Source of the DNA: an uncultured virus (IMG/VR IMGVR_UViG_3300032221_000327)
Lineage: Duplodnaviria; Heunggongvirae; Uroviricota; Caudoviricetes
Virus record (IMG/VR): IMGVR_UViG_3300032221_000327
Direction: 5' to 3' (one strand)
Length of the DNA stretch: 20,000 nt
Part shown: piece by piece, positions 1 to 20,000 of the stretch
How positions within the stretch are numbered: position 1 is the stretch's first letter
Layout of the letters: the number at the start of each line of letters is the position of its first letter
Notes under the pieces: generated by a model
The model's input: only the letters and a program-made list of their open reading frames with translations
The model's database searches: none
What the model was told of the DNA's origin: nothing
Position numbers and translations under genes: made by a program

Positions 1-56
1 GCTTCGGCAGTACATGGCCGTGCAAGCCAGTTCCCTGAAGGCTGCCGATGCAATGC

Positions 57-434
57 TCACTGAAGCGGGGCAGTCGCTCCAGCAATATGAGCAGCAATCA
101 AACGGTGCCAAAAGGGGTCTTTGGCCATGGAAGCACTGAGCAGAAAGATTGTCCAGCTCGACGTATAAGCAAGATTGTACTTACGACAATCTCTTTCGTA
201 GCCTGAGCCAGTAACATGGCGACCACGACTATAAACGGCACCTTGGATTTCGATGCCAGTGCGAGAGAGGGGATGAGCAAAGTCAAGGCGATAGCGTTTG
301 GAATGTTTTGACCGGGAATAGCGCCCTAGATAATCAGCTTCCCAGGCATCAATAGCACTATATTCTCGCTCAAGAATAAGCGATGGATTGGTTGCTTGCC
401 ATTGCTTGAGAAATTGATCCTCTAAGGCGCTCAT
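57..434 (-). CDS. PD-(D/E)XK endonuclease-like protein (Vsr/DUF559-like)
   Basis: 125 aa; RYRLDFA...IEIQG...GRHVTG.GYERDC.KYN.A...W pattern typical of phage restriction-endonuclease-fold proteins; starts 2 nt after the dcd-like stop. Confidence 0.75.
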   Translation of the reverse strand: MSALEDQFLKQWQATNPSLILEREYSAIDAWEADYLGRYSRSKHSKRYRLDFAHPLSRTGIEIQGAVYSRGRHVTGSGYERDCRKYNLAYTSSWTIFLLSASMAKDPFWHRLIAAHIAGATAPLQ

Positions 435-436
435 GC

Positions 437-1006
437 TTAGATGGCAGTGGCCCTCACTGTAGCGCCCTGATCTTGATAGACGCCCGTGTAAGGAGTGGCG
501 ACAGTGCCGCAGTCGTAGAACAGCACTTGTGCGATGCCTTCATTGGCATAAAGACGCATGGGATTGTTGGTGGGATTGATGAAGCACATGGTCAAATGGC
601 CGCACCAACCGGGTTCAATGGGGGTGACATTGGTGATCAGCCCTCGACAGGCATAAGTGCTCTTGCCTTGCACAGTGGCGAAGACGTGATTTGGCATCGT
701 AAACCGCTCCAGACTGACACCAGCGCCTGCGGAAAAGGAAGGCAGTAGGAAGAACTCGCCACTGCTGTCGCGCTGAGACGCAAGGAGAGGGCCGTCCAGC
801 GGGGACGACTTGGGAGAGACGCAAGATTCGCGGGTGTTGTAGAGCAGCTTGAACTCGCCAGGTGCTAGGCGAATGTCGTAGCCACACTGGGAAAGCCCGA
901 AGCTAATCACTTTCCTTCCATTGTCTGTCCTGACCTTCTCCCCGACGTAGGGGAACAGGATGTCGTTTTCAGCAAGTGCTGAAATGGCCTTGTCGTTGAG
1001 AATCAT
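437..1006 (-). CDS. dcd: dCTP deaminase-like protein (trimeric dUTPase/Dcd fold) with atypical catalytic residues
   Basis: Start revised to ATG at 1006 (MILNDKAI). Motifs ISFGLSQCGYDIRL, GKSTYA, NVTPIEPGW.GHLT, YANEGIAQVLF, YQDQG match the Dcd family. Confidence 0.85.
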   Translation of the reverse strand: MILNDKAISALAENDILFPYVGEKVRTDNGRKVISFGLSQCGYDIRLAPGEFKLLYNTRESCVSPKSSPLDGPLLASQRDSSGEFFLLPSFSAGAGVSLERFTMPNHVFATVQGKSTYACRGLITNVTPIEPGWCGHLTMCFINPTNNPMRLYANEGIAQVLFYDCGTVATPYTGVYQDQGATVRATAI

Positions 1007-1056
1007 GGTTGTTGAGGAATGAGGGCAAAGACTGTTGAGAAGGCGGAGAGTCGTGG

Positions 1057-1230
1057 CTACTTGGAGCTGACCCCGCCAAACAACCCTGCCAGTGCCCAGC
1101 AACCCAGTGCAGCAGGCCAGAATGGCACAGACGGCCAGATGGAGACGATCGCCCAAGCAAGCAAGCAGGCAACGCCAAATGAAATACCGATTGCAACAGC
1201 AATAGCCAAGGCGAACAGAAAGAATTTCAC
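1057..1230 (-). CDS. small two-TM membrane protein (57 aa)
   Basis: Hand translation from GTG 1230: MKFFLFALAIAVAIGISFGVACLLAWAIVSIWPSVPFWPAALGCWALAGLFGGVSSK*; fills the gap in a co-oriented operon; below the ORF-track cutoff. Confidence 0.7.
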   Translation of the reverse strand: MKFFLFALAIAVAIGISFGVACLLAWAIVSIWPSVPFWPAALGCWALAGLFGGVSSK

Positions 1231-1246
1231 GATAGGGAAGCGCGGA

Positions 1247-1272
1247 GAAAAAGAAAGGGCGCAAAGGCGCCC
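1247..1272 (-). terminator. intrinsic terminator/attenuator after putative SSB gene
   Basis: Minus strand GGGCGC-CTTT-GCGCCC followed by TTTCTTTTTC. Confidence 0.55.
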
Positions 1273-1291
1273 CGGAAATCAGCAGCAGGCG

Positions 1292-1543
1292 TCAGAACGG
1301 ATCGCCGCCGTCCAGTGGGCCATTCACCCACACGCTGGCATAGCCCTTGGGGCCATCCTTGTCGCCCTTCAGCTTGACGGAGCCCGTATAACCAGGCGCA
1401 CGGTCGCTGTTCTTCTTGGTGTTCTCCCAGACGGCAACGTCCAGGCTGTAGTTGCCGCGTTCGTTCGGGCCTTTGGCCTTCAGTGCATTCAGCACTTCAG
1501 GGGTGAGATCGACGGCAGCAGTGATCGGGGGCCGGTTGGCCAT
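1292..1543 (-). CDS. putative single-stranded DNA-binding protein (DUF736-like)
   Basis: 83 aa; N.K..DRAPGYTGSV and ASVW motifs; acidic-aromatic C-terminal tail DGGDPF resembling the SSB C-terminus; follows annealing protein and exonuclease genes. Confidence 0.55.
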   Translation of the reverse strand: MANRPPITAAVDLTPEVLNALKAKGPNERGNYSLDVAVWENTKKNSDRAPGYTGSVKLKGDKDGPKGYASVWVNGPLDGGDPF

Positions 1544-1591
1544 GGTGTTTCTCCAGAGGGAGTATTGGAAGCCCCGTGGGGCTCGCCCATA

Positions 1592-2353
1592 TTACCCACG
1601 ATCGTCCGTTATGGCAAACGCTTCGCCCCCTGGGTAGTGAAGGTCAAAGTATTTACAAATGAGGCCCTCCACGGCGAACTGCTCAGCCGCCAGCTCAAAA
1701 GCAGGCAGCGGCTCAAGTTGCAGCTCCGGCTGGCTGCTGGCATCCTCGGGGTCGTAGCAGGCAATCACATCAAACGCACCATCGAGGCGGATGTTGTGCA
1801 TCTGCTCAACGGCCATGGCATAACACACCAACTGCCGGCGATAGTCCGTTAGCTGCTCAGGGCTCTTGAGCCTGTAGCTGGTCTTCCAATCAACCAGGGC
1901 AATGGAACCGTCTTCCATTTCGGCCACCATGTCAAGCGTACCGGCGTAGCCACAGCGGCTGCCGTCCCACCACGCCACGGCACTTTCCACAAGGATGGGC
2001 CGCCTGATCTGCGCCAGGAAGGGCAGGACCGTTTCAAAGTATGGGCGCCATTGCGGCTGGCTGGCAAGGTGGTGCTCAATGTCCAGCTCTTGAAACCAAT
2101 CCTCCAGCACGCCATGCAACCATGTGCCCCGATCGGCGCCAAGGCGAGTGCGACGGTTGGCCTCTGCATCCCCCACTCGCTTCCGCCAGTTGATGAGCGC
2201 CATGATCTTCCCCACTGGCGCCATGGCCCCCAGGAAAGTGGTCACACTGGGCAGCACCATGCCTTCCGGCACGTTGGGGAAGCCGGTGGTGATGTAGTGG
2301 CGCTTTTTGTTGATGCTGATGCGTCGTGGCTGGTGGTGCGACAGGGTGGTCAT
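1592..2353 (-). CDS. PD-(D/E)XK exonuclease (Cas4/lambda-exonuclease-like superfamily)
   Basis: LPSVTTFL, WRKRVG..EA, RGT.LH..LE, E....YAGTLD, LVDWKTS, QL.CYA.A motifs; start taken at MTTLSH (2353). Confidence 0.85.
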   Translation of the reverse strand: MTTLSHHQPRRISINKKRHYITTGFPNVPEGMVLPSVTTFLGAMAPVGKIMALINWRKRVGDAEANRRTRLGADRGTWLHGVLEDWFQELDIEHHLASQPQWRPYFETVLPFLAQIRRPILVESAVAWWDGSRCGYAGTLDMVAEMEDGSIALVDWKTSYRLKSPEQLTDYRRQLVCYAMAVEQMHNIRLDGAFDVIACYDPEDASSQPELQLEPLPAFELAAEQFAVEGLICKYFDLHYPGGEAFAITDDRG

Positions 2354-2458
2354 GGCGAGCAGCGGAGAAAGGAAACGGTACAAACAGAAAAAGCCCTGCT
2401 AGAAGTCGCTAGGCAGCGAGTTCAGCGGGGCCCCGTCAACAAAAACAAGCGCACCAGC

Positions 2459-2480
2459 AAAGGCCCGCGCAAAGCGGGCC
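2459..2480 (-). terminator. hairpin just downstream of the Sak3-like gene
   Basis: GGCCCGC-TTTGC-GCGGGCC plus short TTT on the minus strand, 10 nt after the stop. Confidence 0.4.
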
Positions 2481-2490
2481 ACTGCCAGTT

Positions 2491-3423
2491 CTACTGCTTT
2501 CCCTCCTTGAAAGCCACCATTGCAGCAATCACATGGTCAGCCGTGCCTTCCATGCAAATAGCACGGAACTTAGCCATGCTTGTCTTCATGGCAGCAGCAT
2601 CAATGGAAAGAGATTCTGCTTTAGCCCATTGAACAATCATCGTGGTGGCCACATCCGCAAACGACTCGCGGTTCTTAATGTCGTCGCCTTTGTTCATGCC
2701 GTGCTGCTGCAGGGCAGCCTTGCCTTGCAGGAGGCTGGCCCGTTCATCTGCATATTGCAGCGGGTTGGCCTTGCAGACGGTCAGGAGCATCGTCTTGCCA
2801 TCAAAGGCAGGAGCAGCAGCGGGAGCGGCAGCAGGGGCCTCAGGGGCCGGCTCAGGAGCAGCAGGAGCAGTAGCAGCAGTAGCAGCGGCTTCTGCGCGAG
2901 GGCGGCGCGTGCCCTTGGCAGGTGCATCGGCAGCAGGAGCCTCGTCCGACTGCTTCGGCACGTCCTCTCCTGCGTAGAGCTTCAGGCCCAGGCCCGTGAA
3001 CGTGGCAATGGCCTTCACGGAAGCCCGTTGCATGTTGTCGCTCACTGCCCTTGCATCGAGCTTGGTCAAGGCGTTGTGCTTGTTGTCCATCAGGGGGAAC
3101 ACAAGCGCAGGCGTGCGTTGCGTGCCATCCGTCAGGAACGGTCGCAGCAGCCAGCAGCCCTCCTGGCCAAACACCGGCCATCCGTCTTGCGCTTCCTCAA
3201 AGCTGACAAACAGCGTGGGGAAGTGCTGCTTCATGTAGCGGTAGGCGAACGGCCAGCTCAGGTAGGACAGGCCTTTGTAGTTCTGCTCAACGTGATCGCC
3301 AATCGGCGCCTCGTAGGCAGCAGCGAAAGCCTCTGCTGAGACTACCAATGGAGGGAAAATGCCAAGCTGCTTCTCGGCAAGCATCACTTCACAGAGAGCA
3401 GAGCGGGACGGTTCAGAAGTCAT
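2491..3423 (-). CDS. Sak3-like (DUF1071, Rad52-fold) single-strand annealing protein
   Basis: KGLSYLSW, FPLMDNKHN, QRASVKAIA..TGLGLKLYAGEDVP motifs, then an Ala/Pro linker and a C-terminal helical domain. Confidence 0.8.
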   Translation of the reverse strand: MTSEPSRSALCEVMLAEKQLGIFPPLVVSAEAFAAAYEAPIGDHVEQNYKGLSYLSWPFAYRYMKQHFPTLFVSFEEAQDGWPVFGQEGCWLLRPFLTDGTQRTPALVFPLMDNKHNALTKLDARAVSDNMQRASVKAIATFTGLGLKLYAGEDVPKQSDEAPAADAPAKGTRRPRAEAAATAATAPAAPEPAPEAPAAAPAAAPAFDGKTMLLTVCKANPLQYADERASLLQGKAALQQHGMNKGDDIKNRESFADVATTMIVQWAKAESLSIDAAAMKTSMAKFRAICMEGTADHVIAAMVAFKEGKQ

Positions 3424-3667
3424 TGTCGGGCTTAGCGGGAGAATAGGCAGTGAACAGCAGCAGCAGTTTAACCGGCTGCTCCTCAGGGAACAGCAGACTG
3501 GCGCCTGGCAGTGGCCAGTCAGGCATGGCGCGAAGGTCCGTGGGCGTTTGCAGAGGCGCTGCCTGTTTCAAGAACAAAGGCTGCTCGTCCATCAGCACCA
3601 CTTCCGTTTCGCCACCAAGGCTGGTGCTCGCACCTTGGAGGTGGGCGATCAATTCGTCAATGGTCAT
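3413..3667 (-). CDS. hypothetical phage protein
   Basis: 84 aa; MTIDELIAHLQ...ETEVV N-terminus common in phage ORFs; ATGA overlap with upstream gene and overlap with downstream gene. Confidence 0.7.
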   Translation of the reverse strand: MTIDELIAHLQGASTSLGGETEVVLMDEQPLFLKQAAPLQTPTDLRAMPDWPLPGASLLFPEEQPVKLLLLFTAYSPAKPDNDF

Positions 3668-3894
3668 TCAGCGGATGCGGAGGACGGGGAAGCGTGGTCA
3701 ATACAAAGGGGCCACGCTCCATTGGAGAACGTGGCGCCGCCTTCCCACACGGGCGTGGAGCGAATGAGACGCTCCATGGTTTCCGATCGGGACAGGCCAG
3801 CATCAGAGGCAATGGCAGACAAGTGATCGACAGCCCCTTGCGACAGGGTGAAGTGACGCTTGACTTTGCCTCCGGTGTACAGGCTGCTAGGCAT
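3664..3894 (-). CDS. ribbon-helix-helix (CopG/Arc-like) transcription regulator
   Basis: Start revised to ATG 3894; KVKRHFTLSQGAVDHLSAIASDAGLSRSETMERLIR fits the RHH strand-helix-G.SRSE-helix pattern. Confidence 0.75.
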   Translation of the reverse strand: MPSSLYTGGKVKRHFTLSQGAVDHLSAIASDAGLSRSETMERLIRSTPVWEGGATFSNGAWPLCIDHASPSSASAE

Positions 3895-3909
3895 GAGAGG
3901 GTGCAGGGC

Positions 3910-3943
3910 CTCCCCACAATAACCTTCATCCCCACCATGGCAA
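3910..3943 (-). promoter_or_regulatory. sigma70-type promoter of leftward operon
   Basis: TTGCCA-16nt-TATTGT-GGGGAG on the minus strand upstream of the RHH start; same TATTGTGGGGAG core at 14319-14330 and 19825-19836. Confidence 0.55.
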
Positions 3944-4033
3944 TCATTTTGGCGATAAGCGGTGCTTATAGGCGCTGCTCTCCCCATTGAGCGGCCTGCG
4001 GGGCACAATGGAGCCGTTGTCCTGAAATCGCGC

Positions 4034-5956
4034 ATGGCGTTTTCGATCCTCGACCACTTGGAAGCCCTGGAAGCAAGTAACCAGCCAGGGAAGTATCTAT
4101 GCCCAGCGTGCAACAGCAACGACTTCTCCGTCAACAAAACCACTGGTGGTTACAACTGCTGGCACGACCCCAGTCCAGCGCATCGTGCTGAGATTCGCAA
4201 TGCACTGGCGCCCATGCAGCGGTGGGAGAAGCCTGCCCGTGCCCCGAACACCTACACCTTCAACTATGTCGATGGGACAGGCCGTGACGTAGTGCGCGTC
4301 AGGCGGGATGATACGGCTGGCCGCAAGCAAATCTGGCAAGAGTTTCCCACGGTTGACAAGACCGAACGGGGGCAATCGCAGCAAGTGCAGGAGGCACGGG
4401 CCAGTGTGCTGCCATTCATGTATGACAAGGCGATTGAGGCTTCTAAGGCTACGGGTCTGCCAATCTTCGTCGTGGAAGGAGAGCTTACCTGTCAAGCCTT
4501 GTGGGCGCTTGAGATACCATCCATCACCTTCCTGGGTGGCAGTAAGCAATACCGCACGAATGGCGACTATTCGCAACTGCTCAAGAATCAGAGGCTAGTG
4601 CTATGCCCAGACCGTGACGAACAGGGCGTGGCCTTTATGACGGAAGTGGCCACTGACAACCCTGGCGCACAGTGGCTGTACGCTGATCCACGTTCTTGGG
4701 AGTGGGACAATCTGCCTTCTGGGAATGGTTACGACGTAAGTGACTACATTGAAGAAGGCGCCACAAAAGACGACTTGCTTTCATCTATTGGCCCTTGTCG
4801 TCACAAAAGTCTAGATGGCAAGCCATCCTACGAAGAAATCATTTCCACCATCGAACAATTCGTCGGCCTTTATGCTGATGATGCTCGCATAGCGTATGAA
4901 GCTGCGCATTGGCTTGAGCAGCGCGGCGTGAAGATGAGCCAGCAAAACATCGACTTGATTGTTGATGCAGCCAAGGGCAGGCTCTATGGCAGAGAAGAGC
5001 TTGAAACCATTGATGCTCTCACCATTGCCAATTCTGACAAGGCAAGAGAATGGCTTATTGCTGGCATTGTGCCGCTTGGCAGTGTAATGCTATTGGCCGC
5101 AGTGGGCGGGGCTGGCAAAAGTACAGTTGCCTATAACTGGGCACTTCATGTTGCTCTGGGCACGCAATGGAGCGGACGTAGGTGTATGCAAGGCCGCACG
5201 TTAATTATACAGAGCGACGAACCATTGATTGATACTAGCGAGAAGTTGAGCGTGATTGGCTATCAGGATGCCGGCATTGAGCCTGGCACTGTGGAGTTCT
5301 GGGAAACCTGGCGGTTTTCGCACATGCGCCAGTTGGAAGACTACGTGCGCAAGAATCGCCCTGCGCTGGTGGTGATTGACAGCCTGACGGCTTGCATGGC
5401 AGGCATGAGCGTAGACCTGACCAAGAGCAATGCTGGTGATTCCATCTATGGACTGCGGGATATTGCCAACACCTACCGCTGCTCCATTCTGATTCTCCAC
5501 CACCTCAACAAAAGCGGAGGACTGCGCGACTCCACCAGTTTCGTGGACAACGTGAGCGAAGTGGTGAAACTGACCCGCGCTGAGAACAACTTTGACAACA
5601 ATCAATTCGTCCTGGAATGGATCAAGAGCCGGTCAGGACTGACTGGCAAGCACGCTTTGCAGCGTGATGCCATGAACTATGGCTGGCACTATGCAGGCCC
5701 CCTGGAGGGCAGCCTGGAGGAGCTGGACAGGGTGGTGAGCGTCGTGACCATGCGCAAGACAGAACGGCTCAGCAGGCAGCAAGTGGCGGCACTGTCTGGC
5801 TCCTGGGACATTGCCTCAACGGGCAAGATGCTGGAAGTAGCAAGGCGGCAAGGACTCATCACTTCATCGTTCCAGAATGGCCCGAACGGGGAACACTCTC
5901 GCCTGTACCATTCTTGGGACTACGTAGACTACGACGACGAAGACTCTATCATTTAA
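4034..5956 (+). CDS. DNA primase-helicase (Zn finger + TOPRIM + RepA/SF4 AAA_25 helicase)
   Basis: Start ATG 4034; CPAC...NCWH Zn motif; VVEGE, PDRDEQG, YDVSDY TOPRIM motifs; Walker A GGAGKST, Walker B VVIDSL, ILILHHLNK. Confidence 0.9.
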   Translation: MAFSILDHLEALEASNQPGKYLCPACNSNDFSVNKTTGGYNCWHDPSPAHRAEIRNALAPMQRWEKPARAPNTYTFNYVDGTGRDVVRVRRDDTAGRKQIWQEFPTVDKTERGQSQQVQEARASVLPFMYDKAIEASKATGLPIFVVEGELTCQALWALEIPSITFLGGSKQYRTNGDYSQLLKNQRLVLCPDRDEQGVAFMTEVATDNPGAQWLYADPRSWEWDNLPSGNGYDVSDYIEEGATKDDLLSSIGPCRHKSLDGKPSYEEIISTIEQFVGLYADDARIAYEAAHWLEQRGVKMSQQNIDLIVDAAKGRLYGREELETIDALTIANSDKAREWLIAGIVPLGSVMLLAAVGGAGKSTVAYNWALHVALGTQWSGRRCMQGRTLIIQSDEPLIDTSEKLSVIGYQDAGIEPGTVEFWETWRFSHMRQLEDYVRKNRPALVVIDSLTACMAGMSVDLTKSNAGDSIYGLRDIANTYRCSILILHHLNKSGGLRDSTSFVDNVSEVVKLTRAENNFDNNQFVLEWIKSRSGLTGKHALQRDAMNYGWHYAGPLEGSLEELDRVVSVVTMRKTERLSRQQVAALSGSWDIASTGKMLEVARRQGLITSSFQNGPNGEHSRLYHSWDYVDYDDEDSII

Positions 5957-5975
5957 GGACTACGAACGATTAGCC

Positions 5976-6122
5976 ATGAAGATTCTGTGGGACGCCAATG
6001 TGCCTACCACTGGGCCGGCGCCGGAGGGGAAAGAGCCTTCGGCGCCCGCTGCGCCTGCTCCTGCCGTTGTGAAGCCTGCAGCCAGTGGCGAGGCAGCGCA
6101 AGGGACAGTGCGGCGCTCCTGA
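5976..6122 (+). CDS. small Pro/Ala-rich hypothetical protein (48 aa)
   Basis: Hand translation MKILWDANVPTTGPAPEGKEPSAPAAPAPAVVKPAASGEAAQGTVRRS*; starts 19 nt after the primase stop and ends before a terminator. Confidence 0.55.
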   Translation: MKILWDANVPTTGPAPEGKEPSAPAAPAPAVVKPAASGEAAQGTVRRS

Positions 6123-6131
6123 TCGTGCGCC

Positions 6132-6166
6132 AATAAAAACCCCCCAGCGATTGCAGTCGCTGAGGG
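6132..6166 (-). terminator. terminator between convergent gene blocks
   Basis: CCC.CAGCGA/TCGCTG.GGG stem with TTTTTATT tract on the minus strand. Confidence 0.6.
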
Positions 6167-6189
6167 AAGCTGGAACCAACGGGCTTAGC

Positions 6190-6381
6190 TTAGGGCATGG
6201 CTTCGCCTGAGGCAGTGACTGAGGGTTCTTTAGGAGGGCCTGGCAAGCGCATTGCTTTCCATCGCTCCCTTTCTAGGGCCGCTTGCGAGGCCTTGTCTTT
6301 TGCCGCCATCCAAGCACGCACTGACTGGCCGTTTTTTGGCCCATTGGGGGGCAGGCGAATGATTTGAGAGCCAGGGTTCAC
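6190..6381 (-). CDS. hypothetical protein
   Basis: Open frame ending before the terminator; start uncertain (GTG 6381 chosen). Confidence 0.4.
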   Translation of the reverse strand: MNPGSQIIRLPPNGPKNGQSVRAWMAAKDKASQAALERERWKAMRLPGPPKEPSVTASGEAMP

Positions 6382-6539
6382 GCATGAGAGGAAGTGGAGC
6401 GTTAAAACTATTCCCCGTGGAACATGCCATGGGGAATAGAAAGAGACTTGACTGACAGGCAAGTGCTAGTCAACGCCTGATGCGCGATAGGTAGACGCAC
6501 AAGACAATCAACGTGGCCAAGTTGATGATGCTGTCGCTT

Positions 6540-6776
6540 TCAACGACCACCATGGTTGTGCTCCAGCTCGTCAGCGATCGCGTGAAGCCAGTGCGCTGAC
6601 ATTTGAGGATCAGGCACGCGATCTGCGGCGGCACGCAGGGCGGCGGCCATCCCAAGTGCGTGATAATGCGAACTCGGGTTTTCGGTCTTGAGTAACCTAT
6701 ACCATTCCGATACGCGCTTGTGGTAGGCATTGAGCACCGCCTGAGCATCGGGGGACAGGGACCGTGGTTCAATCAT
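6540..6776 (-). CDS. hypothetical phage protein
   Basis: LSPDAQAVLNA...AAALRAAADRV...AIADELE pattern I recall from cyanophage small ORFs; ATGA overlap with upstream ORF. Confidence 0.7.
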   Translation of the reverse strand: MIEPRSLSPDAQAVLNAYHKRVSEWYRLLKTENPSSHYHALGMAAALRAAADRVPDPQMSAHWLHAIADELEHNHGGR

Positions 6777-7330
6777 TGTTCAGGGTCTCCAATGTGATTG
6801 GGCGCCGGGGAAAGTGTATCAGCAGCGAGCTGATGCACACGATCTACCACGACGTTGAAATGCTTGTCGCTGTCGTCATTTACAACAGTCATCTCGTTTG
6901 CGGCTTCCAGCAGCTCAAGGCACAGTTCGCGCCAATCAGCAACCTGGGAAAGCCTCTTCACGTTCTCTTCGCGCCAAGCCAGATATTTGAGTCGCTGGTT
7001 CATTCCTCCCCCTTCCCCGCAGGCAGGGGGCAGGGCGGTGGCGATGGCGTCGGACCATTCCTGTGACCAGCCGGGGCGATTATGCGGAACTGTGTCGTCT
7101 AATTCAACCAGCCGCTCCAATGCGGCACGAAAATCAATGCTCATTGTGCCTCCTGCGCAGCAATGCCTAGCAATGCCTTCCAGAAACTTGCCAGTCCACA
7201 CACCACCAAGTAGGCGGGCTTCTGTGGCGCAGTCAGTGACTATGAAACGAGCAGCTCTAACACAGAACGCACAGGGCTCAGCGCAGTCAAATGGACAGGC
7301 CCGCTGAGCAAGGGCCGAAAGCGTAAGCAT
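6773..7330 (-). CDS. hypothetical, apparently modular phage protein
   Basis: 185-aa ORF with Cys-rich N-part and internal Met at 7144 and 7003 preceded by GGAGG-like tracts. Confidence 0.55.
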   Translation of the reverse strand: MLTLSALAQRACPFDCAEPCAFCVRAARFIVTDCATEARLLGGVWTGKFLEGIARHCCAGGTMSIDFRAALERLVELDDTVPHNRPGWSQEWSDAIATALPPACGEGGGMNQRLKYLAWREENVKRLSQVADWRELCLELLEAANEMTVVNDDSDKHFNVVVDRVHQLAADTLSPAPNHIGDPEQ

Positions 7331-7404
7331 GAGAAGAACAAAGAAGGGAACGGAGGGGATGGAGGGAACGAGGGGGATGAATGGACGAAATGCGGAGGCA
7401 GGGA

Positions 7405-7662
7405 TCAGTTGGCGGGGCCCACAGCGGAGAAGAGGCTGGGGATGGCGTAGGTGCTGCCGGGGGTGTTGGGCGCCGCAGGGCCAATAGCCGTGGGGCGATC
7501 GTTCACCACACCAGAGGCACCACCAGGGGCACGCATCATGGCACGGGCCTCACGCACGGAAATGCCATACGCCTTGGCTACGCGGCGAGCGGGGCCAGCA
7601 AAGGCGGGAGCGGCAGTGGACAGGAGAAAGCCAGCGGCCAGAAGCAGGGAGAAGGAACGCAT
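7405..7662 (-). CDS. secreted hypothetical protein
   Basis: Start revised to ATG 7662; Sec signal peptide MRSFSLLLAAGFLLSTAAPAFA (AxA site). Confidence 0.7.
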   Translation of the reverse strand: MRSFSLLLAAGFLLSTAAPAFAGPARRVAKAYGISVREARAMMRAPGGASGVVNDRPTAIGPAAPNTPGSTYAIPSLFSAVGPAN

Positions 7663-7714
7663 GGTGAGAAAACACATGACGAAAGGGACAGGCTCAAACC
7701 TTGAACCTGCCGCC

Positions 7715-7742
7715 ATCCTACCCACAACTCCCCGCCTGTCAA
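7715..7742 (-). promoter_or_regulatory. sigma70-type promoter
   Basis: TTGACA-16nt-TAGGAT upstream of the 7662 start. Confidence 0.55.
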
Positions 7743-7798
7743 TTACTTGGGTGAACGGACGCAACGGTGCCGCTGGCTTGCGGCTTCTTCGCGGAAGC

Positions 7799-7830
7799 AA
7801 TAAAAAGGGCCCCTTGCCGGGGGCCCTTTC
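7799..7830. terminator. intrinsic terminator (stronger on the minus strand)
   Basis: AAAGGGCCCC-TTGCCG-GGGGCCCTTT inverted repeat with A-tract on the left. Confidence 0.65.
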
Positions 7831-8311
7831 AGGGATCGGCGCACACAACGCCAACCCCAACTGGAAATGTCCGACCCCATTGTGGCTCCCCTTGCAGCCA
7901 GCCATGCACTCCATTGTGCCAACTGCTCCACTGTCACAATTAAGTTTGACAGGGGTGCCTAGACTCGTCCCCGGTCTGACCTTCCAGCAACAACGCGCCT
8001 GGGCAGACCACTCACACCGGCCAGCGGCGCTCCTGAAGGGGAGAGGCGATGGAGGGAATGTAGGGGCAGTAGCCTCCGCTGAGAGGCAGCACGCGAGGGA
8101 GCCCCAAGCGGGCCTGTCAAGCTGCCTCTCCCCACTCCCCCTCCTGCATACTTCTTCTCCATAAACCTTCGCAAGAGCGCCATTGAAAAGGTGGCGAGCC
8201 CCAAGCGAGCCTTAGTCAGGCGCTCCTTCCCCCTTCTCTGCTCTCTTTCTTAAAAGGCTTGCAGGAATGAACGAAAGGGCTTAAGCTGGCCGAGCCATCA
8301 ATGCCCATGCT

Positions 8312-8536
8312 GTGTCTGCCCTTCCCCCCAGTGCTCCAGAAAGGCTTCCATTGCTTGAACATGCTGGAATCCTGATCGAACCAATCATTCACCATGGCTT
8401 TTCGCGGCCCTTCAGGGGGCCGCTTCCGATAGCACGCACCATCTTTGGCGCTCGCAATCCTGCCGATGGCGAACGCCACTGGCGCAGGAGCTATGACGAA
8501 CTCACCAGCCTTATTGACAGAGGCTTTCAACCATGA
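8312..8536 (+). CDS. hypothetical protein
   Basis: 74 aa; ATGA overlap with the next gene. Confidence 0.6.
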   Translation: MSALPPSAPERLPLLEHAGILIEPIIHHGFSRPFRGPLPIARTIFGARNPADGERHWRRSYDELTSLIDRGFQP

Positions 8537-8871
8537 CCCCTGCTAACGAACGCTTTGACGATGCCGTGGAAATGCTGGCGGCGGTGAAAGCAAAGCTGAA
8601 GGCTTTGCAAGAAGAGGAGGCCGCCTTGAAGGCCACCATTGAAGAACTGTTCGCAGATGATGAAATCATCGAGCGTTTCAGCGATCCTGATTCGCCATCA
8701 ATCCGAACACCCTTCGGCACTGTTCGCCTTCAGGAAAGGCCAGTGAAAGCATACGGCCCATCCATCACGGAGGCCGAAGCCTCCTTGAAGCAAGCAAAGC
8801 AGCTAGCGAATGACATGGGCGACTACGATGTAGTGGCTTCCACCAATAGCGTGGTATTCACTGCTTCGTAA
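8533..8871 (+). CDS. hypothetical coiled-coil phage protein
   Basis: 112 aa; heptad N-terminus (LAAVKAKLKALQEEEAALKATI) followed by beta segment. Confidence 0.75.
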   Translation: MTPANERFDDAVEMLAAVKAKLKALQEEEAALKATIEELFADDEIIERFSDPDSPSIRTPFGTVRLQERPVKAYGPSITEAEASLKQAKQLANDMGDYDVVASTNSVVFTAS

Positions 8872-8873
8872 CC

Positions 8874-9650
8874 ATGGCAAAAGCCCCAAAGCCCCCTGCT
8901 ACAACGAGCCCCAGGGGGCTCACTAGGCCCCAGATTGAGTTTGGCAGTGAGCAAGACTTGCTGCAATTCAGCCTGAAGGTATTGGTGGATGCGGGTTGCA
9001 CCGTGGAACAGATTGATCGTTTGCGCAATAGGGCCAAGGATCCATCGTTCACCTTCAGCCCTGAAATCACTGGCCAGCGCCGCTACATGACCAGCGAGCT
9101 ACTGGCGGCAGGGCTAAGCAATGGACAAATTGCTCAAGTGTTTAGGCAAAGCAAGGATGTTGTCAACACTGATAGGCAAGCCATTCGTGCTCTCTATACC
9201 AAGAGCATCTTGCAAACCGCCGATAACTGGCGGGCAAAGCTCCTGCAGGAGCAGGATGATATTCGCAGGGTGGCAATGGAAGGATTTAGTGAAAGCAAAC
9301 GGCGCAAAGTGGTGCGTCGGAAGTTTGATGCAATGGGAGAAGATGATGATGATATGGACTCCCTGCCCAGCAGTGGTGGCGTGACTGAAGATCACTACTC
9401 AGCAGGCGACTCCAGCTTCCTTCGCATTGCATCTTCCTGTCTGGTGGAGCAAGCCAAACTGCTTGGCCTTCATAACAGTTCTTCGCAGAGCGCAGATGAT
9501 GAGAAAGGTTACAAGAAGTGGCTGAGCAAAATGGGTGAAATCGTTGATCGTGACCGTGAGAACCAGCGCAATGCCTTGGTGCGTGCTGATGCCATTGATG
9601 CTTCGGCTGAACCAATGGGCGATGCTGCTGGGGATCCTGCGGATGCTTGA
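8874..9650 (+). CDS. HTH protein, terminase small subunit-like
   Basis: HTH LLAAGLSNGQIAQVFRQSKDVVNTD and GDSSFL...C..EQAKLLGL motif as recalled from TerS-like proteins. Confidence 0.55.
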   Translation: MAKAPKPPATTSPRGLTRPQIEFGSEQDLLQFSLKVLVDAGCTVEQIDRLRNRAKDPSFTFSPEITGQRRYMTSELLAAGLSNGQIAQVFRQSKDVVNTDRQAIRALYTKSILQTADNWRAKLLQEQDDIRRVAMEGFSESKRRKVVRRKFDAMGEDDDDMDSLPSSGGVTEDHYSAGDSSFLRIASSCLVEQAKLLGLHNSSSQSADDEKGYKKWLSKMGEIVDRDRENQRNALVRADAIDASAEPMGDAAGDPADA

Positions 9651-9675
9651 CAGGCGGCTTGCTCCTGTTCATACT
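9647..9675 (+). promoter_or_regulatory. sigma70-type promoter
   Basis: TTGACA-17nt-CATACT. Confidence 0.5.
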
Positions 9676-9679
9676 GGCA

Positions 9680-10192
9680 ATGCCCCTCATTCCTTCCATC
9701 GTGTTTCCTTTTGATTCCGTTAAGGACTTTCTATCTTCCGTGGGCGCGGCCAGGGAAAATGACCGTGTACGGCTGGAAGAGCAGTGTACGCCAGTGCTTG
9801 ATTCCTTGATGAACGACCCCTGCGTGGCAGCGGTGCCCAATTCACTGGCCGACACCATTGAATCCCTTGTTGAACAGTATGGCGATCAGGCGCTCAAGAG
9901 CATTGCGCAGTATTGCCTCAACCTATGGACCGTCCGCCACGGTGAAGAACTGGCGCGGATGGCTCAACAGCAGAAGCCCTGCGTGGCAGGGGCATGTGCT
10001 ATCGCCGCTGATCACGCTATCCTTTCAACTGCTACTGGCCTCATTATTGATGTTGGTGCTTTTGGAAGTAGTGACGACTGGCAGCGCATGATTCGTAGTG
10101 AAATCAGCGGGGCATTACTGCAATCGTTTGAAGAAGAAGGCATTGCGCTGTCTGACGTGCTGCAGGAAGATGTGCTGCAGGAGGACGCATGA
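9680..10192 (+). CDS. hypothetical protein
   Basis: Start revised to ATG 9680 (MPLIPSIVF); helical acidic protein. Confidence 0.65.
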   Translation: MPLIPSIVFPFDSVKDFLSSVGAARENDRVRLEEQCTPVLDSLMNDPCVAAVPNSLADTIESLVEQYGDQALKSIAQYCLNLWTVRHGEELARMAQQQKPCVAGACAIAADHAILSTATGLIIDVGAFGSSDDWQRMIRSEISGALLQSFEEEGIALSDVLQEDVLQEDA

Positions 10193-10350
10193 TTCAAGGA
10201 AACACGATGGAGCCGTTCCGTTGCTGGTGCGGCAATGGAGAAGTGATAGTGCTATCTGCAAAAGATGGCACAATGGCTAAAAGACTCGCTACGCTCCAAT
10301 GCCCTACGGGCATTGTCCTGAAAGTGGAGGCAGTCAATGACCGCTCGTAA
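10189..10350 (+). CDS. small hypothetical protein (53 aa)
   Basis: Hand translation MIQGNTMEPFRCWCGNGEVIVLSAKDGTMAKRLATLQCPTGIVLKVEAVNDRS*; ATGA overlap upstream, overlaps the next gene. Confidence 0.55.
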   Translation: MIQGNTMEPFRCWCGNGEVIVLSAKDGTMAKRLATLQCPTGIVLKVEAVNDRS

Positions 10351-10705
10351 GGTGGTTGTGTACATTCCCCCATTGCTCTCTCCTGACGTGGCAGTGACTG
10401 CTGCTGACAACTCCCATCCAGTGTGGGCGAAGCTGGAGCGCAGGGGCCGGCGCCTGGTGGCTCGATCCTCTATCACGCTGGAGGATCTGGAGGAGCTGGC
10501 AGATTGGGCCACGGCTGCCATTGCTGAACCCACTGGCCCCCTAGGGAAGCGCCGCAAGGCTGCGTTTCAGAACGTGATCAACAGGGCAGCACGGTATGCC
10601 GTGCTGGAACCACTGGGCCCGTGCCATTGCCTAGCAGTGCGCTGGAGGGGACAGGGGCACAATGACCCGCCTGAGCCAGTGAAGGCCCCGCGCCAGAAGG
10701 CATAA
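10337..10705 (+). CDS. hypothetical protein
   Basis: 122-aa ORF in a tightly packed operon. Confidence 0.65.
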   Translation: MTARKVVVYIPPLLSPDVAVTAADNSHPVWAKLERRGRRLVARSSITLEDLEELADWATAAIAEPTGPLGKRRKAAFQNVINRAARYAVLEPLGPCHCLAVRWRGQGHNDPPEPVKAPRQKA

Positions 10706-10727
10706 GCAGCGCCTATGGCCCGTAGCA

Positions 10728-10756
10728 TTGACGCCTGGGCCATTCCTCCCCACAAT
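10728..10756 (+). promoter_or_regulatory. sigma70-type promoter
   Basis: TTGACG-17nt-CACAAT, 24 nt upstream of ATG 10781. Confidence 0.45.
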
Positions 10757-10780
10757 GGCTGTGTTGAGTTCGCCTTCCTC

Positions 10781-11152
10781 ATGGCCCAACTTCCCTCGTC
10801 CATCTACCACACGCCCAGCGGCCTGACGGCCTTCACGCCAGGCAGTCGCCTTGCCATGATTGGCGGCACCAGCACGGTGAACGTGTCGATCAGCGTTGAG
10901 AAGGCCCAGCAGTGGGCAACCACCCTGGAAGCCATCTGTTTGGCGGATCCCATAGCCCCTCATGCAGCGATGCTGCGGACGCTGCAGTGGTGGCTGGAAA
11001 CGGCCCTGACAGTGCACCAGCAGGACCACGAGGAAGTGATCACTGCTGCCCCTTCCTATGAAGACATGGTGGCCTACCTGGCCGCCTACCTCCATGGCCA
11101 GGAAACCGTGTCTGTTCAGGCTGCCAGCGAGCTGCCGGGGGTGGTGTCGTGA
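10781..11152 (+). CDS. hypothetical protein
   Basis: Start revised to ATG 10781 (MAQLPSS); GTGA overlap with the next gene. Confidence 0.65.
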   Translation: MAQLPSSIYHTPSGLTAFTPGSRLAMIGGTSTVNVSISVEKAQQWATTLEAICLADPIAPHAAMLRTLQWWLETALTVHQQDHEEVITAAPSYEDMVAYLAAYLHGQETVSVQAASELPGVVS

Positions 11153-11331
11153 CCGAGAATCAAAGCAAGTTGTTGGATGATGCTTTTGATCAGTGGTGGC
11201 TTAACGAAGGCAGCGGAATGGTACCGCTGTCGAGCCGTGATCACGTCCTCCCCCGCCACATCGCTCGCATCGCCTGGCACAACGGGGCCTACGTCAAGCT
11301 CCATCAGATTTCGCCCCCGGAGGCACCATGA
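11149..11331 (+). CDS. hypothetical phage protein
   Basis: 60 aa; AFDQWWLNEGSG...RIAWHNGAY; overlaps both neighbours. Confidence 0.7.
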   Translation: MTENQSKLLDDAFDQWWLNEGSGMVPLSSRDHVLPRHIARIAWHNGAYVKLHQISPPEAP

Positions 11332-12014
11332 CCATTCTCACGAAAAACACCGACCAGCTACGCCGCGTTGTGGCCGAGCACATTGCGGCTGATGCAGTAG
11401 TGCAGGGGAGCTATTGGGACCCGAACAGCGAACGAGGCTGCTTCATCGGCTGCCTTGCGCATTCCAATGACCCCTCCGTTCCAGAGCGGGTGTACGGGTT
11501 GCCCGTGATGGTGCAGCGGATCGCAGAATCAATTTTCGAAGCCCTACCTGCTGGGGATGCACGCGCATTCTTTGCGGCGCTGCCGGAGGCAGTGGCCTGC
11601 GACGGCAAGGACTTGACGAGGGTGGGCTGGCAGTTCCTGGCCGCCGAGCTGCGCAGTCTGCCGCCGCAACCGCCGGAGCTTCAAGCAGTCGTCGACCCGG
11701 TGATCACCGGCATGGATCTGATGGCGGAAGGGCAGGTTTGGTCAGAGGCCGCCGCCAGGGCCGCCGGGGCCGCCGTCTGGGCCGCCGTCTGGGCCGCCGA
11801 CTGGGCCGCCAGGGCCGCCAGGGCCGCCAGTGCCGCCGGGGCCGCCGGGGCCGCCGACTGGGCCGCCGACTGGGCCGCCAGTGCCGCCAGGGCCGCCGTC
11901 GGGGTCGCGGTGGCCGTCGCCGAAGACAGGGAAGCGGCAGGTCTGGCCGCCCGCCGCCGTCAGTGGGACTTGCTGCTTCAGCTCATCGCCTCCGCTCCCA
12001 TGGGTGGACTATGA
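11328..12014 (+). CDS. GCFIGCLAH-motif protein with Ala-rich repeat (paralogue of 15774..16442)
   Basis: N-terminal ~110 aa align by eye with the 15774 ORF; C-terminal AAx/AAxW repeats. Confidence 0.8.
   Translation: MTILTKNTDQLRRVVAEHIAADAVVQGSYWDPNSERGCFIGCLAHSNDPSVPERVYGLPVMVQRIAESIFEALPAGDARAFFAALPEAVACDGKDLTRVGWQFLAAELRSLPPQPPELQAVVDPVITGMDLMAEGQVWSEAAARAAGAAVWAAVWAADWAARAARAASAAGAAGAADWAADWAASAARAAVGVAVAVAEDREAAGLAARRRQWDLLLQLIASAPMGGL
11748..11903 (+). repeat. in-frame GCCGCC-based 9/12-nt tandem repeat
   Basis: About 16 units of GCCGCC followed by AGG, GGG, AGT, GTCTGG or GACTGG. Confidence 0.9.
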
Positions 12015-12099
12015 ACAGCGACAATCACGCCACCACTAACCACCGCCCGCCACTAACGCAATCCGCTTCTTAGCCTGATTGCAGACGCGCCTATGCAAA

Positions 12100-13026
12100 G
12101 TGATCGCCACTGATGGCCAATGGTTTGAACTCAACGATCGGCGCCTCACGGGCCTAGCAGGTTCCCATACGTGGAACAACGTGCAATCCATGGGGGGCGT
12201 TCTCGCCCCCTTAGGCACAGGCAACATCGTTCGGCTCTGGGCGTCAGAAGCTGACACGCTCAACACTAACTATGGCCTCCGTTGGGACAGTGATAAAATC
12301 ATTCCCATTGACCCTATTCCTTGGGCTCGCAATGATAAAGGCAAGTATGACTTGTCCGTTGTTCAGCCTGCTTTCCTGCATCGCCTCTCTCAACGAGTGA
12401 GGGCAGCAGCCCGCAATGGGCAGATTGCTATTGTCAACCTGTTTGAAGGGTCATTGTTCGGTAAGAGCTGGCAGTGGCACGCCTTCAACCCAGTCAATAA
12501 CACCCAGCGCATTGGCCCACGGTCCATTGAGGCAGTTCACACGCCAGGACCATGGAACAAAATGCAGTGGCACTACGCTAAGACGGTCGTTCAGGCTCTC
12601 GCAAGAGAGCCCAATGTCATCTGGGAAATTGGTAACGAACTGCAAGGAAGAAGCAAGTCCGTTACATTTTCCAATCGGCTCATTGAGCGTCTCAATGCGT
12701 GGACGAACCAGCCCGTAGGGGCCAGTCATATTCACAATGTAGATTGGCAATGGATGAAAAGTAGTGGTGCGGATTGGTTCTCCCCCGCCACTTCACCATC
12801 GTTTCGCCCTCCCCTGCCAGGGCCAGTGGTTTGGGACAGTGATCATGCCACGCCTGGAAGGTCCAATGCTGAGCTATATGCAGAGGCCAGCAGAAGTGGT
12901 ATGGTGCCCCTATTGATGGACAGTTGGCGCAATTCTGTGCTGAACTTTCCTTCCATGGACAGTGATCGTGACGCAATTACTGGCCTGGCCACCAGTCGCT
13001 TGTTCTTCGCCCGAAACCAGCCATGA
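12100..13026 (+). CDS. glycoside-hydrolase clan A-like TIM-barrel protein (DUF6298-like)
   Basis: GSHTWNN, IVRLW, P.PW.R...KYDL, VNLFEG, HAFNPVNN, NVIWEIGNE (acid/base NE), PVVWDSDH; start uncertain (GTG 12100 or TTG 12079). Confidence 0.65.
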   Translation: MIATDGQWFELNDRRLTGLAGSHTWNNVQSMGGVLAPLGTGNIVRLWASEADTLNTNYGLRWDSDKIIPIDPIPWARNDKGKYDLSVVQPAFLHRLSQRVRAAARNGQIAIVNLFEGSLFGKSWQWHAFNPVNNTQRIGPRSIEAVHTPGPWNKMQWHYAKTVVQALAREPNVIWEIGNELQGRSKSVTFSNRLIERLNAWTNQPVGASHIHNVDWQWMKSSGADWFSPATSPSFRPPLPGPVVWDSDHATPGRSNAELYAEASRSGMVPLLMDSWRNSVLNFPSMDSDRDAITGLATSRLFFARNQP

Positions 13027-13466
13027 CGGCTTCTTATCAGCTCACCGTCACCGAGGCCCAGTTGCAGTGCATCATGGCCGCCACTGACTTGTATCAGCGT
13101 GTTCAGTTGGGACAATGGCAAGAAATTATGACTTCCTTGCCGCTGCAAAAGCCCGTGGATTGGCAACTGCTGCGTGATACTTTCGACAGCATGTCTTCTC
13201 TTCTGGCTCCCCACTGCATTGACAACGTAGACGGAAAAGGATCGTCCCTAGGGGTGGGGCATCCTGCCTTGCCTGCCGACAACAGCATCGCCTACGACAT
13301 CCACCGCACCATCCGCCACAAACTAGCCTGGCAGAGAGCCGTGAGCGAAGGCATTGTCGCCAGTGAAACCAGCGCCCGCAAGTGGCCGGAAATGCTCACC
13401 GTTGACTACGACGCACCAATGAAGTGGTCAACTGAACCGCTCCCCACCATTGAACAACTGCCTTAG
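13023..13466 (+). CDS. hypothetical phage protein
   Basis: 147 aa; ATGA overlap; followed by a terminator. Confidence 0.75.
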   Translation: MTASYQLTVTEAQLQCIMAATDLYQRVQLGQWQEIMTSLPLQKPVDWQLLRDTFDSMSSLLAPHCIDNVDGKGSSLGVGHPALPADNSIAYDIHRTIRHKLAWQRAVSEGIVASETSARKWPEMLTVDYDAPMKWSTEPLPTIEQLP

Positions 13467-13481
13467 CCCCGACAAGCAAGC

Positions 13482-13511
13482 AAAAGAAAGGGGCCTTTCG
13501 GCCCCCTTCTT
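13482..13511. terminator. bidirectional intrinsic terminator
   Basis: GGGGCC-TTTC-GGCCCC flanked by AAAAGAAA and TTCTT. Confidence 0.7.
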
Positions 13512-13648
13512 GCAACGGATTCCGATACGCCCGCTCCTGGCCTCTAGCCAGGGACCAGCCCCCTCGCGCCCAGTTGCGTGGCTGCCATCGCTGTACAGCC
13601 AAACTGGTCAGACGCGCCCAGCCTTACGGGAAGGGCCATCGCGTTGCC
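13482..13648 (-). ncRNA. candidate structured non-coding RNA (~165 nt)
   Basis: Extended -10 TGgTATGAT at 13654-13662; terminal pairing GCAACG/CGTTGC; nested stems; own terminator; no convincing ORF. Confidence 0.5.
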
Positions 13649-13681
13649 TAGAAATCATACCACGGTTCAGGGGCGAGCCCC

Positions 13682-13715
13682 AAAAGAAACCCCCAGAAGC
13701 GTGACCTCCTGGGGG
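13682..13715 (-). terminator. terminator of the Sm-like/Gly-X operon
   Basis: CCCCCAG...CTGGGGG stem followed by TTTCTTTT on the minus strand. Confidence 0.7.
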
Positions 13716-13739
13716 CTCAGTGTGGTGACGATGCCGTTG

Positions 13740-13979
13740 TCAGGATGGGCGCCTGCCCCTGTGAGGCGAGCAGGTGCCGTAGCCGCCGCCGCTACCGTAG
13801 CCGCCGCCGCCACCGTTGCCGTAGCCGTTGCCGTTGCCGTCGCCATAGCCGTAGCCGTTGCCGTCGCCATAGCCGTAGCCGTCGCCGTAGCCGTAGCCGT
13901 TGCCGGAGCCGTAGCCGTAGCCGTAGCCGTAGCCGTAGCCGTAGCCGTCGCCGTCGCCGTAGCCTATCGGGCGGAACAT
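13740..13979 (-). CDS. Gly-X (Y/D/N/S) repeat protein
   Basis: MFRPIGYGDGDGYGYG...; ATG overlaps the upstream TGA (TGATG); terminator follows. Confidence 0.7.
   Translation of the reverse strand: MFRPIGYGDGDGYGYGYGYGYGYGSGNGYGYGDGYGYGDGNGYGYGDGNGNGYGNGGGGGYGSGGGYGTCSPHRGRRPS
13776..13964 (-). repeat. hexamer tandem repeat GGC-NNC
   Basis: About 31 units GGC(TAC/GAC/AAC/TCC/GGC/AGC/TAT). Confidence 0.9.
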
Positions 13980-14299
13980 CACAGCCCCCAGTCGTCAGCC
14001 ACCGGCACCGAGAAAATCTCGGCACCAGCAGGCATGTCAACGTCGGCCATGGGCCTGAGGTCCGCTTTGGACGGGTTTTCAATCACTTTTGAGAACCCGC
14101 AGGATTCCCATCTAAACACCCACACGCAGCGGGACAGCCGGATGCGCCCGTCCTCGCGCACAACGTCGCCCGCAAAGATCCAGCCTCTGTCAACAACGAC
14201 CACGGCACGGTTGCCCGTGGTCTGGCGCGGCACATATTCCTCGCCATTGACGACGATACGTCCGTCAGCAAAAACAATGTTGTGGTTTGGGAGTCCCAT
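13979..14299 (-). CDS. small beta-barrel (Sm/DUF6948-like) protein
   Basis: Start ATG 14299; AVVVVDRGWIFAGD...IRL....VFRW...G motif. Confidence 0.65.
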   Translation of the reverse strand: MGLPNHNIVFADGRIVVNGEEYVPRQTTGNRAVVVVDRGWIFAGDVVREDGRIRLSRCVWVFRWESCGFSKVIENPSKADLRPMADVDMPAGAEIFSVPVADDWGL

Positions 14300-14318
14300 G
14301 GAAAGAAAGAGGGGGAAC

Positions 14319-14353
14319 CTCCCCACAATACAGGCTGCGGGTCAGCCTGTCCA
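14319..14353 (-). promoter_or_regulatory. promoter with internal palindrome
   Basis: TGGACA-17nt-TATTGT-GGGGAG; perfect inverted repeat ACAGGCTG-N5-CAGCCTGT at 14330-14350. Confidence 0.6.
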
Positions 14354-14426
14354 CCACGCCGCGAGTCGCCTGCCTGCTAGTGTGCTTTCGGGAGAGATCC
14401 CGCCTCAGAATTACTTAACCTTTCTC

Positions 14427-14798
14427 ATGCTGTCTTCTATTCTGCTCAAAGTCCTTGCTGCCACTGCCTTTCTCGCGCCCATGGCCGCCCTTCCTGCCTC
14501 CGCTGCGGCATCCTGCGGCCCTGCCAGTTGGTACGGCCAAGGCGACGGCTTCGCCTGGCGCACCATGGCAAACGGTGCCCCGATGAACCCTTCTGCCATG
14601 ATCACGGCCCATCGCTTCCTGCCTTTCGGCACGCGCCTGCGAGTGACCAACCAGCACAACGGACGGTCAGTGGTGGTGCGAGTGACCGATCGGGGCCCCT
14701 ACGCTGGTGGGCGGGTGCTGGACCTTTCCCACGGTGCTTTCGCTGTCATTGCCTCCCCAGGGCAGGGCGTAGCCAGGGTGTGCTATCAGGCAGTTTGA
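14427..14798 (+). CDS. rlpA: RlpA-like (DPBB) lytic transglycosylase family protein
   Basis: Signal peptide, ASWYG, TMANG, TAHRFLPFGTRLRVTN, VVVRVTDRGPY..GRVLDLS..AF; start revised to ATG 14427. Confidence 0.92.
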   Translation: MLSSILLKVLAATAFLAPMAALPASAAASCGPASWYGQGDGFAWRTMANGAPMNPSAMITAHRFLPFGTRLRVTNQHNGRSVVVRVTDRGPYAGGRVLDLSHGAFAVIASPGQGVARVCYQAV

Positions 14799-14817
14799 CG
14801 CTGCCGGCAGTGAGCAG

Positions 14818-14839
14818 GCGCCCGCAAGGGCGCTTTTTT
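14818..14839 (+). terminator. intrinsic terminator
   Basis: GCGCCC-GCAA-GGGCGC-TTTTTT. Confidence 0.85.
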
Positions 14840-14902
14840 CATGCCTGCTTGTTTCTTTCCATCGCTCAAGATCCGGCCAGAAAAGGAAGGTCCGAGTGGC
14901 AA

Positions 14903-14911
14903 TGGTATAAT
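14903..14911 (+). promoter_or_regulatory. extended -10 promoter
   Basis: Consensus TGgTATAAT, 27 nt upstream of ATG 14939. Confidence 0.65.
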
Positions 14912-14938
14912 GCAAGGGCGAATTGTGCCTTTCTGATT

Positions 14939-15220
14939 ATGCGTGCCATCGCCCTTGTCGCCTGCCTGCTGCTGCCAGGCGTTGCAAGTGCTGGCCAGCT
15001 CCGGCCAGCCGCCTATGCTGCAGCATGGTGCGCCGCCCGTGCCGAGGGAGCCTCCATGGGGGCTGCCATAGCGTTTGCCGTGGAGGTAAGTTACGACAGC
15101 GCCTCGCCCACCTTGCCACAGTACGGGGGCAGCTCCCTCGACGCGAGGGAGTCCGTCAGGCGGGCTTATGCGCTGTGCCCGCAGCATATCCCCCGGCCTG
15201 CCCGTGGCATTTCTACATAG
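14939..15220 (+). CDS. secreted two-Cys helical protein (DUF732-like)
   Basis: Signal peptide MRAIALVACLLLPGVASA; WC....G.S...A and AYALCPQH pattern. Confidence 0.65.
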   Translation: MRAIALVACLLLPGVASAGQLRPAAYAAAWCAARAEGASMGAAIAFAVEVSYDSASPTLPQYGGSSLDARESVRRAYALCPQHIPRPARGIST

Positions 15221-15282
15221 TCCTTGCCGGCTGAGCGTCAGCGCGATATTCTGGCCAGCAGTTCCCTCCGCCCCCCCCCGCA

Positions 15283-15447
15283 ATGCCTCCCGCTTCCCGC
15301 GCCGCTGGCGCCATCCTGCTGGGCCTAATGGCGCTGGCCCTTTGGGAGCCTCGTCCGCCCGCGCCTGACAGGGCAGCCTACGATCGCTGCCGCCAATTCC
15401 ACCCGCAGCCCTACTGCACCAGCATCTACCGTCATGGCCGTCTGTGA
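15283..15447 (+). CDS. small membrane-anchored two-Cys protein (54 aa)
   Basis: Hand translation MPPASRAAGAILLGLMALALWEPRPPAPDRAAYDRCRQFHPQPYCTSIYRHGRL*. Confidence 0.6.
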   Translation: MPPASRAAGAILLGLMALALWEPRPPAPDRAAYDRCRQFHPQPYCTSIYRHGRL

Positions 15448-15661
15448 GGATGAAAGGGGCGAGGGAGAGAATCAGGGGCTGTGGAGCCTTTGGTTAAGTG
15501 ATACTCTCCCCGCACCGTGGCCAGCCTGGCATCTGCAGGCCATCAGTTCCAGCCGGGCCGCCCTGGATCTGCAGGCTCAGTCCATGCAGCGCCTAATCCC
15601 GAATCGCCGCCTCCGAGTGGAGCCTGGCCAGGAGCCACCTCGCTACCGGGCCAAGCTCTGA
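15434..15661 (+). CDS. hypothetical protein
   Basis: 75-aa ORF overlapping the previous gene end. Confidence 0.5.
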   Translation: MAVCEDERGEGENQGLWSLWLSDTLPAPWPAWHLQAISSSRAALDLQAQSMQRLIPNRRLRVEPGQEPPRYRAKL

Positions 15662-15773
15662 AACCAGGGGGGACGGCCTCTTCCGCGCCGAAATTGCGTG
15701 GTTTTCGGCCTGGAACAGTGACGAAAGGGGGCTTCGGCCCCCTTCCCTCTAATTCTTTTCCATCGCCTTTTCT

Positions 15774-16442
15774 ATGATGATTCACAATTTCACAAAGCTC
15801 AAGGCTGAAGTTGAAAAGCACGTTCGTGCTGACAAGGTAGTGCAGAGAATATATTGGGATTCGGAAAATCAGCGCGGCTGCTTTATTGGCTGCTTGGCCC
15901 ACAGCAGTAACCCATTCTTTATTGCTCGGGAATACGGCATCCCTGTGTCTGTTTTAGAGCTGGCGGAGTCAATCTTTGAGAGTCTTCCTGCCGATGAGGC
16001 TCCTAAGTTCTTCGCTGCATTTCCTGATGCCGTTGGTGGCGATGGAAAAGAATTACATGGTGTGCCGTTCCTGTTCCTGGCGGAACAACTGCGGCAAGTG
16101 CCGACAGACGGTGCCATGTTTCCAGTGGCCGTGCAGTCTGCGCTGGGCCGATGGGCCGATGGCTTGGAGCTTATAGCCAGAGACCAACCGTGGCGCGACT
16201 ATGAAGAGGCGAGGGCTGAACTGGCCTGGGTGCGGGGTAATGAGTCTTCTGCGTATGGGGAGCTGTGCGGCTCTCTGTGCGTAGAGGGCGATGATCCTGC
16301 CTTTGGTTGTCTGTATGGGGAAATGCAACGCTTTCTCGTACCCGGTTTGACGTATTTCTGTTCAGAAAGGCAAGCTCTAGCCATGCTGCAGCGCGACTTG
16401 CTGCTCAGGCTGGTGCGTGAGGCTCCCTACGTTGTCTCATAA
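15774..16442 (+). CDS. GCFIGCLAH-motif protein (paralogue of 11328..12014)
   Basis: Shared H..AD.VVQ..YWD....RGCFIGCLAHS, AESIFE.LPA, DGK.L, and C-terminal Q.DLLL.L...AP. Confidence 0.8.
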   Translation: MMIHNFTKLKAEVEKHVRADKVVQRIYWDSENQRGCFIGCLAHSSNPFFIAREYGIPVSVLELAESIFESLPADEAPKFFAAFPDAVGGDGKELHGVPFLFLAEQLRQVPTDGAMFPVAVQSALGRWADGLELIARDQPWRDYEEARAELAWVRGNESSAYGELCGSLCVEGDDPAFGCLYGEMQRFLVPGLTYFCSERQALAMLQRDLLLRLVREAPYVVS

Positions 16443-16630
16443 TGCTGTGCCCTGATTGCTCCTACTGTCTGGAGTGGACCCTGCGGGAACGCCCGCACGA
16501 TTCGCTCTATCGCAGCCTGTCGGTGCAGCAGGCTGAGACGTTCTGCCTTGACGACTGGCCGGATTACGACGCTGCTTCAATCCATTGCGATGGCTGCCCC
16601 GCCTGCCAGGGGCAGTGTGAAGAAATGTAA
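16442..16630 (+). CDS. small Cys-rich protein
   Basis: CPDCSYC ... CDGCPAC; TAATG overlap. Confidence 0.55.
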   Translation: MLCPDCSYCLEWTLRERPHDSLYRSLSVQQAETFCLDDWPDYDAASIHCDGCPACQGQCEEM

Positions 16631-16694
16631 CGATGGTGGGAAACTGAGGGGAGCCTGCCCGTTTGGCTGTATTGTTAGCTCAACGGGGAGACCC
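16614..16694 (+). promoter_or_regulatory. HLR1-like box, -10 TATTGT and 5' hairpin (copy A)
   Basis: Reverse-strand GTTACATT-TC-TTCACACT; GTATTGTTAGCTCAACGGGGAGACCC. Confidence 0.55.
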
Positions 16695-16712
16695 GCCTTT
16701 CGCCCGCTCGTC

Positions 16713-16976
16713 ATGACCACACTGCCCACCATCCACCTCAACGGCACTGGTGCCTCCACGCTGCTGGAGGAATACAGCAAAGTGGCCGAGGCCATTGCTG
16801 CTGCTACCACGGCTCTGGAGCAGGCCACCTGCAATGCCCGCGACTTCTACCCTCAAGAGCCTGGCAACTGGGAGAAAGCCCGCCAGGAGCGCACAGATGC
16901 CTTCGCCATGCTGCGCCAACTGCAGGACTACGCCGATGGCTGGCGGTTTCATGCTCACGACCGCTGCCGCCGGTAG
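16713..16976 (+). CDS. hypothetical phage protein
   Basis: Start ATG 16713; PTIHLNGT...NARDFYPQ..W..AR.ER motif. Confidence 0.75.
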   Translation: MTTLPTIHLNGTGASTLLEEYSKVAEAIAAATTALEQATCNARDFYPQEPGNWEKARQERTDAFAMLRQLQDYADGWRFHAHDRCRR

Positions 16977-17023
16977 TCGCCCCTCCCTCCCTCCCCCTCC
17001 TTTCCCTCCATCGCCACCTTCCA

Positions 17024-17308
17024 ATGACTGCCTCCAAAACCGCTCAAGTGCGCCAGTTCATCCGTTCCGCTGGAAGTACCATCGTTTCCGTCACTTTCCG
17101 CAAGGCTGACGGTACGCTCCGTTCGCTGCAGTTCAACCCCCGTGATCGGCAGGAAGTTAAGGGCACTGGCACGGCCACCAGGCCGCCTGAGATTGTCTGC
17201 TGCCGTGACTTCCGCATTGCTCGCACGCAAGGGCAAGGCGCCTGGCGTTCGTTCAACGCCGAGCGAGTGGTAACGCTCAGGGCCAATGGCAAAGAACTGG
17301 CTTTGTGA
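17024..17308 (+). CDS. WYL_2/DUF2693-like SH3 beta-barrel protein
   Basis: VSVTFRKADGTLR ... AWRSF motif. Confidence 0.65.
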   Translation: MTASKTAQVRQFIRSAGSTIVSVTFRKADGTLRSLQFNPRDRQEVKGTGTATRPPEIVCCRDFRIARTQGQGAWRSFNAERVVTLRANGKELAL

Positions 17309-17374
17309 ACTTTTGTAACAGCAGGGGCCGCAAGGCCCCTTTTGTCGTATTGTTGGTTCAACGGGGGCGACCCC
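17302..17374 (+). promoter_or_regulatory. HLR1-like box, -10 TATTGT and 5' hairpin (copy B)
   Basis: Reverse-strand GTTACAAA-AG-TTCACAAA; GTATTGTTGGTTCAACGGGGGCGACCCC. Confidence 0.55.
17323..17343 (+). terminator. intrinsic terminator
   Basis: GGGGCC-GCAA-GGCCCC-TTTT. Confidence 0.7.
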
Positions 17375-17392
17375 ACCACCACACCACCAGCC

Positions 17393-17674
17393 ATGACCAG
17401 CGCCATCGCTCCCAGCTCGATCTATGCCCAGATCCGCGAACGTGCCGCCAAAAGGCAAGTCGCCCACGATCGCAAGATTTTCAGAGAGGCTTGCGAACAG
17501 ATCGCCGCGCACATGGACGGCCTTGGATTTGCAGAGCTTTACAAGAGCGAATTGACTACAGAGATCAATCAATCCTGGTGCCGTATTTGGGATCACCTCA
17601 GCCCAAAGCGGGAAATCGCAGTGATTGAGTTCAAGGTGAAAGGGGTTGTCTACTGGCTCAATCGCGACTTCTGA
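17393..17674 (+). CDS. hypothetical protein
   Basis: Start revised to ATG 17393 (MTSAIAP). Confidence 0.7.
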   Translation: MTSAIAPSSIYAQIRERAAKRQVAHDRKIFREACEQIAAHMDGLGFAELYKSELTTEINQSWCRIWDHLSPKREIAVIEFKVKGVVYWLNRDF

Positions 17675-17680
17675 CCCCCC

Positions 17681-17714
17681 CCACGGCCCGCCGGGCGCCG
17701 CAAGCCCGGCAACC
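17681..17714 (+). repeat. 34-nt intergenic repeat, predicted pseudoknot (copy 1)
   Basis: 31/34 identical to 18643-18676. Confidence 0.85.
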
Positions 17715-17734
17715 CATCCCATTGCATTAACGCC

Positions 17735-18115
17735 ATGGTCAGGCCTGCTCCTGTCATTCAACGGGCACAAGATGGACCACATCAAGGCTGTCCCGTCCCT
17801 AGCCCGTGTCCGTTCTGCGGATTGTCTGATCACCTTCGGTTTGAGTTTTCTGGATCACAGGGCTACGTCGTGTGCGACGCCTGCGGCGCGATGGGGCCAA
17901 GCGACGAGCAAGCCGCCGACCCTCATTGCGATGTAGACGCTGCCTATATGGCCTGGAACAGACGTGCATGCGCAGCCAAAGAAGAGACCACGCAAATAAT
18001 TAGGTGGTTGAAATGGCAAGCAGAACAAGCATTCAACGCTGACATGCGAGAAGAAGCAGCCAAGATTGACCGCGCTGCCGAACTGCTTGCCCTCGCCGGT
18101 GGATTCAATGCCTGA
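17735..18115 (+). CDS. Lar-family restriction alleviation-like Zn-ribbon protein
   Basis: PCPFCG ... VVCDACGAMGP ... AWNRRA. Confidence 0.75.
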   Translation: MVRPAPVIQRAQDGPHQGCPVPSPCPFCGLSDHLRFEFSGSQGYVVCDACGAMGPSDEQAADPHCDVDAAYMAWNRRACAAKEETTQIIRWLKWQAEQAFNADMREEAAKIDRAAELLALAGGFNA

Positions 18116-18326
18116 CCCAACCAACGCCGAGCCACTTACCCTGGTAAGTCGAGTAACCCTTGCCATGTTTAGAACAGGCCCGCTATTTCAAGTCCCAACT
18201 GAAACTGAAGCTCAAGCCCGCGTCGCAATTCGTGAAGTAGCAGCTTGGCTGCGAGAAACCGACTCCAAATGGAATATGGGTGGTGATGCGGCAGCAATCG
18301 CAGACTTGCTCAATGACATTTCCTGA
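18108..18326 (+). CDS. hypothetical phage protein
   Basis: Start ATG 18108; LVSRV...AQARVAIREVAAWLR motif. Confidence 0.7.
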   Translation: MPDPTNAEPLTLVSRVTLAMFRTGPLFQVPTETEAQARVAIREVAAWLRETDSKWNMGGDAAAIADLLNDIS

Positions 18327-18454
18327 TGCCTAACCCCACCAACGCCGAACGCCAGCGCCGCTGGCGCGAACGCCGCAGGGCCGGCACCACATGGCAGCCG
18401 CTCATCTGCCAGTCATGCAACCACCGCCACACCGCCAGCCATGATCAGCCTTGA
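18326..18454 (+). pseudogene. probably truncated Zn-finger protein fragment (42 aa)
   Basis: MPNPTNAERQRRWRERRRAGTTWQPLICQSCNHRHTASHDQP*; only one CxxC, running into the repeated leader of the next gene. Confidence 0.4.
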
Positions 18455-18635
18455 GAAGATCGGGTACAGCTCCACCATCTACCGCGACAATGAAGCCGGC
18501 AAGGTTCGCGCTGAGGCAACGTTGGCTGTCGCAATCAAAACGGCATGTCCCGGTGAAACCTTTGACCTGTTCCACAATGGGCGCGGCTGGGTTGTTCGCA
18601 TGTTTGAGGATGGCGATTTCGTTCAGACCATCTGA
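18441..18635 (+). CDS. hypothetical protein
   Basis: 64 aa between the repeated leader and the repeated pseudoknot. Confidence 0.7.
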   Translation: MISLEKIGYSSTIYRDNEAGKVRAEATLAVAIKTACPGETFDLFHNGRGWVVRMFEDGDFVQTI

Positions 18636-18642
18636 CTTTGCT

Positions 18643-18676
18643 CCATGGCCCGCCGGGCGCCACAAGTCCGGCAACC
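18643..18676 (+). repeat. 34-nt intergenic repeat, predicted pseudoknot (copy 2)
   Basis: 31/34 identical to 17681-17714. Confidence 0.85.
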
Positions 18677-18703
18677 TTCCTCTTTCCTATCACTTCTCCT
18701 TCC

Positions 18704-18886
18704 ATGGCTACATTCTCCGCCCTGCTCCTGGCCCTGCTTCTACTGCCGCTTCTGGTGCTGTTGTGGGCCTCTGAAAGCCGCGAGCAGCGTGCTCGCCGCT
18801 GGCGCCAGCAAGGCATGAGCCAGCAGCGCATTGCTGATCGGCTGGGCTGCTCCCGCACCACCGTGCGGCGACTGTTGACTGTCTGA
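18704..18886 (+). CDS. membrane-anchored helix-turn-helix protein
   Basis: N-terminal Leu-rich TM helix, then GMSQQRIADRLGCSRTTVRRLL HTH. Confidence 0.8.
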   Translation: MATFSALLLALLLLPLLVLLWASESREQRARRWRQQGMSQQRIADRLGCSRTTVRRLLTV

Positions 18887-18926
18887 CGCCACTGTTTCCC
18901 CTCCATCGTTCTTTCTTCTGCTTCTC

Positions 18927-19361
18927 ATGTGCCTCTCTATTGCTATCAGTCGTCCCGATCACGTGCTTGCCAAGGGCGAGCACCTTGGCTTTCAGTGGGT
19001 GGTGACCCACAATGGGCATGGCTACCGTTGTGGCTATGTTCGTGTGCCGCTGGGCCATCGCTGGCATGGTGCCGATTGCGACGCTTTCGCGGTTGCTGCG
19101 GTTGATGTTCATGGAGGATTGACCTTTGCGGAGGCCGATGTGCCGTGTGACGCCCCCGGCCCAGATACTGATTGGTGGCTGGGTTTTGATTGCGCTCATC
19201 TTCGGGACGCTCCCGACCCTTCGCTGCTTGGCGTGTCCCCTGACTCTGGCCCGTTCTTCGAGGGGACCGTTGTGTGCTCGCAGGAATATGTAGAGGCACA
19301 ATGCCGGTCTCTCTGTGAGCAGGCTGCTGCTATTGCCCTTTCGCCTTCTTCCAATGATTGA
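18927..19361 (+). CDS. conserved phage protein with HGGLT/GFDCAH motifs
   Basis: GYRCGYV..P..H, VHGGLTF, WWLGFDCAH..D, EYV..QC..L..Q. Confidence 0.8.
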   Translation: MCLSIAISRPDHVLAKGEHLGFQWVVTHNGHGYRCGYVRVPLGHRWHGADCDAFAVAAVDVHGGLTFAEADVPCDAPGPDTDWWLGFDCAHLRDAPDPSLLGVSPDSGPFFEGTVVCSQEYVEAQCRSLCEQAAAIALSPSSND

Positions 19362-19788
19362 ATCATTCGTTTCTGCTTTTATGGCTGCAAAGCCTCGCCT
19401 TGAGGCTACTTTTGCAGCGCAGCACCCTGAAAGCTACAAAGACATTGTGCGGGCAGTTGTTGAAACACTGAATCCTGATGATGACTATGGCCTGCCCGAC
19501 TCTGAGCGTATCCATGTAATTGACGATGGTGAGTATCAGGGGACGCTTCTGTTTATCATTGCTGCGAATAGCTATCAGCCCAGTGACTATTGGTTTGTAA
19601 AGGTGAGCTATGGAAGCTGCAGTGCATGTGATACCCTTCAAAGTATTCGTGACGACTTTCCATGGGATGGCGATAGCGATGATGATAGCTTTGGCGCCAC
19701 TCCCACTCCAAGCCAAGTGGCGGGCTACATGACCCTTGCGCTGCATATTGTGCAGGGGCTGAAGAAGCTGGGGGACGGAAGCGCCTGA
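19354..19788 (+). CDS. conserved phage protein with YGSCSxCD motif
   Basis: Start ATG 19354; DDGEYQGTLLF and YGSCSACDTL. Confidence 0.75.
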   Translation: MIESFVSAFMAAKPRLEATFAAQHPESYKDIVRAVVETLNPDDDYGLPDSERIHVIDDGEYQGTLLFIIAANSYQPSDYWFVKVSYGSCSACDTLQSIRDDFPWDGDSDDDSFGATPTPSQVAGYMTLALHIVQGLKKLGDGSA

Positions 19789-19801
19789 CGGACCAGCAGC
19801 G

Positions 19802-19836
19802 TTGACAGGCCATGGCAGGGGCTGTATTGTGGGGAG
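19802..19836 (+). promoter_or_regulatory. sigma70-type promoter
   Basis: TTGACA-17nt-TATTGT-GGGGAG followed by hairpin AACAAGG-GCGAT-CCTTGTT. Confidence 0.7.
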
Positions 19837-19874
19837 AACAAGGGCGATCCTTGTTATTCCCACGCTCCCCCGTC

Positions 19875-20000
19875 ATGGCCTTTAAGCGCACCATCGTCAG
19901 CGGCAGCCCCCGCACTGCCACCGTTGACACCGGGAGAGGCTACGGCTTCTCCATCGCCTATTGCCCCCTGCGAGGGGCCTGGTTTGGCGAAGAATGGGAA
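19875..20000 (+). CDS. hypothetical protein (partial, runs off window)
   Basis: MAFKRTIVSGSPRTATVDTGRGYGFSIAYCPLRGAWFGEEWE...; open to the window end, downstream of a promoter. Confidence 0.55.
   Translation, partial: MAFKRTIVSGSPRTATVDTGRGYGFSIAYCPLRGAWFGEEWE

Follow-up and report, generated by a model that had tools for sequence, protein, structure and literature searches.

The minus strand of the DNA studied here carries, between a plus-strand operon that ends at 13466 and a gene pair read on the minus strand, a segment for which an independently transcribed phage RNA had been predicted, and the question it raises is whether such an RNA gene exists and, if so, what its product would do. 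The window (the whole 20,000-nucleotide stretch that was analysed, from an uncultured virus) is a phage replication/early region with genes for a dCTP deaminase, an exonuclease, a Sak-like annealing protein, a primase/helicase, and an rlpA-like protein. Its nearest relative among GenBank phages is the Synechococcus siphovirus S-CBS4 (Sak, 47%; primase, 57%), in which the gene order matches, and near-identical DNA is present in public metagenome runs, several of them labelled lake or freshwater; no RNA data set is among the runs listed, a result that has no bearing on expression. Phage context, conserved promoter spacing, a terminator, and covariation all fit the original prediction. By these sequence comparisons, minus-strand positions 13647-13482 appear to be a real feature, a non-coding RNA gene of an S-CBS4-like cyanophage, whose product we judge to represent a real and new family of orphan phage structured RNA. 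The features are collected in the table.

Features of the RNA locus and its surroundings (positions in the window)
Feature	Position	Strand	Evidence or remark
Predicted non-coding RNA, about 166 nt	13482-13647	minus	136-nt folded body (13647-13512) plus terminator
Extended -10 element TGnTATGAT, host sigma-70 type	13654-13662	minus	sequence; predicted start 13647
P1, terminal helix	13647-13638 with 13520-13512, C13641 bulged	minus	6/6 counted pairs change on both sides
Near-invariant G, one nt between P1 and P2	13637	minus	97% conserved
P2	13636-13633/13619-13616	minus	100% paired; U-A to C-G change in 5/33
Invariant CC-GYRA-GG hairpin	13629-13622	minus	GUAA in the window copy; conservation table
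Large arm P3-P7	13527-13615	minus
P3	13615-13610/13532-13527	minus	5/5 pairs change on both sides; directly after P2, no linker
P4	13609-13601/13561-13553	minus	9/9 pairs change on both sides
P5	13600-13592/13587-13580, GCGA loop	minus
P6	13578-13576/13569-13567, loop AACUGG	minus
P7	13552-13546/13542-13536	minus
Junction strand J3/1, AUCGGA	13521-13526	minus	100% conserved in alignment A5
Intrinsic terminator: GC stem, GNRA loop, U tract	13482-13505	minus	hairpin z -3.93
Upstream terminator of the inserted two-gene operon	13682-13715	minus	hairpin z -2.73
Inserted gene pair, not part of the RNA system	13740-14299	minus	ORFs
rlpA-like DPBB_1 gene, lytic transglycosylase-type	14436-14798	plus	PF03330, E 5e-24

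Homologues of the RNA were recovered by fetching 68 primase-relative loci and searching them by nhmmer with the window RNA alone. They lie on the minus strand, 5-9 kb downstream of the primase, with a best E value of 6.7e-9 (the hold-out searches gave 6.7e-9 and 6.8e-8). A consensus pattern then brought the number of IMG/VR stretches to 82, of which 81 show the family core by eye, and the cultured phage S-CBS4 is among the homologues, with an unannotated copy at NC_016766 64537-64730. All 64 chosen non-identical loci score 60 to 155 bits with a covariance model, many of them being training sequences; the window copy, also inside the training set, scores 64 bits with model R1. Exactly one copy is found in S-CBS4 and in each of the eight primase-relative records that are at least 90% complete; these are all the primase-relative records of at least 65 kb that were fetched, and their carriage of the RNA was known beforehand. 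Among records 17-89% complete, 1 of 24 has the RNA, and the largest that lack it (L367, L382, and L356) end about 1 kb or less from the primase. The fold is uncatalogued, and every near-complete genome examined of this cyanophage lineage, which is widespread in fresh and estuarine waters, has kept it. The S-CBS4 copy, from a phage cultured with its host Synechococcus CB0101, makes direct tests possible.

Outside recognized phage records, a pattern scan of GTDB gave 25 matches, three of which belong to the family (L466, L473, and L475, all on short MAG contigs) and 22 of which are chance-like; no cellular copy was found in GTDB by the strict pattern, and a plasmid search gave no match to the RNA. 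The most divergent member, L434:2991-3169, lacks P6 and loop 6 and lies on a contig shared with L473, which is binned in a Rhodobiaceae MAG and resembles a phage of the same lineage. Exact window patterns found nothing, a single coding-region match (L081), or at least 113 and at least 120 loci that are dissimilar by blastn/nhmmer, and were rejected. When the window RNA was compared with GenBank phages by blastn, only terminator-like stretches matched; since this search missed the S-CBS4 homologue, blastn is too weak for the family.

The extended -10 box TGGTATGAT is present at 13662-13654, where it had been predicted, as are the GC terminator and the upstream terminator, both of which fold as hairpins. 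Taken alone the -10 pattern is at chance level, occurring once in the window versus 1.37 times expected, and it is the fixed spacing in homologues that takes it beyond chance: of 34 representatives, which share less than 88% identity, 33 have TG-N-TA-NNN-T, and its end lies about 6 nt ahead of the first base of P1. The distance from the box to the core rises with the length of P1, while the start of P1 stays about 6 nt past the box, and the proposal that the RNA has its own promoter is borne out to this extent. Downstream, a hairpin and U tract follow within a few bases of P1 in all 34 sequences inspected by eye, and in close relatives the loop of the terminator reads GCAA in place of GAAA. 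The hairpin can fold on both strands (z of -3.93 on the minus and -2.93 on the plus strand), and the terminator probably also stops the convergent plus-strand operon. The upstream terminator would insulate the RNA promoter from the inserted operon.

Comparison with known RNAs agrees with the original prediction, which recognized no tRNA or riboswitch consensus. The window reached no Rfam 15 family at the gathering threshold; eight homologous loci and the L362 region, searched at the same threshold, and eight further loci, searched by E value, gave only sub-threshold matches, mostly to the terminator. ARAGORN reported no tRNA or tmRNA gene in the window, and a CCA after P1, sought as a tRNA-like end, is absent from the window copy. 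Short-word likenesses to rRNA, the cobalamin riboswitch, and the T-box were dropped, given their different structural contexts and the lack of an Rfam match. A conserved short ORF had been named as a competing explanation of the region, and none is seen across the family: ORFs from the AUG of loop 6 are between 2 and 83 aa long and occur in all three frames (for a few rows another triplet was chosen), and core length modulo three divides 11/7/16 with no fixed multiple of three, so that no conserved peptide accounts for the region. No description of this RNA was found among the titles and abstract openings searched, and the available portion of PMC2864571 names only manA, wcaG, and PhotoRC-II as cyanophage RNAs.

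Structure conservation in the homologues is strong. In MAFFT alignment A4, with 33 sequences and no model fitting, 95.6% of cells pair (98.5% for P1), and both sides change in 28 of the 37 pairs; 0 of 500 shuffles match this and slid controls give 44-48%, the pairs tested having been picked on the same alignment. In the predicted fold, three three-way junctions are nested about an invariant core made up of the single G, P2, CC-GYRA-GG, and AUCGGA. P2 has the family consensus GYCC/GGRC and is closed by optional hairpins P2a and P2b together with the CC-GYRA-GG hairpin. The large arm passes through a P3/P4/P7 junction and a P4/P5/P6 junction before AUCGGA returns the chain to P1. The invariance of AUCGGA arises partly by construction, as the motif was part of the search pattern; it is also invariant in 17 nhmmer-found sequences of alignment A3. 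Close relatives show at least five substitutions in the body, two of which are a compensatory U-A to C-G change at 13597/13583 (runs X6 and X10); the others listed are one G-C to G-U change and two at positions unpaired in the final model. A pseudoknot search across the family supported none, the top mutual-information pairs being the nested helices, and no loop-loop complementarity held apart from a palindrome in loop 6.

All seven stems proposed originally are indeed complementary sequence, but about half of that structure has to be revised, with 17 of the 36 pairs falling in the covariation-supported fold. The closing stem (13647-13642/13517-13512) and the hairpin 13552-13547/13541-13536 are retained, as are five of the six pairs of 13601-13596/13584-13579. 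The stem 13636-13633/13532-13529 holds in 2 of 33 homologues, its 5' strand pairing instead with 13619-13616, and 13641-13638/13526-13523 holds in none of the 33, because 13526-13521 is the invariant unpaired AUCGGA. Likewise, 13575-13570 gives way to 13561-13553 as the partner of 13609-13601.

The window copy is the shortest of the 64, with a core of 117 nt compared to a median of 160 nt, in a family whose RNAs range from 136 to 195 nt. P2a and P2b are missing after 13632, a short P2 domain that is shared only by L351 and L438; L351, which has the same loss of P2a and P2b, is the sister of the window copy on the tree (support, 97). Loop 6 reads AACUGG where GCAUGG is usual, so the CAUG is lost. 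Nature has thereby supplied a deletion map, in which two hairpins and the loop-6 motif are dispensable and the junction core is not. It also yields a 136-nt construct suited to probing and to crystallographic or cryo-EM work, with named bases to mutate. What the window adds is this minimal natural form, a corrected helix map, and a candidate tertiary contact.

Folding energy says less. Body plus terminator gives z = -4.47 against shuffles, a strong value that is due to the terminator: the body without it gives z = -1.54, with 17 of 200 shuffles as good, and the median over 34 representatives is -1.05. Single-sequence folding is weak evidence here, and it is the homologues that place the fold beyond chance. 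In the window copy the comparative fold (-59.2) lies 5.6 kcal/mol above the minimum free energy structure, in which the long arm of the original prediction takes the place of P3, P4, and P6, these having near-zero pairing probability. The window copy may rely on tertiary contacts, switch, misfold, or be partly decayed.

The junction linkers are 0, 6, and 1 nt long, a geometry that would place P1 side by side with P2. In the GYRA loop, the third base (13625 in the window copy) has one P1 pair (13642/13517) as its best covariation partner (z = 8.3), with GYAA in 16 of 18 cases where that pair is G-C and GYGA in 36 of 46 where it is A-U. The direction agrees with the GYRA/helix receptor rule as given in the accessible text of PMC7913685, by which CC:GG helices prefer GYAA and CU:AG helices prefer GYGA. 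The window copy combines GUAA with CC:GG; the neighbouring pair in P1 frequently departs from the classical receptor. On a tree of 63 rows, with L438 left out and the three tested columns dropped, the P1 pair changes about six times, and three to four independent contrasts agree with the association while none oppose it (sign-test median p, 0.25). Docking of the GYRA loop on P1 is therefore suggestive, and not significant after tree control. The third base of the P5 tetraloop also covaries with a P4 pair (alignment A5, columns 110 and 83/184; z about 11.7); this pairing is non-canonical and departs from the receptor rule, and may reflect a second tertiary contact or shared ancestry.

As to function, we lean, at somewhat less than even confidence, toward an early, trans-acting, compact RNA whose core binds a host protein. 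The invariant bases are grouped at one three-way junction while the helix sequences turn over freely, which favours a compact RNA recognized by shape and acting in trans rather than an antisense RNA. Host sigma-70 RNA polymerase would transcribe the RNA early in infection; P2 and P3, with no linker between them, would stack coaxially, and P1 would double back and let the invariant GYRA hairpin dock on it, with G13637 and AUCGGA at the centre of the compact core that results. More speculatively, the core could be a shape-specific site for a host regulator, nuclease, or defence factor, which the RNA would titrate or scaffold, with P2a, P2b, P6, and P7 serving as variable struts at the periphery. 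These peripheral hairpins are dispensable, P2a and P2b being gone from the window copy and L351 and P6 from L434, and a weak folding z is expected if tertiary or protein contacts stabilize the fold. If the core does bind a host factor or metabolite, it would represent a new RNA-based route of cyanophage host takeover.

No partner protein was identified, and two known kinds of RNA-protein pair were considered by way of their protein. In retrons, the msr-msd RNA has a terminal inverted repeat followed by an unpaired conserved G, a feature that the cyanophage RNA shares in P1 and the G that directly follows it. It differs in having a branched 3' part rather than one long hairpin, and the retron reverse transcriptase domain PF00078 was found in none of the nine genomes (control positive in 3 of 14). 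The Y RNA/YrlA partner Ro60 (TROVE, PF05731) was likewise found in none of the nine phage genomes (control positive in 2 of 14).

Alternatively, the invariant junction might be a small-molecule pocket, in a free aptamer for a host metabolite or second messenger, or the active site of a new ribozyme. The three-way junction, its short linkers, and its invariant bases would suit such a role, and a promoter and terminator of its own would make a free RNA. Docking of a loop on a helix at a three-way junction is the architecture of the hammerhead and of the purine and c-di-GMP-I aptamers, which have two coaxial helices and a long invariant junction strand. The cyanophage RNA resembles them in its invariant junction strand, predicted coaxial helices, and candidate loop-helix contact, but differs in its core letters, and no Rfam riboswitch or ribozyme matches it even below threshold. 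There is also no expression platform and no regulated gene downstream; no conserved co-oriented gene follows the RNA in the family, where downstream genes are convergent and variable. For a ribozyme in particular, promoter and terminator account for both ends, and cleavage is unneeded. We consider a pocket or active site unlikely, and a free catalyst, or a free aptamer for a host small molecule such as a nucleotide alarm or defence signal, distinctly doubtful; if true, it would be an RNA counterpart of phage sponge proteins, with the 136-nt window copy as the minimal version.

It seems quite improbable that the RNA forms RNA-only oligomers, as a small analogue of ROOL, GOLLD, or OLE, through a palindromic CAUG kissing loop in loop 6 and A-minor contacts. 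According to the part of PMC12286853 available, kissing loops with palindromic sequences connect the units of OLE and GOLLD multimers, and GOLLD and ROOL share with the cyanophage RNA that they are phage-encoded, stand-alone, covariation-rich, and orphan in function, with several GNRA-type loops. In the same text they are several-fold larger, GOLLD frequently exceeding 800 nt, contain pseudoknots, and in many cases lie close to tRNA islands, whereas the cyanophage RNA is of modest size, lies beside rlpA, has no covarying pseudoknot, and does not match their Rfam models. A Watson-Crick 4-mer palindrome does occur in 30 of 32 loop-6 sequences, and another palindrome in three of the five loops without CAUG. 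The CAUG is inherited, however, so the 30 palindromes are not independent; the window copy has no palindrome in loop 6 and L434 has no loop 6, and no other loop-loop pairing is kept across the family.

A by-product or cis element, serving the rlpA promoter region or merely insulating convergent operons, finds some support in the position of rlpA as the divergent upstream neighbour in 63 of 64 loci and in a terminator able to fold on either strand. GNRA loops, G-U pairs, promoter, and U tract all mark the strand opposite rlpA, though, and an insulator would need no invariant junction. Moreover, the window keeps the RNA although about 780 bp of inserted DNA, which carries a terminator of its own, lies between it and rlpA, and L434 keeps it with no intact rlpA nearby, its record holding only a broken remnant elsewhere (two stops; E, 9e-4). 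This reading is very unlikely. Two viral structured RNA candidates, DNAVirus_786 and DNAVirus_8392, are listed upstream of DPBB_1 genes in the available part of PMC10690425. Like the cyanophage RNA, they come from aquatic Caudovirales of IMG/VR and adjoin DPBB_1 genes; they differ in being 74 and 106 nt long and in having members that lie no more than 25 bp from the DPBB_1 start, and by size and closeness they are more likely to be rlpA leaders. Some of the 10,006 candidates of that study may overlap the present family or contain a fragment of it.

To a packaging or virion RNA like the phi29 pRNA, which resembles the cyanophage RNA in size, in its three-way junctions, and in having a promoter and a terminator of its own, we give very little credence: the cyanophage RNA has no interlocking loops or covarying complementary loop pair, and the phage has a terminase-type motor, S-CBS4 carrying ordinary TerL and portal genes about 10 kb from the RNA. 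Equally hard to credit is a base-pairing sRNA or small-protein mRNA, suggested by the usual AUG of loop 6, sometimes behind a GGAG-like strand, given conserved single-stranded words of only 4 to 6 nt and the variable ORFs described above.

The inserted gene pair encodes a hypothetical protein of about 106 aa, with 293 relatives in IMG/VR and no Pfam or PHROG match, and a Gly-Tyr/Gly-Asn repeat ORF coupled to it by a TGATG overlap. The cassette has a promoter-like site at 14353-14325 and separates the RNA from rlpA, which directly adjoins the RNA promoter at almost every other locus of the family. It is described as a mobile two-gene unit, and, at E below 0.9, none of 80 loci with close relatives of the operon's first gene has the RNA within 3 kb. 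A small Sm-like/WYL_2 protein (phrog_2267) is encoded at 17024-17308 on the plus strand and in all eight near-complete uncultured relatives, 1-5 kb from the RNA; with S-CBS4, which has the RNA and in which the gene was not found, this makes 8 of 9 genomes, and the protein is a possible RNA-binding partner.

Other features of the window include a promoter/terminator-like intergenic element at 7797-7885 on the minus strand. It matches Rfam BjrC68 weakly (E, 0.018), for the most part over the terminator hairpin, and is possibly a second small RNA. The plus-strand ORF at 8874-9650 matches phrog_645, labelled "Rnase E," with no RNase E Pfam match, and the label looks doubtful; pattern searches found no relatives of this ORF or of 13023-13466. 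The 315-aa protein encoded at 12079-13026 (plus) has a weak match to glycoside hydrolase family 5 (E, 0.002), below the cut-off. Finally, 11328-12014 and 15774-16442 (plus) encode paralogous uncharacterized proteins with a common N-terminal region that includes GCFIGCLAHS, the former with an Ala-rich repeat tail.

Follow-up and report, generated by a model that had tools for sequence, protein, structure and literature searches.

A compact H-type pseudoknot family at cistron boundaries of phage operons, with a possible role against RNA decay

Results

Two copies of a short repeat in the early region of an S-CBS4-like cyanophage belong to a well-supported, cross-phylum RNA family that is missing from Rfam 15. 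At least 311 distinct copies of this H-type pseudoknot of 24–40 nt were gathered by pattern scans, and the host phyla include Bacillota, Cyanobacteria, Acidobacteriota and Actinomycetota. The comparative evidence shows that a compact fold (S1 of 3–4 bp, a 2-nt L1, a 7-bp S2, no L2 and an L3 ending in A) has been selected on the mRNA strand. The same evidence shows that the knot sits just past the reach of a ribosome on the preceding stop codon, and that the next start codon follows at 10–35 nt, or a stable RNA within a few bases. The reading that is tentatively favoured here is that the knot would act as a portable, protein-free boundary element against RNA decay at the cistron boundaries of fast-expressed phage operons.

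The window, meaning the whole 20,000-nt stretch of DNA that was analysed, holds the two 34-nt copies where the first-pass annotation had placed them, differing at three positions (a 91% repeat family). A 29-nt degenerate pattern allowing up to three mismatches matched these two copies only, and gave no match in 200 shuffles. The H-type geometry claimed for both (4-bp S1, 2-nt L1, 7-bp S2, no L2, 3-nt L3) was recovered, with one G-U pair in S2 of copy 2 (18657/18667). A generic H-type scan of the window returned five sites on the plus strand and two on the minus strand, and three shuffles gave 3, 0 and 0. The nested hairpin alone had stability z-scores of −1.54 (copy 1) and −1.38 (copy 2), by a folding method that excludes pseudoknots. 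Since H-type geometry is not rare and the hairpin is not unusually stable, the argument depends on the repeat and its homologues.

The surroundings of both copies are listed in Table 1. The promoter-like repeat upstream of copy 1 is probably the start of the transcript bearing both knots, a role suggested by its sequence. The window also encodes a Sak-like annealing protein.

Table 1. Features of the window around the two pseudoknot copies.
Feature	Position	Strand	Remarks
Promoter-like repeat	17335..17366 (second copy 16657-16688)	+	Second hexamer common to other promoter-like sites
Terminator-like hairpin ending previous unit	17323..17340	+	
93-aa ORF	17393..17674	+	No known family; UGA ahead of knot 1
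9-nt C/A-rich spacer, stop codon to knot 1	17675..17683	+	Family spacer is A/C-rich
Pseudoknot copy 1	17684..17710	+	S1 17684-87/17697-700; L1 17688-89; S2 17690-96/17704-10; L3 17701-03
24-nt C/A-rich leader after knot 1	17711..17734	+	No Shine-Dalgarno
Lar-like restriction-alleviation gene	17735..18115	+	First after knot 1; PHROG 599 E 1.6e-10; PF14354 E 3.1e-11
72-aa ORF	18108..18326	+	Overlaps Lar gene; no family
42-aa ORF	18326..18454	+	Start overlaps preceding stop; similar ORF after knot region in locus L001
64-aa ORF	18441..18635	+	No known family; UGA ahead of knot 2
10-nt spacer, stop codon to knot 2	18636..18645	+	
Pseudoknot copy 2	18646..18672	+	S1 18646-49/18659-62; L1 18650-51; S2 18652-58/18666-72; L3 18663-65
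31-nt pyrimidine-rich leader after knot 2	18673..18703	+	No Shine-Dalgarno
60-aa helix-turn-helix gene	18704..18886	+	First after knot 2; PF13384 E 2.1e-7

In the homologues, the lengths of L1 (2 nt) and S2 (7 bp) were imposed by the scan patterns, and the inner S1 pairs were left free. Among the matches listed these inner pairs were formed in 94 of 116, as GGC/GCC (70), CGC/GCG (17), AGC/GCU (4) or GCC/GGC (3), and the CGC/GCG type came from 16 separate flank clusters. The free positions of S2 were paired in 101/116 and 104/121 of the matches listed in two scans, with covariation at all seven S2 pairs. Two-sided changes were seen at 6 of 11 pairs in alignment A1 and at 10 of 11 in alignment A3, whose rows were hand-picked for variants so that its counts lean towards structure. 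Moreover, copies within one phage (L450) differ by compensatory changes. The earlier proposal of a functional cis-acting RNA thus gains support from a selected fold upheld by crossing-stem covariation: the inner S1 pairs change on both sides and pairing is kept, and no Rfam family reaches threshold for the knot. The C-G to U-A exchange first noticed in S1 is real; it concerns, however, the outermost S1 pair, which is the least conserved pair of the family. This fourth pair is kept in 28 of 32 matches listed with a loop of 7–8 nt and in 12 of 54 with a loop of 5–6 nt, which indicates that it is retained where L3 is long enough to span it. In the most frequent loop form no more than 2 + 2 bases are unpaired. 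L3 reads CAA in 111, UAA in 37, AAA in 16 and GAA in 14 of 192 matches listed, so that the C of CAA varies freely, and a long variant carries an extra hairpin inside L3.

Four of the scans give lower bounds for the extent of the family, and the matches listed are mostly true. At least 232 of the 311 copies have one common S2 sequence, which the scan patterns favoured. Records carry up to five knots among the matches listed, and cultured carriers include two Microbacterium phages, Zooman and Big4, with copies at OK040793.1:85190 and ON637770.1:87842 and Microbacterium foliorum as host. A scan for the S2 type of the window itself gave mostly background, with S1 in 19 of 102 matches, and these loci were kept out of the union; a local scan with other junction pairs matched nothing beyond the loci of the hairpin control set. 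The region 30000-69420 of S-CBS4 and 12 related loci, reached through the protein at 17024, held no knot in 234,723 bases, which makes the element patchy even among kin. When four viral contigs were searched by tblastn for their hosts, all matches were distant and uninformative. A match in a Klebsiella phage (H26) lies in the orientation opposite to the gene strand. One locus (L354), considered as an RNA anti-CRISPR cassette, was rejected because the knot there is a spacer of a CRISPR array; it was left out of the counts based on the at least 311 copies (conservation, spacing and 3′ flank) and is still included in those of stop and start codons, frames and L3, in the S2 pairing of 104/121 and in the set from which the promoter-first copies were read. 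Searches with exact motif strings gave no literature match within a scope that excludes the supplements of Weinberg 2017 and the alignments of Fremin 2023, and the tables of Fremin 2023 held no match to the motif.

The position of the knot relative to genes is strongly constrained. Among the matches listed, it starts 6–11 nt past a stop codon in 104 of 219 lineages, against 13 of 220 on the opposite strand, with a peak at 7–9 nt and a sharp onset at 6–7 nt; starts at 0–5 nt occur in 31 lineages where 18 are expected. A stop codon lies within 30 nt upstream of 122/166 copies listed (opposite strand 52/161, S2-only hairpins 18/72) and an ATG within 40 nt downstream of 116/166 (25/161 and 15/72, respectively). 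The first-pass annotation had noted a UGA-C stop before S1, and this holds for both window copies, at 9 and 10 nt (stops ending at 17674 and 18635). In the family, however, the 122 stops among the matches listed are UAA (59), UGA (43) or UAG (20), and with only 14 of them UGA-C this context is incidental. Stop-to-start frames among the matches listed (26/26/33) are random, a result at odds with readthrough into the following gene. Other settings also occur. In Zooman and Big4 the knot begins 1 nt past the stop; the knot is the first element after a promoter in L005/L028, L020 and L346; at some loci it lies 5–7 nt ahead of a tRNA, and at others ahead of a twister ribozyme (twisters are present in L020, L021, L028 and L618). 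In L363, L379 and L443, read by eye, what follows the knot is a tRNA, a ribozyme or a new promoter.

The neighbouring genes have little in common. A Pfam search of 132 ORFs downstream of knots matched 13 to any family; none recurred except helix-turn-helix domains, and no shared protein gene was found beside the copies. RNase J scored above cut-off in four of five carrier genomes, the fifth being a small assembled genome of unstated completeness. Rho could not be shown in two of the five, which indicates that a Rho-blocking role is not general, and a general Rho block was accordingly abandoned.

Several other known roles were rejected. A readthrough or frameshift pseudoknot would have the 6–9 nt spacer seen here, but the frequency of UGA-C and the random frames do not fit it. 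An intrinsic terminator is contradicted by the 3′ flank, which holds at least five U in the next 10 nt in only 7 of 309 copies listed. A type III antitoxin RNA was dismissed because the copies are dispersed and single, and no type III toxin family was found among the 132 downstream ORFs.

Discussion

If the knot is a barrier to decay, it would withstand unwinding by enzymes dependent on a single-stranded end. RNase J degrading a polycistronic early mRNA from the 5′ side would halt at the knot, and the ribosome-binding region of the next gene would stay intact; where a cut is made just downstream, by RNase P at a tRNA, by a twister ribozyme or by RNase E or Y, the knot would form a cap at the 3′ terminus of the fragment upstream. 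For the window, this would mean separate stabilised segments for the anti-restriction (Lar) and helix-turn-helix cistrons. RNase J1 can indeed be stopped in vitro by folded RNA (PMC5760640). This reading is favoured because one role covers all contexts, whether between cistrons, first after a promoter, or ahead of a tRNA or twister, because RNase J is present in most of the carrier genomes, because none of the 11 credible genome loci, a small number, was assigned to Gammaproteobacteria, Betaproteobacteria or Bacteroidota, and because putative M23-like sister folds are located in 5′ leaders. Against it, RNase J may be able to run through a knot of 24 nt whose S1 has 3 bp, and the one carrier genome in which RNase J was not seen weighs against the 5′ half of the proposal. 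Copies ahead of a tRNA, ribozyme or promoter misfit 5′ protection and promoter-first copies misfit 3′ protection, so that both directions are needed. A bolder claim, which is possible but doubtful, is that bacterial viruses would have here their first natural RNA that blocks an exonuclease: a knot of 24–27 nt would by itself halt RNase J and set where mRNA segments end, would have passed between unrelated phages and plasmids in at least four phyla, and would form one end-setting class with M23 RNA.

The onset at 6–7 nt past the stop codon also counts against a barrier, as it fits a ribosome-facing role at least as well. The knot would then stand at the mRNA entry channel of the terminating ribosome and block sliding or re-initiation after termination, or time a hand-over, so that the next gene starts afresh and structured RNAs downstream are not melted. 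The distance peak among the matches listed agrees with this, as do the indifference to stop identity and frame, the ribosome termination structure described from +9 of the first base of the stop codon by Chemla et al. (PMC7518266) and the 6–9 nt spacers reported for recoding pseudoknots (PMC3835772). Nevertheless such a role is unlikely: promoter-first copies lack a gene ahead of them, those of Zooman and Big4 would lie under the ribosome, and a plain hairpin would suffice, which leaves the conserved S1 unexplained. Sequence conservation across phyla, strong among the matches listed, is above the need of a plain barrier and would suit a site bound by a conserved host factor (30S, bS1, or RNA polymerase in the manner of a put-like antiterminator) or by a phage regulator, as the T2/T4 gene 32 knot nucleates gp32 binding. 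The presence of several copies per operon (up to five per record among the matches listed) and the putative sister M23-like folds in 5′ leaders are consistent with a binding site, and a short L1 is shared with the CPK-1 family, whose founding member is the gene 32 pseudoknot (PMC3835772), as is the 7-bp S2. However, no shared neighbour gene was seen, those ahead of tRNAs speak against an initiation enhancer, Rho is absent from two of the five carriers, and S-CBS4 and its 12 related loci lack the knot; a bound factor is thus judged less likely again than a ribosome-facing role.

A mimic of the tRNA acceptor arm, in which the G-starting 7-bp S2 and an unpaired A recruit RNase P or RNase Z to cut the operon into capped cistrons, is improbable. 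To our knowledge both enzymes are present in all the host phyla, which counts in its favour. Among the matches listed S2 begins with G in almost all copies, and A follows it directly in 233 of 308, above the 118–141 at the next positions. In vitro, loop 1 of H-type pseudoknots is reported to be a cleavage site for RNase P, whose suggested substrates include the gene 32 pseudoknot (PMC12710915). That cleavage, however, needed a 3′ RCCA, which directly follows S2 in only 13 of the 308 copies listed, a count on which both a TYMV-type tRNA-like pseudoknot and an RCCA-type RNase P substrate were rejected; NCC is not commoner there than at neighbouring offsets (34 against 26–38 among the matches listed), the 7-bp length was imposed by the scans, and a T-loop is absent. 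Still less probable is a minimal self-cleaving ribozyme that cuts early operons as twisters do in similar places. Like ribozymes, the knot is small, conserved and scattered over unrelated mobile elements, some with twisters, and the extra L3 hairpin of the long variant resembles the outer frame of HDV-like ribozymes, which carries such a hairpin. The hallmarks of HDV-like ribozymes are a P3/L3/P1.1 core and an invariant catalytic C. New ribozyme classes have moreover been found via shared gene context (PMC6765202). However, the few unpaired bases of the commonest loop form leave no room for such a core and the C of CAA varies freely, on which grounds an HDV-like ribozyme in particular was rejected, and a knot placed right in front of a twister would be superfluous. 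At the far end of the scale lies a repeat acting as DNA, a recombination or cassette junction for phage recombinases shuffling early genes in which the RNA fold is incidental. Near-identical repeats of 24–27 bp do flank unrelated small genes, and the annealing protein of the window could be so employed, but the strict strand bias and stop-codon spacing, the G-U pairs and the compensatory differences between the L450 copies argue against it, and covariation of the crossing stems largely refutes it.

Little is known of how the earliest phage messages for anti-defence and takeover survive in hosts with 5′-3′ decay, where the relevant parts of reviews attribute 5′ protection mainly to bound ribosomes. 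The knot is a portable element of 24 nt with hundreds of natural variants and cultured carriers, and so is directly testable with break-and-restore mutants. If a block to RNase J proves true, it would also serve in Bacillota, cyanobacteria and actinomycetes as a minimal device to stabilise mRNA or insulate operons; under any other mechanism it is still a cross-phylum RNA family new to Rfam 15.

Comparison with known RNA systems

The closest known system is the M23 RNA (RF03006; Weinberg et al. 2017, PMC5737381), whose consensus has the same order of parts as the knot (CGGC, two bases, a stem starting with GCCG, GCCG, an A-rich linker and the closing strand), followed by a Shine-Dalgarno sequence. 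As judged from this consensus, the orphan M23 RNA is probably a sister fold of the knot. The M23 model scored at best 25.8 bits on the knots (L015; cut-off 41.2) and did not match copy 1 or anything else in the window, and the knot model gave at most 11.6 bits on M23-like loci, among 14 of 17 loci listed. Of the 17 M23-like matches in Oscillospirales, 12 admit an H-type fold, about eight with a GGC/GCC stem, by a permissive descriptor used without a control. No M23 member over threshold was found in 151 genomes, and no M23 peptidase family among the 132 ORFs downstream of knots. The M23 RNA lies in chromosomal 5′ leaders of peptidase genes, whereas the knot is found in mobile elements from four phyla or more, mostly past stop codons. 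No function is known for M23 RNA, and the knot may lend it one.

In compactness, and in an L1 of 1–2 nt crossing S2, the knot resembles the CPK-1 pseudoknots of T2/T4 gene 32 and SRV-1 (PMC3835772, PMC5449628). CPK-1 is, however, a structural class and not a sequence family, and the single gene 32 copy is bound by its own product, whereas many knots precede unrelated genes and no cognate protein was found. Structures some 6–9 nt past a stop or recoding site are shared with the RTS of Chemla et al. (2020, PMC7518266), described there as a statistical folding signal without a conserved fold, which the knot has, and with recoding pseudoknots, which need a fixed frame or stop context where the knot keeps neither. 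The ToxI, CptI and TenpI type III antitoxins are likewise short, phage-related H-type folds with an A-rich loop, but are described as tandem repeats upstream of a toxin gene (PMC12283969), unlike the dispersed single knots.

The exonuclease-resistant xrRNAs (flavivirus class 1 and plant-virus class 3) are also viral, pseudoknotted and often intergenic, and one blocks RNase J1 in vitro (PMC5760640). Those described in PMC12397905, whose main text does not contain the word phage, belong to eukaryotic RNA viruses, are larger (at least 54 nt, the minimum of ST9a) and enclose the 5′ end in a ring, whereas the knot is a simple H-type fold with putative resistance. At 24–27 nt, it is under half the size of the ST9a minimum. 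A class 1 or class 3 xrRNA fold was rejected because the knot core has only this length and two stems, and no Rfam match was obtained. The nearest functional parallel would be the PPR10 and HCF152 sites of chloroplasts, where the bound PPR protein is reported to form an intercistronic barrier to exonucleases from both directions, RNase J being the 5′ enzyme (PMC3799425). The knot would play for phage operons the role that PPR10 plays in chloroplasts, with a barrier made of RNA alone.

Two copies of a minimal pseudoknot in a run of small phage genes

The first-pass annotation had described two repeat copies that each fold as an H-type pseudoknot, and both are present as described (repeat family D18 of the window). 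Each of these knots consists of two crossing stems, S1 and S2, a loop L1 across S2 and a loop L3 ending in A, with no L2. A degenerate 29-nt pattern matched these two sites alone in the window, with no matches in 200 shuffles. H-type geometry alone is not rare (five sites on the + and two on the - strand of the window; 3, 0 and 0 in three shuffles), and nested hairpin stability gave z-scores of only -1.5 (knot 1) and -1.4 (knot 2). A covariance model, as the annotation had proposed, was built from the family; it scored the window copies, both in its seed, at 45.1 and 37.3 bits. The window has no third copy by this model, as the site ranked after these two reaches 13.3 bits.

The window DNA is phage. 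Across 99% of its length, the Sak-like protein encoded here shows 47% identity to the homologue in Synechococcus phage S-CBS4, and the gene order exonuclease, Sak, primase-helicase, PHROG-645 gene is common to both. No knot was found in S-CBS4 30000-69420 or in 12 loci of other relatives. A single series of small genes on one strand, beginning at the promoter-like repeat 17335-17366 (D20), contains both knots; a Lar-like restriction-alleviation gene follows knot 1 and a small HTH gene follows knot 2. The promoter-like repeats are probably this phage's early promoters; in two copies the first hexamer is near consensus.

Several other features of the window were recorded. ORFs 11328-12014, which ends in an Ala/Trp repeat, and 15774-16442, which had no PHROG match, are paralogues with an N-terminal block in common. 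On the - strand, 13740-14326 holds a 115-aa ORF whose downstream neighbour, which overlaps it, is made up of Gly-Tyr/Gly-Asp repeats (repeat family D1). The match of 8874-9650 to PHROG 645 carries the label RNase E, which looks doubtful because the same profile also matches the small HTH protein at 18704. Elsewhere in the window, the consensus layout of a weak sul1 alignment resembles the knot.

Coordinates of knots and associated features (window positions, or positions in loci fetched from other viruses, plasmids and genomes, given as L numbers)
Feature	Position	Strand	Basis or remark
Knot 1, S1	17684-87 with 17697-700	+	H-type scan of window
Knot 1, S2	17690-96 with 17704-10	+	H-type scan of window
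Knot 2, S1	18646-49 with 18659-62	+	H-type scan of window
Knot 2, S2	18652-58 with 18666-72	+	H-type scan of window
Promoter-like repeats	16657-16688, 17335-17366, 19802-19830; 14353-14325 (-)		common second hexamer TATTGT
Long pyrimidine-rich leaders before start codons, without Shine-Dalgarno	8137-8166, 15738-15767, 16986-17015, 18673-18703		repeat family D5
Long variant, hairpin inserted in L3	L001 336-375; L003, L006, L025, L032		scans of viral loci
tRNA-Ser-like sequences directly after knot, unannotated	L464 6029-6110 (Zooman), L465 6030-6112 (Big4)		by eye
Knot-plus-tRNA-like cassette, long anticodon-arm insertion	L466 3033-3130; L161, L526, L529, L584		recurring
Twister ribozymes in knot operons	L020 846-909, L028 2680-2745, L021 2223-2274 and 2520-2571, L618 334-388		Rfam

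Pairing is preserved in columns left free

An exact scan returned one relative. A longer variant is present there too, in which S2 carries compensating changes and L3 contains a hairpin. Looser scans returned 32 viral, 30 genome and at least 123 metagenome loci. Later scans left parts of the fold unconstrained, which made pairing there something to be tested and not a condition of the match. With S2 fixed and S1 and L1 free, three or four S1 pairs formed in 32 of the 113 distinct matches listed, and the remaining 81 became a hairpin-only control set. When the inner four S2 pairs were freed, all four were paired in 31/89, with several pair types; freeing two S2 columns in metagenomes left both paired in 104 of the 121 matches listed. 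The first three S2 pairs, when free, were fully paired in 101 of 116 matches listed, 15 of these 101 having a changed 5' strand. With S2 and the junction pair fixed and S1 positions 2-4 free, both inner positions were paired in 94 of 116 matches listed (GGC/GCC 70, CGC/GCG 17, AGC/GCU 4, GCC/GGC 3). The scan for the window's own S2 type gave mostly background (S1 present in 19 of 102 matches listed); the matches listed include the S1 form CCC/GGG six times, and also three cyanophage-like copies.

The base change remarked on at first reading concerns the outer S1 pair. Among the matches listed, this pair formed in 28 of 32 with a 7-8 nt loop, the kind to which the window copies belong, but where the loop has 5-6 nt it formed in 12 of 54. 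Two alignments each gave more pairs than any of 500 shuffles or any slid control; because their rows were chosen for the fold, the scans with free columns carry more weight.

The union, built by descriptor, holds at least 311 distinct copies, including a few chance matches inside genes (e.g. at L004, L269, L277 and L291), and the family is larger than this collection. The 309 listed copies outside the window form 231 clusters by flanking sequence, of which 16, among the copies listed, have the CGC/GCG form of S1. In complete records (46 of 48 gave a match) the number of copies ranges from 1 to 5, and these usually share a strand and fall within a few kb. Left out of the union was L354, a CRISPR array with a complete knot copy in one spacer; some host has targeted a knot-carrying element. 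The long variant stands after two hairpins, likely at the 5' end of a cyanophage-like operon.

Among the 30 genome loci, 16 had pairs at each of the four partly free S2 positions. Context led us to accept 11 as real, of which five are from four genomes of Bacillota, five from three genomes of Acidobacteriaceae and one from Cyanobium. Further named carriers are the Microbacterium phages Zooman and Big4 and one Streptomyces plasmid. The model search matched 3 of 151 Oscillospirales genomes, so the knot is rare in chromosomes. Host assignment, tried for four viral contigs, gave none. RNase J was above cut-off in four of five carrier genomes tested and Rho in three of five, with no Rho found in Cyanobium or Subdoligranulum.

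Knots lie where expression units meet

A stop codon lies at most 30 nt upstream in 122 of the 166 listed copies with enough flank (opposite strand 52/161), and an ATG at most 40 nt downstream in 116 of 166 (opposite strand 25/161); the hairpin-only controls gave 18/72 and 15/72. With each cluster represented by a single listed copy, the first G of S1 lies 6-11 nt past the stop in 104/219 (opposite strand 13/220) and 0-5 nt past it in 31/219 (opposite strand 18). The UGA-C stop context remarked on in the window is not general, occurring at 14 of the 122 stops among listed copies, and the frame from stop to next start is random among listed copies. An ATG-led ORF begins at most 45 nt downstream in 202 of 298 listed copies. 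Only 13 of 132 downstream ORFs had a Pfam match, four of them to anti-defence families (Lar, AcrF31, DarA_C and ArdC-N). A single A follows the knot in 233 of 308 listed copies and a U-tract in 7 of 309. Together, the free-column pairing and strand-specific position bear out the cis RNA element proposed at first reading: the knot is a selected RNA fold, formed by the mRNA strand where one expression unit gives way to the next.

Promoter, tRNA and ribozyme contexts

A promoter-like site stands just upstream of the knot in 8 of 180 listed copies, against 5 of 731 control positions, and no gene intervenes in L005/L028, L020 and L346. New promoters after the knot were read by eye in L363, L379 and L443. 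In L161, L526, L529 and L632, ARAGORN placed a tRNA 5-7 nt past the knot; at a relaxed score it also called one after the knot in L385 and L466. In Zooman and Big4 the knot begins 1 nt past the stop, and after it comes a tRNA-Ser-like sequence read by eye, which had no call by ARAGORN or Rfam; these sequences resemble the annotated tRNA-Ser of Big4, and more such sequences lie behind them. The knot-plus-tRNA-like cassette is carried by the Streptomyces plasmid and related viral contigs. In one cassette (L020, L618, L377) the knot is followed at ~10 nt by a twister P5 ribozyme; the twister calls are over cut-off for P5 and under it for P1.

Other elements were seen near knots. A hammerhead-like motif lies 58 nt upstream of the knot in L441. 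A structured stretch of ~110 nt between two knots (L452 2158-2270) is kept in a second contig, L453, and had no Rfam match; directly after a knot, L452 2300-2330 is a degenerate unit that resembles the repeat of the L354 CRISPR array and may be a repeat unit standing alone. sRNA-Xcc1-like matches lie under threshold (35.7 vs 53 bits) at L003 2246-2341 and L457 3257-3352.

Possible functions of the knot

From these contexts we infer, tentatively, that the knot may act as a two-sided exonuclease barrier, the reading favoured here because it is the sole role that fits all four contexts. Exonucleases arriving from either side would halt at the knot. Passages of the literature describe PPR proteins as such two-sided barriers between chloroplast cistrons (PMC3799425), the stopping of RNase J1 by folded RNA (PMC5760640) and the occurrence of RNase J in cyanobacteria (PMC10989914). 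Major- and minor-groove triples are likewise described, in part of PMC5449628, as stiffening such pseudoknots; by our assignment, the conserved first C of L1 (major groove) and the terminal A of L3 (minor groove) could form them.

A role as a ribosome insulator was also weighed, because the spacing after the stop fits the edge of a terminating ribosome as given in parts of PMC7518266 and PMC3835772, but it fails for the promoter-first copies and for those of Zooman and Big4, and we regard it as unlikely. A protein site is rather improbable. More doubtful still would be mimicry of an acceptor arm, with RNase P or RNase Z as the enzyme (cf. sections of PMC12710915); RCCA is absent, following the knot in just 13 of 308 listed copies. 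That the knot is a ribozyme seems very improbable, and a DNA repeat is the least probable reading. The exonuclease barrier is a putative function for a well supported fold.

Comparison with known RNAs

In line with the novelty suspected initially, neither window copy matched Rfam 15, and family copies in 18, 15 and 20 loci gave no Rfam 15 match at threshold. Nor was the knot found in the literature searched, including by exact motif strings, although an unnamed listing as a candidate motif is possible. Known classes of exoribonuclease-resistant RNA would be alike in action only by hypothesis, and the knot fails their size and fold criteria as set out in part of PMC12397905.

The sole sub-threshold match on family copies was to M23 RNA (RF03006; 25.8 vs 41.2 bits), whose model consensus appears to have the same architecture; a passage in Weinberg et al. 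(PMC5737381) treats M23 as an orphan RNA without c-di-AMP binding. In Oscillospirales, 17 M23-like matches were found in 16 of 151 genomes, all below cut-off. Most admit the same knot and are sited in 5' leaders, but the knot-family model does not recognise them. Several of these leaders on Oscillospirales chromosomes (L856-L872) stand just past promoter-like sites, and the set suggests that RF03006 folds as a pseudoknot and has a wider membership. Overall, the knots are a genuine family of minimal pseudoknots, uncatalogued and spread across phyla, that lie at phage and plasmid gene boundaries, and M23 RNA is an apparent sister fold that forms a separate family.
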